A stretch of DNA of 62,335 nt, the filler included. It is 5 parts of 5 records of this genome, joined end to end, with 100 filler letters (N's around TTAATTAATTAA, not from the genome) between each part and the next. Parts side by side here need not be neighbours in the genome. Positions count along the whole stretch, not along the records: positions 1 to 14,782 come from SRR20825006_1430; 4 more parts are not named here. One strand, given 5' to 3'. Position numbers and translations under genes: made by a program. The stretch's first letter is position 1. The number at the start of each line of letters is the position of its first letter. Of this stretch, positions 1 through 62,335 are shown piece by piece. The notes beneath the pieces are model-generated. The model searched no databases, was not told where the DNA came from, and saw only the letters and a program-made list of their open reading frames with translations.

Positions 1-688
<688 letters not shown>

Positions 689-693
689 AGCGA

Positions 694-796
694 CGCCGCA
701 CGCTTCACGCCGCACGCAACACGAAAACCGTCGCGAGCCACGAGCTCGCGGCGGTTTTTTTGTGTCAGGCGTTAGGCATCCGGCGTAATACGTTAC
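694..796. repeat. intergenic element: heptamer-periodic arms (CG every 7 nt) around a terminator hairpin (724-761)
   Basis: CGCCGCA-CGCTTCA-CGCCGCA-CGCAACA-CGAAAAC, then stem AAAACCGTCGCGAGC/GCTCGCGGCGGTTTT plus T-run, then GTGTCAG-GCGTTAG-GCATCCG-GCGTAAT-ACGTTAC. Confidence 0.7.
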
Positions 797-906
797 ATAA
801 CGACAAGGAAAGTGCATTTAGGTTGTACGTCAGTCTCAATTAGTCTGTGGGCAGCGATATATCGACAGCTCTATATACACAACAACAGGCTTATTGAGGA
901 ATCGCC

Positions 907-2322
907 ATGCTGCTGCGCCAACCGGTTTTCGAGATCCCGTTCTTTCCCCGTGCTTTGGGTGCTATCGCCTTGAGTGCCGCCTTGCTGGTGTCAGGGTGTG
1001 GTGGGGGAGGCAGTAGTGATGCGCCCGCCGCCAATAGCCCGGCGCAGGAAGCAGAGCGGGAGGTGGCGGAGCCGGAAGCGCCGGCGGACGCATCCCCTGA
1101 TAACCCGGCTGCCGAACCTGATGGCCCGCGCAAGGTGATTTTCGTGGGCAATAACTGGGAAGGCATGGTCGATGTGATCGACGCCAATACCTACACGCGG
1201 CTGGGGCGCATCAATGGCATACCGGACCAGGCCGAGCGGGAGCGGGCGATTGCCATGAACCCCGTGGATCTGGTGTTTTTCCAGGGCATCCGCGTGTTGA
1301 TTGGCGAAGGTCATCACCAGTACGTGGATGATATGTACAGCTCCAATGACGGCCGCCTGCTGATCGTCTCCCGGCCCAGCTATGCGGATGTGGCCGCCAT
1401 TGATATTGCCACCGGTAACGTGGTCTGGCGTTTTGAGGTGGACGGCTACCGCTCCGATCACATGGCATTGTCTCCGGATGGCACCCAGGTGGCCGTGTCA
1501 GCTTCCACCGGCAATGTGGTCCATATTCTCGATGTGGAAACCGGTGAAGAGCAGGGCAAGTTCCCGTCCGGTGACTCGCCCCACGAAAATATTTATTCCG
1601 AGGACGGCAAGCGCATTTATCACGCCAGTATCGGTACCGTGTACACCCCGCTGGACAGCGAACTGCTCGGCGGCGTCACCGACGCTCTATTGGGCAAGAA
1701 CCTGTTGGACGCGACCAAGGGCGAGCGGGTGTTTCAGGTGGTGGATGCCGACAGTCTGGAGATTCTCAAAACGCTGGATCTGGAAGCGGATCTGGAGGCT
1801 GCCGGTTATGGCAACCTGAGCACCGCGGTGCGGCCCATGGCCCACACGGCAGATGAGCGTTATTTCTACTTCCAGCTGTCTTTTCTGCACGGCTTTATCG
1901 AGTACGACATGGAAGAGCAGAAAGTGCTGCGTCTGGCCGAGTTGCCGGACCTGACCGGTCCACTGGTGACCCGGGAAACCTATGTGAACGATTCCGCCCA
2001 CCACGGTATCGCCCTGAGTGCAGACGACAGTACCTTCTGTGTGGCCGGTACCATGAGTGACTATGTGGCGCTGGTGAACCGTGACGATTTCTCCTACGAA
2101 TTGAAAACCGGCATTGGCGAAAAACCGTATTGGGTGACCACCAGCAAGGACGGTAACCACTGTTATGTGTCCTGGAGCGGCACCGACCAGATGTCCGTCT
2201 TTAACTATGCCAGTGGCAAGGAAGTGGCGCGGGTGGATGTGGGCGACCACCCGCAGCGTATCCGTGAAGGCAGTGTGCCGGAAGCCTGGGTAGAGGATCA
2301 GGGGTCTCTGTTCCTGCCCTGA
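907..2322 (+). CDS. YncE/YVTN-type beta-propeller lipoprotein
   Basis: RBS GAGGA; lipobox LLVSGC followed by Gly/Ser/Pro/Ala linker; blade repeats such as DHMALSPDG, HGIALSADD, VDVGDHPQR. Confidence 0.8.
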   Translation: MLLRQPVFEIPFFPRALGAIALSAALLVSGCGGGGSSDAPAANSPAQEAEREVAEPEAPADASPDNPAAEPDGPRKVIFVGNNWEGMVDVIDANTYTRLGRINGIPDQAERERAIAMNPVDLVFFQGIRVLIGEGHHQYVDDMYSSNDGRLLIVSRPSYADVAAIDIATGNVVWRFEVDGYRSDHMALSPDGTQVAVSASTGNVVHILDVETGEEQGKFPSGDSPHENIYSEDGKRIYHASIGTVYTPLDSELLGGVTDALLGKNLLDATKGERVFQVVDADSLEILKTLDLEADLEAAGYGNLSTAVRPMAHTADERYFYFQLSFLHGFIEYDMEEQKVLRLAELPDLTGPLVTRETYVNDSAHHGIALSADDSTFCVAGTMSDYVALVNRDDFSYELKTGIGEKPYWVTTSKDGNHCYVSWSGTDQMSVFNYASGKEVARVDVGDHPQRIREGSVPEAWVEDQGSLFLP

Positions 2323-2348
2323 GTCGCGATAACCGCAATCGTGCGTTG

Positions 2349-2428
2349 CGAGCAGCGAGTCTCGAACGGCAAAACCTGAAAGCGTGAAATTTCAGGTTTT
2401 CGCGACTCGTACCTCGCCTCTCGCCTTC
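2349..2428. repeat. heptamer-periodic hairpin element (terminator-like core 2371-2400)
   Basis: CGAGCAG-CGAGTCT-CGAACGG, core AAAACCTGAAA...TTTCAGGTTTT, then CGCGACT-CGTACCT-CGCCTCT-CGCCTTC. Confidence 0.7.
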
Positions 2429-2599
2429 TCATGCTCAAGGTGCCGGTTACCCAGGTCAGCCTCAATGTTTTACAGCGTTTTCCTGCTCAAAGCCGACTTT
2501 TTCATTGTCAATCGACCCTTCTCGCACCACACTTCGCCCTGACACGGCAGGCGCTTGCGGCACCTGTGTATTTCCCTGTTGTCAGGAGTTTTTCCAACC

Positions 2600-2983
2600 A
2601 TGCGAATCCTGCATACCATGCTGCGTGTGGGCGATCTTGAGGCGTCAGTTGCTTTCTATACCCAGGTGCTGGGGATGACCGAATTGCGCCGCAAGGACTA
2701 CCCGGAAGGTCGCTTTACCAATGTTTTTGTGGGCTACCAGCCGGAATCGGAAGGCGCGGTGCTGGAGTTGACCTGTAACTGGGACCAGTCATCCTATGAT
2801 CTGGGCGACGGCTATGGCCATGTGGCTCTGGCCGTGGACGACGTGTACGCTGCTTGTGAGCGTATTCGGGAAAGAGGCGGGCGTATCACCCGCGAGCCGG
2901 GCCCCATGAAGCACGGCACCACAGTGCTGGCATTCGCGCAGGATCCGGACGGCTATAAAATCGAATTGCTGGGACGCGATTGA
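2600..2983 (+). CDS. gloA: lactoylglutathione lyase (glyoxalase I)
   Basis: [13 protein letters not shown], LELTx[26 protein letters not shown] upstream of ATG 2600. Confidence 0.95.
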
Positions 2984-3441
2984 TGGCAATAAAGGAGTCG
3001 CAAGTGACAAACAAGGTCACCGTTGGCTGGCGGGAATGGGCGACGTTGCCTGAACTGGGTATCGAGGCCATCAAAATGAAGGTGGATACCGGTGCCCGCA
3101 CGTCCGCGTTGCACGCCTATCAGGTGAAAACGTTTGAGCGCGATGGCGCCGAGTGGGTGCGTTTTTGCATTCACCCGATCCAGGATCAGGATACTGTCCG
3201 TGAATGCGAAGCCCCGGTGTTGGATCGCCGTGTGGTCACCGACTCCGGTGGGCACAAGGAAGAGCGTCCGGTAATTCGCACCGAGATTGTGTTGGGCGGG
3301 CGTCACTGGCCCATTGAGATTACTCTCACGGACCGTGAGAACATGAAATTCCGCATGCTGCTGGGGCGAACCGCCATGGACCTGATTACCGTGGACCCGA
3401 CAGCGTCATTCCTCCTTGGCGGCACAAAAGAGCAACCATGA
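2983..3441 (+). CDS. RimK-associated retropepsin-like protease (RimB-like, 'ATP-dependent zinc protease' family)
   Basis: [26 protein letters not shown] motifs; overlaps gloA stop (TGATG) and rimK start (ATGA). Confidence 0.9.
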
Positions 3442-4346
3442 AAATTGCGATTCTTTCCCGAAACAAGCGCCTGTACTCCACGCGACGCATGGTCGAAGCC
3501 GGCGAAGCGGCGGGCCATGAAATGCATGTGATCGACACCCTGCGCTGTTACATGAGCATGGTGGCTCACAAGCCGGAGATTCACTACAAGGGTGAAGTGC
3601 TGGAAGGTTTTGATGCGGTGATTCCCCGTATTGGTGCCTCGATTACCCAGTACGGTACGGCGGTAGTGCGTCAATTCGAAATGATGGGCGTTTTTCCGAT
3701 CAATGAATCGGTAGCTATCTCTCGCTCCCGGGACAAGTTGCGTTCACTGCAGCTGCTCTCGCGCAAAGGCGTTGGGTTGCCCATCACCGGTTTTGCCCAC
3801 TCGCCGGATGACATTCCTGACCTGATCAACATGGTTCGCGGTGCGCCGCTGGTGATCAAGATGCTGGAAGGCACCCAGGGCATCGGCGTGGTGCTGGCGG
3901 AAACCCGCAAGGCTGCGGAGTCGGTAATCGAAGCCTTTATGGGCCTGAACGTGTCGGTAATGGTGCAGGAATACATCAAGGAAGCCGGCGGTGCGGATAT
4001 CCGTTGTTTTGTGGTGGGCGGCAAGGTTATTGCTGCCATGAAGCGCCAGGCCGCGCCGGGCGAGTTCCGCTCCAACCTGCACCGGGGCGGCAGTGCCAGC
4101 CTGATCCGCATTACCCCGGAAGAACGCGCCACCGCTGTGCGAGCTGCCCGTATCATGGGGTTGAATGTGGCGGGTGTGGATATCCTGCGTTCACACCATG
4201 GTCCGGTGGTGATGGAAGTGAATTCCTCTCCTGGCCTGGAAGGGATTGAGATGGCCACCAACAAGGATGTGGCTGGCATGATCATCAAGTTCATCGAAAA
4301 GGATGCCCGTCCCTACCGGACACAAACCAAAGGTTCCAAGGGATAA
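3438..4346 (+). CDS. rimK: ribosomal protein S6--L-glutamate ligase (ATP-grasp)
   Basis: [56 protein letters not shown]. Confidence 0.96.
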
Positions 4347-4392
4347 GGCTGTTTATTCCAAGAGCACCTCAAAAGGTGCGAACAGCCTGAAG

Positions 4393-4460
4393 CGAGTGAC
4401 GAGTTTCGAGTTGCGAAAGCCGAACAAAATCATGGTTTTCTGTGCTCGGCACTCGTGACC
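4393..4460. repeat. heptamer-periodic element between rimK and the next gene
   Basis: CGAGTGA-CGAGTTT-CGAGTTG-CGAAAGC-CGAACAA ... CTGTGCT-CGGCACT-CGTGACC. Confidence 0.6.
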
Positions 4461-4492
4461 GGGAAGGCTGTCGGCAACGTGGTCAGAAAAGA

Positions 4493-5551
4493 ATGAAAAA
4501 TCCAAAAGAACCGAAAAACGCTCCTTTTGAAATTGATGGCATTACCGTCCAGCCCGGTTCCCGCACAAAAGTGGAGCTGCCGCTGGCTCAGCTTTATACC
4601 CAGACCCCGCTGAATGTGCCTATTCATGTGATCCACGGCCGCAAGCCCGGGCCGGTGTTCATGGTCAGCGCGGCTATCCATGGCGATGAGCTGAATGGCG
4701 TTGAGATTATCCGTCGCCTGCTACGCCATTCCGCCTTGAAAAACCTTAGCGGCACCCTGTTGGCGGTGCCGGTGGTGAATGTGTTCGGCTTTATCCATAA
4801 ATCGCGCTACCTGCCGGACCGCCGGGATCTGAACCGCTGCTTCCCGGGCTCGGAAACCGGCAGCCTGGGCGCGCGCATGGCATGGCAGTTCAAGACCCAG
4901 GTGCTGGACCGTGCCACCCACGCGGTGGACCTGCACACCGGCGCCATTCACCGTGATAATCTGCCGCAGATTCGAGCCAACCTGTCCAACGACGACACCA
5001 GCGCCATGGCCAACGCCTTTGGCGTGCCGGTGGTGATCAACTCGGTACTGGGCGAGGGCACGCTGCGTGAAGTGGCCGAAGCCCAGGGCATTCCGGTCAT
5101 TACCTACGAAGCAGGCGAAGCGCTGCGTTTTGACGAGTCCTGCATTCGTGCTGGCGTCAAAGGCGTGCTCAACGTGATGCATCATCTGGGTATGACGGGT
5201 TCCCGCCGCACCAAGGCACCCGCTGAGCCCTATATCGCCCGCTCCTCCAGCTGGGTCCGAGCCGAACGCGACGGCGTCTTCCTGTCCCTGGTGGCCCTGG
5301 GTGCCTGGATCAAGAAAGGGGATCTGATCGGCCGTATCTCCAGCCCCTTTGGCGGCGATGACATCAATATCCACGCCCCTGCCGCCGGCATTCTGGTGGG
5401 CCGCAACAATCTGCCGTTGGTTAACGAAGGCGAAGCCCTCTACCACATCGCCCGTTTCGAGGAGGTGGGGGAAGTGGCGCAGTCGCTGGAAGAGTTCACC
5501 CACGATATCGAAGAAGGGCCAACCCTGTCGGGGGAGCCGCCAATCGTATAA
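4493..5551 (+). CDS. succinylglutamate desuccinylase/aspartoacylase (M14-like) family protein
   Basis: HGDELNG, DLNRCFPG, DLHTG, YEAGE motifs; commonly linked to rimK; start ATG 4493 chosen. Confidence 0.9.
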   Translation: MKNPKEPKNAPFEIDGITVQPGSRTKVELPLAQLYTQTPLNVPIHVIHGRKPGPVFMVSAAIHGDELNGVEIIRRLLRHSALKNLSGTLLAVPVVNVFGFIHKSRYLPDRRDLNRCFPGSETGSLGARMAWQFKTQVLDRATHAVDLHTGAIHRDNLPQIRANLSNDDTSAMANAFGVPVVINSVLGEGTLREVAEAQGIPVITYEAGEALRFDESCIRAGVKGVLNVMHHLGMTGSRRTKAPAEPYIARSSSWVRAERDGVFLSLVALGAWIKKGDLIGRISSPFGGDDINIHAPAAGILVGRNNLPLVNEGEALYHIARFEEVGEVAQSLEEFTHDIEEGPTLSGEPPIV

Positions 5552-5757
5552 TCCGGCTCGCAACCTGTTGCAGCTCGGGTGGGGCGTCAGGGGGCGAGTT
5601 CCCCCTGGCGGTCTGATTGGGCGGCGGTTGCCGCTGCCTGTCTTATTCTTGTTTGTGTTTTCCTTATTACTTATTGCCGGGCCGACCTGGTGCCAATCCT
5701 TTGTTATACTGCGCCGCGATATGGATACCCCGTTGATTAATCATTAGGAGTGAATAG

Positions 5758-6963
5758 ATGGTCGCCTTGGTCAAGCCGCATGGTGCGGACGCATTGAACC
5801 CCCTGTACGTGGCTGATGAAGCCGCTCGCGTTGCTTTGCAGAAGGAAGCGGAGTCTCTGCCGTCGGTGGTGATCAGTTCCGCGGCTGCTGCCAATGCGGT
5901 GATGATGGGCGCCGGTTATTTCACCCCGCTTTCCGGTTACATGAACAAGGCAGATATGCTGTCAGTGGCCGAGAGCCTGACCACGGCCAATGGCCTGTTC
6001 TGGCCGGTACCGATCGTCAATATGCTGAAAGATATCAGCGCGATTGAAGGTGCCAAGCGCATTGCCCTGCGTGACCCCAATGTGGAAGGTCAGCCGGTGA
6101 TTGCGGTGATGGACGTGGCGGCTATCGAAGAAGCCTCTGACGCGGAACTGGAAGCGGTGGCCGAGCAGGTCTTCGCCACCAACGACAAGCAGCACCCGGG
6201 CGTGGCGAACTTCCTGGCGGCGGGCAACTTTATCGTTTCCGGCGACATCCAGGTGTTGAGCTACTCCTATTTTGCTGACGATTTCCCCGACACCTTCCGC
6301 ACCGCCGTTTCCATCCGCAATGAGTTTGTTGAGCGTGGCTGGAGTAATGTGGTTGCTTTCCAGACCCGTAACCCGATGCACCGTGCCCACGAAGAATTGT
6401 GTCGCATGGCCCAGGAAGCGCTGAACGCCGATGGCATCCTGATCCACATGTTGCTGGGCAAGCTGAAAGCCGGTGATATTCCGGCCGAAGTACGTGATGC
6501 CTCTATTCGCAAGATGGTCGAAGTGTATTTCCCGCCCAATAGCGTGATGATCACCGGGTACGGTTTTGACATGCTGTATGCAGGCCCCCGTGAAGCGGTG
6601 CTGCACGCGGTGTTCCGTCAGAACTGTGGTTGCAGCCACTTGATCGTGGGCCGTGACCACGCTGGTGTGGGTGATTATTACGGTGCTTTCGACGCACAGA
6701 CCATCTTCCAGGAAAAAGTGCCGGCAGGCGCCCTGGAGATCAAGATCTTCGAAGCCGACCATACAGCCTACTCCAAGAAGCTCGATCGCGTGGTGATGAT
6801 GCGTGATGTGCCGGATCACACCAAGGACGACTTTGTTCTGCTGTCAGGGACCAAGGTCCGTGAGATGCTGGGCCAGGGGATTGCCCCGCCGCCGGAATTC
6901 TCTCGTCCTGAAGTGGCGCAGATCCTGATGGATTACTACCAGGCGCTGGACGCCGACAAGTAA
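5758..6963 (+). CDS. sat: sulfate adenylyltransferase (homo-oligomeric Sat type)
   Basis: AFQTRNPMHRAHEEL, MLYAGPREAVLHA, GRDHAGVG, LSGTKVREML, PPPEFSRPEVA. Confidence 0.95.
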   Translation: MVALVKPHGADALNPLYVADEAARVALQKEAESLPSVVISSAAAANAVMMGAGYFTPLSGYMNKADMLSVAESLTTANGLFWPVPIVNMLKDISAIEGAKRIALRDPNVEGQPVIAVMDVAAIEEASDAELEAVAEQVFATNDKQHPGVANFLAAGNFIVSGDIQVLSYSYFADDFPDTFRTAVSIRNEFVERGWSNVVAFQTRNPMHRAHEELCRMAQEALNADGILIHMLLGKLKAGDIPAEVRDASIRKMVEVYFPPNSVMITGYGFDMLYAGPREAVLHAVFRQNCGCSHLIVGRDHAGVGDYYGAFDAQTIFQEKVPAGALEIKIFEADHTAYSKKLDRVVMMRDVPDHTKDDFVLLSGTKVREMLGQGIAPPPEFSRPEVAQILMDYYQALDADK

Positions 6964-7010
6964 TCAGATCTGGCCTGAGCACGTTCGCTCAGCAGCATCA
7001 GAAAGAAAAC

Positions 7011-7039
7011 AAAAAAGCCTCTTTTAAGAGGCTTTTTTT
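7011..7039. terminator. bidirectional intrinsic terminator
   Basis: AAAAAAGCCTCTT-TT-AAGAGGCTTTTTTT between convergent genes. Confidence 0.85.
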
Positions 7040-7081
7040 GTTTTATCGCGGGTTGCTGAAATAACGGTTTGCCGGCGGACG

Positions 7082-7411
7082 TTACTGCTGGGGAGCCTGT
7101 TGCCCGGTGCATTGAAAAGTCGCGTTCACCGTCCAGCCGATACAGTCACCGTCCTGGGTTTCATTGCTGCAGCTCTGGCTGGGTTTGCCGTTGGGAATCG
7201 CGCCGCTGTATCCCCAGCCCTGACATTGCGCGCTGGCTTTTTGCAGGCCTTGTTGCCAGTCCATCTGTGGGTTCTGCATCAGGTTATAGTCGGTGGCCAG
7301 AGTCACGGTGCCTTCATTCTGGTTCCCGTCGGCAACCCGGATCGGGGAGGCGGCGGTCACGCAGGCGACCAAGGACGCGGTGGCAAGCACGGTCAGAAAT
7401 CGAATGAACAT
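7082..7411 (-). CDS. YecR-like lipoprotein
   Basis: Lipobox SLVAC; GTVTL...A..QCQGWGY..A and C-terminal Cys pattern of YecR; start ATG 7411 chosen. Confidence 0.75.
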   Translation of the reverse strand: MFIRFLTVLATASLVACVTAASPIRVADGNQNEGTVTLATDYNLMQNPQMDWQQGLQKASAQCQGWGYSGAIPNGKPSQSCSNETQDGDCIGWTVNATFQCTGQQAPQQ

Positions 7412-7501
7412 GATTGGCTCCAATCGGTGAGTAAGTATTATCCACAAAGCCTAGGGGCTGTTTTGAAGGGCTCAAGTGGCAATCTGTAAAGAAAGCAAAA
7501 A

Positions 7502-8794
7502 TTACGGTGGTGGCATCGCCGGGGCCGAATCGCTTTCTATCCAGAGGCGACGGTTCCGGTCCGGCTGTTCCCAGTGGAGATTTTTCACTTCATGCATGGG
7601 CGTCATGGGGCTATGGAAGAACATCACCAGCCGCAGGCCATCGGTAATAAAGGGATCGCCGGTGAGGTTATGGCCGGGGCTGTCGATGTGTTTGGCTTCC
7701 ATGGCACGCACATACCCGAACTCGGCCAGCCGTTGTGAAAAAATCATGTCCTGGAGCAGATAGTCCCGGGCCTCATCCACATCCGGGTCGATTTTGTGGG
7801 TGGTCAAGGTGGGCGACTTGAAGGTAAAGCGTACACCGATATCCCGACTGATCTGTCCCAGCCAGACCGGTTCGCCGTCGCATAGTAGTGGCGCCCGCCA
7901 GAGGCGCAGGTGATTGCGCTGGTGAATATTGCCACGGGCTTTTTGCAACGCCATATCCTGGGGGCGATCCAGCGCATAAAGGGAGCTCACCGGTGAGTAA
8001 CGGTAGCTGGAACCCATCAGGAAGGATTTGGTGGTTTTCCAGATCGAGCCACCATGGATGCGCTCGGTCAGGTCCCAGCCGCGTTGCACCATGGCACTGA
8101 GCAGCAACTGGCTGTCGCCGACCAGGACGAAATTGATCGGGTCGCCACTGGCACTGCTGTCGTCGTTGTGGGTGCAGCAGGGCTGCTCTGCTAGCCAGGC
8201 GCGCAGGCCATCGCGATCCACGTGTTGGTGGTCCTGTTCGTTATACAGGATGGTGAGGTCGACTTTTTCCACATCCAGTTTGATGCCCGGCACGTCGATG
8301 ATGAATGACGATTGCCAGCTTTTTCCGCCTCCCAGCAGGTCCACATTGACCACCTTGACGCCAAGATCGCGATTGGTGAATACAAAGCCGCTGGTGCGCT
8401 TACCGGTTGGCAGGTTGATGGGCATGGCACGGGAAACGAACATGCGGTCCACGGCTTTTTCATCTTCCTTGCCGAACTTTCCCTTCACTTTCCAGGCCAC
8501 TTCCAGTGGCGAAAAATATTGTTGGTCGGTGGTGACAGGGAGGTAATACAGTGGCGTGCCGGTGTTGTTGTCCACCTCCAGCCAGACGGCCTGAATGCCG
8601 TGTATGCCCAGGGCCACGCCAAAGATGTCGTGGGCATCGCTGTCACTGATGACGCTGGCGCGTACGGTCAGCGCTTGTTCCACGTGTTGCGTGGCGCCTT
8701 CGCGCAGAGCGTTGTCATCGACGATGCCGGGTTGAAAACTGCATGCGGCAGTGAAAGCGAAAAGACTGAATAGCAAAGCGAGCCGTTGCTTCAT
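7502..8794 (-). CDS. LssY C-terminal domain lipoprotein
   Basis: Lipobox FTAAC; GDPINFVLVG, SPVSSLY, QDMALQKAR..IHQRNHLRLW, THKIDPDVDEAR, TDG. Confidence 0.8.
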   Translation of the reverse strand: MKQRLALLFSLFAFTAACSFQPGIVDDNALREGATQHVEQALTVRASVISDSDAHDIFGVALGIHGIQAVWLEVDNNTGTPLYYLPVTTDQQYFSPLEVAWKVKGKFGKEDEKAVDRMFVSRAMPINLPTGKRTSGFVFTNRDLGVKVVNVDLLGGGKSWQSSFIIDVPGIKLDVEKVDLTILYNEQDHQHVDRDGLRAWLAEQPCCTHNDDSSASGDPINFVLVGDSQLLLSAMVQRGWDLTERIHGGSIWKTTKSFLMGSSYRYSPVSSLYALDRPQDMALQKARGNIHQRNHLRLWRAPLLCDGEPVWLGQISRDIGVRFTFKSPTLTTHKIDPDVDEARDYLLQDMIFSQRLAEFGYVRAMEAKHIDSPGHNLTGDPFITDGLRLVMFFHSPMTPMHEVKNLHWEQPDRNRRLWIESDSAPAMPPP

Positions 8795-8953
8795 TCCCGA
8801 ACATCCCCCTAACCCGTGAAGCTTGATGTTAACACTGCCATTGGCGGGATGTTGATGATTGAAAATGAATCAGTACGCGGCGCGGCTGGGGGCGTTGGGG
8901 ATATGCAATGGGGTGAGAGGGGGCGTGAGAACGTTGAGGAAGGTTGAAAGTGG

Positions 8954-8985
8954 TTGAAGGAGGCCGGCGATGCCGGCCCCTTCAA
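8954..8985 (-). terminator. hairpin downstream of Lys-rich small ORF
   Basis: TTGAAGGAGGCCGGC-GAT-GCCGGCCCCTTCAA; no clear U-tract. Confidence 0.5.
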
Positions 8986-8992
8986 TGGAAGA

Positions 8993-9100
8993 TTAAAGCT
9001 TCTTGAGCTTTTTCTTCAGTTTCTTCACAACATTTTCTTGTTTGCTGATCTTGGCTTTACTGTTCTTGATGGCTTTTTTCAGTTTTTTCTTCTGAGACAT
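8993..9100 (-). CDS. 35-aa lysine-rich peptide (not in ORF track)
   Basis: MSQKKKLKKAIKNSKAKISKQENVVKKLKKKLKKL*; RBS GGAG 6 nt before ATG; followed by hairpin. Confidence 0.7.
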   Translation of the reverse strand: MSQKKKLKKAIKNSKAKISKQENVVKKLKKKLKKL

Positions 9101-9146
9101 GGTGTGCTCCGTCGTTTATATCGAATACAGGTTTTATCGGTTTCAG

Positions 9147-9320
9147 TCAGTCGCCGGAAGGCGCTTCCTGATTCTTGATAAAGTCGCGAATAAACCGGCG
9201 CACTTCCCTTGCTGCGCTGGTATCGAGTTCCTCACAGAGCTCGATAAAGCGCACACGCTCTTCGTCGTTGATTCGGACGATAAGCTGGCTGTTTTTCTTT
9301 TTGGCTTTGCTTTTTGCCAT
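9147..9320 (-). CDS. 57-aa ribbon-helix-helix-like DNA-binding protein (not in ORF track)
   Basis: MAKSKAKKKNSQLIVRINDEERVRFIELCEELDTSAAREVRRFIRDFIKNQEAPSGD*; beta-strand LIVRI followed by two amphipathic helices. Confidence 0.75.
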   Translation of the reverse strand: MAKSKAKKKNSQLIVRINDEERVRFIELCEELDTSAAREVRRFIRDFIKNQEAPSGD

Positions 9321-9379
9321 TGGTCATCACCATGAAAAATCACGCCGCATCGTCGCCGGTTCACGCTCGACTTTCAATG

Positions 9380-9420
9380 AGGCTATAGGCTATCTTTTAG
9401 ATAGTCAATGTATATACATT
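9380..9420 (-). promoter_or_regulatory. putative sigma70 promoter with palindromic operators
   Basis: Minus strand TTGACT-N17-TAGCCT; perfect palindrome AATGTATATACATT (9407-9420) overlaps the -35; CTATCT-TTT-AGATAG (9390-9404) lies in the spacer. Confidence 0.55.
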
Positions 9421-9425
9421 TTGAC

Positions 9426-11132
9426 TTAACCCTTGTACGGATAGTCCAGGCTGCCTTTCATGGCGGCCTTGTCGTCGTCGCTGAAGTCCGGGAAGGGCAG
9501 AGCGTCATCCTGGTTGCGTTGCACCGTGGCTGTGCTGCTTTCGGTGTTGTTGACCCATTGCTGAACCGGTACCGCCAGGTGGACGCCGTTATCCTCCAGG
9601 ATTTGCAGGATGCGCAGGTTCAGATCTTCAGCCACGGCCAGGAATTCGCTGTAGGCGCTGCTGTCCACATAACAGTTCAGCGAGATGCGGTAGCCGTCCC
9701 GCAGGATTTCCTCGAAGCGTACCCGGGCTGCACGTTCGGTGAGCCTTGGGTGGCTGTAAATCAAGCGCCGCAGGTCGACCAGTAATTGGCGTAGCTGGTC
9801 GGTGCTGGCGCCCAGGCGAATATGCAGGTCGCGGTGGTAGCGACGGAAATCGGACTCGCTGATGTTTTCGATGCTGGCACTGGCGAGTACCGCGTTGGGA
9901 ACGTACACCACGGTGCGGTCCGTCTGGCGAATGCGGGTAGAGCGCAGGCCGATTTCCTCGATGACGCCGGCGGTGGTGCCAACCCGGCAGAAGTCGCCGG
10001 GTTGAACGGGTTTGGCAATGTACAGGGTGAAGGCGCCAATCACGTTTTCCAGGGTCTTCTGTGCGGCCAGGGCCACGGCGATGGAGCCAATGCCCAGCCC
10101 GGCCAGTACCGTGGTGATGTCGTAGCCGGAGTCGCTGAGCCACAGCAGAAAGATCACCACAGCGGCGATCATTTTGAGGATGGTACGAACCGGGCGAATG
10201 ATGCCGGACCAGTACTTCTGGTTCTGGGCACTGCTAAGGAACAGGGCAGAAAGCAGTTCGATAAAGCCCAGCGCCAGGAACAGGGTGGCCAGATAGCCCA
10301 GGGCGGACTGGTTCAGGTACACCTGGGCGCGGATGGACAGGCCCAGCTCGGCCACGCCCAGCTGCATCAGCTTGAAGAACAGGTACCAGCGAAACGGCAT
10401 GGAGAAGAACTGGTGCAGGGTATCGCGGTAACGATCGGAGTACTCCAGCAGGCGCAGTGTCAGCCGGCGCAGCAGGGAAGAGGCCAGCCAGGCGCCGATG
10501 ATGATCAGTACCAGCCCGGCCACCTGCCAGTTCTGCATATAGAGGATCGTGAAATCCGGCAGATAATCCGCCAGGCGGGTGATGGTCGGGTTGTAACCGA
10601 ACAGCTCCCAGAGGTGGGGGATCTGCTGCACTGTGGCGTTGGAGATTTTCCAGATACGACGCTCGTCATCGCCGGGTACCCGTTGCAGATAGAGGGTCAG
10701 GGTGTCGTCCGGCAGGGTCAGGGTGGCGATCTTGTCCCGGTAGCTGGGCAGGCCGTCATCCCGGTGCCCCTCCGGGCGGGTAGACAACCGGGTCAGGTCC
10801 AGGATCCGCTGCTGGCCCCAGACAATATTCAGCTGCTCCATTAAGGTGGCGGCATCACTGCCGGCCATGTCTGCGGGCAGGTAACGCATGTCCAGGTAAG
10901 CCCCGGCGGCGTCCCAGTTTCCGTCCTGGGCTGCGTTCATGATGGCCAGCATAGTCGATAGGGGGGTATCGCCGGGTCGAATGCTGTCATCTTGCAGGGA
11001 GTCAGCAATCACCGCCTCGGCCTTTTCTCCCGTATCGATGACATCCTTGATGGTCAGCGAGCTATCGTCGGCGTGGCTCCACTGTGCCAAGAGCAGCAGG
11101 CAGGCGATCAGGGGCAGAATTCGGTGCGTCAC
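9426..11132 (-). CDS. MscS-family mechanosensitive channel with N-terminal periplasmic domain
   Basis: Signal peptide; LAGLGIGSIAVALAAQKTLEN, GVIEEIGLRSTRIR, VPNAVL. Confidence 0.92.
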   Translation of the reverse strand: MTHRILPLIACLLLLAQWSHADDSSLTIKDVIDTGEKAEAVIADSLQDDSIRPGDTPLSTMLAIMNAAQDGNWDAAGAYLDMRYLPADMAGSDAATLMEQLNIVWGQQRILDLTRLSTRPEGHRDDGLPSYRDKIATLTLPDDTLTLYLQRVPGDDERRIWKISNATVQQIPHLWELFGYNPTITRLADYLPDFTILYMQNWQVAGLVLIIIGAWLASSLLRRLTLRLLEYSDRYRDTLHQFFSMPFRWYLFFKLMQLGVAELGLSIRAQVYLNQSALGYLATLFLALGFIELLSALFLSSAQNQKYWSGIIRPVRTILKMIAAVVIFLLWLSDSGYDITTVLAGLGIGSIAVALAAQKTLENVIGAFTLYIAKPVQPGDFCRVGTTAGVIEEIGLRSTRIRQTDRTVVYVPNAVLASASIENISESDFRRYHRDLHIRLGASTDQLRQLLVDLRRLIYSHPRLTERAARVRFEEILRDGYRISLNCYVDSSAYSEFLAVAEDLNLRILQILEDNGVHLAVPVQQWVNNTESSTATVQRNQDDALPFPDFSDDDKAAMKGSLDYPYKG

Positions 11133-11391
11133 AGGCTGGATTCCTCAAAGGTGGCGGCTGTTGTGCAAAGGCAAGGCTAGAATGTACCGCTAACCGTGAT
11201 GTCGGCCAATGATGGCGGCCCTGGCTGGGTCGGAGAGAACAGACCGACGGGCCTGTCAGGCAGAGCAATGGCGGCAATTGGCAGGTATTATCCCGGTTTT
11301 ACGGGGGGATTTGCTTTAAAATCCCGTCCGTCGATTTTTCGGGCAGCGCGGCTTGCCTCGAACCTGGACTCAATGAACCAAAGGAAAACAG

Positions 11392-12297
11392 ATGACCGTG
11401 ATTCTGGCCTGTCTGCTGATTTATGCGGGCTGCATTATTTTTATTCGGATGCGTAACCGGGAACCGTTTGGCCTGAAGCGCCAGCTGTCGGACTTTTCCA
11501 CCTTTATGGTGCCGTTCAATATTCCGGCCTATCTGCTCTCCAAGGTGCCCACCACGCCGCGCCTGAGCTTGTCGCATCTGCCGGAATTACAGTTGATCGA
11601 AGACAACTGGGAAACCATTCGCGATGAAGCGGTGGCGTTGTACCACGGTGGCCTGATTACCGCGAAAGAAGATCTGCCGGCCAGCAGCTTTTACAAGGAT
11701 AATCGCTGGACCAGTTTTTATCTGAAAGTGTACGACAACAAGCTGCCCTCGGCCTACGACCTGGCGCCGAAAACCATGGCGTTGCTGGAGCAGATTCCCA
11801 CCCTGAATATCGCCCTGTTCGCGGTATTGATGCCGGGCAAGAAGCTGAATCGTCACCACGATCCGTTTGCCTACACCCTGCGCTACTCCATCGGGCTGAG
11901 CACCCCCAATGATGAAAACTGCGGGCTGACGGTAAACGAAGAGGATTACATCTGGCGTGATGGCGACAGCATTATCTTCGATGAAACCTATATTCATTCT
12001 GCGTGGAATCGCACAGACACCCCCCGCATCATCCTGATGACCGACGTGGATCGTCCCTTGAAGAGCAAATGGGTGCAAAAGGGTTACTGGTTCTTCGGCT
12101 GGTTTTTCAATCGCCTGTTCATGATCGACAACGTGGACAGCAGCCACACCGGTATTGGTAACAAGCTGGGCAAGGGCGTGATTGCCTACAAAGGCTTCCT
12201 GAAATCGGTGAAGAAGAAGAACAAGCCGTTCTACGTAACCGCCAAGTGGGCAGTGGTTTTGGTGGTACTGGGCAGTATCAGTTACCAATTGCTGTGA
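11392..12297 (+). CDS. aspartyl/asparaginyl beta-hydroxylase family dioxygenase (LpxO/OlsC-like)
   Basis: N- and C-terminal TM segments; HHDP...LRY, FDETYIH, PRIIL..DVDRP. Confidence 0.85.
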   Translation: MTVILACLLIYAGCIIFIRMRNREPFGLKRQLSDFSTFMVPFNIPAYLLSKVPTTPRLSLSHLPELQLIEDNWETIRDEAVALYHGGLITAKEDLPASSFYKDNRWTSFYLKVYDNKLPSAYDLAPKTMALLEQIPTLNIALFAVLMPGKKLNRHHDPFAYTLRYSIGLSTPNDENCGLTVNEEDYIWRDGDSIIFDETYIHSAWNRTDTPRIILMTDVDRPLKSKWVQKGYWFFGWFFNRLFMIDNVDSSHTGIGNKLGKGVIAYKGFLKSVKKKNKPFYVTAKWAVVLVVLGSISYQLL

Positions 12298-12454
12298 ATG
12301 TTATTCATTTTCCGCAGAGCGATAAACGGTAGCAGCGCGGCGAAGATCCGCCGTGCTGTGGTTGGCAGCCGTTGAATTGGCGTGACAGTATGGGTGTGGG
12401 GAGATAATCAAAAAAACACCAGACAAAATAAGAACAGAAACAGGAATAATAACA

Positions 12455-12988
12455 ATGATAAGGACTATCATTGCCCGCAGGAGCACGGCGCTCTTGCCCA
12501 TCGTGTTGTTGTCGCTTTCCTTCACCGCTTATGCCGACGTGGCTGTGACACCCGCTGGCCCCTTCTCCGCCAGCGGTGAATTAGCCATGAAAAAAGGTCG
12601 GATACCCGTGTCCTGTAATACCACCTTCGATGGCCGCGTGGGCGGTGACGGTGCGCTCCGGGTTACCGCTGTGACCTTCGGTGGGCTGAATCCCTTGTGT
12701 AAAAGCATCAAGGCGCTGGGCTTGCCCTGGCAAGGGCAGGTGGATAGCCCTCGCAAGCTCACTGTGCATGACATGCAGGTAAAAGTCCGGGTGCCTGTGC
12801 TTGGGGGTGTTTGCGGCCCGGGCCCGGTGTCATTGGTATGGCGTAATGCCGACGCGTCAGCCAGTTTCGAGCAGGTTAATCTGGGGCCGGATTGCGCCAT
12901 GAATGGCACCATGCTGACTACACCGCAGGTGGATATCCGTCATCCGTCGCAAACCGGCACGGTTACACAAAGTGCGAGTTCGCCCTGA
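12455..12988 (+). CDS. secreted PraA/PraB-like protein (activator of alkane oxidation family)
   Basis: Signal peptide ending AYA; TPAGPFSASG...VSC...G...LC....LPW...CGP...C pattern as in Pseudomonas PraA/PraB; start uncertain. Confidence 0.7.
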   Translation: MIRTIIARRSTALLPIVLLSLSFTAYADVAVTPAGPFSASGELAMKKGRIPVSCNTTFDGRVGGDGALRVTAVTFGGLNPLCKSIKALGLPWQGQVDSPRKLTVHDMQVKVRVPVLGGVCGPGPVSLVWRNADASASFEQVNLGPDCAMNGTMLTTPQVDIRHPSQTGTVTQSASSP

Positions 12989-13116
12989 AGACGTATCAGC
13001 TTTGTTATTCCGGCCTGATCGGCGTTTCCCCTGTGCCCATCGCCCCGTTATTATGGCCAGCTTGATCGGCTGCCTGATGGGCGGCCTGGGCACACAGAAC
13101 AGGCAAGGACATAACA

Positions 13117-13791
13117 ATGCAAAATGTGGTGGCGATTCCCGCAAACCCGGCGCTGGTGAACAGCACGGAAGATTTCATCCACGCTGTTGAAAACGACCGT
13201 AAGGACAGCGCGGAGAAGTTTATCCAGATGGCGGATCATCTGACCGACCGTGTTCTCAGCCTGTTCCTGGTGGAACCGGCCAACATGACCGAGCTGTCCG
13301 GTGGCCAGAAAAAAGTCATCGATTTTGCCGTTTCTACGGCGGGTAAAGCGTCCAGCATGCTGACTCGTCAGATCTTCAAGAAAATCACCAGCAAGGAATT
13401 TGCACCGGTATTGGCGAACGTGAAAGCCATGTACTGGCAGGCGGGTGACGACAACGGCAACCAGGCCCATATTTCATTCCCGGTGGATGACGGCTTTGCC
13501 GAGACCTTCCGCAAGGCCACCGAGCTGTGTGCGGCCGGCAAAGGCACCGAGGATGTGGCACTGGTCACCCGCGCCATGGGCGATGTGGCAGACAAGATTA
13601 TCGATGAAGTCTTTGTCGCCAACACCAAGGAAGTGAAGGTAGGTTTTGTGACCCAGAAGGCCCTGAATGTGGGGGTGGATGGCAGCCGCAAAGCGGTACA
13701 TGCGGTGAACAACAAGGTGCTGAAAGACCTGAGTGACGCCGAGCTGCAAGGTTATATGGCCCACTACCAGGGGTTGCTACGCCAGCGTTAA
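13117..13791 (+). CDS. hypothetical all-alpha protein with internal duplication
   Basis: RBS AAGGA; host-like codon usage; two similar ~110-aa halves. Confidence 0.8.
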   Translation: MQNVVAIPANPALVNSTEDFIHAVENDRKDSAEKFIQMADHLTDRVLSLFLVEPANMTELSGGQKKVIDFAVSTAGKASSMLTRQIFKKITSKEFAPVLANVKAMYWQAGDDNGNQAHISFPVDDGFAETFRKATELCAAGKGTEDVALVTRAMGDVADKIIDEVFVANTKEVKVGFVTQKALNVGVDGSRKAVHAVNNKVLKDLSDAELQGYMAHYQGLLRQR

Positions 13792-13807
13792 GGGTTGGCG
13801 TCAGCAT

Positions 13808-13840
13808 AAAAAAAACGGGGCCAGTTGGCCCCGTTTTTTT
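13808..13840. terminator. bidirectional intrinsic terminator
   Basis: AAAAAAAACGGGGCCA-GT-TGGCCCCGTTTTTTT. Confidence 0.9.
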
Positions 13841-13865
13841 ATGCGTGCGGGTGCTGTTTTCAGAG

Positions 13866-14782
13866 TCAGGCTTTATTGCCATTCGCCTGACGGCTGTTGC
13901 GTTGCGGCCGGCGACGACGCTGCCCGTTCCCGGCAGGTTTTGCGCCATTGCCACTATTACCCCCATTACCGTTCGGGTTGCCCTTGCTGCCCTGCTGGGC
14001 GCGCTGGCCGCTACCGGAAGATTGCCCGTTCCGGTTTCTGCCTGCGGAAGCGGGTTTCGGCTTCTTGGGACGTTTGCTCTTGGGAGGCAAGGGTGCGCGC
14101 GCGGCGGGAAGGGGTTCACCGGGCTCGAAACCGGCCACGATTTTGCGCTCCAGCTGTTGCTGGGTCAGTCGCTCAATGTCCTTGAGCTGCTGGAATTCGT
14201 CGGCACTGACCAGGGAAATGGCCTGCCCGGTGGCGCCGGCCCGGCCGGTGCGGCCGATACGGTGCACGTAATCCTCGGGTACGTTGGGCAGGTCCACATT
14301 CACGACTTGGGGCAGCTGCTCGATATCCAGACCGCGGGCGGCGATGTCGGTGGCCACCAGGGCGCGGACCTTGCCGCTCTTGAAATCGGCCAGGGCGCGG
14401 GTGCGTGCATTCTGGCTTTTGTTGCCGTGGATGGCGGCGGCTTCAATGCCGCTGGCCTCCAGTTGTTTGGCCAGTTTGTTGGCGCCGTGTTTGGTGCGGC
14501 TGAATACCAGTACTTGGAACCAGCTGTGTTCCTGAATCAGGTGGGTCAGCAGGGCGGGTTTGCGCTTCTTGTCCACCGGTGCGATCCACTGGGTGACCAG
14601 TTCGGTGGTGGTGTTGCGCGGGCTGATATCCACTTCCACGGGGTCGTTGACCAGCCCCTTGGCCAGTGCACGAATTTCCGGCGAAAAGGTCGCAGAGAAC
14701 ATCAGGTTCTGCCGCTTGGGCGGCAGTTTCGAGAGGATCTTGCGGATGTCGTGGATAAAGCCCATGTCCAGCATGCGGTCGG
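13866..14782 (-). CDS. rhlE: DEAD-box RNA helicase RhlE-like, 5'-truncated at gap
   Basis: [47 protein letters not shown], basic low-complexity tail. Confidence 0.88.
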
Positions 14783-14882
14783 NNNNNNNNNNNNNNNNNN
14801 NNNNNNNNNNNNNNNNNNNNNNNNNNTTAATTAATTAANNNNNNNNNNNNNNNNNNNNNNNNNNNNNNNNNNNNNNNNNNNN
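14783..14882. other. artificial contig spacer
   Basis: N44-TTAATTAATTAA-N44; the linker gives stops in all six frames. Confidence 0.99.
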
Positions 14883-15461
14883 CCCCCCCATTTCCGGGCT
14901 TCGCCAGGTAATTTGTGAGCTAGGGAATGCGTAGGGGTAGCCGGTGCCGATATTGCCGAAGGAGACGCCCCCCCCATCAACGAGGCCAACCATGTCGCTA
15001 GAATGGCCAAATCCCGTAAGTAGCTCGTCACGAAGGATATTGGAACGAGCGAAAAGGCCGAAGTCTTTACCAATAAGTACCTCACCGAAGCTGCCGCCGA
15101 TGGTTCCATAGAATTGGCGTACATCAATAGCCGTGCCGGTGGCAGCGCTTTCACTGTCATTGATAGTGACCCAGAATGATGATCTGGCGCCCAAAGTAAG
15201 ATTTCCTGTTTCCCGCTTCATGTTGAAGCCAATATAGTTTGGCAGGAAGCCCATTTTGACTCTGGATTGTCGGCGATCGAATTGATCGCCAGCACGATCT
15301 ACGTCGTTGTTTACATAGAAAGCATTAATATATCCGTCGGTGCTGAAGCTGGTGCCGTCATCGTCATATAGTACGATTTCAGCGTTGGCTGATTGCACAG
15401 CGAGTAATGGCAGAAGGCATAATGCCGACCGGGATAGAAGTGTTTCATTGGTTCTTTTCAT
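14883..15461 (-). CDS. outer-membrane porin, 3'-truncated at gap
   Basis: Signal peptide ending ANA; beta-strand pattern, DVRQFYGTIGGSFGEVLIGKD. Confidence 0.85.
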
Positions 15462-15693
15462 CTTACGCTCCCTGAAGTTTCTATCATGTTGATAGCAACG
15501 AGTATGGAGAGCGTAAAATGAACGAAGAATACCGCCTTGGTACTGTATTAAGTGTGATGTTTATAGCGTTTGGTCGTGCGACTAAGGGATTAATATACGG
15601 TTAATTTGGTTGTGATTTATGAATCACTTTGCCTGGTGACTAATAAGTGATTTTGCTGTGATGACGGTTTAACTATTCATATTATCGTTTTGA

Positions 15694-16368
15694 TCAGGGT
15701 AGTGGGGTGTATTTCAAGTAAGGGAGGGTCGCTTCTTTTTGTGCAGGAAAGAGCGTCTTTGCGTCATCGTCAGATAGTTTTGGTGATATGATGGCGTCGT
15801 CGCCAGGTTTCCAGTCGGCTGGCGTTAATACCGGATAGCGATAAGTGGTTTGCAGGGCATCAATTGCACGTATAAGTTCATCAAAATTTCGCCCGATACT
15901 CGGTGGGTAATCCATTTTCAGGCGAATGCGTCCACGTGGGTCAATGATAAAGACGCTGCGAACGGTGGTCAGGTTGTTCGAGCGTGGGTGAAGCATGCCG
16001 TAACGAGTGCTGATGGTTCGGTTTTGATCCGAGATAATCGGAAAGGATGGTCGGACACCTTGGCTTTCGTCGATATCATCAAGCCATTCTTTTAGATCAT
16101 TCAGTGGACTCACAGCCAAAGCTAATGCACGTACGTTTCGTTGCTCGAAGGCGCTGTTTAAGCGTTCCACTGCAGCGAGCTCGGTGGTACATACCGGGGT
16201 GAAACTGGCTGGATGGGAAAACATGACGACCCAATGATCCTGCCTCCAACGTTCGAAATGCACATGTCCCACGGTCGTTTCAGCTTCAAAATCAGGTGCT
16301 GCATCACCCAGTTGAAGCGCATGAAGAGGAAGAGCGTACAGTAACAACGTTGCTAGCCAATACTTCAT
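15694..16368 (-). CDS. 1-Cys peroxiredoxin (Prx6 family) with N-terminal signal-like peptide
   Basis: FSHPASFTPVCTTE, GRNFDE, TPADWKPG; MKYWLATLLLYALPLHA precedes the core. Confidence 0.9.
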   Translation of the reverse strand: MKYWLATLLLYALPLHALQLGDAAPDFEAETTVGHVHFERWRQDHWVVMFSHPASFTPVCTTELAAVERLNSAFEQRNVRALALAVSPLNDLKEWLDDIDESQGVRPSFPIISDQNRTISTRYGMLHPRSNNLTTVRSVFIIDPRGRIRLKMDYPPSIGRNFDELIRAIDALQTTYRYPVLTPADWKPGDDAIISPKLSDDDAKTLFPAQKEATLPYLKYTPLP

Positions 16369-16370
16369 AT

Positions 16371-18431
16371 TTACCACCCAAGGGTTATCCCGGCGTACAA
16401 GGTTCGGCCCGGGGCTGGTTCAAAGTAGCCGCGATCAGCAGGGTCTGGCCTGTCGCTATTGGCATTGATACGAATGTTGCTGTAGTAATCACGGTCGAAA
16501 AGGTTATTAATGCCGGTGTGAATTTCAAAACTCTGGCGATTGAATTGCCAGCGCTTTCCAAACCGGGCATTAACAACTGCATGGCTGCCAATGCGTGTCT
16601 GGTTGGTGTTTTCCGCATAAACCTCGCTGGCAAAACGTACATCGCCGACAACAAAAAAACCGTTTTCGGGGCGCCAGGCTGCTTCGGCAAAAACAATATG
16701 TTGCGGCAAACCAGGCATATGGTTATCGCTTACGTCAACGCCCTGTTGATCATCAAAGAAGCGATCGAAACGGTATTGCGCCCACGTCCAGGCAATCGTT
16801 GTGGTCAGGGTTTCTGTGGTGAAGTGTTCCAGCGATAGTTCAATGCCTTCGCGGCGTGTGCGGGCAGCATTCTCGTAGTAGGTTCGTCCGCCGAGTTCGT
16901 AAGGGGTAATTTCGTCTTTGACGCGGACGCTAAACAGCGTGAGATCATAGAGCAGGTCATTGCTGATGGTGCCACGGATACCCAGTTCCTGATTCAGTGC
17001 TTTCTGCGGCTCAAGATCTGGATTGAAGCCTCCCGCGCCAGACGGATTGGCTAGCTCAGTGAAGGTGGGGGTTTCAAACGCTGAGCTGACTGAGGCATAG
17101 AGGGTGTGGGCAGGGAGGGCATGCCAGGCAATGCCGGCACTAAAGCTGCCTTCATTGAAGTGTTGCTTGCCGCTATCGTCTCCGTCTGTCAGGAAATGAT
17201 CTTCTATTTTGAACTGGATCCGGTCGGCTCTTGCCCCTAGCGAGAGAGTGAGGGTATCGGTGAGAAAGGTATCGGTCTGTACAAAAAGGCCACTGCTGGT
17301 GGCAATCTGATCCTCATTGGCGGTGAGTCCAGTAATGACACCGCTGAAACTCACTCCCCGGCGGCCACGATCATCCTGCTGGCGATCCACGTCAACGCCA
17401 ACCAGATAGCGGTGGCGTAAACCGAATAAGTCGAGATCGTGATTATATTCTACGCCTGCTCCGTAGAACGTCCGCTGATAATCGATCAAGCTGCTACCGG
17501 GAAATGGGAGCTGCTGGGTAAAATCGCGTTGGCTAATGAACGCTCGTGTCTGTAACACCCCCCCGGCCAAGGACGTATTGCGGTAACGGAAGCCAATCCG
17601 TTGTTGGTCCACTTCCTGGCCGGCGTCCAGTCGATCCGCAAGCATGGTGGCCTGCTTTCTGTCAGCGTGAGCCTGGGCACGGGTTAGTCCGCCAGGGTCT
17701 TCAGCATACGGTGTATCTAAAGCGGTCAGAAACAGGTCTATTTCCTGGTGGTTGCCCAGTGTCCAGCCAACCCGGCTGTTGAGTTGGTATTTCTCGACGG
17801 CGCTTTGATCACGGTATCCCTCGTAGTTAAGACCGCTGACGCCGAGATAATAATGCGCATTGCCTTTCTGTCCCCCGCTCTTGAGGTGGGCTTTGCGGAA
17901 ACCATCGGCGCCGCTCGACAAACTCAGCGCACCATTATTCCTTATGGTTCGCCCGGAGAGGCTTTCAATATCGATGACGCCGCCGGTAGCATTGCCATAG
18001 AGAACCGACGCAGGGCCACGCAATACCGTTGCCTGGTAGATGGAGTCCAAGTCGATATTGTCCACCTGTGACTGCCCATCCGGTAGTGTTTCGGGGAAAC
18101 CATCTACTCGAACCCGTAACCCGCGGACCCCAAAAGGCGCGCGTGCGCCAAAGCCCCGAATAGAGATTCGTTGGTTCTGGGCGAAGTTGTAGCGGTTTTG
18201 CAGGTAGAGCCCGGGTACCCTGGCAAGACTTTCATCAAGTTGAATGTTCTGTTGGCCTTGCTGAGCAGTTCTGGCATCCACGACACTTACTGCGGCAGGG
18301 GTGTCCAAAAGACTACGCTCCATGCGCGTGCCATCAACCTGTATGGTTTCCAGCTCTGAGGGGGCGGCCAGAACAGTCAGGGGCAGGTTGATTGTCGCAA
18401 GACCGAAGGCGATTCGCTTCAATGAGGGCAT
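16371..18431 (-). CDS. TonB-dependent receptor, YncD/PqqU-like
   Basis: ESLARVPGLYLQNRYNFAQ..RISIRGFGAR, DGQSQ, FETPTFTEL, YFEPAPGR, C-terminal W. Confidence 0.9.
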   Translation of the reverse strand: MPSLKRIAFGLATINLPLTVLAAPSELETIQVDGTRMERSLLDTPAAVSVVDARTAQQGQQNIQLDESLARVPGLYLQNRYNFAQNQRISIRGFGARAPFGVRGLRVRVDGFPETLPDGQSQVDNIDLDSIYQATVLRGPASVLYGNATGGVIDIESLSGRTIRNNGALSLSSGADGFRKAHLKSGGQKGNAHYYLGVSGLNYEGYRDQSAVEKYQLNSRVGWTLGNHQEIDLFLTALDTPYAEDPGGLTRAQAHADRKQATMLADRLDAGQEVDQQRIGFRYRNTSLAGGVLQTRAFISQRDFTQQLPFPGSSLIDYQRTFYGAGVEYNHDLDLFGLRHRYLVGVDVDRQQDDRGRRGVSFSGVITGLTANEDQIATSSGLFVQTDTFLTDTLTLSLGARADRIQFKIEDHFLTDGDDSGKQHFNEGSFSAGIAWHALPAHTLYASVSSAFETPTFTELANPSGAGGFNPDLEPQKALNQELGIRGTISNDLLYDLTLFSVRVKDEITPYELGGRTYYENAARTRREGIELSLEHFTTETLTTTIAWTWAQYRFDRFFDDQQGVDVSDNHMPGLPQHIVFAEAAWRPENGFFVVGDVRFASEVYAENTNQTRIGSHAVVNARFGKRWQFNRQSFEIHTGINNLFDRDYYSNIRINANSDRPDPADRGYFEPAPGRTLYAGITLGW

Positions 18432-18570
18432 GGCATGTACGGCTTTGTTGTTAGTGTGGGGTTTACGCTATTTGCTTATAGGGCTGCCCTCAAGTCATAC
18501 AGTGCGAAAGTACTACTGATGTTCCCCGTAAGTCGCAGTGTTACGCCTCTAATCCATAACCGATGACCAT

Positions 18571-18597
18571 AAAAAAGGCCGCGGTGAGCGGCCCTTT
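18571..18597 (-). terminator. intrinsic terminator
   Basis: AAAAAAGGCCGC-GGTGA-GCGGCCCTTT downstream of the hydrolase gene. Confidence 0.7.
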
Positions 18598-18619
18598 CTT
18601 ATGCTTGAGAGGAAGACAT

Positions 18620-19555
18620 TCAGTGGGTCTTCTTTCTCTTGCGCTGGCTGGCCTGGGCATGCTGCTCGGTGAGCATGCCATCGACGCCGAACAGCTTTTC
18701 CCGCCATTCGTCCAGCAGGGCATCGGTGTCGTGCTGGGAAGGGTGGAAATCCCGCTTGAAGAAATCCAGATACTGGGGCGCCAGTTTGGTGAACAGCCCC
18801 TTGCGGCCAAACAGGAATTTCATGCCTTGCCAGTTGTTTTTCAGACTGAACAGGCGGCCGTCGGAAGCCAGCATGCGAGCCTGGAAAGCGGCTAATACCG
18901 CGAAGAAAACCACGGTAGTGGGGATCATGGCGCCGGCACGAATAGCATAACTACCGCTGACCTTTTCATAGACATCATAGGCAACGGTTTTGTGTTCGTT
19001 TTCTTCCAGAGCGTGCCACAACCACAGTTTTGCGGTGGCTTCATCGAGGATTTTTTCCTGGTGCTCATCTTCGCGCAGCAGCTGTTCGGCGATGATGGCG
19101 GTGTAGTGTTCCAGACATACAGTGGCGGCCAGCTGGAAGATTTTCGGGGTGCGTTTTTGCACCAGCCCCAGCAATTTGCCTAGTGACTTATCCAGCTTGT
19201 CAGTGGGGTAGCCGAATTTCACGCCCATTTCGTTCCAGGCTTCATGTTCTTTGCTGTGCATGGCTTCCTGGCCAATAAAGCCCGCCACCTGGGCTTTCAG
19301 TGTGCCGTCGGTGATCTCTTTACGATAATGACGCACGGAATCCACGAAGAAGGCTTCGCCTTCCGGAAAAAGGGCCGACAGGCTCAACCAGAATGCGCTC
19401 AGGAAAGGATCGTTGTCATAGAAATAACGCGCCGTGGTCTTGTCATCGAACTGGAAGTCGAGACGACGGGGCGGAATATTGACGGTGGCGCCCAACGGGA
19501 CTTTCTGGGCCTTTGACTGGCCGGACTCAATGGTGGTGGATGCTGTTGTTGTCAT
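18620..19555 (-). CDS. predicted metal-dependent hydrolase (PF10118-like)
   Basis: FPEGEAFF, FIGQEAMHSKEH, LEHYTA, WHALEENEHK; RBS AGGAGG. Confidence 0.88.
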   Translation of the reverse strand: MTTTASTTIESGQSKAQKVPLGATVNIPPRRLDFQFDDKTTARYFYDNDPFLSAFWLSLSALFPEGEAFFVDSVRHYRKEITDGTLKAQVAGFIGQEAMHSKEHEAWNEMGVKFGYPTDKLDKSLGKLLGLVQKRTPKIFQLAATVCLEHYTAIIAEQLLREDEHQEKILDEATAKLWLWHALEENEHKTVAYDVYEKVSGSYAIRAGAMIPTTVVFFAVLAAFQARMLASDGRLFSLKNNWQGMKFLFGRKGLFTKLAPQYLDFFKRDFHPSQHDTDALLDEWREKLFGVDGMLTEQHAQASQRKRKKTH

Positions 19556-19735
19556 GGTGTCCTCCTGATCTTTGGCGGCAGGGGCGCCGCTGAATGCCAC
19601 ACTGTGACATTAGATGATGTAACGATAGTCGAGGTTGCGGCGGATCAGGTAAATGGCACTTTGGCGCCCCGGGCGGGGCGCTAGTGCCAGTACACAAAAT
19701 GAGGGATTTTGTGTCCGGTTATGACAGGGGAGGCA

Positions 19736-21160
19736 TTACCCCGGCAGGAACAGGGATTTGGTTTCCAGGAACTCTTCAAAGCCAAAGCGGCCCCATTCCC
19801 GGCCAATCCCGGATTGTTTGTAGCCTCCAAAAGCCGCCTGTACATCCGGGCCGGCCCCATTGATATGGACGTTGCCGGTACGCAGGCGTGCGGCCACCTG
19901 GCGGGCCTGGGCATCATCCCCGAAGACATAGCCGGACAGCCCGTACTCGGAGTCGTTGGCAATGGCGACGGCATTGTCCACGGTGTCGTAGGGGATCATC
20001 ACCAGTACCGGGCCGAAGATTTCTTCCCGGGCTATGGTCATCTGGTTGTTCACCTCACTGAATACCGTGGGGCGAGCGAAATAACCCTTGGTGATGCCAT
20101 CGGGCTTGCCGGGACCACCGGCAACCAGTTTAGCGCCTTCTTCCTGTCCTTTCTCAATCATGGCCTGTACCCGTTGGTACTGACGCCCGTTAGCGATAGG
20201 GCCCATGACGGTAGCGTTATCAGTGGGGTCTCCGACGACTACGCTGTCGCAAACCTGGGCAGCGATCTGTTCGGCTTCAGCCAGTTGATCCGCCGGCACT
20301 AGCATCCGTGACGGCGCATTACAGCTTTGCCCGGTGTTGGTCATCATGGAGCGCACTCCGTGGGTAACAGCCTGCTCCAGATCGCAGCCCGGCAGCAGGA
20401 TATTGGCAGATTTGCCGCCCAGCTCCAGCGACACGCGTTTAATCGTGCTCGCTGCTTCCCGGCTTACGGATTCCCCGGCGCGGGTGGAGCCGGTGAGGGA
20501 GACCACATCAATTCGAGGGTCGCTGGACAGCAACGGACCCACCGCGGCGCCATCGCCGTACACCATATTGAAGACCCCGGCGGGTACGCCGGCTTCATCA
20601 ATGATGCGGGTCAGCAGGTTAGCGGAGAGCGGGGCGAATTCACTCGGCTTGAGCACCATGGTACAACCGGCAGCCATGGCCGGGGCGACTTTGCACATGA
20701 CCTGGTTCATGGGCCAGTTCCAGGGCGTGATCAGGGCGCAGACACCGGCCGCTTCACGGCGGATCAGTGACTGCCCTGCGGTTTCTTCAAACGGAAATTC
20801 CCGGGCGATGCCCAGAGCGGTTTTTAAATGGGCCAGACCCATGGGGGCCTGCACCTTGCTGGCCAGGGAGATGGGGGCCCCCATTTCCTGGCTGATGGCC
20901 TCGGCCATTTCCGGTAGATGGGCCTGGTAGGCTTCGAGCATTTTTTCCATATAGCCCAGTCGCTCTTCCAGTGTCAGAGCGGACCAGGTGGGGAAGGCCT
21001 GGTGGGCGGCGTCGATTGCCGCATCAATGTCGGCAGCCTGTGCCAGCGGCAAGGTGGCAATCTGTTCTTCATTGGCGGGGTTGATAACGGCGTGGGTGGT
21101 GGCTCCCGGCGCGGGAGAAACCCAGCTGCCGTTGATGTAGAACTGCTGCAGCGTATCCAT
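19736..21160 (-). CDS. aldehyde dehydrogenase family protein
   Basis: ITPWNWP, LKPSE, TGS, LELGGKS, GQSCNAP, EEIFGPV, FGGYKQSG. Confidence 0.95.
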   Translation of the reverse strand: MDTLQQFYINGSWVSPAPGATTHAVINPANEEQIATLPLAQAADIDAAIDAAHQAFPTWSALTLEERLGYMEKMLEAYQAHLPEMAEAISQEMGAPISLASKVQAPMGLAHLKTALGIAREFPFEETAGQSLIRREAAGVCALITPWNWPMNQVMCKVAPAMAAGCTMVLKPSEFAPLSANLLTRIIDEAGVPAGVFNMVYGDGAAVGPLLSSDPRIDVVSLTGSTRAGESVSREAASTIKRVSLELGGKSANILLPGCDLEQAVTHGVRSMMTNTGQSCNAPSRMLVPADQLAEAEQIAAQVCDSVVVGDPTDNATVMGPIANGRQYQRVQAMIEKGQEEGAKLVAGGPGKPDGITKGYFARPTVFSEVNNQMTIAREEIFGPVLVMIPYDTVDNAVAIANDSEYGLSGYVFGDDAQARQVAARLRTGNVHINGAGPDVQAAFGGYKQSGIGREWGRFGFEEFLETKSLFLPG

Positions 21161-21216
21161 GGAATCGTCCTTTTATCGGTCTTCCATTGTGTGTGGTGGG
21201 TCAACATTACAATAAT

Positions 21217-21240
21217 GAAACGTAATTTTAAAATATTGAC
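21217..21240. promoter_or_regulatory. candidate operator shared with acyl-CoA ligase promoter
   Basis: GAAACGTAATTTTAAAATATTGAC resembles 29661-29687. Confidence 0.45.
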
Positions 21241-21420
21241 CGCTATGGCTGAAGCGTGACATGGTGAATGTTCCTGCCGTGCCCGCGCCCCCCCCATTGT
21301 GCTTGAGAGGGGGACGTCGAGCCATGGCCGGTTTGAGCCGCGGGCAAGCGGTGTCTTAGGCAGGCGAAACGCTTTTTGTTATATTTGCGAGCCTAATACA
21401 TAACTATAAATGGAATCGAT

Positions 21421-21437
21421 GTCCGGTTAGCCGGAAC
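21421..21437. promoter_or_regulatory. palindrome upstream of IclR gene (possible autoregulatory site)
   Basis: TCCGG-TTAG-CCGGA. Confidence 0.35.
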
Positions 21438-21481
21438 AACCGGTTTCAGCCAACCCGAAGCCTGATACAGGAACGAGAAGA

Positions 21482-22282
21482 ATGCGTAGAGCTGTTGCCG
21501 ACCTCGGCGCCAATGATAAAGACCGTAATTTCGTCACGGCCCTCGCAAGGGGGCTGGATATTCTTCGTTGCTTTGGGCCTTCTGATGAATACCTGGGCAA
21601 TGCGGAGCTGGCCAAGCGCACCAGCATTCCCCGCCCCACTGTATCGCGGATGACTGCGACCCTGACGCAGCTGGGCTACCTGCGTTATGTACCGCAGCTG
21701 GAGAAATACCGGCTGGGGCCGGGCGTGCTGGATTTGGGTTACCGCTATCTGGCCAGTGAGGGGGTGCGGGATCTGGCACGACCTTACATGCAGGAGCTGG
21801 CGGATTCGACCGATTGCATGGTCGCCATTGGCGCGCCGGATGGCGCTCAGGTGACGTATATCCAGGTTTGTCAGGGCAATGGCCCACTGGTGCTGCGGCT
21901 GGATATCGGTTCGCGGGTGCCCATGGCCACCTCGGCATTGGGCCGGGCGTTCCTGGCGGCCACGCCGGAAGTTGAGCGGGAAATGTACTACGAGCAAATT
22001 CGTCAGCAGGACCCGGCGGCCTGGCCGGCCTTGGAGCGCAGCCTGCAGAGTGCCTATGAGGAATATGAGCAATACGGCTTCTGTACGTCTGACGGAGAAT
22101 GGAACCGCGATGTGAGTGGCGTGGCGGTGCCGTTGATTCTGGATGGTGGCGCTCAGGTAGTGCCATTCAACTGCGGCGGTTCATCGTTGCGGTTGAGTCG
22201 CAGAACGCTGTTGGAAAATCTTGGCCCACGCCTGAAAGACGTGGTCGGGCAGGTTGCACAAATGGTACAGGGCCGCGCCTGA
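21482..22282 (+). CDS. IclR family transcriptional regulator
   Basis: FVTALARGLDIL, HTH with TVSR, GSRVP..TSALGRA, SGVAVP. Confidence 0.93.
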   Translation: MRRAVADLGANDKDRNFVTALARGLDILRCFGPSDEYLGNAELAKRTSIPRPTVSRMTATLTQLGYLRYVPQLEKYRLGPGVLDLGYRYLASEGVRDLARPYMQELADSTDCMVAIGAPDGAQVTYIQVCQGNGPLVLRLDIGSRVPMATSALGRAFLAATPEVEREMYYEQIRQQDPAAWPALERSLQSAYEEYEQYGFCTSDGEWNRDVSGVAVPLILDGGAQVVPFNCGGSSLRLSRRTLLENLGPRLKDVVGQVAQMVQGRA

Positions 22283-22297
22283 ACCGCCACAGGTAAA

Positions 22298-22750
22298 ATG
22301 AACAATGAGTGCGAGAGTATGAGTGCAGTTCCGCCCTCCAAGGGGTTTTCCCTGGCTGATGCCAATACCCGTTTCGATATAGGTTTTCCCGCTCTGGTGG
22401 GGTTTCATTTTCTGGAATGGGAAGAAGGCAGGGCGGTGTTGGGTTTGCAGATTGAGGCCCCGCATTTGAACCTGGGCGGGGTCATTCATGGTGGGGTGCT
22501 GGCGACCCTGATGGATGTGGCCGGGGCCTGTGCCGGGACCTGGAGCCCGGACCCTGCGCACATTCGCAAGGCCGTCACCCTGTCCATGACCACCACGTTC
22601 ACCGGACAGGCCAGTGAAGGATTGATCCGTGCGGTGGGTACCCGCCGTGCCGGTGGCACCCGGATCTACAACAGCACCATGGAAGTGTTCGATGAAAAGG
22701 ACACGCTGCTGGCACTCGGTGAGGCAACCTTCCGTTTACGCAGTGAGTAA
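22298..22750 (+). CDS. PaaI family hotdog thioesterase
   Basis: HLNLGGVIHGGVLATLMD; start may be ATG 22319. Confidence 0.9.
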   Translation: MNNECESMSAVPPSKGFSLADANTRFDIGFPALVGFHFLEWEEGRAVLGLQIEAPHLNLGGVIHGGVLATLMDVAGACAGTWSPDPAHIRKAVTLSMTTTFTGQASEGLIRAVGTRRAGGTRIYNSTMEVFDEKDTLLALGEATFRLRSE

Positions 22751-22809
22751 TTCCCTTCCGCGTTATCTCTTGCCGTTTGCTGCCTTGAGAGGCCTCTGCC
22801 CCTTTTTTG

Positions 22810-22846
22810 GTAGGTCGGATTAGCCGCGTAGCGGCGTAATCCGACA
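22810..22846. repeat. GTAG-type REP element
   Basis: GTAGGTCGGATTAGCCGC-GTA-GCGGCGTAATCCGACA: GTAG tetranucleotide followed by an imperfect palindrome. Confidence 0.75.
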
Positions 22847-22870
22847 TCTGTCTGCATTTTTCAAAACACG

Positions 22871-24295
22871 CTAACGGCTAGCCACGTGGGTGGGCTGTTG
22901 TGCATCCCAGCCACCACCCAGCGCCCGATACAGCTCGGTTTCATTGGTCAGCTGCTGCAGCTTCAGCGTCACCAGCTGCTGGCGGGCGGACAGCAGGGTG
23001 CGCTGGGCATCCAGCACGGCCAGGTAGTTATCTGCGCCTTGCTCATAGCGTTGCTGCGAGAGCGCGAGGGACTGCTCGGTGGCGGTGACCAGCGCTTGCT
23101 GGGCCTGTTGCTGGCGGGCCAGAGTGTCGCGGGCCTGTAGCGCGTTGGCGACTTCCTGAAAGGCGGTTTGAATCGCTTTCTCATAGGTCGCTACCGCCTG
23201 GTCCTGGCGCACTTCAGCCAGATCCAGATTGGCCTTGTTGCGGCCGCCGGAGAAAATCGGCAGGGAGATGCTGGGGCTGAAGGACCAGGCCTTGGAGCCG
23301 CTGTCGAACAGGCCGGACAGCTCGCTGCTCATGGTGCCATAGGCGCCGGTGAGCTGGATGCTGGGGAAGAAGGCGGCTCGCGCGGCACCGATGCTGGCAT
23401 TGGCGGCACGTAGCTGATGTTCCGCCTGCTGCACGTCCGGCCGCTGGGTCAAGAGGCTGGACGATAGTCCTTCCGGTACCGGTGCCACCAGTGAGAGGGT
23501 GTCGCTGTTCAGGTTCACCGATTCCAGTGCGGGCAGGGGCCCGCCTACCAATACCGCCAGGGCGTTGTAATCCTGGTTGACCTGGCGTTCAAAGCTGGCC
23601 TGGTTGGCGCGGGCACCTTGTAGGGCAATCTGTGCCTGACGTACATCCAGTTCTGTGCCCAGCCCGCCTTCGAAGCGCCGCTGGATCAGCGCCAGCGAAT
23701 CCGCTTGCGCGGCTACCGTTTCACGGCTGATCGCCAGATTCTGACGGTCGCTGACCAGGGTCAGGTAGCTTTGCGCCACCTGGGCTACCAGTGCCAGCTG
23801 GGTGCTGCGCCGGGCTTCTTCGCTAGCCAGGTAAGTCTCCAGAGACGCATCCTTGAGGCTGCGTACGCGTCCGAACAAATCCAGTTCCCAGGCGGTGACG
23901 CCAACCTGAACACCGTATTGATCAGAAAGGGTTGAGCTACCGGTGTATGACAGGTCGCCAGGCAGGCGCTGGCGAGTGCCGCTGCCATCCACGGACAGGT
24001 TCGGGTACAGGTCGGCGCGCTGGATTTGGTACTGGGCGCGCAGGGCGGCCACATCCAGAACGGCCAGGCGCAAATCCCGGTTGTTATCCAGCGCGCTCTG
24101 GATGAGTTGTTGCAGCTCCGCGCTCTGATACAGGGTAGACCAGCCGGGTAGGGTGAGCTCGCTGGCGCCGTCAACGGCTGTTGCGCCCACTTGGGCCGGT
24201 ACCGGTGATGCGGGTTGTTCGTAGCTGGGGGCCAGGGTGCAGCCACCCAGCATCAGCCCGCCCAGAAGGGCGAGCGTCAGTGGGTTACGAGTCAT
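22871..24295 (-). CDS. oprM: RND efflux outer-membrane lipoprotein (OprM/NodT)
   Basis: Lipobox LGGC; ALDNNRDLR, WELDLFGRVRS, RPDVQQAE, ARAAFFP, LYRALGGGW. Confidence 0.93.
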   Translation of the reverse strand: MTRNPLTLALLGGLMLGGCTLAPSYEQPASPVPAQVGATAVDGASELTLPGWSTLYQSAELQQLIQSALDNNRDLRLAVLDVAALRAQYQIQRADLYPNLSVDGSGTRQRLPGDLSYTGSSTLSDQYGVQVGVTAWELDLFGRVRSLKDASLETYLASEEARRSTQLALVAQVAQSYLTLVSDRQNLAISRETVAAQADSLALIQRRFEGGLGTELDVRQAQIALQGARANQASFERQVNQDYNALAVLVGGPLPALESVNLNSDTLSLVAPVPEGLSSSLLTQRPDVQQAEHQLRAANASIGAARAAFFPSIQLTGAYGTMSSELSGLFDSGSKAWSFSPSISLPIFSGGRNKANLDLAEVRQDQAVATYEKAIQTAFQEVANALQARDTLARQQQAQQALVTATEQSLALSQQRYEQGADNYLAVLDAQRTLLSARQQLVTLKLQQLTNETELYRALGGGWDAQQPTHVASR

Positions 24296-24315
24296 GAGGG
24301 TTACTCCGCTTGGAC

Positions 24316-27300
24316 TTACTCTTTGCCTTTCTTCTTGCCGTCCAACGGCACGCCGGACAGCTTGCGCACCGCAACGTAGAACAGCGGGATGAAGAAGATG
24401 GCGAGGACGGTGGCGGTGAGCATGCCGCCGAATACCCCGGTGCCGATGGCGTTACGTGCCCCGGCGCCAGCGCCGGTGCTGATCATCAGCGGGGTTACCC
24501 CGAGCATGAAGGCCAGTGATGTCATCAGAATTGGGCGTAGCCGCATGCGCACGGCTTCCAGTGTGGCCTTGAGCAGGTGTTCGCCTTTTTGCTCCAGCTC
24601 CAACGCAAATTCTGCAATCAGAATGGCGTTTTTCGCCGAGAGCCCGATGGTGGTCAGCAGCCCCACCTGGAAGAAAACGTCATTGTTCAGGTCACGGAAG
24701 GTGGCGGCCAGTACCGCACCAATCACACCCAGTGGCACCACCAGCATCACTGCGAACGGAATGGACCAGCTTTCATAAAGCGCGGCCAGACACAGGAATA
24801 CCACGATCAGCGAGATCACATACAGGGCCGGTGCCTGGTCGCCGGACTGTCGCTCCTGATAGGACAGGCCGGTCCACTCAAAGCCAAAGCCTGCGGGCAG
24901 CTTGGCAGACAGTTCTTCCATGGCATCCATGGCGTCACCAGTACTGTAGCCGGGTGCCGCGTTACCCTGGATGTTTACTGAGGATACGCCGTTGTAGCGT
25001 TCCAGCTTGGGTGAACCATAGGTCCAGTGGCCGGTGGCGAAGGTCGAGAACGGTACCATTTCGCCCTGGTTATTACGCACAAACCAGTCGTTGATGTTTT
25101 CCGGCAGCATCCGGTAGGGCGCGTCTGCCTGTACATACACCCGCTTAACCCGACCGCGGTCTACGAAGTTGTTCACGTAGCTGGAGCCCCAGGCAATTTG
25201 CAGGGTGTTGTTGATGTCGCTGATGGACAGACCCAGCGCCTTGGCTTTTTGCTGGTCGATGTCGATCTGGTACTGCGGGCTGTCTTCCAGACCATTCGGG
25301 CGTACCCCGGCCAGGCGCGGGTCCTGTGCGGCCATGCCGAGCATCTGGTTACGGGCCTGGATTAGCGCTTCGTGGCCCTGCCCAGACTGGTCCAGCAGCT
25401 GGAAATCGAAACCGCTGGCATTGCCCAGCTCAGGAATCGATGGCGGGTTGAGGGCGAACATCATGGCTTCACGAATGGTCGAGAAATACCCCATGGCACG
25501 GCCTACCACGTTATCCGCGCCGTCCACGGACAGGTCGCGTTCTGACCAGTCCTTCAGATTCACGAACGCCATGCCGGCGTTCTGGCCCTGACCGGTGAAG
25601 CTGAAGCCGGCCACAGTGAACAGACCATCCACGGCAGCTGATTCTTCGTTGAGGTAGTAGTTCTCCATCTTTTTCAGTACATCGACGGTTTGCTCCTGAG
25701 TGGAGCCGGCCGGCAGCGTCACCAGGGTGAACAGAATTCCCTGGTCTTCTTCCGGCAGGAAGCTGGACGGCAACCGCATGAAGCTGAAGCCGAGCACACC
25801 GACGATGACCACGTAAATGAACAGGTAACGACCACGGCGTCCGAGAATTTTCTCAATGCTGCCCTGATAGCGTCGGCTGCTTTTGTCGAAGGTACGGTTG
25901 AACCAGCCGAAGAAGCCGTGATCGGTCTGGTGTTCGCTGTCTTTGGCCTTGAGCATGGTGGCACACAAAGCCGGTGTCAGGATCAGGGCTACCAGAACGG
26001 ACAGCACCATGGCAGACACAATGGTGATGGAGAACTGACGGTAAATGGCACCGGTGGAACCGGGGAAGAAGGCCATGGGAACGAAGACGGCCGAGAGCAC
26101 CAGGGCGATACCCACCAGGGCCCCAGTAATCTGGCCCATGGATTTACGGGTGGCTTCCTTGGGAGGCAGGCCTTCCTCGTGCATCACCCGTTCCACGTTC
26201 TCCACCACCACGATGGCGTCATCCACCAGCAGACCGATGGCCAGCACCATGCCGAACATGGTCAGGGTGTTGATGGAGAAACCAAAGGCGGCCAATACGG
26301 CAAAGGTGCCGAGCAGTACCACGGGCACGGCCAGGGTCGGAATCAGGGTGGCGCGGAAGTTCTGCAGGAACAGGTACATCACCAGGAAAACCAGGATGAT
26401 GGCCTCGAATAGAGTGTGCACCACTTCTTCGATGGAGATGCTGACGAAAGGTGTGGTGTCGTAGGGGAACACCATTTCCATCTTGTCAGGGAAGTAGGGT
26501 TCCAGCTCTGCCAGCCGCGCGCGCAGCGCTTCGGCAGTGTCCAGGGCGTTGGCGCCGGTGGCCAGGTTGATGGCCAGGCCAGCCGCGGGCTGACCGTTAT
26601 AGCGGCCCTGTACATCGTAGTTCTGGGCGGCCAATTCGACCCGGGCCACGTCTTCCAGAAACACCTGAGAACCATCCGGGTTCACTTTCAGGAGAATGCG
26701 CTTGAACTGGTCTACGTCTTCCAGGCGGGTCTGGGCGATGATGGTGGCGTTCAGTTGCTGACCTTCCACTGCAGGCGCGCCGCCCAGTTGGCCACTGGCC
26801 ACCTGATTGTTCTGGACCTGAATGGTCTGGGTGATGTCCTGGGGGGTCAGATCAAACTTGTTCAGTTTGTTCGGGTCCAGCCAGATGCGCATGGCGTAGG
26901 GCGAACCGAATAGCTGGATCTGGCCCACGCCGGGCACCCGGCTTACCGGGTCCTGAACATTGGAGGCTACATAGTCGGCCAGGTCGGCCCGTGACAGGCT
27001 GCCATCCTCGGAGGTGAAGCCGACTACCATGAGGAAGGAGTCAGAGGACTTGGTGACCTGCATGCCTTGTTGCTGCACTTCCTGGGGCAGCAGTGGCGTT
27101 GCCAGCTGCAGTTTGTTCTGCACTTGAACCTGGGCAATGTCCGGGTCAGTGCCGGGGGCGAACGTCAGGTTCACCGCGGCATTACCGAAAGAGTCACTGC
27201 TGGAGCTCATGTACAGCAGATTATCGATCCCGTTCATTTGCTGCTCGATCACCTGGGTGACCGAGTCTTCCACGGTTTTCGCCGAGGCCCCCGGGTAGTT

Positions 27301-27441
27301 ACCGGCGATGGAGACCTGCGGCGGCGCAACGGTGGGGTACTGCTCGATGGGCAGGGTGTAAATGGCCAGGGCACCGGCCATCATCATGATGATGGCGATA
27401 ACCCAGGCGAAAATCGGACGGTCAATAAAAAATCTGGCCAT
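24316..27441 (-). CDS. acrB: RND efflux permease (AcrB/MexB family)
   Basis: [49 protein letters not shown]. Confidence 0.96.
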
Positions 27442-27468
27442 GGGAATCCCGTTTCTCTTCGTTGCGCG

Positions 27469-28683
27469 TTATTGCGCTGCGCTTTGTGCCTCGCCGGTGT
27501 TCTCGGCGGGGGACTGGGGCTGTTCTTGCTGGGCGGCGGCGTCGTCAGCTTTTTCGGTGTCCACGGGGGTCACCGGGGAGCCGGGCTGAATGCGCTGCAG
27601 GCCGTCGACAATCAGACGATCGCCGTCTTTCAGGCCGTCAGCGATCAACCATTGGCTTTTCACGGCACGCTCGGTGCTGACTTTCACCTTCTTGGCCTGG
27701 TCATTGCTGTCGATCAGCATGGCATAGGCCTGGCCTGTCGGATCGCGGGTGATGCCTTTCTGGGGAACCAGAATGGCGTCCTCGCGTTGGCCCTCTGGCA
27801 GGCGACCGCGAACAAACATGCCGGGCAGCAGCTCACTTTCCGGGTTCGGGAACAGGGCGCGCAGGGTTACCGAGCCGGTGCTTTCGTCCACGGCGAACTC
27901 CGAGAACTGCAGCACACCGGGTTGCGGATAGGCGCTACCGTCTTCCAGAAGCAGGGTGATGCGGGCGGCATCGTCGCTGACTTGCTGGAGCTCACCGGCC
28001 TGCATGGCCTGGCGCAGCTGACGCAGCTCATTGCTGGACTGGGTCAGGTCCACGTAGATCGGATCCAGCTGACGAATGGTGGCCAGGGTATTGGCCTGGT
28101 TGGCGGTGACCAGGGCGCCGGCGGTGACGCTGGAGCGGCCGATACGGCCACTGATCGGCGCTTCGATGGTGGCGTAGTCCAGATTGATCTGGGCGCTTTG
28201 CAGGTTGGCGCGGGCGGCGGCGACGGCGGCCTTGTTTTCATCCAGCTGGGCCTGGGCTTCATCGTATTCCTGCTGGCTCACGGCTTTGTAATCGAGCAGT
28301 TTCTTGAAGCGCTTGGCGCGCAAGTCGTTGGACTTCAGTGTTGCCTGGGAGCGAGCCAGTTCGGCCCTGGCGGTGGCCACGGCCGCTTGATAGGTGCGCG
28401 AGTCAATCTTGTACAGCGGTTGCCCGGCTTCCACTTCCTGCCCTTCCTCGAACAGGCGCTTCTCTATCACGCCGCTGACCTGTGGCCGCACTTCGGCGAT
28501 CTGGTGAGCGGTGGTGCGCCCGGGCAATTCCCGATTCAGGGTAATGGTCTCGGCTTTTACCGTGACAAAACCGGCTTGTGGCGCTTGCTGTTGTTGTTGG
28601 CCTGGCTGGCCGGCATCGCCGCAGCCACTAAGCTGCAGGGCGAGTGCACCTGCTATCAGGGGGAGAATGAAACCGCTGCGCAT
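27469..28683 (-). CDS. acrA: RND efflux periplasmic adaptor (AcrA/MexA family)
   Basis: Lipobox LSGC; AEVRPQVSG, APISGRIG, VDESTGSVTLRA.FPNP, LLPGMFV; start ATG 28683. Confidence 0.95.
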   Translation of the reverse strand: MRSGFILPLIAGALALQLSGCGDAGQPGQQQQQAPQAGFVTVKAETITLNRELPGRTTAHQIAEVRPQVSGVIEKRLFEEGQEVEAGQPLYKIDSRTYQAAVATARAELARSQATLKSNDLRAKRFKKLLDYKAVSQQEYDEAQAQLDENKAAVAAARANLQSAQINLDYATIEAPISGRIGRSSVTAGALVTANQANTLATIRQLDPIYVDLTQSSNELRQLRQAMQAGELQQVSDDAARITLLLEDGSAYPQPGVLQFSEFAVDESTGSVTLRALFPNPESELLPGMFVRGRLPEGQREDAILVPQKGITRDPTGQAYAMLIDSNDQAKKVKVSTERAVKSQWLIADGLKDGDRLIVDGLQRIQPGSPVTPVDTEKADDAAAQQEQPQSPAENTGEAQSAAQ

Positions 28684-28780
28684 AATCACCTCAGTGCTTG
28701 GAAACACGCTATAGCACGCCACTAACCGGCCTTGTGCAGGCGGTCCGGTGGTGCTTGCATGAAAAATGAATCAGGTTCAG

Positions 28781-28804
28781 TATATACATTCGACAATGTA
28801 TGTA
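28781..28804. promoter_or_regulatory. AcrR-type operator
   Basis: TATATACATT-CGAC-AATGTATGTA, close to the E. coli AcrR operator, in the divergent acrA/tetR gap. Confidence 0.8.
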
Positions 28805-28859
28805 TAGGCCTGTGGGCCAACTTGCACAAAAAATTCTTGATTCCATTTGGGAGCCTCCT

Positions 28860-29510
28860 ATGGTCCGGCGCACCAAGGCAGAAGCGATGGAAACCCGTAC
28901 CCAGATTCTGGATGCGGCCGAGCAGGTATTCCACCGCAAAGGTGTGTTATCCGCTTCATTGAATGATATTGCCAGTGAGGCGGGTGTGACACGAGGGGCG
29001 ATTTACTGGCATTTCAAAAACAAACACGATGTTTTCGTCGCCATGGCGGACCGCCGACGCCTGCCATTCGAGGCCCTGGCCCAGCGGGCGGGGGCCGATG
29101 ATGAGGTGGATCCGCTCGGTCGCTTGCGTGAGTTTATGGTCTATCTGTTACAGCAAGCGGCACAGGATCCTTCCCAGCGTCGGGTTTTCGAGATTATTTT
29201 TCAGAAGTGCGAGTTCAGCGGTGACAACCTGGACCTGCTGCATCGTCAGCAGGATGCATGCAGGGATGCCTCTGACGGGTTGGAGACCACGTTCAAAAAT
29301 GCCATTGCCAGAGGGCAGTTGCCGGTCGGGTTAGACGTTAGTCGTGCGGTGACCTTGCTGCACAGCTTGCTCACCGGTTTGATCGTACACTGGCTGCTGG
29401 ATCCGTCGATGTTTGATCTGGCGGATTCGGCACCGGATTATGTCGATACCTTCCTGTTCAGCCTGCAGCATTCTCCCTTCCTGCTCGGCGGAGCTGAAGC
29501 CCCGGCCTGA
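28860..29510 (+). CDS. TetR family repressor (AcrR/TtgR-like)
   Basis: MVRRTKAEA.ETR, GVTRGAIYWHFKNK; divergent from pump operon. Confidence 0.93.
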   Translation: MVRRTKAEAMETRTQILDAAEQVFHRKGVLSASLNDIASEAGVTRGAIYWHFKNKHDVFVAMADRRRLPFEALAQRAGADDEVDPLGRLREFMVYLLQQAAQDPSQRRVFEIIFQKCEFSGDNLDLLHRQQDACRDASDGLETTFKNAIARGQLPVGLDVSRAVTLLHSLLTGLIVHWLLDPSMFDLADSAPDYVDTFLFSLQHSPFLLGGAEAPA

Positions 29511-29660
29511 CGGGGCGTGGCGCCACGGTTTCCCGCCAATAAAATACCTGTCCGAATTTCCGATAGCCGGTGTGTGCCTCGGGCATACCCGGTGGTATGT
29601 TCTTGGTCCTCCTCCCTGTCTTCCCGCTTTTCCCCTTTGTGATATTTGTTTTCAAAAAAC

Positions 29661-29687
29661 GAAACGTAGTTCCAAAATAGTATTGAC
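29661..29687. promoter_or_regulatory. candidate operator abutting a TTGAC -35 element
   Basis: GAAACGTAGTTCCAAAATAGTATTGAC resembles 21217-21240. Confidence 0.45.
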
Positions 29688-29842
29688 GCTCTCCGTAGGC
29701 CGTGTCAGATTGACCGGCGAGTCAACACTTTGTATTCACCGATAAGCAGGCTGCGCTAGCCGGATCTTGTCGGTTTTGCCCGCTTTTTCCGGGCATCAAC
29801 AATAAAAGCGGTCCTGTAGGGCTGCATTCGGGAGAGTAAGTC

Positions 29843-31522
29843 ATGTCTGATCGGCATCATGCGGTCTGGCCAGAGAATATTCCCAAGCATCTGAGCCTGC
29901 CGCAGACCAGCCTCTATACCAATCTGGAGGTGTCTGCACTGCGTTACCCACAGCGGGACGCGATCAATTATTACGATAGCCCCATCACGTTTTCCCAGTT
30001 GAAGCAGCAGGTGGATGCCCTGGCGGGTTATCTGCAATCACTGGGCGTGGAGAAGGGCGACCGGGTGCTGCTGTTCATGCAGAACGCCCCCCAGTTCACT
30101 ATCAGCTATTACGCCATCCTGCGTGCCAATGCCATTGTGGTGCCGGTGAACCCCATGAACCGGGCGGCAGAGCTGGAGCACTACCTGGAAGATACCGAGG
30201 CATCTGTGGCGATCTGTGGCCAGGAGTTGCTGTCAGCGATTGCGCCGGTGGTGGGCATGGTGAACCTGCGCCATGTGATTGTGGCGGCCTACAACGACTA
30301 CATCGTCCGTGACACGGACCTGCCCCTGCCTGCCGAAGTGGAGACGCCTGCGGTTGCGCTGACCGATCCGGCACACCTGGCCTGGAAGGACGTTATCGCG
30401 GCCGCTAAACAGCCCAGCGAGTTGCTGGTCGGCCCGGATGATCTGGCGGTCTTCCCCTATAGCTCGGGAACCACTGGTGCGCCCAAGGGGTGCATGCATA
30501 CCCATGCGTCGGTAATGGCTACCTGCGTGCAGGGGGCGGTGTGGAGTCATGGCACCACCGAGTCTGTCACCTTGGCTACGTTGCCGTATTTTCATGTGAC
30601 CGGTATGCAGGGTTCCATGAATTCGCCGATTTACTGCGGTTCGTTGGTGGTGTTGATGACGCGCTGGGACCGCCGTGTGGCGGCCAAGCTGATCGAGCGC
30701 TATCAGGTGAGTCGCTGGGTGAACATTGTCACCATGGCCATCGATCTGCTGTCCGACCCGGAAGTGGAAAACTACGACCTGTCGTCGCTGGAAAATATCG
30801 GCGGTGGCGGGGCAGCGATGCCGGCGGCGGTATCCGACAAGCTCTTCAAGCTTACCGGCCTGCGTTATATGGAAGGCTATGGCCTGTCCGAAACCATTGC
30901 CGGCACCCACATCAATCCCACCGACCGGCCCAAGTCCCAGTGCCTGGGTATTCCGGTGTTTGATATCGATTCGCGCATCATTGATGTGGAAAGCGGTAAG
31001 GAGCTGGCGCCCGGTGAAGTGGGCGAGATCGTTACCCATGGTCCGCAAGTGTTCCAGGGTTACTGGAAGCGTCCGCAGGAAACGCAAAAAGCGTTTATCG
31101 AACTGGATGGTAAACGCTTCTTCCGCACCGGTGACCTGGGCTACATCGACGAAGAGGGTTACTTCTTCATCGTCGATCGGGTGAAACGCATGATCAATGC
31201 GTCCGGCTTCAAGGTATGGCCGGCGGAAGTGGAAAGCCTGATGTACCGCCATCCGGCGATCCAGGAAAGCTGCGTGATTTCCACCCCCCACGAGCGCCGC
31301 GGTGAAAGCGTGAAGGCGTGTGTGGTTCTGAGTGCCGACATGAAAGGCACGCTCACCGAGCAGGCCGTCATCGATTGGTGTAAAGAGGAAATGGCGGCCT
31401 ACAAGGTGCCGAATGTGGTGGAGTTTCGCGATGAGCTTCCCCGTTCGCCCACCGGCAAAGTGATGTGGCGAGCCCTGCAGGAACAAGAGTGGGAAAGCCA
31501 GAAAGCACAGCAGGCGTCGTAA
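29843..31522 (+). CDS. long-chain fatty acid--CoA ligase
   Basis: YSSGTTGAPKG, EGYGLSET, RTGDLG, DRVKRMI, TGKV. Confidence 0.93.
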   Translation: MSDRHHAVWPENIPKHLSLPQTSLYTNLEVSALRYPQRDAINYYDSPITFSQLKQQVDALAGYLQSLGVEKGDRVLLFMQNAPQFTISYYAILRANAIVVPVNPMNRAAELEHYLEDTEASVAICGQELLSAIAPVVGMVNLRHVIVAAYNDYIVRDTDLPLPAEVETPAVALTDPAHLAWKDVIAAAKQPSELLVGPDDLAVFPYSSGTTGAPKGCMHTHASVMATCVQGAVWSHGTTESVTLATLPYFHVTGMQGSMNSPIYCGSLVVLMTRWDRRVAAKLIERYQVSRWVNIVTMAIDLLSDPEVENYDLSSLENIGGGGAAMPAAVSDKLFKLTGLRYMEGYGLSETIAGTHINPTDRPKSQCLGIPVFDIDSRIIDVESGKELAPGEVGEIVTHGPQVFQGYWKRPQETQKAFIELDGKRFFRTGDLGYIDEEGYFFIVDRVKRMINASGFKVWPAEVESLMYRHPAIQESCVISTPHERRGESVKACVVLSADMKGTLTEQAVIDWCKEEMAAYKVPNVVEFRDELPRSPTGKVMWRALQEQEWESQKAQQAS

Positions 31523-31715
31523 CGGCGCTTGCCCTAGCGGTCTGTCTAATGGTGGGCAGGCCGAGTCAGCTCCAGCATAAACCAATAAGCGGAAGCGCTA
31601 CTCCGCGGAGCTGAATAACAACGCAAAACGAGAAACCGGTGCCTTACGTGGTCTGTAACCGCGAGGGAATGACGGCATATCGCCGGCGGGTTTCTCCCAA
31701 ACAGGAGGCTTTGCC

Positions 31716-32287
31716 TTGGAACTGTTCTTTCAACAAGTGCTCAATGGCCTGACGCTGGGCAGCATCTACGGGCTGGTGGCCCTGGGGCTGACGCTGGTGT
31801 ACGGCATTCTGCACGTACCGAATTTTGCTCACGGGGCGCTGTATATGGTCGGCGCCTATGTCTCGTATATCACCATGGTCGACTTCGGTGTGAACTACTG
31901 GGTGGCCATGCTGTTGGCTGCAGTAGCGGTGGCGGTGCTGGCGGTACTGTGTGAACGGCTGGTGTTCAATCCGTTGCGCGATGCGCCGCCGATTCACGAC
32001 AAAATTGCGGCTATCGGCATCATGTTGTTTCTCGAAGCGCTGGTGCAGATGCAGTGGGGCGCCGAGTTCCGCCGCATGCCGACCCCCTATACCGAGATTC
32101 TGGATATTGCCGGCATGACCATTCCGGCTCAGCGGGTGCTGATTATTGCCGGTGCATTTTCACTGATGGCAGTGCTGCACCTGTTCCTGAAGAAAACCAT
32201 GACCGGCTCCACCATCGTGGCCATGGCCCAGAACCGTGAGGGCGCCTTTCTGGTCGGTATTGATGCCAACCGGGTGGCGATGATGAC
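31716..32287 (+). CDS. livH: branched-chain amino acid-type ABC permease, 3'-truncated
   Basis: NGLTLGSIYGLVALGLTLVYG..NFAHG; TTG start with RBS AGGAGG. Confidence 0.85.
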
Positions 32288-32387
32288 NNNNNNNNNNNNN
32301 NNNNNNNNNNNNNNNNNNNNNNNNNNNNNNNTTAATTAATTAANNNNNNNNNNNNNNNNNNNNNNNNNNNNNNNNNNNNNNNNNNNN
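32288..32387. other. artificial contig spacer
   Basis: N44-TTAATTAATTAA-N44. Confidence 0.99.
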
Positions 32388-34962
32388 CAACTGCATCATC
32401 ATCTGCTCCATCGAGAACGTAGACCCGATGGGCGTACACACCGGCGACAGCATCACGGTGGCGCCAGCGCTGACGCTCACAGACAAAGAATACCAGATGA
32501 TGCGCAACGCCAGCATTGCCGTGCTGCGCGAGATTGGTGTTGAAACCGGTGGCTCGAACGTACAGTTCGCCGTAAACCCGGAAAATGGCCGCCTGATCGT
32601 AATTGAGATGAACCCACGTGTGAGCCGGTCCTCTGCGCTGGCATCCAAGGCAACCGGCTTCCCGATCGCAAAGGTCGCGGCCAAGCTCGCGGTTGGTTAC
32701 ACGCTTGATGAGCTGGATAACGACATCACCGGCGTCACGCCCGCGTCGTTTGAACCCACCATCGACTATGTGGTCACCAAAGTGCCGCGCTTCACCTTTG
32801 AGAAGTTCGCGGGCAGCGAAGCCGTGCTTTCCACTGCAATGAAATCAGTGGGTGAAGCCATGGCTGTGGGCCGTAACTTTGCGGAAAGCCTGCAAAAGGC
32901 CATGCGCTCCATGGAAACCGGGCTCACTGGCCTCAATGAAGTTGAATTCAAGAATTACCAACCCGGCTCAGGTGACGTGAAAGCGATCCGCCGCGAGCTT
33001 GCTGTGGCGCGGCCTGACCGTATCCTCCGTATCGCGCAGGCCATGCGTGAGGGCATGAGCCTCGAGGATATCAACGCCATCACCCATTATGAACCTTGGT
33101 TCCTGCGCCAGATCAAATCGATTGTGGACGCAGAAGCCGGTGTTACCGCAAACGGCCTGCCGTCTGATACGCGCAAACTGCGCAAGCTCAAGATGATGGG
33201 CTTCTCTGACGCGCGGCTCGCACAGCTTGCTGGCCTGCCGGAAGCGGCGGTCTTCAAAGCGCGGCACGACAGCGGTGTGCGCCCAAGCTTCAAGCGTATT
33301 GATACCTGCGCGGCGGAATTTGATGCCCGCACGCCATATATGTACTCAAGCTATGAAACCTTCGCGGACGGTGAAGGCGCTGAGTGCGAAAGCATGCCAA
33401 CAGACCGCGAGAAAATCATCATTCTTGGCGGCGGGCCAAACCGTATCGGCCAGGGCATCGAGTTTGATTATTGTTGCTGTCATGCGTGTTTCTCCCTCTC
33501 GGATGCAGGTTATGAGACCATCATGATCAACTGCAACCCTGAGACGGTTTCCACCGACTATGACACCTCAGACCGGCTATATTTCGAGCCGCTGACGGCC
33601 GAAGATGTGATTGAGATCATCCGCAAGGAACAGGAAAACGGCACCGTTAAAGGTGTGATCGTGCAGTTTGGTGGGCAAACCCCACTCAAGCTTGCGCACG
33701 CACTTGAAGCCGCAGGTATCCCGATCCTTGGCACAAGCCCTGACGCCATCGACCTCGCGGAAGATCGTGAACGGTTCCAGGATCTGGTTGTACGCCTTGG
33801 CCTCAAGCAGCCTGAAAACGGCCTTGCGCGCAGCCATGAAGAAGCCATCAAGGTTGCCGACCGTGTTGGCTACCCTGTGCTTATTCGCCCAAGTTATGTG
33901 CTGGGTGGCCGCGCAATGGAGATTGTGCATGACCAGGAGGGCCTTGACCGTTACATCAATGAAGCGGTGCAAGTATCTGGCGACAGCCCTGTGCTGATCG
34001 ACGGTTTCCTGCGTGACGCCATCGAGGTAGACGTGGACGCCCTGTCGGACGGTGAAAACATCCATATTGCAGGCATCATGGAACATATCGAGGAAGCTGG
34101 CATCCACTCAGGTGACAGCGCTTGCTCCCTCCCACCATACAGTCTGCCCGTCGGTATCGTGAACGAGGTGAAACGTCAGGCAAAGGCGCTCGCAAAAGCG
34201 CTGAATGTTGTAGGCTTGATGAACGTTCAGTTCGCGGTGAAGGACGGCGACGTTTACCTGATTGAGGTAAACCCGCGCGCCAGCCGCACAGTGCCTTTTG
34301 TGGCCAAGGCCGTTGGTTACCCGGTTGCGGCGATTGCGGCGCAAGTGATGGCCGGTGCCAAGCTGACAGAGTTTGAACTTAAAGACCCGATCACCGAGCA
34401 TGTGGCGGTGAAGGAAGTGGTAATCCCGTGGGCGCGCTTCCCCGGTGTTGACGTGCTTCTCGGGCCAGAGATGAAATCAACCGGTGAGGTCATGGGCATC
34501 GACGCCAACTTCGCCATGGCGTTCTACAAGTCCCAGCTTGCGGCAGGTGTGAAGCTGCCGGAAAAAGGCCAGGTCTTCGTCTCGGTGAAAGACAGCGACA
34601 AATACGCGCTTGTGGCGCTTGTGAAAGACCTGCTGGCCATGGGCTATGAGGTTGTGGCCACGGGCGGCACGGCGGATTATCTGAAAGCCAACGGGCATGA
34701 AGTGAAACGCGTGTTCAAGGTCACAGATGGCCAGCGCCCGCATGTGTTAGATATCATGAAGAACGGTGAAATTCAGCTCATGTTCAACACCACCGAGGGC
34801 AAACAGGCCATCAAGGACAGCTATGCGCTCAGGAACACCGCCCTTCTGATGAAACTGCCATATTTCACCACGATGGCAGCGGCGGCGGCGGCAGTTCAGG
34901 CGCTCAAAGCCCTTCGTGAAAAGAAACTGGACGTAAAACCCCTGCAGGACTTCGCCGCCTAA
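32388..34962 (+). CDS. carB: carbamoyl-phosphate synthase large subunit, 5'-truncated
   Basis: [47 protein letters not shown]. Confidence 0.98.
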
Positions 34963-34984
34963 GGCAAAACTAAGCCCAACATAC

Positions 34985-35013
34985 AAAAGCCCCGGACATT
35001 GCGCCGGGGCTTT
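34985..35013 (+). terminator. intrinsic terminator (AAGCCCCGG family)
   Basis: AAAGCCCCGG-ACATTGCG-CCGGGGCTTT. Confidence 0.8.
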
Positions 35014-35085
35014 ATTATTTCCCACCACAAAAAACACCGCCGCAAGCGCGGCGGTGTTAAAGGCTGGGCCATAGTTTGCCTTTGC

Positions 35086-36162
35086 TTAGAAAACGACACT
35101 CACGTTGGAGATATCGCTGTAGTCGACCTGGGCAAGCCACACGCTGTTACCCCCACCAAGGTCAATCATCACACCAGACACATTCTGCGCGTTTGTGGTT
35201 GTGCTCGAACGTGCAGCCACATCAGTCATGTCGATAAAGTCATACACGGCACCGGAGAGATCGAGCGCGTCTTCGTCTACGTTGAAGCTCCAAACCTCAT
35301 CGTCACCAGAATTTCCGTTGAAGCCGAAGGTATCGGCACCGGCACCACCGTCCATATTGTCGTTACCGGCACCGCCCCACAGCGTATCGTCACCGTCGCG
35401 TGCTTCCATGAAGTCGTCACCAGCACCTCCGAACATCAGGTCGTCGCCTGCCCCGCCGTCCATCTCGTCGGCACCGTCACGGGCAAACAGAGTGTCATCA
35501 CCAGCGCCGCCTTCTACATAATCATCACCAGCGCCGCCGCCCAGCACATCAGACGAGCCACCGCCATAAAGGGAATCGTTGCCCGCACCACCCCACAGTT
35601 TGTTGACAACGCCCACAACAGCCGCAAGCGCGGATTCGAAGTCGTCGGCATATATGATGTCGTCGCCCAGTTTGCCAAACAGTACATCTGAGCCGGCACC
35701 ACCTGCGATAGTGTCATCGCCTGCCAGCCCTTGAATGCGGTCGTTAATCGCGTCGCCAAACAGCTGGTCGTTACCGTTTGCACCCTTCTGGATGGCATCA
35801 AACAGCGGGTTACCCGGCACCAGATCAGTTATCGTGCCCCCGCCCGTACCACCAGTGCCGCCGCCGGAACCGCCGGTGTCACCACCGAGATTTTCGGAAA
35901 GCTCACAAAGGGTGATGTCGCCATACTCGGCAAAATACTCGTCCACCTTCTCTTTGCTGAGGTCGATAACATCAGGGTTGTCCTTGATGATCTCAATACT
36001 TTCCCTCAGCGTATCCTTGGTGGCGTCATCAAGTGGGAAAGTTAAGAGCCTTTCCAGAAGTTCGTCCCAGCTAAACTCGTAGGACCCGATTATCTGATAC
36101 GCTAAATCAAAAATACCCTTAAAATCCGAGATTTTAATATCACACAAACCATCATCTGACAT
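35086..36162 (-). CDS. RTX-type calcium-binding repeat protein
   Basis: Many GGxGxDxxx nonapeptides; no Sec signal; type I secretion-like C-terminus; RBS GGAG before ATG 36162. Confidence 0.85.
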   Translation of the reverse strand: MSDDGLCDIKISDFKGIFDLAYQIIGSYEFSWDELLERLLTFPLDDATKDTLRESIEIIKDNPDVIDLSKEKVDEYFAEYGDITLCELSENLGGDTGGSGGGTGGTGGGTITDLVPGNPLFDAIQKGANGNDQLFGDAINDRIQGLAGDDTIAGGAGSDVLFGKLGDDIIYADDFESALAAVVGVVNKLWGGAGNDSLYGGGSSDVLGGGAGDDYVEGGAGDDTLFARDGADEMDGGAGDDLMFGGAGDDFMEARDGDDTLWGGAGNDNMDGGAGADTFGFNGNSGDDEVWSFNVDEDALDLSGAVYDFIDMTDVAARSSTTTNAQNVSGVMIDLGGGNSVWLAQVDYSDISNVSVVF

Positions 36163-36453
36163 TGGCCTTGCTCCATCCAAAATATTGATTGACGTTTTTA
36201 CCGCCCCCGGTATCGCCGTTCCTAAAGGGTGATTTACGCGAGCGCGCCAACGTCCACATGACCCAAATGGGCTATGCCTAAGAGGCTTCGCGTCGAATCA
36301 GGCTTGAAAAAAATGAAATTCATGGTTAAGTAGGTTTAGGTGCGCCGGCCCTCTTGGGTCGGCGCTCCTGTTTTGTATAAGTGCGGCCATCGGGGCCTTT
36401 GATCGGTTTCCGAGAAATGCCGCGCTCAATAAGAATGAAAATGGACGGGATAC

Positions 36454-36927
36454 ATGAACGAAAAAGTCCCCATGCTTCAGGACGGTTATGACCGTCTGGC
36501 TGCAGAACTCAAGAACCTGAAATCTGTCGAACGCCCCTCTGTGGTAGCTGCCATCGAAGAAGCGCGCGCGCACGGCGATCTGTCCGAGAACGCTGAATAT
36601 CATGCTGCGAAAGAGCGGCAGGGTCATATCGAAGGCCGCATTATGGAACTTGAAGGCAAGCTCTCCCGCGCTCAGGTAATTGACCCCTCGTCTCTTTCCG
36701 GTGACCGTGTTGTTTTTGGTGCGACCGTTACCCTTATCGACGAAGACGACGATGAAGTTGTTTACCAGATTGTCGGCGCTGATGAAGGCGACGTCAAAAA
36801 GGGTAAAATCTCATATCAGTCTCCCATCGCGCGTGCCCTGATCGGCCGAAACGTAGGGGCCGAGGTTGAGGTGAAAACCCCGGGTGGTGAGCGCTATTAT
36901 GAAATCCTCAAGCTCGAGTTCAAATAA
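36454..36927 (+). CDS. greA: transcription elongation factor GreA
   Basis: [31 protein letters not shown]. Confidence 0.98.
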
Positions 36928-36955
36928 GCTCTCATATAAGCCCCTCTAAACCATG

Positions 36956-36994
36956 AATAAAAAAGCCCGCTCGCCCTGAGCGGGCTTTTTTATT
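36956..36994 (+). terminator. intrinsic terminator
   Basis: AATAAAAAAGCCCGCTC-GCCCT-GAGCGGGCTTTTTTATT. Confidence 0.9.
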
Positions 36995-37031
36995 AGCCTC
37001 GTCATTATTCGACTTGACCTTTGTCATATCA

Positions 37032-37051
37032 CGTAACATATAAAGTTACAT
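37032..37051. promoter_or_regulatory. inverted-repeat operator at the start of the Rrf2 gene
   Basis: GTAAC-N7-GTTAC immediately before ATG 37050; TTGACC upstream; no RBS visible. Confidence 0.6.
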
Positions 37052-37511
37052 GAAAAGAGACAGCAAACTTTCCGGCATCCTCCACGTTCTTCTGCATATG
37101 GCAGAGCATGACAGACCAACCACATCCGAAATGCTCGCAAAAGCCATGTGTACAAACCCGGTTGTTATCCGGCGCATCATGGCGGGGCTCAAACGCGCAG
37201 GCTACGTCAGCTCAGAGAAAGGGCACGGCGGCGGATGGTCGATCAGCCGCCCGCTTGAAGACATCACACTGCACGACATATACACAGCGCTCAACAGCCC
37301 TGCCCTTCTGGCCATCGGCAACCGCACGGAAAGCCCCGGCTGCCTTGTGGAACAAGCAGTTAACGCCGCCCTTGGCGAAACCTTTGAGGAAGCCGAGGCT
37401 TTGCTGCTCAAACGCTTTGGCGAAGTTACTCTCGCGAGCCTAAGCGCCGACTTCCATGCTCGTTTTAAAAATCACCAAAACCACCACAGCAGCACGGCCC
37501 ACACTTCCTGA
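37050..37511 (+). CDS. Rrf2 family transcriptional regulator
   Basis: TNPVVIRRIMAGL, G.GGGW, ITLHDIY; lacks the three-Cys Fe-S motif. Confidence 0.9.
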   Translation: MKRDSKLSGILHVLLHMAEHDRPTTSEMLAKAMCTNPVVIRRIMAGLKRAGYVSSEKGHGGGWSISRPLEDITLHDIYTALNSPALLAIGNRTESPGCLVEQAVNAALGETFEEAEALLLKRFGEVTLASLSADFHARFKNHQNHHSSTAHTS

Positions 37512-37538
37512 TCATTTCAACACCCCCGGAGCCCAACC

Positions 37539-38222
37539 ATGAGCGAATTACTCACGCCGTTTTCAGACCCTGAAGCCGTTCGGAAATATGTCGAAGGCCC
37601 GCCAAAGTTCGTGCCCGGCCTAGCGGGATTACACCGCATGACTGGTATCCTGCTAGCGGAACACGCACCAAGAGACGCCCATGTGTTGGTGGTGGGCGCG
37701 GGCGGCGGCATGGAAATGAAGGCCTTTGCTGACGCCTATTCTGGCTGGACATTCACCGGTGTTGACCCGGCCCCGCAAATGCTGGCGCTGGCGAGCGATA
37801 TTATGGGCGAGCATGCACCGCGCGCACGCCTGATTGAGGGTTACATTGACGCCGCGCCGCAAGACGAGCCGTTTGACGCGGCCACCTGCATGCTCGTGCT
37901 GCACTTCCTGTCAACTGAAGACCGCCTGCAAACGCTCCGCGAAATTAAGAGCCGCCTCAAACCAGGTGCACCTTTCATCGCCGCACATTCGAGCTTCCCG
38001 CAGGATGAAAGCCGTGTGCGTTGGCTCGGGCGCTACGCTGCCTTTGCGCTCGGTTCCGGCGCAGATACTGAAAAAGTGGAAACCATGCGCTCGGCTATTG
38101 AGACGCACCTCAATCTCCTGAGCCCGGCGGAGGAAGAAGATCTTCTCCGTAGTGCTGGCTTTTCAGGTGTCGAGATATTTTATACCGGCTTCACCTTCCG
38201 GGGCTGGGTAGCTTACGCCTGA
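37539..38222 (+). CDS. class I SAM-dependent methyltransferase
   Basis: VLVVGAGGG, GVDPAPQML, FDAATC, LKPGAP. Confidence 0.9.
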   Translation: MSELLTPFSDPEAVRKYVEGPPKFVPGLAGLHRMTGILLAEHAPRDAHVLVVGAGGGMEMKAFADAYSGWTFTGVDPAPQMLALASDIMGEHAPRARLIEGYIDAAPQDEPFDAATCMLVLHFLSTEDRLQTLREIKSRLKPGAPFIAAHSSFPQDESRVRWLGRYAAFALGSGADTEKVETMRSAIETHLNLLSPAEEEDLLRSAGFSGVEIFYTGFTFRGWVAYA

Positions 38223-38252
38223 GGGCTCTCGGCTACCCTCTCTACCAGCATG

Positions 38253-38279
38253 AAAAAGCCTGCGGGTAAGGCAGGCTTT
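38253..38279. terminator. bidirectional terminator
   Basis: AAAAAGCCTGC-GGGTAAG-GCAGGCTTT between convergent genes. Confidence 0.75.
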
Positions 38280-38313
38280 GATACAGATCTGTTATTTGAC
38301 CACGCTGGTCCGC

Positions 38314-38793
38314 TTATCCCACTTCAGGAAGTGGTACACCCGGCGTGTGTTTGCTGGTGCGGATTGTCAGCGATGTTTTCACGCTGGCCACATTGGGTGA
38401 AGGTGTCAGCTCGCCCGTCAGGAAATGCTGGAAGGCTGCCAGATCACGCGCAACGATCTTGAGAATGAAATCAATCTCACCGTTCAGCATGAAACATTCA
38501 CGCACCATCGGCCAGTTATGGCATTGGTGTTCAAATTTCTGCAGGTCATGTTCGGCCTGACTGTGAAGCCCGACCATGGCGAAGACAGTAAGGCCATAAC
38601 CAAGCGCTTCCTGATCCAGGTCCGCATGATAGCCTTTGATGTACCCTTCTTCCTCAAGCGCGCGTACACGTCTGAGACAAGGCGGTGCAGTTATGCCAAC
38701 ACGTTCCGCAAGTTCCACGTTGGTAATGCGCCCTTCAGCCTGAAGGCACGACAAGATTTTGCGGTCGACGGCATCAAGTTTGACACGCCCCAT
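38314..38793 (-). CDS. Lrp/AsnC family regulator
   Basis: LDAVDRKIL, GRITNVELAERVG..APPCLRRVRALEE; start ATG 38793 with RBS GGAG. Confidence 0.93.
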   Translation of the reverse strand: MGRVKLDAVDRKILSCLQAEGRITNVELAERVGITAPPCLRRVRALEEEGYIKGYHADLDQEALGYGLTVFAMVGLHSQAEHDLQKFEHQCHNWPMVRECFMLNGEIDFILKIVARDLAAFQHFLTGELTPSPNVASVKTSLTIRTSKHTPGVPLPEVG

Positions 38794-39037
38794 CAGAATA
38801 ACTCCTTGAATAAACTCCCCGCCCGAAATGCATACTACAGAAGGGTGTTTCGGAAATAAAGTTCCAAATTCAAACAATTATATTTCTAACTTTAATCATT
38901 GCTGGTATCGCGATTCAAATTGAGTAGTATAAGCCCGCAGGGTGATTCGGGAGCTATCTTCACCCCACTTAAAAATAAAATTCGCGGGTAAAATCCAGGC
39001 GGGACGGCCACCGCATCACCGGCAAGAGTTGTGATGT

Positions 39038-40777
39038 GTGACAGTTGAAGTGGGTGCAAAAGTGGGTAAAGCGTCAGCGTTTGACATGAACGCGCTGGAC
39101 AGTCGTATCAGGGAGTTGGTTGCCTACGCGCGTGAGCGCGACGGCGAAGACCGCACGACTTTATTCCGCAACCTTGTTGACCTTTTCCTCACCGGCAAAG
39201 CCCCGATGCGCGAACCGACACGCGGCCAGCTTCTTGATGTGATTGAAGCCCTGTTGCCGCATGTAGACAGCGAAAGCCGCCGTACTGTCAGCGACCTGCT
39301 TGCCAGCCAGACCACTCCGCCGATGGACCTTGTCTTGCGTATCTGCCGAGATAGGGCCAGCCTGTGCGAAGCTCTTCTTCAAAACGCTCCCTTTGACGAA
39401 GACGATATTATTGATTTAATCCGCGAGACGGGGCGCGAGCACCATCAGGCGCTTGCAACCCGAGGCGATCTTTCCGCCAATGTATGGATTGCGCTTGCCC
39501 GGGCTGCCCCTGCCGCGCCGCCGTTTGACAGCCGCTCAACACTGGCTCTGTGGCGCGATGATCTTGGCGCTCAGGGCGACCACGCAGGCAGCGCAACGGT
39601 CACAGCGCTGCGGCCCGAAAAAACCGCGAGCCTCAGGATACTGCGCACTGATGAAGACCTGATCGCGGAGCGCGTAACTCAGTCAACTGCAGCCTCCAAC
39701 ACCCGCATGGTGGAAGCTGCGAACGACGAACCTGATACACCTGAGCCCAAAGAGGCCGTTGATCCGGCACCTGAAAAGGCCGAAGCAGTTGAGCCTGTAC
39801 CGCAAGCGGCAACCGCGCCTGATGAACATGCTGAAGAAACTCCGTCCCTCAAGGACCCTGGCCCCGGCGGCTGGGCGTGGCGCAGTGACCGGGACGGCCT
39901 GATTACAGGTGTTTCCCCGCAAGGCTGCCAATTGCTAGGCAGCGTGGATGCAGCCCTTGGCATGGGCATGCTGGACCTGCTTGGCCTCAACACCAAACTT
40001 GGGCATCCAGTGAGCCGCGCGTTCCAGCGCCGCAGCACCATTCATGACGCGCCAATACATTTGCCTGACCTCGGCCACAATCACCAGCACTGGACCCTTG
40101 AGGCAGAGCCGGTCTTCAGCCCATGCGGCGGTGTGTTTGAAGGCTATGAGGGTGTGCTGACCCCGGTTAAGCCCGCAGTCGACCATTTGGATGCCCCGGC
40201 GGAGGACGACGAGCCGCTATTTCTGGACGACCCCGCACCACAGCCACGGCGCACACGCGCATCGGCGGCAGAACGGCCCGATGTGATGCAGGCACGCCTG
40301 CTTGAAAAAGCATGGAAGAATGAAACCCGCACCCGCACAGAAGAGCTGGCTGACGAGAAAACCGGCAAGCACGACGAAAAACGCCCTGATGCTGTTACGG
40401 CCGCGCGCGATACTACGCCCGACAATGCGAAAGCACCAGCGGCTAACACTGCCATCACCAGCATGGCTGCCGCGATGGTACGCAACGTGGTTTCCGAAAC
40501 CTTGGGCGCGCCAATGAGTCCAAGTGAGGAAATTGCCCGCTTTGGTCGCGGCGCAGAGCAGGACGAAGCTTTCCCGCAGCCCACTCACACGCCTGAGGCA
40601 CGAGAGGCAAAAACCAAGCTCAAAGGCAATGCGGAAGCCGCAGCCACGATAGAGCTTCTGGAACAAGCGCTTCTGCGCCTCGCGGAAGCCAGCAAAGACA
40701 GCAATATGACCCAGACCCGGTTGCAGGCAGAGATTGCCATGGCCTGCGTGCGCGCGCTCAAGGATCAGATCAGCTAA
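39038..40777 (+). CDS. hypothetical protein with DUF2336-like N-terminus, PAS-like middle and low-complexity linkers
   Basis: Helical N-terminal repeats (ATRGDLS..V..AL); WAWRSDRDGLITGVS...F.GYEG PAS-like segment; no H-box or HATPase motifs. Confidence 0.65.
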   Translation: MTVEVGAKVGKASAFDMNALDSRIRELVAYARERDGEDRTTLFRNLVDLFLTGKAPMREPTRGQLLDVIEALLPHVDSESRRTVSDLLASQTTPPMDLVLRICRDRASLCEALLQNAPFDEDDIIDLIRETGREHHQALATRGDLSANVWIALARAAPAAPPFDSRSTLALWRDDLGAQGDHAGSATVTALRPEKTASLRILRTDEDLIAERVTQSTAASNTRMVEAANDEPDTPEPKEAVDPAPEKAEAVEPVPQAATAPDEHAEETPSLKDPGPGGWAWRSDRDGLITGVSPQGCQLLGSVDAALGMGMLDLLGLNTKLGHPVSRAFQRRSTIHDAPIHLPDLGHNHQHWTLEAEPVFSPCGGVFEGYEGVLTPVKPAVDHLDAPAEDDEPLFLDDPAPQPRRTRASAAERPDVMQARLLEKAWKNETRTRTEELADEKTGKHDEKRPDAVTAARDTTPDNAKAPAANTAITSMAAAMVRNVVSETLGAPMSPSEEIARFGRGAEQDEAFPQPTHTPEAREAKTKLKGNAEAAATIELLEQALLRLAEASKDSNMTQTRLQAEIAMACVRALKDQIS

Positions 40778-40890
40778 GCATCCTGCTGGGCCTCACCAAC
40801 ACTAGCCTCACCACCATCACCTTTCCTTGATTTGGCCATGTTCTGCCACCACCTTATGGTGAAAGAAAACAGCATCAGGATGCCTGTATA

Positions 40891-41865
40891 ATGACGACAG
40901 CCAAGCCCACCAAAGCGCTCGCAAAAGCGAGAGTAATCTCCCGTGCGAAACAGAAAACCGCACGCAGTATGCTATTGAGCAGCTTGATTTTGGTGCTTGG
41001 CTTTGCGGCTATCCTTATGGGCATGGGCCGCGCTGAGGCCAATGATGTCGCCCCAAACCCCGGCCTCTGGAAACTCGCTGACGAGGATAGCGAGATCTGG
41101 CTTTTTGGCACCGTTCACATCCTCAACCCCACCCTGAAGTGGCGCAATGAGGCGATCGACCAAGCCTTTCTGGGTGCAGATATCTTCTATAGCGAAGCAC
41201 CAGTGGTGGAGGCCGATGAAACAGTAATGAAACCGCTCATCGCCAAATACGGCGTCAATCATACGGGTACGTCCTTCCTTACCCGGCTGAGCGCACAGGG
41301 GTCGGTTGACCTCAACACCACCATTAAAACACTGGGCTTGCCCGAGACCATCAAACAGCAGTTTGCGGTCTATCGCCCCTGGCTCGCGGGTGTTACGCTT
41401 GGTGCGCTGCAGGTGCAGTCGCGCGGCGGTGATCCTGAAGCGGGTGTTGACAAGATCCTGTGGCGCGAAGCCAAGGTTATTGGCAAAGACCTGCGCTATT
41501 TTGAAACCATGGAACAGCAGATCAGCCTGTTTGGTGGCATGAGCATGGCAGACGAACTGGCTTTCTTCGAATCTGGCCTACGGCAAATGATTGAAGACCC
41601 CGACCTTCTGGATGAGGTCACTTTAGACTGGCAGGCTGGTCGGGTTGAGGCGCTTGGCGAAAAACTCAACGGCGCCATGGTTGGGCAAGCTGGCCTCAAA
41701 ACGCTGCTCCTTGATGACCGCAACAAAAGCTGGGCACAGGATATCAAGAAATTGATGGACGGCGCGGGCACAGCCTTTATCGCGGTTGGCGCAGGGCATC
41801 TGGCAGGCGAAGGCTCGCTGCAGGACCAACTTGCCACGCTTGGCCTCCACGCCAAACGGCAATAA
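40891..41865 (+). CDS. TraB/GumN family protein
   Basis: LWK..DEDSEIWLFGTVH, LLDDRNKSW, FIAVGAGHLAG. Confidence 0.9.
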   Translation: MTTAKPTKALAKARVISRAKQKTARSMLLSSLILVLGFAAILMGMGRAEANDVAPNPGLWKLADEDSEIWLFGTVHILNPTLKWRNEAIDQAFLGADIFYSEAPVVEADETVMKPLIAKYGVNHTGTSFLTRLSAQGSVDLNTTIKTLGLPETIKQQFAVYRPWLAGVTLGALQVQSRGGDPEAGVDKILWREAKVIGKDLRYFETMEQQISLFGGMSMADELAFFESGLRQMIEDPDLLDEVTLDWQAGRVEALGEKLNGAMVGQAGLKTLLLDDRNKSWAQDIKKLMDGAGTAFIAVGAGHLAGEGSLQDQLATLGLHAKRQ

Positions 41866-41904
41866 CCTCACTCAATTCCACAACTCTCTTTGCAAACAAC
41901 TCTT

Positions 41905-41938
41905 CATGGGTATAGGTTGATATCAACTTATACCCATG
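41905..41938. repeat. 34-bp loopless palindrome
   Basis: CATGGGTATAGGTTGATATCAACTTATACCCATG (one G/T mismatch pair). Confidence 0.8.
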
Positions 41939-42021
41939 TTTGACGAAAAGCTGTGCAGAGGAATAGTGATAAAATCTCCGCTTCCTCACTGGGACAAAAG
42001 TGATAACGAGAGCAACACGAA

Positions 42022-42240
42022 ATGAGTTTTCAGAGCTACCTTGATAATATCGAGGAAAAGACCGGCAACTCCCCCAGCGACTTCCAAGAGCTGGCAGCGG
42101 CCAAAAATTTCACCGATGGCGACAAGGTGAAAACGGGCATCAAAGCAGGTGAAATCGTTGCGTGGCTTAAAGAAGATTATGGCCTCGGGCATGGCCACGC
42201 CATGGCGATATACGCCTATTTGAACGGTAAACGGTCCTAA
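42022..42240 (+). CDS. DUF4287 domain protein
   Basis: MSFQSYLDNIEEKTG...WLKEDYGLGHGHAMAI. Confidence 0.88.
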   Translation: MSFQSYLDNIEEKTGNSPSDFQELAAAKNFTDGDKVKTGIKAGEIVAWLKEDYGLGHGHAMAIYAYLNGKRS

Positions 42241-42389
42241 CGCTGCAACTCCGCTCTATAAATTGCTGACTCCAGTGTTTTTTCAGCCAGTCGCATCATT
42301 CTTGCGGCACGCACACAGCTATATTTGTTGCAATCAATAGGTTCCGCTGCACTTTTGCGACGCGAGAACCGTGCCTTTTTGGGGGAAGA

Positions 42390-43814
42390 ATGATGCAACA
42401 TTTCAAACATATCGTGGGCCTGTGCCTTGCTTTCACGCTTGGCTTAACCACGAGTGCACAGGCCGACACAACCGTCATCACCGGCGGCACATTGATCGAC
42501 AGCGCGGGCACCGGCCCGATTGCTGATGCCGTTATGGTGATACGTGACGGCCGCATTCAGGCTGCCGGACCGCGCACAGCCATCGAGTTACCAGCGGACG
42601 CCCGCGAGATTGACGCCACCGGCAAGTTTATCATCCCCGGGCTGATGGACGCCAATGTGCACCTGTACCTGAACCTCGACCTCGAAACGCTGATCAAATA
42701 CGAGGGACGGTATCAGGACATCATTATTGAAGGCGCACAGCTTGCGCTCAAAACCGGGCAAACCACGGTGTTTGACACATGGGGACCATACCCCGCGCTC
42801 AAAAAAGCACGCGATATGCTGAACTCAGGCGAGGCCATCGGCAGCCGCATCTATTTTGCAGGCAACATCATCGGTTTTGACGGCCCGCTTTCTGCTGACT
42901 TCCGCGAGGCTGCCGCCGCTCATGTCAGCAAAGCCATGGTGTCACGCCTGAATGCAGACTGGGAACAAGACACCGGCCGTGACCTGATGTGGATGGGCCC
43001 TGATGAGGTGCGCGGGAAAGTGGATGCCTACGCCGCCAAGGACGTAGACTTCCTGAAATACGGCGCCAGCGGTCATGTGGCGATGGAATTCATTACCTTT
43101 TCACCACGCGTACAAAAGGAGATCGTGGCCGCAGGCCATGCGGCTGGCAAAACCGTGCAGGTGCACACCACCTCCACCGAAAGCCTCGATATGGCGATTG
43201 ATGCGGGTGTTGATATCCTCACGCACTGTGACATCACTGGACCGGTGAAAACCATCCCCGAGGCAACACTTGCCAAGATGGTGGAGCGCGGTATCCCCTG
43301 CTCTATCGTACCGATCACCCAGCGCAGGCTTGATGCTTATATCGAGCAGGACCCCAATCAGGTAATGGCCACCTATCAGGGCATTGGCCGCAAGAATATC
43401 GCCAATATGATCAAGGCTGGCGTAAGCATCCTTTTGTCCACCGACGCTGGTGTGAAAAGCCCGCTCCTGATGGCAGAGAGCAAACAGCCAAAAGTGGATA
43501 TGCGCACGGAACTGGGTGAAGGGCATTTCAACGCTTTCACCGCCCTTGAAGAGCTTGGCATGGCCCCGCTTGAAATCCTGAGAAGCGCAACACTCAACAC
43601 CGCCAAGGCCTATAAGCTTGATGGTGACCTCGGCAGCCTGGAAGCCGGGAAGATAGCCGATCTCGTCATCCTTGACGCAAACCCGCTGGATGCTGCCGCC
43701 AACTACCGCAGTATTCATATGGTGATCAAGGACGGTGTGGTTGTCGACACTGACGCCCTGCCGCTTGCCCCCGTTGTCAGCAATCAGATGCCGCCAGAGG
43801 AAGCGAAGGAATAG
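42390..43814 (+). CDS. exported amidohydrolase family protein
   Basis: Signal peptide; IDATGKFIIPGLMD, STDAG, GSLEAGKIADLVILDANPL. Confidence 0.88.
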   Translation: MMQHFKHIVGLCLAFTLGLTTSAQADTTVITGGTLIDSAGTGPIADAVMVIRDGRIQAAGPRTAIELPADAREIDATGKFIIPGLMDANVHLYLNLDLETLIKYEGRYQDIIIEGAQLALKTGQTTVFDTWGPYPALKKARDMLNSGEAIGSRIYFAGNIIGFDGPLSADFREAAAAHVSKAMVSRLNADWEQDTGRDLMWMGPDEVRGKVDAYAAKDVDFLKYGASGHVAMEFITFSPRVQKEIVAAGHAAGKTVQVHTTSTESLDMAIDAGVDILTHCDITGPVKTIPEATLAKMVERGIPCSIVPITQRRLDAYIEQDPNQVMATYQGIGRKNIANMIKAGVSILLSTDAGVKSPLLMAESKQPKVDMRTELGEGHFNAFTALEELGMAPLEILRSATLNTAKAYKLDGDLGSLEAGKIADLVILDANPLDAAANYRSIHMVIKDGVVVDTDALPLAPVVSNQMPPEEAKE

Positions 43815-43837
43815 TCCCCTCCAGTGCTGCATAAAAC

Positions 43838-43866
43838 AAAGGCCCGGCGACCTGCCGGGCCTTTTT
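43838..43866. terminator. bidirectional terminator
   Basis: AAAGGCCCGGC-GACCT-GCCGGGCCTTTTT. Confidence 0.8.
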
Positions 43867-43887
43867 AATGTCAGGCAGTATCGCTGC

Positions 43888-44400
43888 CTAGTTTTGCGCT
43901 GTCAGCAAATCCCGGCGCGCAGCAACATCAGACGCGCTTACTCGCGCCCAAATGTTCTGCGTGCAAAGTCCGCGTTTGCATTCACTTATTTCCAGTTTGT
44001 CAGCATCCAGAAGTGTGAGACGGCCATCTTCACCCCGGCGTTTGCCGGGTGTGTAGATCTTGCCGCCCGCCCACATGCCGCTAACCTCGTGGAAGCGCTT
44101 AAGCACCACGGCATCTACTTCGTCACGGTCCTCAGACCAGACGATAGTGCCGCAGAGTTTCGAGGTTTTCGCACTGCACGGCGCAACCTCGATCATTTTT
44201 TCCCCACCGGAAGTTTGCCAGAACCCGGTGGGGCTGGGAGCCTCAGCATTACTCAGGTCTGCGCTCATGGCGGGTGTCGCCACCATGAAAGACGCCCCAA
44301 GAAAAGCCGTTGCAAGGCCCAGGGAGAATTTGTTCAGAATTTTGGTCGAAACTACTGCTTTCGCAACTATGCGTGTCATGTGTCTGCTCCTCGCGTTCAT
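43888..44400 (-). CDS. DUF2147 domain exported protein
   Basis: GFWQT..G...IEVAPC...LCGTIVW, GKIY.P, C..GLC....W.RV; start uncertain. Confidence 0.8.
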   Translation of the reverse strand: MNARSRHMTRIVAKAVVSTKILNKFSLGLATAFLGASFMVATPAMSADLSNAEAPSPTGFWQTSGGEKMIEVAPCSAKTSKLCGTIVWSEDRDEVDAVVLKRFHEVSGMWAGGKIYTPGKRRGEDGRLTLLDADKLEISECKRGLCTQNIWARVSASDVAARRDLLTAQN

Positions 44401-44520
44401 AACTCAAGCCTGAGGCCGAAGCGGCCATGGATTGAGCATCCGTATGAGCGTCGGTTCTGGCGACATGGGTGCCAACGCTTCATGAACATTATCTTGGCGC
44501 TAAAGGGGGAAGCTGACTCG

Positions 44521-44577
44521 CCGATTTCGAAATCGGATAGTCTTTTCAGAAATCAGCAAGCTTTTGAAAGTTTCAGC
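44521..44577. promoter_or_regulatory. repeated sites between AraC gene and DUF2147 gene
   Basis: Palindrome CCGATTTCGAAATCGG, then GAAATCAG 20 nt later and a weaker third copy. Confidence 0.45.
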
Positions 44578-44615
44578 GAGAGGAAATACGCCTGAACGCA
44601 GGGGCCGGAATAATC

Positions 44616-45770
44616 CTAGGAAGCCATTTCCAGATCGCTCAGGAACTGGCGGCGATATTCCGATGGTGTCTGGCCCGTACGTTCCTTGAAAGCGCGGTTG
44701 AACGGCCCGAGGGAACCGTAGCCAAGGTCCATGGCTATCGTCAGCACAGGTACATGGCGTTCAGCACAATCGGCCAGCCGTTCCTGTGCCACAGATACTC
44801 GGTGGTGGTTGAGGAAATCTGAAAAATTACGGAACCCGAGCTGCTGGTTAATCAGCCGCCTGAGGCGGTGTTCCGGCATGCGAAGCTGGTCAGCCAGCCC
44901 CGCGATGGTAAGACCCTGTTCAAGGAATGCCTTGTCAGTGATTACACGCCTCAAGGCATCCAGATCATGTTTGTCTTCCACCGGCACAACTGTGGGCGGT
45001 TCACTCACAGCAGGGTCACTAAACACAAAGAGGTCAATACCGTCAGGGCCCGATATCCGCCACAAAACAAAGAAGGTTATGATGAAAAAGGCACTGGATT
45101 GCACCACTAACAACAACTCGTCAAATCCACGGTCCACAAGGAAGGTTTCAGCGACCAAAATCGCCACTGACAGAACTACCACTGCGGTCACAAACATGCG
45201 CCGGAACACACAGCGGCTTTCCATCAGGTCATCCTGACGGCCTTGCCATATAATAAGAACGAGATGAATAAGCGTTGCCAGCGTGATCAGTTTGGAGGTG
45301 GCGAATCCCACACTAGTGATTTCCCCTTGCCCACCTATTAGCCCCACCATGGTCACAAATCCGGTGGCAAACTGGGCTGCAACCACACCCCAGTGCCAAC
45401 GTTTCATGTTGAAATGATCATCAAATTGCGACAGGCAAAACAGCCAGGCAAACGCTGTACCGGGGAAACATAAGGGGATCAGCATTGCCCCGAATGAGAA
45501 ACCACCAATTATCGGATCAACTTTGGTGCTGACAAGATAGACGATTTGGCTGAGAGCCAAAGCGACACCCAGCTTCCCGCGCACATGGCAGCGAAAATCC
45601 CGGCAAATAAGAACCGCCAGCCAGAACAAAAGGCTGATCGACCCATACCGCATCAGGTTGTCAAACGTTTCCAAACTATATCCCCGCCGTGTAGCCCGGT
45701 CTTTCTCCCATATAAGGAGTGCCGAGCAAAAAAACCAGAGGGTGCGACCCGATGCCTCTGAAAGTTCCAT
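44616..45770 (-). CDS. membrane-anchored AraC family regulator
   Basis: Several TM helices; PEHRLRRLINQQLGFRNF, IAMDLGYGSLGPFNRAFK..TG.TPSEYR; true start probably near TTG 45674. Confidence 0.88.
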   Translation of the reverse strand: MELSEASGRTLWFFCSALLIWEKDRATRRGYSLETFDNLMRYGSISLLFWLAVLICRDFRCHVRGKLGVALALSQIVYLVSTKVDPIIGGFSFGAMLIPLCFPGTAFAWLFCLSQFDDHFNMKRWHWGVVAAQFATGFVTMVGLIGGQGEITSVGFATSKLITLATLIHLVLIIWQGRQDDLMESRCVFRRMFVTAVVVLSVAILVAETFLVDRGFDELLLVVQSSAFFIITFFVLWRISGPDGIDLFVFSDPAVSEPPTVVPVEDKHDLDALRRVITDKAFLEQGLTIAGLADQLRMPEHRLRRLINQQLGFRNFSDFLNHHRVSVAQERLADCAERHVPVLTIAMDLGYGSLGPFNRAFKERTGQTPSEYRRQFLSDLEMAS

Positions 45771-45866
45771 TATGCAGGAATGAATAGCTCAGAAGTACCC
45801 ACACCCTTGTGCGCTGCTGGGGTTTAGGCTATAAAGTTAACCATCCTCTCACATCACATTAAAATA

Positions 45867-45903
45867 ATCGACATACTCGATAACAATAATCGAACTTGCT
45901 CGG
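45867..45903. promoter_or_regulatory. OxyR-like site upstream of ahpC
   Basis: ATCG-N7-CGAT-N7-ATCG matches OxyR tetramer spacing; fourth tetramer poor. Confidence 0.45.
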
Positions 45904-46034
45904 TTGCAATTGATGGCCAGAAGCATAAAGTAAGCCTCGCTGGCGCCGACAACTTTGTGCGGCTACTGCCCATGTGGTTGCGCGCCTATTCAGTTTGAAC
46001 ATTTTGATACCACCCCAAGATTAAGGAGGAACGC

Positions 46035-46640
46035 ATGGCCGTTCTCGCAGCTAAACCAGCTCCAGATTTTTCCGCTGTCGCCGTAATGGAAGATGGCAGC
46101 ATCAACGAAAACTTTAACTTCAAAGATTACCTCGACGGCGACTATGGCCTGCTGTTTTTCTACCCGCTCGACTTCACCTTCGTGTGCCCAAGCGAGATCC
46201 TCGCGTTCCACAACCGCATGAAAAAGTTCAAAGAGCTTGGCGTTAAAGTTGTTGCTGTGTCTGTTGACAGCCAGTTCAGCCACGTTGCATGGCGCAACAC
46301 GCCTACAGCCGAAGGTGGCCTCGGCCCGGTTGACTTCCCAATGGTTGCAGACATCACCAAACAGATCGCACGCGATTATGACGTGCTGATCGAAGAAGAC
46401 GGCGTTGCCCTTCGCGGTACGTTCCTCATCGGTAAAGACGGCCTCGTTTGGCACCAGACAGTGAACAACCTGCCACTTGGCCGTAACGTTGACGAATATG
46501 TTCGTCTTGTTGAAGCGCTTCAGTTCCATGAAGAGCACGGCGAAGTTTGTCCTGCCGGCTGGAACAAAGGCGACGAAGGCATGAAAGCTGATGCCGCAGG
46601 CGTTGCTGACTACCTCGGCAAACACGCTGGCAAGCTTTAA
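46035..46640 (+). CDS. ahpC: typical 2-Cys peroxiredoxin
   Basis: FYPLDFTFVCPSE and GEVCPAGW; RBS AAGGAGG. Confidence 0.95.
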   Translation: MAVLAAKPAPDFSAVAVMEDGSINENFNFKDYLDGDYGLLFFYPLDFTFVCPSEILAFHNRMKKFKELGVKVVAVSVDSQFSHVAWRNTPTAEGGLGPVDFPMVADITKQIARDYDVLIEEDGVALRGTFLIGKDGLVWHQTVNNLPLGRNVDEYVRLVEALQFHEEHGEVCPAGWNKGDEGMKADAAGVADYLGKHAGKL

Positions 46641-46669
46641 GCCTTAAAAATTTCCAGGCTTAAATATAG

Positions 46670-46698
46670 AAGCCCCGGGCCTTGTGTCCGGGGCTTTT
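46670..46698 (+). terminator. intrinsic terminator (AAGCCCCGG family)
   Basis: AAGCCCCGG-GCCTTGTGT-CCGGGGCTTTT. Confidence 0.8.
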
Positions 46699-46805
46699 CT
46701 GTTGGTGGCGCAGCAACCCAACGCTAAATTCTTAGCTCACAAAGCCCACCCCTGCCCGTCTGTCCCCTAAGAATTCGTTTTCCAAATGTGTTCAAGGGAC
46801 AGCCC

Positions 46806-48809
46806 ATGCCACTCAACAGCCAATTCAACGCCGCCATCACTTTAGTGCTGAAAAACCTGAACCCGGTTATTCAGTCCCTGATGTCCCGTAAGGATTACTC
46901 GAACCCGAGAGCGCCGTTTGATGTGCAGGAGAAAACCCGCGATCTGAGCGCCTACAAACAACTATTGATGACGACGCAGGCGTCGGGGAGCCAGGAAGAT
47001 GCGGATGCGCTTCTGGCTATGACAAAAGAGCCAATCCAGCCGGATATCAACCTGATGATGTCCTCCAACATTACGCTTTCGCGCATGGGACAGCTCAACA
47101 CCGACCGCACCATTGAGCCAGTCACCGCAACTGGGCAGAACAAGCTTCTCGGCAGCCTTGAAGACAGCATCATGAAAATGGTGGCCGCGTCACAATACAG
47201 CCCGCAACCGGCACCGCCACCCGACCCGCCGCCACCGCCACCGCCGGTGGTCGGCACAGCAACTATCGCCATCCGTTCCATCCAGTTCACCAGCCGCCAC
47301 GAAAACCCACCCGGGACAAAATCGCTGGTGCAGAACGCTGCCAATACATACACCCGCGCAGACGGTGTCAATGTTGCCACAACGCTTGATAACAGCGCCG
47401 CCGCCTATAACGCGCAGGAGTGGGATATCACCCGTGGCGGCGGTGGGCCTGAGCCTTTTTCGCAAACACAAAACACAGCACCAGCGCTTACCGTTGTGTG
47501 CAGAGTGGGCGCTGTCGGCGGTAGCGTTACCGTCGCCGGCTTCGCCGGACAACTGGCCGGCACCCCGGGCCAGATCAACGGTGCCAATTATGGCCCGGGG
47601 CCCTTTAATATCGCGCTGAACCAGACTGGCATGCTGCCCGGCGCGCCTGCGGTTATCGCAAGCGGCGCCACACAAGACTTCACACTGACCTTTACGGGCG
47701 GCGCCAATTTCCCAACAGAGATCGGCGTGGCAGACCTGGGGCTCAGCGTCACGGTTAACTCGAACGCGCCTGCCGTTACAGATAACGTGGCCGCCGCAAG
47801 TCGGGTTTATCTCACCTTTGGGGCACCTGCAGGTACGGTGACTTCGCCAGCACCCAATAATTTTGCGCTCGGTGGCAACGTGCAATCTGTCACACCGGCG
47901 CGGCTTGAGCTTGCCATTCAGGCAGTACGTGACGGCAGCACCAGCGGCATCGCTGGCGTACCCGGCTTCGCCTACGCCAATGCAGAAGCCTGTGTGGATG
48001 CCAGCTTCCTCTTTCTCAAGAACCTTGGCGTAAGCTTCGCGCTGGGGTATCGCTGGCAGGCGCCGATCAACGAGACCGGCCTTACCAACACGGTCGGCGG
48101 GGCGCAGCCGCCGCTTCATACCTACCTGTGGATGGCGATGAGCCCACTCGCCGGGGTGGTGCCGCCCGCGAACCTGCCTGCGACCGAAGCCTGGGCCGAA
48201 TGCCACAACCTGGCGGTCGCCTTTGTGCTTCTGAATGAAATTCTTGGCCTTGCGCCCTTTGTCGTCAATTACGGCATGGGCAACCTGCTAGGTTACGCGA
48301 CGGATTACCCGCAACCGCGCCGCGCTGACATCGCCCCCTACCCGCCAATGGTTGGGGCGCTAAAGGGTGCGCTTCATATGCCATACAACAGGAACTTCCT
48401 GATGCCCAATACCCTGCCCGCACAGCAGTCGCTCGGATTTGTTGATCAGCATGGCGGCGTGAACAATTTTGAAGGGGTGACCATTTTCAACAACGCGCGG
48501 CTCTACCCCATCGGGGAGGTGATCCTGGCCGACCATAACCGCGACACCAATGCCAACAATTATTACGCCGAGTATGACCATACAACGACCGATTACGTGG
48601 ACCCGGCCAATGGTGTACCGCTCGGTTTCAACGGCGCCAACGGTCTGGCCCCGCTCGTCTTCTCCGGTGACTGGATCTGGTGGTTCCTGAACGGTGGCGG
48701 TGGAATTGGTTGGTCCTGGCAGAACGGATACGTACCAGACCCCTATCCCGGCACTGTCGTACCGTTCCTGTCCTTCGGTATACCCGGCTGCTTCTGGTGG
48801 CAAAATTAA
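46806..48809 (+). CDS. large hypothetical protein: helical N-domain, poly-Pro linker, beta-rich domain, transglutaminase-like Cys motif
   Basis: 667 aa open from ATG 46806 with RBS AAGGGA; PQPAPPPDPPPPPPP linker; WAECHNLAVAFVLLNEILG. Confidence 0.8.
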   Translation: MPLNSQFNAAITLVLKNLNPVIQSLMSRKDYSNPRAPFDVQEKTRDLSAYKQLLMTTQASGSQEDADALLAMTKEPIQPDINLMMSSNITLSRMGQLNTDRTIEPVTATGQNKLLGSLEDSIMKMVAASQYSPQPAPPPDPPPPPPPVVGTATIAIRSIQFTSRHENPPGTKSLVQNAANTYTRADGVNVATTLDNSAAAYNAQEWDITRGGGGPEPFSQTQNTAPALTVVCRVGAVGGSVTVAGFAGQLAGTPGQINGANYGPGPFNIALNQTGMLPGAPAVIASGATQDFTLTFTGGANFPTEIGVADLGLSVTVNSNAPAVTDNVAAASRVYLTFGAPAGTVTSPAPNNFALGGNVQSVTPARLELAIQAVRDGSTSGIAGVPGFAYANAEACVDASFLFLKNLGVSFALGYRWQAPINETGLTNTVGGAQPPLHTYLWMAMSPLAGVVPPANLPATEAWAECHNLAVAFVLLNEILGLAPFVVNYGMGNLLGYATDYPQPRRADIAPYPPMVGALKGALHMPYNRNFLMPNTLPAQQSLGFVDQHGGVNNFEGVTIFNNARLYPIGEVILADHNRDTNANNYYAEYDHTTTDYVDPANGVPLGFNGANGLAPLVFSGDWIWWFLNGGGGIGWSWQNGYVPDPYPGTVVPFLSFGIPGCFWWQN

Positions 48810-48826
48810 ATGTGGGGAGATAGATC

Positions 48827-49474
48827 ATGAGCGTTACAAAACCAACGCAGATACCGCCTTATGCAGACCTTGGTACCCTGTTGATGACCGCCCCGACGGA
48901 CAAGGGCACGCGCCCTTCCAGCGTGCAGGAAAAAATGGCCGTTAACAGCCACCTGAGCTGGCTCAAGGCTGTACTTAAAAAAGGCTTCCAGCCCGACGCA
49001 TCCGCCGCCAGCTACTGCCGCATCTTCGCGCAGGAAGAAGACAAGTTCGACATCGTGCGCGGCGGTTATATGGTGGACATGGACCATATGGTCACGGCCA
49101 GCAGCAAGTTTGTGCTCAGCATCTCCACCACCGCCATCCCGGTCAGCAGCGAAGTCACCCCCGCCAAACAAGCCGAAGCCACAGCCCGCGCGCTTTTCAA
49201 CTGGCCCCCGCGCACAGCGGCGCCCTTTGAGGAGCTGGGCACAGACGACGACTTTCACTATGGCATCCGGCAAGTGAGTAAACCCATGCCACTGAGCGGC
49301 AAAAGCACCGAGCGTCACTGGCCATCATGGGAAGAAAGCTTCGCCTGGTGGTGTGACGGGCAAACTGCGTCTTTCATCTTCACCAAAGCCCCCGGCGGGC
49401 CGACGCAGGAAGTTATCACGCCTGGCGAGGACGCTAACCAATATTGGTTCACATCACCGCCCAAAAGCCGTTAA
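48827..49474 (+). CDS. hypothetical protein, partner of upstream gene
   Basis: RBS GGGGAG; starts 17 nt after the upstream stop; 215 aa; no recognised family. Confidence 0.78.
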   Translation: MSVTKPTQIPPYADLGTLLMTAPTDKGTRPSSVQEKMAVNSHLSWLKAVLKKGFQPDASAASYCRIFAQEEDKFDIVRGGYMVDMDHMVTASSKFVLSISTTAIPVSSEVTPAKQAEATARALFNWPPRTAAPFEELGTDDDFHYGIRQVSKPMPLSGKSTERHWPSWEESFAWWCDGQTASFIFTKAPGGPTQEVITPGEDANQYWFTSPPKSR

Positions 49475-49527
49475 TCCAGCAGTGCCGGCACCTAAAGGCT
49501 TTCCCCACAGCCCACCGGCCTCACCAC

Positions 49528-49557
49528 AAGCCCCGGAGAAATCCGGGGCTTTTTTTT
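49528..49557 (+). terminator. intrinsic terminator (AAGCCCCGG family)
   Basis: AAGCCCCGGA-GAAA-TCCGGGGCTTTTTTTT. Confidence 0.88.
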
Positions 49558-49622
49558 ATCCGCCACTCAGGCTAGCCTCACGCTTAAGCATCCAGCAAAA
49601 CGATACCTTGGGGGAGACAGCC

Positions 49623-50933
49623 ATGACCATATCAACCATCAAAGCAACTTTCACAGCCAGTGCGCTTGCGCTCACTGCCGCTATGCCAGCTTTTGCGCAA
49701 ACAACGTTGAGCGCGGAAGAAGAGGCTATCAAAGCCGCCGTCGAGGCTGACTATGACGCCCAGATCAACTTCCTAGAGAAAATCACCAACATCAACAGCG
49801 GCACACGCAACCTTGAAGGTGTGCGGGCTGTTGGCCGCGAGTTTGATACTGAGTTCAAGGCGCTCGGTTTTGATACCCGCTGGATTGATATGCCCGAAGG
49901 CATGGACCGTGCTGGTCATTTTGACGCGAGCTATAACGCGGGCGACGGCAAATCCGTGCTGCTGATCGGCCATCTGGACACCGTGTTCCCAAAAGACAGC
50001 CCGTTCCAGACCTTTGAGCGCGACGGTGACCGGGTCACCGGCCCCGGCGTGGTGGATATGAAAGCGGGCGACGTGATCGTGCTTTATGCGCTCAAGGCGC
50101 TCAAAGCCACCGGGCATCTGGACAGGGGCAGTTACCGCGTGATTTTCACCGGCGATGAAGAGTCGACCGGCAAACCGCTATCCGTCTCCCGCAAGGATCT
50201 GATTGAAGCGGGCAAGGCGTCAGACTTTGCGCTCAATTTTGAAGGCGGATCAGACGGCATGGCGGTGATCGGACGGCGCGGGTCGTCCAACTGGTCGCTC
50301 GAGACAACAGGCAAACGCGCGCATTCAAGCGGTGTGTTCAGCGATGATGTGGGCGCAGGCGCAGTGTTCGAGATGTCCCGCATCCTCAACCGGTTTTATG
50401 GTGAAGTGCGCGGTGAACATGGCCTTACCTTCAACCCCGGTGTACTGGCGGGCGGCACCTTCATCACGGAGGGCGAGAACGCATCCACTCAAACCGCCTT
50501 TGGCAAAACCAATGTGGTGGCGCAAAAAGCCGTGGTGCATGGCGGCCTAAGGTTCATGAGCGAAGAGCAAAAAGAGCGCGCACGCGCCAAGATGCGCGAG
50601 ATCGTGGCCGACCACCTGCCCGGCACAAGCGCCACCATCACGTTTGAGGACAGCTACCCCGCCATGCAGGAGGGACCCGAGAACACCCGCATGCTGGGCG
50701 TGATGAGCGATGTGAACGTGGCGCTGGGCATGGGACCCATCACCGCCTACCCGCCTTCGAGGCGCGGTGCGGCGGACGTGAGCTTTGTGGCACCCCACAC
50801 CCCTTCCATGGACGGGCTTGGTGCTTTTGGTGGCGCTGGCCACACGCCAGATGAATGGCTTGACCTTTCAAAACAGAAATTCGCCACCACCCGCGCCGCG
50901 ATCTTCCTATACCGCCTGATGCGGGAGGAGTGA
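49623..50933 (+). CDS. exported M20 metallopeptidase (carboxypeptidase G2-like)
   Basis: Signal peptide ending AFA; GHLDTVF, VDMKAG, GDEES, NFEG, GHTPDE. Confidence 0.92.
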   Translation: MTISTIKATFTASALALTAAMPAFAQTTLSAEEEAIKAAVEADYDAQINFLEKITNINSGTRNLEGVRAVGREFDTEFKALGFDTRWIDMPEGMDRAGHFDASYNAGDGKSVLLIGHLDTVFPKDSPFQTFERDGDRVTGPGVVDMKAGDVIVLYALKALKATGHLDRGSYRVIFTGDEESTGKPLSVSRKDLIEAGKASDFALNFEGGSDGMAVIGRRGSSNWSLETTGKRAHSSGVFSDDVGAGAVFEMSRILNRFYGEVRGEHGLTFNPGVLAGGTFITEGENASTQTAFGKTNVVAQKAVVHGGLRFMSEEQKERARAKMREIVADHLPGTSATITFEDSYPAMQEGPENTRMLGVMSDVNVALGMGPITAYPPSRRGAADVSFVAPHTPSMDGLGAFGGAGHTPDEWLDLSKQKFATTRAAIFLYRLMREE

Positions 50934-50964
50934 CCGTAGAAGCACCGCAGCTTACGGGCAAAAA

Positions 50965-50994
50965 ATAACAAGCCGGAACTCACCGGCTTGTTAT
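50965..50994. terminator. hairpin between convergent genes
   Basis: ATAACAAGCCGG-AACTCA-CCGGCTTGTTAT. Confidence 0.65.
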
Positions 50995-51050
50995 CATCAT
51001 CTCCCGGCGCCAGAGCTTTCGCCAGCGTTCACCAGCGTTCACCAGCGCGC

Positions 51051-51159
51051 TTACCGGCCGCCTTCATCTTCCTCAGCGCCCGAGCCTTCCGTGCGTTGCT
51101 TGGGTTCCTGAATTTCTTCAATACCCACCGTGCCGGTGCGGCTTCCGCGCTGTTTGTTC
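51051..51159 (-). CDS. probable C-terminal end of an unidentified gene cut by the gap
   Basis: Open frame ...NKQRGSRTGTVGIEEIQEPKQRTEGSGAEEDEGGR* converging on the hairpin. Confidence 0.4.
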
Positions 51160-51259
51160 NNNNNNNNNNNNNNNNNNNNNNNNNNNNNNNNNNNNNNNNN
51201 NNNTTAATTAATTAANNNNNNNNNNNNNNNNNNNNNNNNNNNNNNNNNNNNNNNNNNNN
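51160..51259. other. artificial contig spacer
   Basis: N44-TTAATTAATTAA-N44. Confidence 0.99.
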
Positions 51260-52181
51260 CATGTTCCAGATGATGAACGAAGCCCGTGTAGGTGTAGGGT
51301 TTGGTGCGGGTTTGCTGGGCTATCGGGGTTACCGTTTTTCACTGGATTATGCCCGTGACCGGGTTCAGGGCCGCCACCCGGACGATGCCGATTTTTCCAA
51401 GCCTCAGGTGCCGATTATTGAGCATGCTGATGTGAAACGGCTGCTGCTCACCCAGAAAGCCTATGCAGAAGCGGCGATTGCCATGAGCCTGTATGGCTAC
51501 CGTCTGGTTGATGATATCGAGACTGGGGATGAGGTGGCATCAGAAGAGGCTGCGCTGTTACTCGATCTTCTGACCCCGGTACTGAAAACCTGGCCTTCAG
51601 AATTTGGTTTGAAGGCCAATGATATGGCCATTCAGGTCTTCGGTGGGGCGGGGTATACCCGTGAATATCCGGTGGAACAGGTGTGGCGTGATAACCGCCT
51701 TAACCCCATCCATGAAGGTACGACGGGGGTGCATGGGCTGGATTTGCTGGGCCGTAAAGTGTGGATGGACAACGGCAAGGGCATGATGTTGCTGGCCAGT
51801 CGTATCGTGGCCGATGTGCAGGCCACCACGGATGAGCGCTGCAAGCCCATGGCCGAGGCGTTACAGGCCATGCTGCCGAACATTGAAAAGGCCACCCAGG
51901 CGGTGGGCAAGCAAATGGCCAGTGCGGGTCCGCGTGCGGCATTATCCAATGCCAACGCCTACTTGCAGTTGCTGGGGCATACGGTGGCCGCGTGGATGTG
52001 GTTACGCCAGGCCAATGCGGCGGTGGCGCTGAGCAATCCTGACGATGCGATTTTTGCCAAAGGAAAATTGCAGGCTGCACGTTATTTCTTCCGCTGGGAG
52101 TTGCCCCGGGTGGAATGGGACGCGCAACAGCTGATTAATGGCGACGATACCTTTATTGAGATGGATCCAGGCTGGTTCTGA
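51260..52181 (+). CDS. acyl-CoA dehydrogenase, 5'-truncated
   Basis: MFQMMNEARVGVG, IQVFGGAGYTRE, RDNRLNPIHEGTTGVHGLDLLGRK. Confidence 0.93.
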
Positions 52182-52289
52182 TTATGTGCTGATCACGGCT
52201 TTGCCGTGGTCACTTGGCCAACCGAGTGTGCCTATCGTCATCAGGCTCGGGACCTGCCTTTGGCAGGAGATGCTATGACGGTATTTTTG

Positions 52290-52315
52290 AGCCCCCGCCA
52301 GGGGGCTTTTTTTTT
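52290..52315 (+). terminator. intrinsic terminator
   Basis: AGCCCCC-GCCA-GGGGGCTTTTTTTT. Confidence 0.8.
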
Positions 52316-52509
52316 GCCGTTCTGTAGCTGCGATACCATTCACGCAACATGCCGCCTGCCTCAGGCTTATCCCGCGTTTCTCGGCCCTTGCCCTTCGCTG
52401 TCTGCGCTTGAGAGGCTTCTCCTTGTTGGTGCAATAAAACAGTCATATAGTCGTCATGATCTTGCGAACGACACTGATTTTGCGAACACACATTGAACGG
52501 GGAATAAAC

Positions 52510-53559
52510 GTGAAAAAGACTTTGCTTGCGGCCTCTGTTGCCACGGCCATGCTGCCTGTGGGGGCCATGGCGGCGCCGACCTTTTACGGCAAACTGAATT
52601 TGAGCGTGGATAAAACCAGTGATTATCCCGATACCGCGTTGGTGTTTAGCCAGGATGACCTGTCCGATGCCTGGTTTGTGTCCAGCAACAACTCCCGGTT
52701 GGGAGTGAAAGGTGAAGAGCCGTTGTATAACGACAGCCTGTCGGTGATCTATCAGATGGAAGTGGGCTACGACGCGGACGGTGATAGCAGTGCGACCTTT
52801 TCCACACGGAACAGTTTTCTTGGTCTGGGCACCCAGGTGGGCAAGATTTTTGCCGGCCGCTATGACAGCGTGGTGAAACTGGCCGAAGGAAAAATTGACC
52901 AGTTCAATGATACCGTGGCGGATATGGATACCGTGTTCCTCGGTCAGCGCCGCAATAGCAACAGCCTGAACTGGGAAAGCATGGATCTGGGCGGCATTGT
53001 GGTGCGGGCGCAGGTGGCACCGGGGGAAGACGAGACGGTGGGCAGTGCCCCCAACACGAAAACCAAGGACGGCCTTACCGATACCTGGGGCTTGTCTGCC
53101 ACCTACAAGCAAGATGTGCTTTATGCGGCTCTGGCGTATGAAAGCAGTTACACCGAAGTGGCCGTTGGTCCGGCCACAGTGGGCGGTGATCTGGACACTC
53201 TGCGCGGCTCTTTTGGCCTGAATGTGAGCAACAGCGTTGCGGTAGGCGCCATCGTGGAGCGCAGTAAACTGGACCCCTATGGTGGTTCGGACGGCGACTT
53301 GATGTCGTACCTGCTGAGCGGCAAGTTTGGTGTCTCTGAACGTGTGGCCCTGAAGGCGCAGGCGGGCATGCTCGATAGCAGCGATCTGGATCTGGATGTG
53401 GCCACGCTGACGCTGGGTGCTGACTACAAGCTGGGTGATTTCACTACCGCATACGGGCTGGTGTCCGCCTCAGACACGGATTTTGATCCGGCGGGAACCA
53501 CCGAGGATGTGAACGAATCCGGCATGGCGTTTTCCGTGGGGATGATCCACAAATTCTGA
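52510..53559 (+). CDS. Gram-negative porin
   Basis: GTG start, signal peptide, SRLGVKGEE, RNSFLGL, C-terminal HKF. Confidence 0.9.
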   Translation: MKKTLLAASVATAMLPVGAMAAPTFYGKLNLSVDKTSDYPDTALVFSQDDLSDAWFVSSNNSRLGVKGEEPLYNDSLSVIYQMEVGYDADGDSSATFSTRNSFLGLGTQVGKIFAGRYDSVVKLAEGKIDQFNDTVADMDTVFLGQRRNSNSLNWESMDLGGIVVRAQVAPGEDETVGSAPNTKTKDGLTDTWGLSATYKQDVLYAALAYESSYTEVAVGPATVGGDLDTLRGSFGLNVSNSVAVGAIVERSKLDPYGGSDGDLMSYLLSGKFGVSERVALKAQAGMLDSSDLDLDVATLTLGADYKLGDFTTAYGLVSASDTDFDPAGTTEDVNESGMAFSVGMIHKF

Positions 53560-53592
53560 TTCGGCGCCTGTCCCACTGGGAGCTGAAAACCA

Positions 53593-53630
53593 CAAAAAAG
53601 CCCGGCTACGGTAAGTGCCGGGCTTTTTTG
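53593..53630. terminator. bidirectional terminator
   Basis: CAAAAAAGCCCGGC...GCCGGGCTTTTTTG. Confidence 0.85.
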
Positions 53631-53685
53631 GTGAGGGCCGAATAACGCTTTTGGCATCGTCAGCCATTACTGCACAAGGTCGAAC

Positions 53686-54900
53686 TCAGCCTTCCCATTT
53701 ACGCAGCACCAGGCTGGCGTTGGTCCCGCCGAAACCGAAGCTGTTGCTCAGCACGGTGGTCGGGCCGCTGTCTTTGCCCTTCACCAGTACAGGCATGCCT
53801 TCGGCTTTTTCATCCAGTGTTTCGATATTGGCACTGATGGCAGTGAAGTCATTCTGCATCATCAACATGCAGTAAATCGCTTCCTGTACCCCGGCCGCGC
53901 CCAGGCTATGGCCGGACAGGCTTTTGGTAGAGCCAATCGACGGGCACTGATCGCCAAACACTTCGCGGATGGCTTTCAGTTCTGCCACGTCCCCCACCGG
54001 CGTACTGGTGCCGTGGGCGTTAATGTAATCCACCGAGCCTTCTACTGTCGCCAGTGCCTGGCGCATGCAGCGCGCTGCGCCTTCACCATTGGGAGCCACC
54101 ATGTCGTGGCCGTCGCTGGTGGCGCCGTAACCGAGCACTTCGGCGTAGATGGTCGCGCCACGGGCCTTGGCGTGTTCCAGTTCTTCCACCACCACCATGC
54201 CGCCGCCGCCGGCAATCACGAAACCGTCGCGGGTTGCGTCGTAGGCGCGTGAGGCTTTTTCCGGTGTGTTGTTATACTTGCTGGACAGGGCGCCCATGCC
54301 ATCGAACAGGCAGCTGAGCGTCCAGTGCTCTTCTTCGCCGCCACCGGCAAAGACCACATCCTGTTTGCCCAGTTGAATCTGTTCCACGGCGTTACCGATA
54401 CAGTGAGCGCTGGTGGCGCAGGCGGAGGCGATGGAGTAGTTCACCCCTTTGATCTTGAACGGCGTCGCCAGGCATGCCGATACGGTGGACGCCATGACCC
54501 GGGGCACCATGTAGGGGCCAACTCGTTTCACGCCCCGGTTGCGGGCAATGTCGGCGGCTTCCACCTGGTTAAGGGAAGAGTGGCCACCGGAGCCGGCAAT
54601 CAAACCGGTGCGTTCATTGCTGACCTGTTCGTCGTTGAGACCGGATTGGGCAATGGCATTTTGCATGGCCACGTAGGCGTAGGCAGCCGCGTCGCCCATA
54701 AAGCGGCGTGGCTTGCGGTCAATGAAATCGTCCAGCTGGATAGTGGGTGTGCCTGCTACCTGGCTGCGCATGCCGATTTCCTGGTATTCCTCTTTAAAGC
54801 GAATACCGGAGCGGCCTTCCCGCAATGAACGGGTGACGCTGTCTGTGTCGTTGCCCAGACAGGAGACAATGCCCATCCCGGTGATTACTACGCGGCGCAT
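53686..54900 (-). CDS. fabB: beta-ketoacyl-ACP synthase I
   Basis: [42 protein letters not shown]. Confidence 0.96.
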
Positions 54901-54909
54901 GAGTCGCTC

Positions 54910-55437
54910 CTAAAAACCGTCGGTAGAAGTGAACAGGCCAACTTTCAGATCGTCGGCCTGGTAGATGTCTTTCCCGTCCACGGACACGGTGGCGTCGGCC
55001 AGACCGAGCACCAGTTTGCGGGAAATGACCCGTTTCAGGTCGATTCGGTAAGTCAGTTTCTTGGCAGTGGGCAGCACCTGGCCGGAAAACTTCACATTGC
55101 CCACGCCCAGAGCGCGCCCACGGCCCGGGTTGCCCACCCAGCCCAGGAAAAAGCCCAGCAATTGCCAGGTGGCATCCAGGCCCAGGCAGCCCGGCATCAC
55201 CGGGTCACTTTCGAAGTGGCAATCAAAGAACCAGAGGTCCGGCCGGATATCCAGCTCGGCAACGATTTCACCTTTGCCATATTTGCCGCCCTGTTCGCTG
55301 ATATGGGTGATGCGGTCCATCATCAGCATGTTGGGTAAAGGCAGTCGCGCATTGCCGGGGCCAAACAGCTCACCGTGCGCACAGGCGAGAAGGTCCTCGC
55401 GAGAATAGGAAGATTTCTGTGTTGTCGTAGTGCTCAA
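54910..55437 (-). CDS. fabA: 3-hydroxyacyl-ACP dehydratase/isomerase
   Basis: [31 protein letters not shown]. Confidence 0.97.
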
Positions 55438-55819
55438 AGTCTTACTCCATGCAGGCCAGGGCGGCGCATTTTGAGTATATGGATTATTTGTGACGTTTTA
55501 TCTTCAGCGCGGTGACACCCTGTCATGTAAGCGCTGATAGTAGCAAAGCGAAGTGAGAGCATACGAATAGCAACCGTCTCAAAATATGTCTTGGCGCCGT
55601 TTTACCGAAAATGACCGATGAACGGAGTCAAATGACCGCGGTCTATCTTCTTGTACCACTCAGGGGGTCTTTTCATTGCGGCACCGCCACGGACTTGCAA
55701 TTGCCGGACCATCTACCGATGCTATGCGCGCCGGATCGCGCCAAATAGCCGCGTCCGGCCGCCCCTTGACCAGTCAAAATCGCAAGTCGTGTATCTAGTC
55801 GTATAAGTAAGGAGCTCTC

Positions 55820-56551
55820 GTGGCGGTAGAAATCGGGCATCTTTCCCTGTGGTTGGCACTGGCTGCTGCCCTGTGTCTATCAGTTTTTCCCCTGATTGGC
55901 GTTTATCGCAACCTGCCTGCCTGGCAGTGGTATGCCCGCCCGCTGGCCTGGATACAGTGGTTGGCCATGACCGTTGCCATGGTCGCGCTGGGCTATTCCT
56001 TCTATATCAATGATTTTTCCGTGGCCTATGTGGCCGGGCACAGTAACTCTGCGTTGCCGCTGGAGTACCGGTTGTCTGCTATCTGGGGCGGCCACGAAGG
56101 GTCCCTGCTGTTGTGGGGCTGGATGCTGTCCGGCTGGGCGGCCATGGTTGGGTTGCTGAGCCGCAGCGTGCCATTGCCGATGGTGGCGCGGGTGCTGGCT
56201 GTCATGGGCATGATTTCCGTGGGCTTCATGTTGTTCATGCTGCTCACCTCCAATCCCTTTGACCGTAACCTGCCCTGGTTCCCGCTGGATGGCGCCGACC
56301 TGAACCCGTTGCTGCAAGACCCCGGGCTGATTATTCACCCGCCCATGCTTTATATGGGCTATGTCGGTTTCTCCGTGGCGTTCGCGTTTGCGGTGGCTGG
56401 GTTGTTGATGGGCAACCTGGATCCGGCCTGGGCCCGCTGGGCGCGGCCGTGGACCACGGTGGCGTGGAGCTTTCTGACCGTGGGGATCGCCCTGGGCTCC
56501 TGGTGGGCCTACTACGAACTCGGCTGGGGTGGCTGGTGGTTCTGGGATCCG
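55820..56551 (+). CDS. ccmF: cytochrome c heme lyase CcmF, 3'-truncated
   Basis: [42 protein letters not shown]. Confidence 0.95.
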
Positions 56552-56651
56552 NNNNNNNNNNNNNNNNNNNNNNNNNNNNNNNNNNNNNNNNNNNNTTAAT
56601 TAATTAANNNNNNNNNNNNNNNNNNNNNNNNNNNNNNNNNNNNNNNNNNNN
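56552..56651. other. artificial contig spacer
   Basis: N44-TTAATTAATTAA-N44. Confidence 0.99.
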
Positions 56652-57069
56652 GGGCAAGGTCAACCCGACCCAGGCCGAAGCCCTGACCATGGTTTGTGCG
56701 CAGGTGATCGGCAACCATGTTGCGGTCACGGTTGGCGGGTCAAACGGTCATCTGGATCTGAACGTGTTCAAACCGGTGATCATTTATAACCTGCTGCAAT
56801 CGATCCGCCTGATCGCCGATGCCTCGGTCAGCTTTGCCGATAACTGCATCGTCGGCCTTGAAGCCGATCAGGAAAAAATCGATCACTATGTCGAACAAAG
56901 CCTGATGCTGGTGACCGCCCTGGCACCCCATATCGGTTACGACAATGCCGCCGCCGTCGCCAAAAAGGCGCACAAGGATCGGAGCAGCCTTAAGGAAGCA
57001 ACCATTGCGCTCGGCTTCCTTGACGGGGCGAAGTTCGATGAACTGGTCCGCGCACGCGATATGATCTGA
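56652..57069 (+). CDS. fumC: class II fumarate hydratase, 5'-truncated
   Basis: [37 protein letters not shown]. Confidence 0.93.
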
Positions 57070-57118
57070 TGTGATGGGATGATGCGGGCCGGTTTTGACC
57101 GGCCCGTTCTTTATCTGC

Positions 57119-57580
57119 CTATCGGGATGCGAATGCACCGTTCAGCATCGCGGGCACAATCGCCTTATGAAACGGCATGATGGTGCCAAGATACATCCGA
57201 CCCAGCATATTGTGCCGCCGGATCAGGGTGCTGGACCGGATCACCGTCTGCCCGCACTGGAATTTTTCGACCTCTACCGTCAGGCGAAAATCAAGATGCC
57301 GGTCATCCATGCCCAGCACGATGAAATCGTCCCCGCGCTCGATCACCGGGAAAAGGCCGATGACATCGGCGTCCGGTTCGGGCGCGGTTTTAAGGCCCAG
57401 TGGCCGGACCATCGCGTTACGCAGCGCCAGCAGATACCCCATCCAGACCGGCCTGCCATCCATGATTTTTTGCGCGGCGCGTTCGGGCGTGATGTCGGGA
57501 TCGTCAATCGTGATCGCAAAACTGTCCGCCCAATCGGCGTCGATCATCGCAGGATGGGGCAGGGATATCGGAACAGCCAT
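57119..57580 (-). CDS. DUF2867 domain protein
   Basis: ADWADSF, LLALRNAMVRPLGL, GMDDRHLDFR, GRMYL..IMPFHKAIV; start uncertain. Confidence 0.82.
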   Translation of the reverse strand: MAVPISLPHPAMIDADWADSFAITIDDPDITPERAAQKIMDGRPVWMGYLLALRNAMVRPLGLKTAPEPDADVIGLFPVIERGDDFIVLGMDDRHLDFRLTVEVEKFQCGQTVIRSSTLIRRHNMLGRMYLGTIMPFHKAIVPAMLNGAFASR

Positions 57581-57733
57581 CGCGTAGGGCAAAAACGTAT
57601 CCTTTCGATCAGCCTGGATCAGCTTTTTCGGCGGTGATCGTGCCCCAATTGTTACCCTGCGGCAATGATATATCTCATTGTCGCGGGGGGTAAATTCAGG
57701 CATACCCAATCCATGCGTATTCGTACCAAACCG

Positions 57734-58186
57734 ATGCTGTCACATATGAATATCCGGGCTGCGGGCAAACTCCTGCGGGTCTGGATGCTGGCATTCGTCA
57801 TCCTGATGACCGGGGTGACGCAATCGGGTTTCGTAAGCGCGATGTTTGGCGGTGCCAATGGCAATGGGGTAACCGCCATTACCGGGGCAAATGCCGCCCC
57901 GGGTGGGGATGTGATTTTCATCTGCACGGCGGATGGTGTGCGCGCGGTATCGTTTGGCGATGCCGGACCCAATGCCACATCGCAAAATTCCGGCGGGCAT
58001 TCTGCCGGTCATGGTTTCTGTTCGCTTTGTGCGTCCCATCATGGGGCGATGGCAAATCTGGATGTGCCGTTTGGCGCACCGGTTTCGATCATCCATGATG
58101 CCGAATATGTGCAAGCCCGCCTGCTTGCCGCCACGATCACATTGCCGCGTACGCGCTATTCCCGCGCACCACCGCTTTCCATCTGA
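57734..58186 (+). CDS. DUF2946-type leader protein (CruR/CutF-like) with CxxC and RAPP motif
   Basis: Hydrophobic N-terminus, ICTADG, FCSLC, C-terminal SRAPPLSI; start uncertain (57713/57734/57746). Confidence 0.8.
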   Translation: MLSHMNIRAAGKLLRVWMLAFVILMTGVTQSGFVSAMFGGANGNGVTAITGANAAPGGDVIFICTADGVRAVSFGDAGPNATSQNSGGHSAGHGFCSLCASHHGAMANLDVPFGAPVSIIHDAEYVQARLLAATITLPRTRYSRAPPLSI

Positions 58187-58262
58187 TTTCCCGATACACC
58201 CGAAATCAAATCACCGGTGTGATGCAACCAATCCACACCGGATCAGGATGGAAACAAAGATC

Positions 58263-58769
58263 ATGAAAAAACTGTTTGCTGTTGTCGCGACCCTTGCCGG
58301 TCTGTTTGCTGCCACTCAATCGTTCGCGGCTGATATCGAAGTCAGGGATGCCTGGGCCAAGGCATCGCTTGGCAAGGTGCCAAACGGTGCAGCCTTCCTG
58401 ACGGTGGAAAATACCGGCATGGCGGATCGCATTGTCGGGGTGAAATCCGATCTGGCCGATAAAACCGAACTGCACACGCATATCATGGAAAACAACGTCA
58501 TGAAGATGCGCCCGGTCGAAGGCGGGATCGATGTGCCGATGCATGGCGAAGTCCTGTTCAAACCGGGCAGCTATCACGTCATGCTGATCGGCCTGCACAA
58601 GCCGCTGGTCGAAGGCGAAAAAATCGACGTGACCCTGACCTTTGAAAAGGCGGGCGACATACCGGTGACCATTGATGTGATGGATACCATGTCCAAAGGC
58701 CCGCATGGTGATGCCGGGATGGATCACGGCAACATGAAAATGGGCGATCAGGAACACAAGGGCCACTAG
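58263..58769 (+). CDS. periplasmic copper chaperone PCu(A)C
   Basis: Signal peptide; DAWAKA...GAAFL, ELHTH......MKM, PGSYHVMLIGL; His/Met-rich tail. Confidence 0.92.
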   Translation: MKKLFAVVATLAGLFAATQSFAADIEVRDAWAKASLGKVPNGAAFLTVENTGMADRIVGVKSDLADKTELHTHIMENNVMKMRPVEGGIDVPMHGEVLFKPGSYHVMLIGLHKPLVEGEKIDVTLTFEKAGDIPVTIDVMDTMSKGPHGDAGMDHGNMKMGDQEHKGH

Positions 58770-58814
58770 GCCGCGATTTCACTGATCGATCAATCCACCG
58801 ATACAGAAAATACC

Positions 58815-58845
58815 AGGGGGACGGTTTGCACCGTTCCCCTTTTTT
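58815..58845 (+). terminator. intrinsic terminator
   Basis: AGGGGGACGG-TTTGCA-CCGTTCCCCTTTTTT. Confidence 0.75.
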
Positions 58846-58890
58846 GTCATGATGGTCGGCCATCATCCACCCCATGCAGGGAAGTGCGCC

Positions 58891-59394
58891 ATGTCCCGCG
58901 ATATCACCATCGACCAATTGATCGAAAAACTCGGCCTGCAACCTCATCCCGAAGGCGGCTTTTACGCCGAAACATTCCGCGCGCTGGAAACCTGCAATCC
59001 GGGCAACCGGTATCTTGGCGTGCGATCAACGGGGACCGCGATCTATTACCTGCTGACCCCCGATACCTTCTCAGGCATGCATATCCTGACCAGTGACGAG
59101 ATTTTCCATCATTACCTTGGCGATCCGGTCGAACAGCTGCAACTTTATGCCGATGGCAGTCATCGGCTGGTTGAAATCGGCAATGACCTGCTGGCGGGGC
59201 AGAAACCGCAAATGATCGTGCCGAAAAATGTCTGGCAGGGGGCGCGCCTGAAACAAGGTGGCAAATTTGCCCTTCTGGGCTGTACGGTGGCACCCGGTTT
59301 TGACTTCGCCGATTTCGCCATGGGCAAGCGGGCCGACCTGTCGTCGAAATGGCCGGCGGCGGCAACGATGATTGCCGCCTTGACGCGCGACTGA
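58891..59394 (+). CDS. cupin_5 (DUF985) protein
   Basis: LGLQPHPEGGFY, TAIYYLL, SDEIFHHY.G, CTVAPGFDFADF. Confidence 0.9.
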   Translation: MSRDITIDQLIEKLGLQPHPEGGFYAETFRALETCNPGNRYLGVRSTGTAIYYLLTPDTFSGMHILTSDEIFHHYLGDPVEQLQLYADGSHRLVEIGNDLLAGQKPQMIVPKNVWQGARLKQGGKFALLGCTVAPGFDFADFAMGKRADLSSKWPAAATMIAALTRD

Positions 59395-59443
59395 ATTTCG
59401 GGCGCAATCAGCCGGTCACCCATTTTTCACAGGACTTCCCGAA

Positions 59444-60091
59444 ATGCAGCTCGATACATGGTTGCTGTTTTCCGGCGCGGCCTTGGCGCTTTCGATGGCC
59501 CCCGGACCGAATAATCTTCTCGCGATGTTCAATGGCGCGCGTCATGGCGTTGCGTCAGCCGCCATTGGCGGGGCTGGACGTCTGCTGGCTTTTGCCCTGA
59601 TGATCGTTGTGACGGCCATGGGGCTTGGCGTGGTGCTTGCGGCCAGCGAAACCGCCTTCATGATCATCAAGTGGGGTGGGGCGATCTATCTGGTTTATCT
59701 GGGCCTCAAAAGCTGGCGAACCAAAGTTGCCGAGCCGGAGATTCCCGGTGATAGCGTCGGTTTCGTCGCTCATCCCGGTGCGATGTCACTGGCCCGGACG
59801 GAATTCCTGACCGCAATCGGCAATCCCAAGGCGATCTTGATCTTTACCGCCTTCTTCCCGCAATTCCTTGATCAGGCCGGTTCATATGGCCCGCAATTCG
59901 CGATCATGGGGGTGACCTTCATCGCGATGGAGGCCTGTGTCCTTCTCGGATACGGGCTTGTCGGCGGGCAGGTAAAGGGGCTGATCCGTTCCGCCCGCCA
60001 CATGCGCTGGCTCAACCGCATCAGCGGCAGCCTCCTGATCGCCGCAGGGGTGCTGCTGGCCCTGACGGACCGCACGCGTAGTAGCGCCTGA
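59444..60091 (+). CDS. LysE/RhtB family exporter
   Basis: PGPNNL, GAIYLVYLG, NPKAILIF.AFFPQF. Confidence 0.92.
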   Translation: MQLDTWLLFSGAALALSMAPGPNNLLAMFNGARHGVASAAIGGAGRLLAFALMIVVTAMGLGVVLAASETAFMIIKWGGAIYLVYLGLKSWRTKVAEPEIPGDSVGFVAHPGAMSLARTEFLTAIGNPKAILIFTAFFPQFLDQAGSYGPQFAIMGVTFIAMEACVLLGYGLVGGQVKGLIRSARHMRWLNRISGSLLIAAGVLLALTDRTRSSA

Positions 60092-60126
60092 TCCGCGACG
60101 GTTTGCGGATGTGATGGTCCTAGCCA

Positions 60127-60672
60127 TCACTTTTTCAGGATGGCGCTGGTGATGACATTGAACAGATGATCCGCACGTGGTGCCGATGATGGCTGATCGC
60201 CAAGCCAGGCAAGTGCGCCCACCATCGCAAACAGGTCTCCGCCATCAATATCGGTGCGTGCGACGCCTTTTTCCTGTGCCCGGACAAGAAGCCTTGTCCC
60301 CGCGGCTTTCATGGTAACGCACGACGCATGAAGAGCGGACTCTTCATCCTCAATGGCGGCCACCATCGCGGCAATGACGCCGCGATAGTCGTTCGCGCAC
60401 GCAACAAGATCACGTAACCACGATACCAGCGCATCATCCGGCGAACTTGCGGTTTCGCGTTCGCGCGCTGATTCTTTCAGCCCGTCAAAGCTCTCGCGAA
60501 GCAGGGTTTCAAGCAGTGCCTCGCGCGTTGGAAAATGTCGGTACAGCGTACCAAGTCCCACCCCGGCTTTGCGGGCGATGTCGCGCAAAGATGCTTCCGC
60601 CCCCTGATCCTTGACAACCTCTCGCGCGATGGCAAGCAGATGTTCGTAGTTCTTCTTTGCGTCGGCTCGCAT
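60127..60672 (-). CDS. TetR family regulator
   Basis: MRADAKKN, IARKAGVGLGTLYRHFPTREALL. Confidence 0.92.
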   Translation of the reverse strand: MRADAKKNYEHLLAIAREVVKDQGAEASLRDIARKAGVGLGTLYRHFPTREALLETLLRESFDGLKESARERETASSPDDALVSWLRDLVACANDYRGVIAAMVAAIEDEESALHASCVTMKAAGTRLLVRAQEKGVARTDIDGGDLFAMVGALAWLGDQPSSAPRADHLFNVITSAILKK

Positions 60673-60689
60673 ATGTTCCTCTTGACAAA

Positions 60690-60725
60690 CGGAGCACTGC
60701 TCCATAAATGCGGATCAGTGCTCCG
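60690..60725. promoter_or_regulatory. tandem TetR-type operators in divergent promoter
   Basis: CGGAGCA-C-TGCTCC and CGGATCA-G-TGCTCCG next to TTGACA. Confidence 0.75.
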
Positions 60726-60764
60726 ATTATGGATAGCATATATGCGATGAAAGAAGAAGCAGTG

Positions 60765-61781
60765 ATGACAAAGATGATGAAGGCGGTCCGTCAGCACGCG
60801 TTCGGCGGGCCCGAGGTCATGCGCTACGAGGACGCGCCGATACCTGATCCGGGACCGGGTGAAATAAGGGTCCGGGTGCACGCGGTCGGGATTAATCCCC
60901 CTGATTGGTATCTGCGTGATGGCTACAGGATGCTTCCGCCGGAATGGCAGCCGCAAATATCCTTCCCGGTGATACTTGGAACCGACATATCAGGTGTCGT
61001 TGACGCCGTTTCTGATGATGTTACCGGCTTTGCGCCAGAAGACGACGTTTACGCCATGGTTCGTTTCCCGTCGGGTCTTGCCGGGGGAAGCAGGGCCTAT
61101 GCGCAATATGTCACGGTCCCTGCATCGGAAGCCGCGCCCAAGCCGGACGGGATTGATCATGTGCATGCGGCGGGGGTACCAATGTCGCTTCTGACCGCTT
61201 GGCAGTTCCTGGTTGATCTGGGACATGACGAACCAAATCCGCTTCAGTCCTATCAGCATAAGCCGGTTGAACTTTCGGGGAAAACCGTTCTGGTGAATGG
61301 CGCTGCCGGTGGTGTTGGGCATTTTGCCGTGCAGGTCGCAAAACTCAAGGGTGCCAGGGTCATCGCGGTTGCGTCTGGCAAACACGAGGCGCTTCTGCGC
61401 GACTTGGGGGCTGACGAGTTTATCGATTATACGAAAACCCCACCCGAAGACGTCGTGCGGGATCTTGATCTTGTGATTGATGCCCTTGGCGGACCGACCG
61501 CCGGGCGTTTCCTGCCCACGATCAAACGGGGTGGTGCCCTTTTCCCGGTGTTCCCGCTGGGCTTTTCCAGTCACGAAGAAGCCGAAAAGCTTGGCATTAC
61601 GGTATCGGCAACGCAGGTTCGCTCGAACGGTGATCAATTGGCGGAGCTTGCCGGTCTGCTGAGTGACGGCACAGTTCGCGTCGTGCTCGACAGCACATAC
61701 CCGCTTGCCGATGCCCGCAAGGCTCATGAACGTGCGGCCAAAGGGCACATTCAGGGCAAGATCGTGCTTGTGGTGGAATGA
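60765..61781 (+). CDS. NADPH:quinone oxidoreductase-like MDR enzyme
   Basis: GGPEV, GINPPDW, NGAAGGVGHFAVQ.AK, GKIVL. Confidence 0.9.
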   Translation: MTKMMKAVRQHAFGGPEVMRYEDAPIPDPGPGEIRVRVHAVGINPPDWYLRDGYRMLPPEWQPQISFPVILGTDISGVVDAVSDDVTGFAPEDDVYAMVRFPSGLAGGSRAYAQYVTVPASEAAPKPDGIDHVHAAGVPMSLLTAWQFLVDLGHDEPNPLQSYQHKPVELSGKTVLVNGAAGGVGHFAVQVAKLKGARVIAVASGKHEALLRDLGADEFIDYTKTPPEDVVRDLDLVIDALGGPTAGRFLPTIKRGGALFPVFPLGFSSHEEAEKLGITVSATQVRSNGDQLAELAGLLSDGTVRVVLDSTYPLADARKAHERAAKGHIQGKIVLVVE

Positions 61782-61782
61782 C

Positions 61783-62082
61783 ATGATCATCCTGATGGGG
61801 CACATTCATGTTGATCCACATGAAATTGATCAGTTCATCGCCGACGTTCAGGTGATCGCGCGCAATGCAAAACCCGAAAAAGGCTGTCTTTTTTATGCGG
61901 TTAATCCTGATGCGGCATGCCCGGGGCGTCTCGTGATTGCCGAACGTTGGCGCGATCAATCGTCATTGAAAGCCCATCTTGAAACACCAGAGGTTTTAGA
62001 CTTCGTGCATAACTGGCAAGGCAGGATGAGAAGCGGGATACAGCAATATCAGGCCACGCACGAAGAAACATTCTTGGGCTGA
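61783..62082 (+). CDS. antibiotic biosynthesis monooxygenase (ABM) family protein
   Basis: EKGCLFY, IAERWRD..SLKAHL.TP; starts immediately after the oxidoreductase stop. Confidence 0.8.
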   Translation: MIILMGHIHVDPHEIDQFIADVQVIARNAKPEKGCLFYAVNPDAACPGRLVIAERWRDQSSLKAHLETPEVLDFVHNWQGRMRSGIQQYQATHEETFLG

Positions 62083-62223
62083 GTTTTGTTCTCAGGGTTC
62101 GCATACAGCAAGCAAAGCCTTTGCGGGCTTTCTTGTGACCCTGAAAGGCTCAGGGGCGCAGCTTTATAAAAGCGCGCCCCCTTGCTCCCTTGTCTACCCG
62201 GATATCCGGGTGATCGCCTGTTG

Positions 62224-62335
62224 TCAGGCGATTTCTTCGACCCGATGGCACGCCACCTCGCGGCCTTCATACATGCGCAATTCAGGACGAACCTGTGCGC
62301 AATGGTCGGTCGCAAACGGGCAGCGTTTATGAAAC
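62224..62335 (-). CDS. C-terminus of oligopeptide/dipeptide ABC ATPase, cut by window edge
   Basis: FHKRCPFATDHC...PEL.......VACHRVEEIA* matches the oligo_HPY C-terminal pattern. Confidence 0.8.
   Translation of the reverse strand, partial: FHKRCPFATDHCAQVRPELRMYEGREVACHRVEEIA

Follow-up and report, generated by a model that had tools for sequence, protein, structure and literature searches.

A two-gene module encoding a putatively self-repressing RHH protein and a 35-residue lysine-rich peptide in Alcanivorax and other Gamma- and Alphaproteobacteria

The analysed stretch of DNA, here called the window (62,335 nt), contains two very short reading frames lying one behind the other on the minus strand, and the question raised by this locus was whether they form a genuine gene unit and, if so, what the unit does. 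Both frames were found where a preliminary description had placed them, together with the ribosome-binding site ahead of the second frame and the closing hairpin (Table 1). The evidence presented below indicates that the two-gene unit is very probably real and translated, with a repressor gene followed by the gene of a 35-residue lysine-rich peptide. Proteins of fewer than 50 amino acids are routinely missed by annotation, and lysine-rich ones also by tryptic proteomics. Public protein collections, among them those of NCBI and JGI, already contain the exact 35-residue sequence (547 contigs), the relatives of the RHH protein carry the name "hypothetical protein" in databases, and on two Acinetobacter plasmids the peptide is absent from the gene table. 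The literature searched, mostly from outside subscription journals, yielded no account of the peptide, its family or the operator.

Table 1. Features of the two-gene module, with positions counted along the window.
Feature	Position	Strand	Description	Basis
RHH (putative repressor) gene	9147..9320	-	57 aa, ATG start	ORF call
Polycationic peptide gene	8993..9100	-	35 aa, ATG start, 16 Lys, 1 Glu	ORF call
Intergenic spacer, RHH gene to peptide gene	9101-9146		46 nt	
Peptide-gene Shine-Dalgarno sequence	9107..9110	-	GGAG, 6 nt before ATG	sequence
Putative 5' untranslated leader	9321..9373	-	start at about 9373	inferred from -10
Candidate operator site 1	9407..9420	.	perfect palindrome AATGTATATACATT, core GTATATAC at 9410-9417; abuts/overlaps -35	
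-35 hexamer	9403..9408	-	TTGACT, 5/6 consensus; overlaps palindrome by 2 nt	
Putative operator sites 2 and 3	9390..9404	.	CTATC-N5-GATAG inside the 17-nt promoter spacer	
-10 hexamer	9380..9385	-	TAGCCT, weak, 3/6 consensus; 17 nt past -35	
Closing G+C-rich hairpin	8955..8983	-	terminator-like; 61-nt stretch folds at -25 kcal/mol	

The RHH protein has a lysine-rich N-terminal arm, a predicted strand at about residues 12-18 and predicted helices at residues 19-32 and 35-52. The AF2 model predicted an extended N-terminus followed by two helices (mean pLDDT 74.5), which corresponds to the strand-helix-turn-helix topology of the RHH superfamily, and in the family alignment the residues ahead of helix 1 alternate as Q-L-I-V-R-I-N. 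Only a short and variable tail of about five residues follows helix 2, whose last residue is number 52 of the 57, and thus there is no toxin-binding extension. The protein of the window scored 16.4 bits (E 0.0083) against Pfam RHH_9 (PF19839), for which the cut-off is 23.4, while 23 of the 24 aligned family members matched this model at E<=0.1 (best 7.6e-07) and one relative has a precomputed PF19839 match; a neighbour cluster in the ESM Atlas, taken as a lead only, is 98% RHH_9. All 282 candidates were related at E<=0.01, and at least 565 genomic places were confirmed in species genomes, among 600 stretches. Alignment of 24 sequences from many genera revealed 21 invariant columns, and the pN/pS of the core (0.069) indicated purifying selection; across the genus loci the protein is 77-100% identical, with DNA identity down to 71%. 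The protein is a member of a strongly conserved family resembling RHH_9, set apart as a distinct, uncharacterised subfamily by the operator core GTATATAC and a near-invariant DTSAAREVRRFIR helix. A sequence search of the PDB gave DinJ as best match (E 1.1) and no solved relative; with the monomer model, Foldseek returned no match against the PDB and a wide VIA-align search reached no more than the noise level (highest Z 3.3). In PHROGs only phrog_19878 (function not assigned) was matched (E 1.2e-05), no RHH match was obtained in phages, and the ESM Atlas returned only "hypothetical protein" clusters for both proteins, below 0.9 for the peptide.

The palindrome reported over the -35/-10 pair was likewise present as a perfect 14-nt repeat. 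The putative promoter has a sigma-70-like layout that lies below the threshold of the consensus promoter scan, which listed nothing because the -10 hexamer matches at only three positions; the T-A-n-n-n-T pattern of this hexamer is nevertheless kept at the same spacing in the aligned Alcanivorax loci. An 18-nt block containing the -35 hexamer (GTATATACATTGACTATC) was invariant in all 21 aligned Alcanivorax sequences, and in a consensus built from 70 non-redundant promoters the palindrome is likewise followed by T-T-G. The core GTATATAC occurs twice in the window against 0.13 expected, a count reached in none of 100 shuffles; the second copy (28780) was considered as a target of the RHH protein but assigned instead to an operator of the TetR type. 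In the promoter spacer lies the CTATC-N5-GATAG repeat, a feature absent from the preliminary description, whose arms are conserved and whose centre is variable within Alcanivorax. The family consensus shows corresponding sub-sites, aTaT at +13 to +16 and GATA at +23 to +26 from the palindrome, about 10.5-11 bp apart.

Comparison of loci revealed that both the operator and the co-occurrence of the two genes are conserved, the module being present in 19 of 24 Alcanivorax genomes (41 genomes searched). The exact core was found in the 230 nt ahead of the RHH gene at 79 of 90 gamma- and alphaproteobacterial loci (84 with at most one mismatch), 11 loci being without the exact palindrome, and elsewhere in the same loci it matched six times over 250,615 nt. 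In five whole Alcanivorax genomes, TGTATATACA is essentially unique, with 1, 1, 0, 2, and 1 copies. Where the peptide gene occurs in an RHH-less genome, the core was found ahead of it at 0 of 15 loci. That the palindrome tracks the RHH gene and is missing from RHH-less peptide loci points to autorepression, and on the basis of this distribution the RHH protein probably represses its own promoter through the palindrome. RHH genes without an adjacent peptide gene mostly retain the same palindrome, showing that the RHH operator does not require the peptide. In one split case (G129), the peptide gene is preceded by the palindrome at a distance of about 240 nt, and the RHH gene lies 1 Mb away without one; the ORF upstream of the peptide gene there was considered as a diverged RHH and showed no similarity by profile comparison.

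The spacer between the two genes was bridged by one contig in three of four RNA-library runs, from different studies, a pattern that does not by itself prove a single transcript. In one run, the sole contig on a 1301-nt stretch covered positions 8954-9341. Contigs ended at 9369, 9365, and 9341, a weak hint for the transcript start, and one ended at 8954, on the edge of the hairpin. Two others, from different runs, crossed the promoter (9186-9460 and 9340-9526), which could reflect transcription running on from the channel gene upstream, or DNA present in the libraries. The stem of the closing hairpin is kept with different sequences in Alcanivorax; the terminator scan missed it because no T-run follows it in the species of the window, and a hairpin with a U-run stands after the peptide genes of most relatives. 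No conserved structure was found in the leader (RNAalifold -1.25). Purifying selection, the joint RNA-library contigs and a palindrome that tracks the RHH gene across two proteobacterial classes give good comparative support to the self-regulated two-gene module that the preliminary description had proposed.

The peptide defines a family without an existing name, with products of 32-41 amino acids. Of 74 genes compared, 72 start with ATG and 69 carry a four-nucleotide Shine-Dalgarno core at -16 to -4; an HMM match was found downstream of the RHH gene at 68 of 80 loci. The peptide is 83-100% identical in 19 of 20 Alcanivorax loci, with a pN/pS of 0.189 that indicates purifying selection, and its amino acids are conserved from Alpha- to Gammaproteobacteria despite different codons. 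The AF2 model predicted a single helix from residue 3 to 34 (pLDDT 93.9). The net charge is about +15, and a hydrophobic stripe runs along heptad positions a and d, almost all other residues being lysine: the d positions are I, I, L, and L in 100% of the sequences, e and g are almost all lysine, and the centre, where the a positions are polar (R, Q/H), holds a conserved K-[QH]-E. Sequence search of the PDB with the peptide returned only coiled-coil fragments (E>=1), and NCBIfam gave L34 at E 0.043 for only one of 30 members. Weak matches to MetOD2, confined to its last 30 positions and obtained for 16 of 30 members (E down to 3.3e-4), were read as composition. The neighbour comparison across genera did not place the peptide near ribosomal genes. 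Binding to nucleic acid or another polyanion is a tentative possibility, nucleic acid being suggested because of the charge, the helix geometry and the Lys/Ser/Pro-rich tails of two relatives (2 of 15 stand-alone peptides).

The distribution of the two genes showed that they are often linked but separable. In an even order sample of 401 genomes, 33 carried the peptide, with the RHH gene adjacent in 18, unlinked in two and missing in 13; adjacency was thus found in 18 of the 20 genomes having both genes, and 12 of the 32 RHH-bearing genomes had no peptide. In a class sample, the peptide occurred without an RHH of the family in two of six genomes, and it was unlinked to the RHH gene in three further genomes (G129, G471, and G518). 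Stand-alone copies keep only the ORF, the Shine-Dalgarno sequence and the terminator, and in some RHH-less lineages a different palindrome (GTGACGTCATTACGTCAC) precedes the peptide gene. The flanks of the module differ among Alcanivorax species, and no conserved flanking gene was found across genera, the top clusters being antisense artefacts. The RHH gene was found on 15 plasmid records, two of which (the Acinetobacter plasmids) also carry the peptide gene. Furthermore, the RHH tree disagrees with taxonomy, and the G+C content of the module is 0.41-0.50 against 0.55-0.65 in its flanks. By these sequence comparisons, the module is probably horizontally mobile among marine Gamma- and Alphaproteobacteria and some plasmids.

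That the 35-codon frame is untranslated, being part of a 3' UTR or small RNA of the RHH gene, or that a Phe/Leu-rich ORF on the opposite strand is the real gene, is hardly credible. An Rfam match to sroD over 8955-9032, which at 24.9 bits stays under the gathering score of 50, and antisense ORFs of at least 20 amino acids in 68 of 74 loci speak for it, and substitution ratios alone cannot separate the strands, since third codon positions coincide in one antisense frame. The antisense ORFs, however, are due to composition; they are split over frames (31, 35, and 2 loci) and have ATG in only 12 and a Shine-Dalgarno sequence in only three of the 74 loci, whereas the start codon, ribosome-binding site and length of the sense frame are held, its amino acids are conserved between classes through different codons, and stand-alone copies retain little else. 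It is also very improbable that the peptide is a membrane-active or secreted cationic helix of the antimicrobial type, made at low level and directed against competitors or the own envelope. The helix is cationic and amphipathic, with a hydrophobic moment of 0.40 for the peptide of the window (shuffles: mean 0.17, 99th percentile 0.39), its C-terminal 10-residue string was encountered, in the literature searched, only in a paper on designed antimicrobial peptides, and one plasmid copy adjoins a C39 peptidase gene. Yet this neighbour was seen a single time, the hydrophobic face is a narrow a/d stripe only, the moments of two other members (0.22 and 0.35) lie below the 99th percentile of their own shuffles, and neither a signal or leader sequence on the peptide nor a conserved export or immunity gene nearby was found.

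Two further alternatives tie the peptide to the RHH protein. The toxin-antitoxin-like pair offered in the preliminary description, which would cast the peptide as a toxin that inhibits growth and the RHH protein as its antitoxin and autorepressor, was disfavoured and is considered improbable. The module does have the gene order of type II systems, with two small genes, the antitoxin-like one first, and a palindromic operator over their own promoter; its patchy horizontal distribution and plasmid copies fit as well, and in one genome (G010) an intact RHH gene stands beside a peptide cut to 10 amino acids by an in-frame 75-nt deletion. In addition, a table of a marine toxin-antitoxin survey has RHH_9 among hypothetical partners of ParE toxins (PMC12654330). 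In type II systems, however, the toxin gene is not expected to persist without its antitoxin gene and the antitoxin carries a toxin-binding extension; here the peptide stands free, with its own Shine-Dalgarno sequence and terminator, in 13 of the 33 carriers of the order sample, and the predicted fold of the RHH protein leaves no such extension. The separability of the genes together with the missing tail argues against a toxin-antitoxin pair. Moreover, searches of Pfam, NCBIfam and PADLOC matched the module to no family of toxins or defence proteins, and the peptide is hydrophilic (mean hydrophobicity -0.5), unlike membrane-peptide toxins. A role of the peptide as co-repressor, anti-repressor or dimer bridge of the RHH protein on the operator, as a feedback sensing its own level, is unlikely; in this reading the acidic helix 1 of the RHH protein and/or the DNA backbone would be the docking site of the lysine-rich helix. 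The frequent adjacency and one natural in-frame RHH-linker-peptide fusion (P0185, 114 aa) favour such a partnership. In coiled coils, lysine at e and g disfavours self-pairing and favours an acidic partner, which would also be expected of this peptide. Helix 1 begins with D in 41 of 70 RHH proteins that are linked to a peptide and with K/R in 14 of 18 unlinked ones, a correlation confounded by relatedness, as relatives are not independent. Against these points, only one fusion was seen, each gene is frequent without the other, solo RHH genes mostly keep the palindrome, and some RHH-less lineages have their own palindrome before the peptide gene. Complex prediction for two RHH copies and the peptide returned no verdict (score 0.00) and was given no weight either way.

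The reading preferred here, held with somewhat less than even confidence as a whole, is a compact, mobile, self-repressed bicistronic operon that doses an independent polycationic microprotein binding a polyanion. Transcription would proceed from the sigma-70-type promoter, and RHH dimers would occupy the palindrome GTATATAC and the weaker sub-sites about one helical turn apart; as the covered sites run through the -35 box and the spacer, the promoter would be shut off by its own product. The second gene would yield an amphipathic single helix that works alone, not as an obligate partner of the RHH protein, and that may bind a polyanion, nucleic acid being the first choice (nucleoid, ribosome or RNA), with the repressor keeping the dose of the peptide low and buffered. 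We infer the binding of the RHH protein to the palindrome, the repression upon binding and the target of the peptide alike. Among the options of the preliminary description, a regulator of a nucleoid- or ribosome-binding microprotein fits best, its target being read from composition only. A wider proposal, which is doubtful at present, is that the peptide founds a new bacterial family of polycationic "K-coil" microproteins that dock on ribosomes or the nucleoid, or else on an acidic helical partner, and are potent enough to need a dedicated repressor (the GTATATAC-binding RHH protein, and elsewhere a different palindrome) and spread horizontally through marine Gamma- and Alphaproteobacteria and Acinetobacter plasmids.

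For so small a protein, the comparative support is unusually strong, extending over many genera and including RNA-library coverage, and the RHH repressor is apparently dedicated to a single target with a sharply defined 8-bp operator. The comparative support, the dedicated repressor and the RNA coverage make the module a clean system for probing an extreme polycationic helix in bacteria, and the RHH-operator pair could find use as an orthogonal repressor part of small size. Should the peptide act on ribosomes or the nucleoid, the module would represent a mobile accessory layer on those machineries in marine bacteria.

Among known systems, the RHH protein is closest to the small autorepressors of the Arc/Mnt/CopG/MetJ superfamily, RHH_9 being the Pfam model nearest to it. 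In layout, the module appears to come closest to the copG-repB operon of plasmid pMV158, which is repressed by the CopG protein that it encodes. As in Arc and CopG, the protein has about 50 amino acids, a strand-helix-helix fold and a basic N-terminal arm, and is encoded first of two genes; the short palindrome over the -35 box and spacer, with sub-sites about one helical turn apart, resembles what is expected for cooperative dimers. Unlike in those systems, the second gene encodes a 35-residue polycationic peptide and not a replication or phage protein. ParD-ParE, RelB-RelE, DinJ-YafQ, and CcdA-CcdB share with the module the gene order, size class, palindromic operator, patchy mobility and presence on plasmids, but the downstream product of the module often occurs without the RHH protein, which, in contrast to RHH antitoxins, lacks a toxin-binding tail, and the peptide falls in no toxin family. 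Very small, highly basic proteins associated with the ribosome or nucleoid of bacteria include bS22, bTHX, Sra and the histone-H1-like Hc1/AlgP. These resemble the peptide in size (about 30-45 amino acids) and extreme positive charge, and the tails of the two relatives (L129 and L131) are of an H1-like kind. The family libraries gave no sign of a sequence relationship with these proteins, and the peptide differs from them by its strict heptad stripe, its K-[QH]-E centre, a patchy rather than universal occurrence and a location away from ribosomal genes. The designed "K-coil" partners in heterodimeric E/K coiled coils, like the Leu/Lys model antimicrobial peptides, share with it the heptad with an a/d stripe, lysine at e and g, and a single helix, whereas the peptide described here is a natural, conserved gene product with polar a positions at its centre.

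The two minus-strand open reading frames, palindrome, -35/-10 pair, ribosome-binding site (RBS) and closing hairpin of the preliminary description were all found in place in the window, together with a second inverted repeat that it had not recorded. The ribbon-helix-helix (RHH) and peptide frames are separated by a 46-nt spacer, and the G+C content of the module is 0.41-0.50, as compared to 0.55-0.65 in its surroundings. Simple promoter and terminator scans of the window listed neither element at the module, since the -10 hexamer matches at three of six positions and the hairpin lacks a following T-run.

Coordinates of the module and its flanking genes in the window
Feature	Position	Strand or location	Basis
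RHH ORF, 57 aa, ATG	9147-9320	-	ORF reading
Peptide ORF, 35 aa, ATG	8993-9100	-	ORF reading
Perfect palindrome AATGTATATACATT	9407-9420	upstream of both ORFs	sequence
-35 hexamer TTGACT	9403-9408	-	sequence; two bases common to palindrome
-10 TAGCCT	9380-9385	-	sequence; 17-nt spacer to -35
Second inverted repeat CTATC-N5-GATAG	9390-9404	within promoter spacer	sequence
GGAG (RBS)	6 nt ahead of peptide ATG	-	sequence
G+C-rich hairpin	8955-8983	3' of peptide stop codon	folding, -25 kcal/mol for 61-nt stretch
MscS-type channel gene, flanking	9426-11132	-	family match
LssY_C-domain protein gene, flanking	7502-8794	-	family match

A DNA search of 41 genomes detected the ~430-bp module, at 71-99% identity, in 19 of the 24 that belong to the same genus (Alcanivorax/Alloalcanivorax), and in no member of 17 further genera of the order. 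Across the 20 loci of those genomes, the RHH was 77-100% identical, and the peptide kept its 35 amino acids in 19, being 83-100% identical. In locus L005 (G010:C33), an in-frame 75-nt deletion between two KKKLKK-coding repeats, aligned to window positions 9018-9092, leaves a 10-aa peptide with operator and RHH (100% identity) intact; it is either a knock-out that arose naturally or an artefact of the assembly, in which the repeat collapsed. Outside the module the sequence is non-homologous between species, and thus the unit sits in different places. In four Alcanivorax loci (L009, L011, L012, L014) the LssY_C-domain gene immediately precedes the module, while in the window the module lies between the LssY_C and MscS genes, indicating that it moved within this neighbourhood. 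One metagenome-assembled genome (G012) carries two differing whole-module copies (L013, contig C108; L017, C169), which may be paralogues or a strain mixture in the bin.

The RHH core had a pN/pS ratio (Nei-Gojobori, 18 unique sequences each) of 0.069, and the peptide one of 0.189. This ratio by itself does not identify the coding strand, because third codon positions of one antisense frame fall on those of the lysine frame. Gene signals were therefore compared between strands. In the sense frame, 72 of 74 peptide genes start with ATG, 69 have a Shine-Dalgarno (SD) core, and lengths are confined to 32-41 aa; the antisense ORFs of the same loci gave 12 and 3, respectively, and were split among frames (31/35/2). 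Conservation and these signals together support both the RHH and the peptide as real genes.

All 282 candidates of a protein search were RHH relatives, and a scan of a genome collection confirmed at least 565 places among 600 stretches listed. The best 80 of these span many genera of Gammaproteobacteria, such as Alteromonas, Paraglaciecola, Photobacterium, Salinivibrio, Marinobacter, Marinobacterium, Neptuniibacter and Oceanospirillum, and include several Alphaproteobacteria. Across 24 aligned sequences, 21 columns are invariant (Q12, R16, N18 and DTSAARE-RRFIR among them), and 23 members match Pfam RHH_9 (best E 7.6e-07), the window's own protein falling under the cut-off. The AF2 model (pLDDT 74.5) has an extended N-terminus and helices at 19-32 and 35-52, with about five residues after helix 2. 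The repressor is an ordinary kind of protein.

In 68 of 80 loci, a profile built from 30 peptide sequences found the peptide after the RHH gene and on its strand. The peptide had no match in Pfam, NCBIfam, PADLOC or PHROGs, nor to any solved chain; 94 matches (E<=0.001) were found among 1.84 billion representative proteins, and most of the 18 inspected were the same peptide with a mis-called upstream start or extra residues after it. The AF2 model is a single helix (residues 3-34, pLDDT 93.9). Every one of the 30 sequences carries I, I, L, L at the heptad d positions; the a positions read L, R, Q/H, L, A, nearly all e and g positions are Lys, and the K-[QH]-E centre is almost invariant; the window's peptide holds 16 Lys and one Glu. 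By the usual rule for coiled coils, lysines at these positions would work against pairing of the helix with itself. The helix is more likely to lie on a polyanion or pair with an acidic helix.

Of 90 RHH loci, 79 carry exact GTATATAC no more than 230 nt ahead of the gene (84 with up to one mismatch), and six matches fall in the other 250,615 nt of these loci. In the window it occurs twice, against 0.13 expected. The consensus of 70 non-redundant promoters reads TGTATATACA followed by TTG, with aTaT at +13..+16 and GATA at positions +23..+26, sub-sites that are about one helical turn apart and span the -35 and the spacer; in genome G008 the site reads CGTATATACA. Counts of TGTATATACA in five whole Alcanivorax genomes were 1, 1, 0, 2 and 1, and this near-uniqueness suggests that the repressor has essentially one target. 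The palindrome was upstream of the peptide in none of 15 peptide loci from RHH-less genomes, and appears to track the RHH gene, not the peptide. In genome G129 the two genes are 1 Mb apart; the RHH gene has no palindrome, and GTATATAC-tat-GTATATC stands ~240 nt ahead of the peptide gene. The second GTATATAC of the window (in the region 28770-28810) lies between a divergent HlyD-type membrane-fusion gene (27469-28722, -) and a TetR/AcrR-type regulator gene (28800-29510, +), and forms part of a longer palindrome, ATACATT-CGAC-AATGTAT. The 11-mer GTATATACATT is common to this site and the RHH operator, and four of five Alcanivorax genomes have GTATATACATT in a second place. This site is probably the operator of the TetR regulator itself or, less probably, a second RHH target.

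In an even, order-level sample of 401 genomes, the peptide was found in 33 and the RHH in 37 (both E<=1e-5; 32 for RHH at E<=3e-20). Both genes are present in 20, being adjacent on one strand in 18 and unlinked in two (G471, whose RHH frame has two stops, and G518). The RHH occurs alone in 12 genomes and the peptide alone in 13, where a more diverged RHH may lie below the E 1e-5 threshold. An even class sample gave the same picture: strong RHH in nine genomes, strong peptide in six, both in four (three adjacent, one unlinked) and peptide only in two. Stand-alone peptide genes keep the SD and terminator in unrelated contexts. At three loci of one family, where the peptide gene does not adjoin an RHH gene (L124 in G559, L132 in G471, L133 in G518), another perfect palindrome, GTGACGTCATTACGTCAC, lies ~60-90 nt upstream, a hint that the cargo is there under a different regulator of its own.

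Peptide presence on the RHH tree requires ~10 changes, against a shuffled mean of 16.7, and none of 500 shuffles came that low. The branching of this tree does not follow taxonomy, grouping Acinetobacter plasmids with Marinobacter and placing alphaproteobacterial rows inside gammaproteobacterial groups. Fifteen plasmid records encode the RHH (9 Acinetobacter, 5 Salinivibrio, 1 Vibrio); the two Acinetobacter plasmids inspected have a 37-38-aa peptide gene after the RHH, missing from the gene table, alongside a tandem palindrome and terminator. A search of phage records for the RHH gave zero matches. Five small genomes of family f284 have two RHH matches each, without the peptide. In G514, G718 and G796 the two share a contig at a distance of 6-10 kb, like the borders of an island; in G468 and G689 they are on separate contigs.

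The module stretch is present in nineteen public runs, nine on record as RNA. Four RNA runs from four studies were compared over 8600-9900, and in three a single contig spans the 46-nt spacer (X2, 8954-9341; X6, 8929-9369; X10, 9022-9365). The 388-nt X2 contig is that run's sole match on the stretch; it ends one base past the hairpin on one side and, on the other, 32 nt short of the transcript start inferred near 9373. Against this, contigs of X3 (9186-9460) and X6 (9340-9526) cross the promoter. Such contigs prove neither transcription nor one single transcript, and are consistent with an operon transcript, short of proof.

Judged from sequence, the unit is a putative mobile operon that is self-contained and self-repressed, with a predicted polycationic helical microprotein as its cargo. 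Nucleic acid or another polyanion is our first choice of target, though a tentative one. The preliminary description had proposed a self-regulated pair, and this part stands, both genes being conserved and the palindrome tracking the RHH. Its toxin-antitoxin option, with the peptide as toxin and the RHH as antitoxin, fits the two-gene layout and the mobility, and a table in a marine toxin-antitoxin survey includes RHH_9 with the hypothetical partners of ParE toxins (PMC12654330). It is disfavoured, however, by the separability of the genes, the putative toxin often being present without its antitoxin, by an RHH without a toxin-binding tail, and by the lack of any toxin-like match. That the peptide is a working partner of the RHH is kept alive by a single 114-aa metagenomic protein (P0185) joining RHH, a linker of ~25 residues and peptide in frame, which is either a genuine fusion or a stop codon lost in one assembly. 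Helix 1 also starts with D in 41 of 70 peptide-linked RHHs versus K/R in 14 of 18 unlinked ones, a comparison confounded by relatedness.

Full-text literature searches returned no description of the RHH family, operator or peptide, and, as far as the literature searched reaches, the widely conserved, tightly controlled "K-coil" microprotein cargo is new as a family. Regarding known systems, Arc and CopG bind cooperatively as dimers and block polymerase, and by analogy RHH dimers may do so at these sites. In Tropicimonas marinistellae (L086:1680-2310), the RHH gene is directly followed, in the peptide's place, by a gene for a ParA-like ATPase of 209 aa whose N-terminus bears a GGCGKTT Walker motif, a pairing that recalls small RHH partition proteins. 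Two stand-alone peptide relatives (L129 in G746, L131 in G813) continue into Lys/Ser/Pro/Glu-rich low-complexity tails, of 57 aa in L129 and longer in L131, which resemble histone-H1-type tails.
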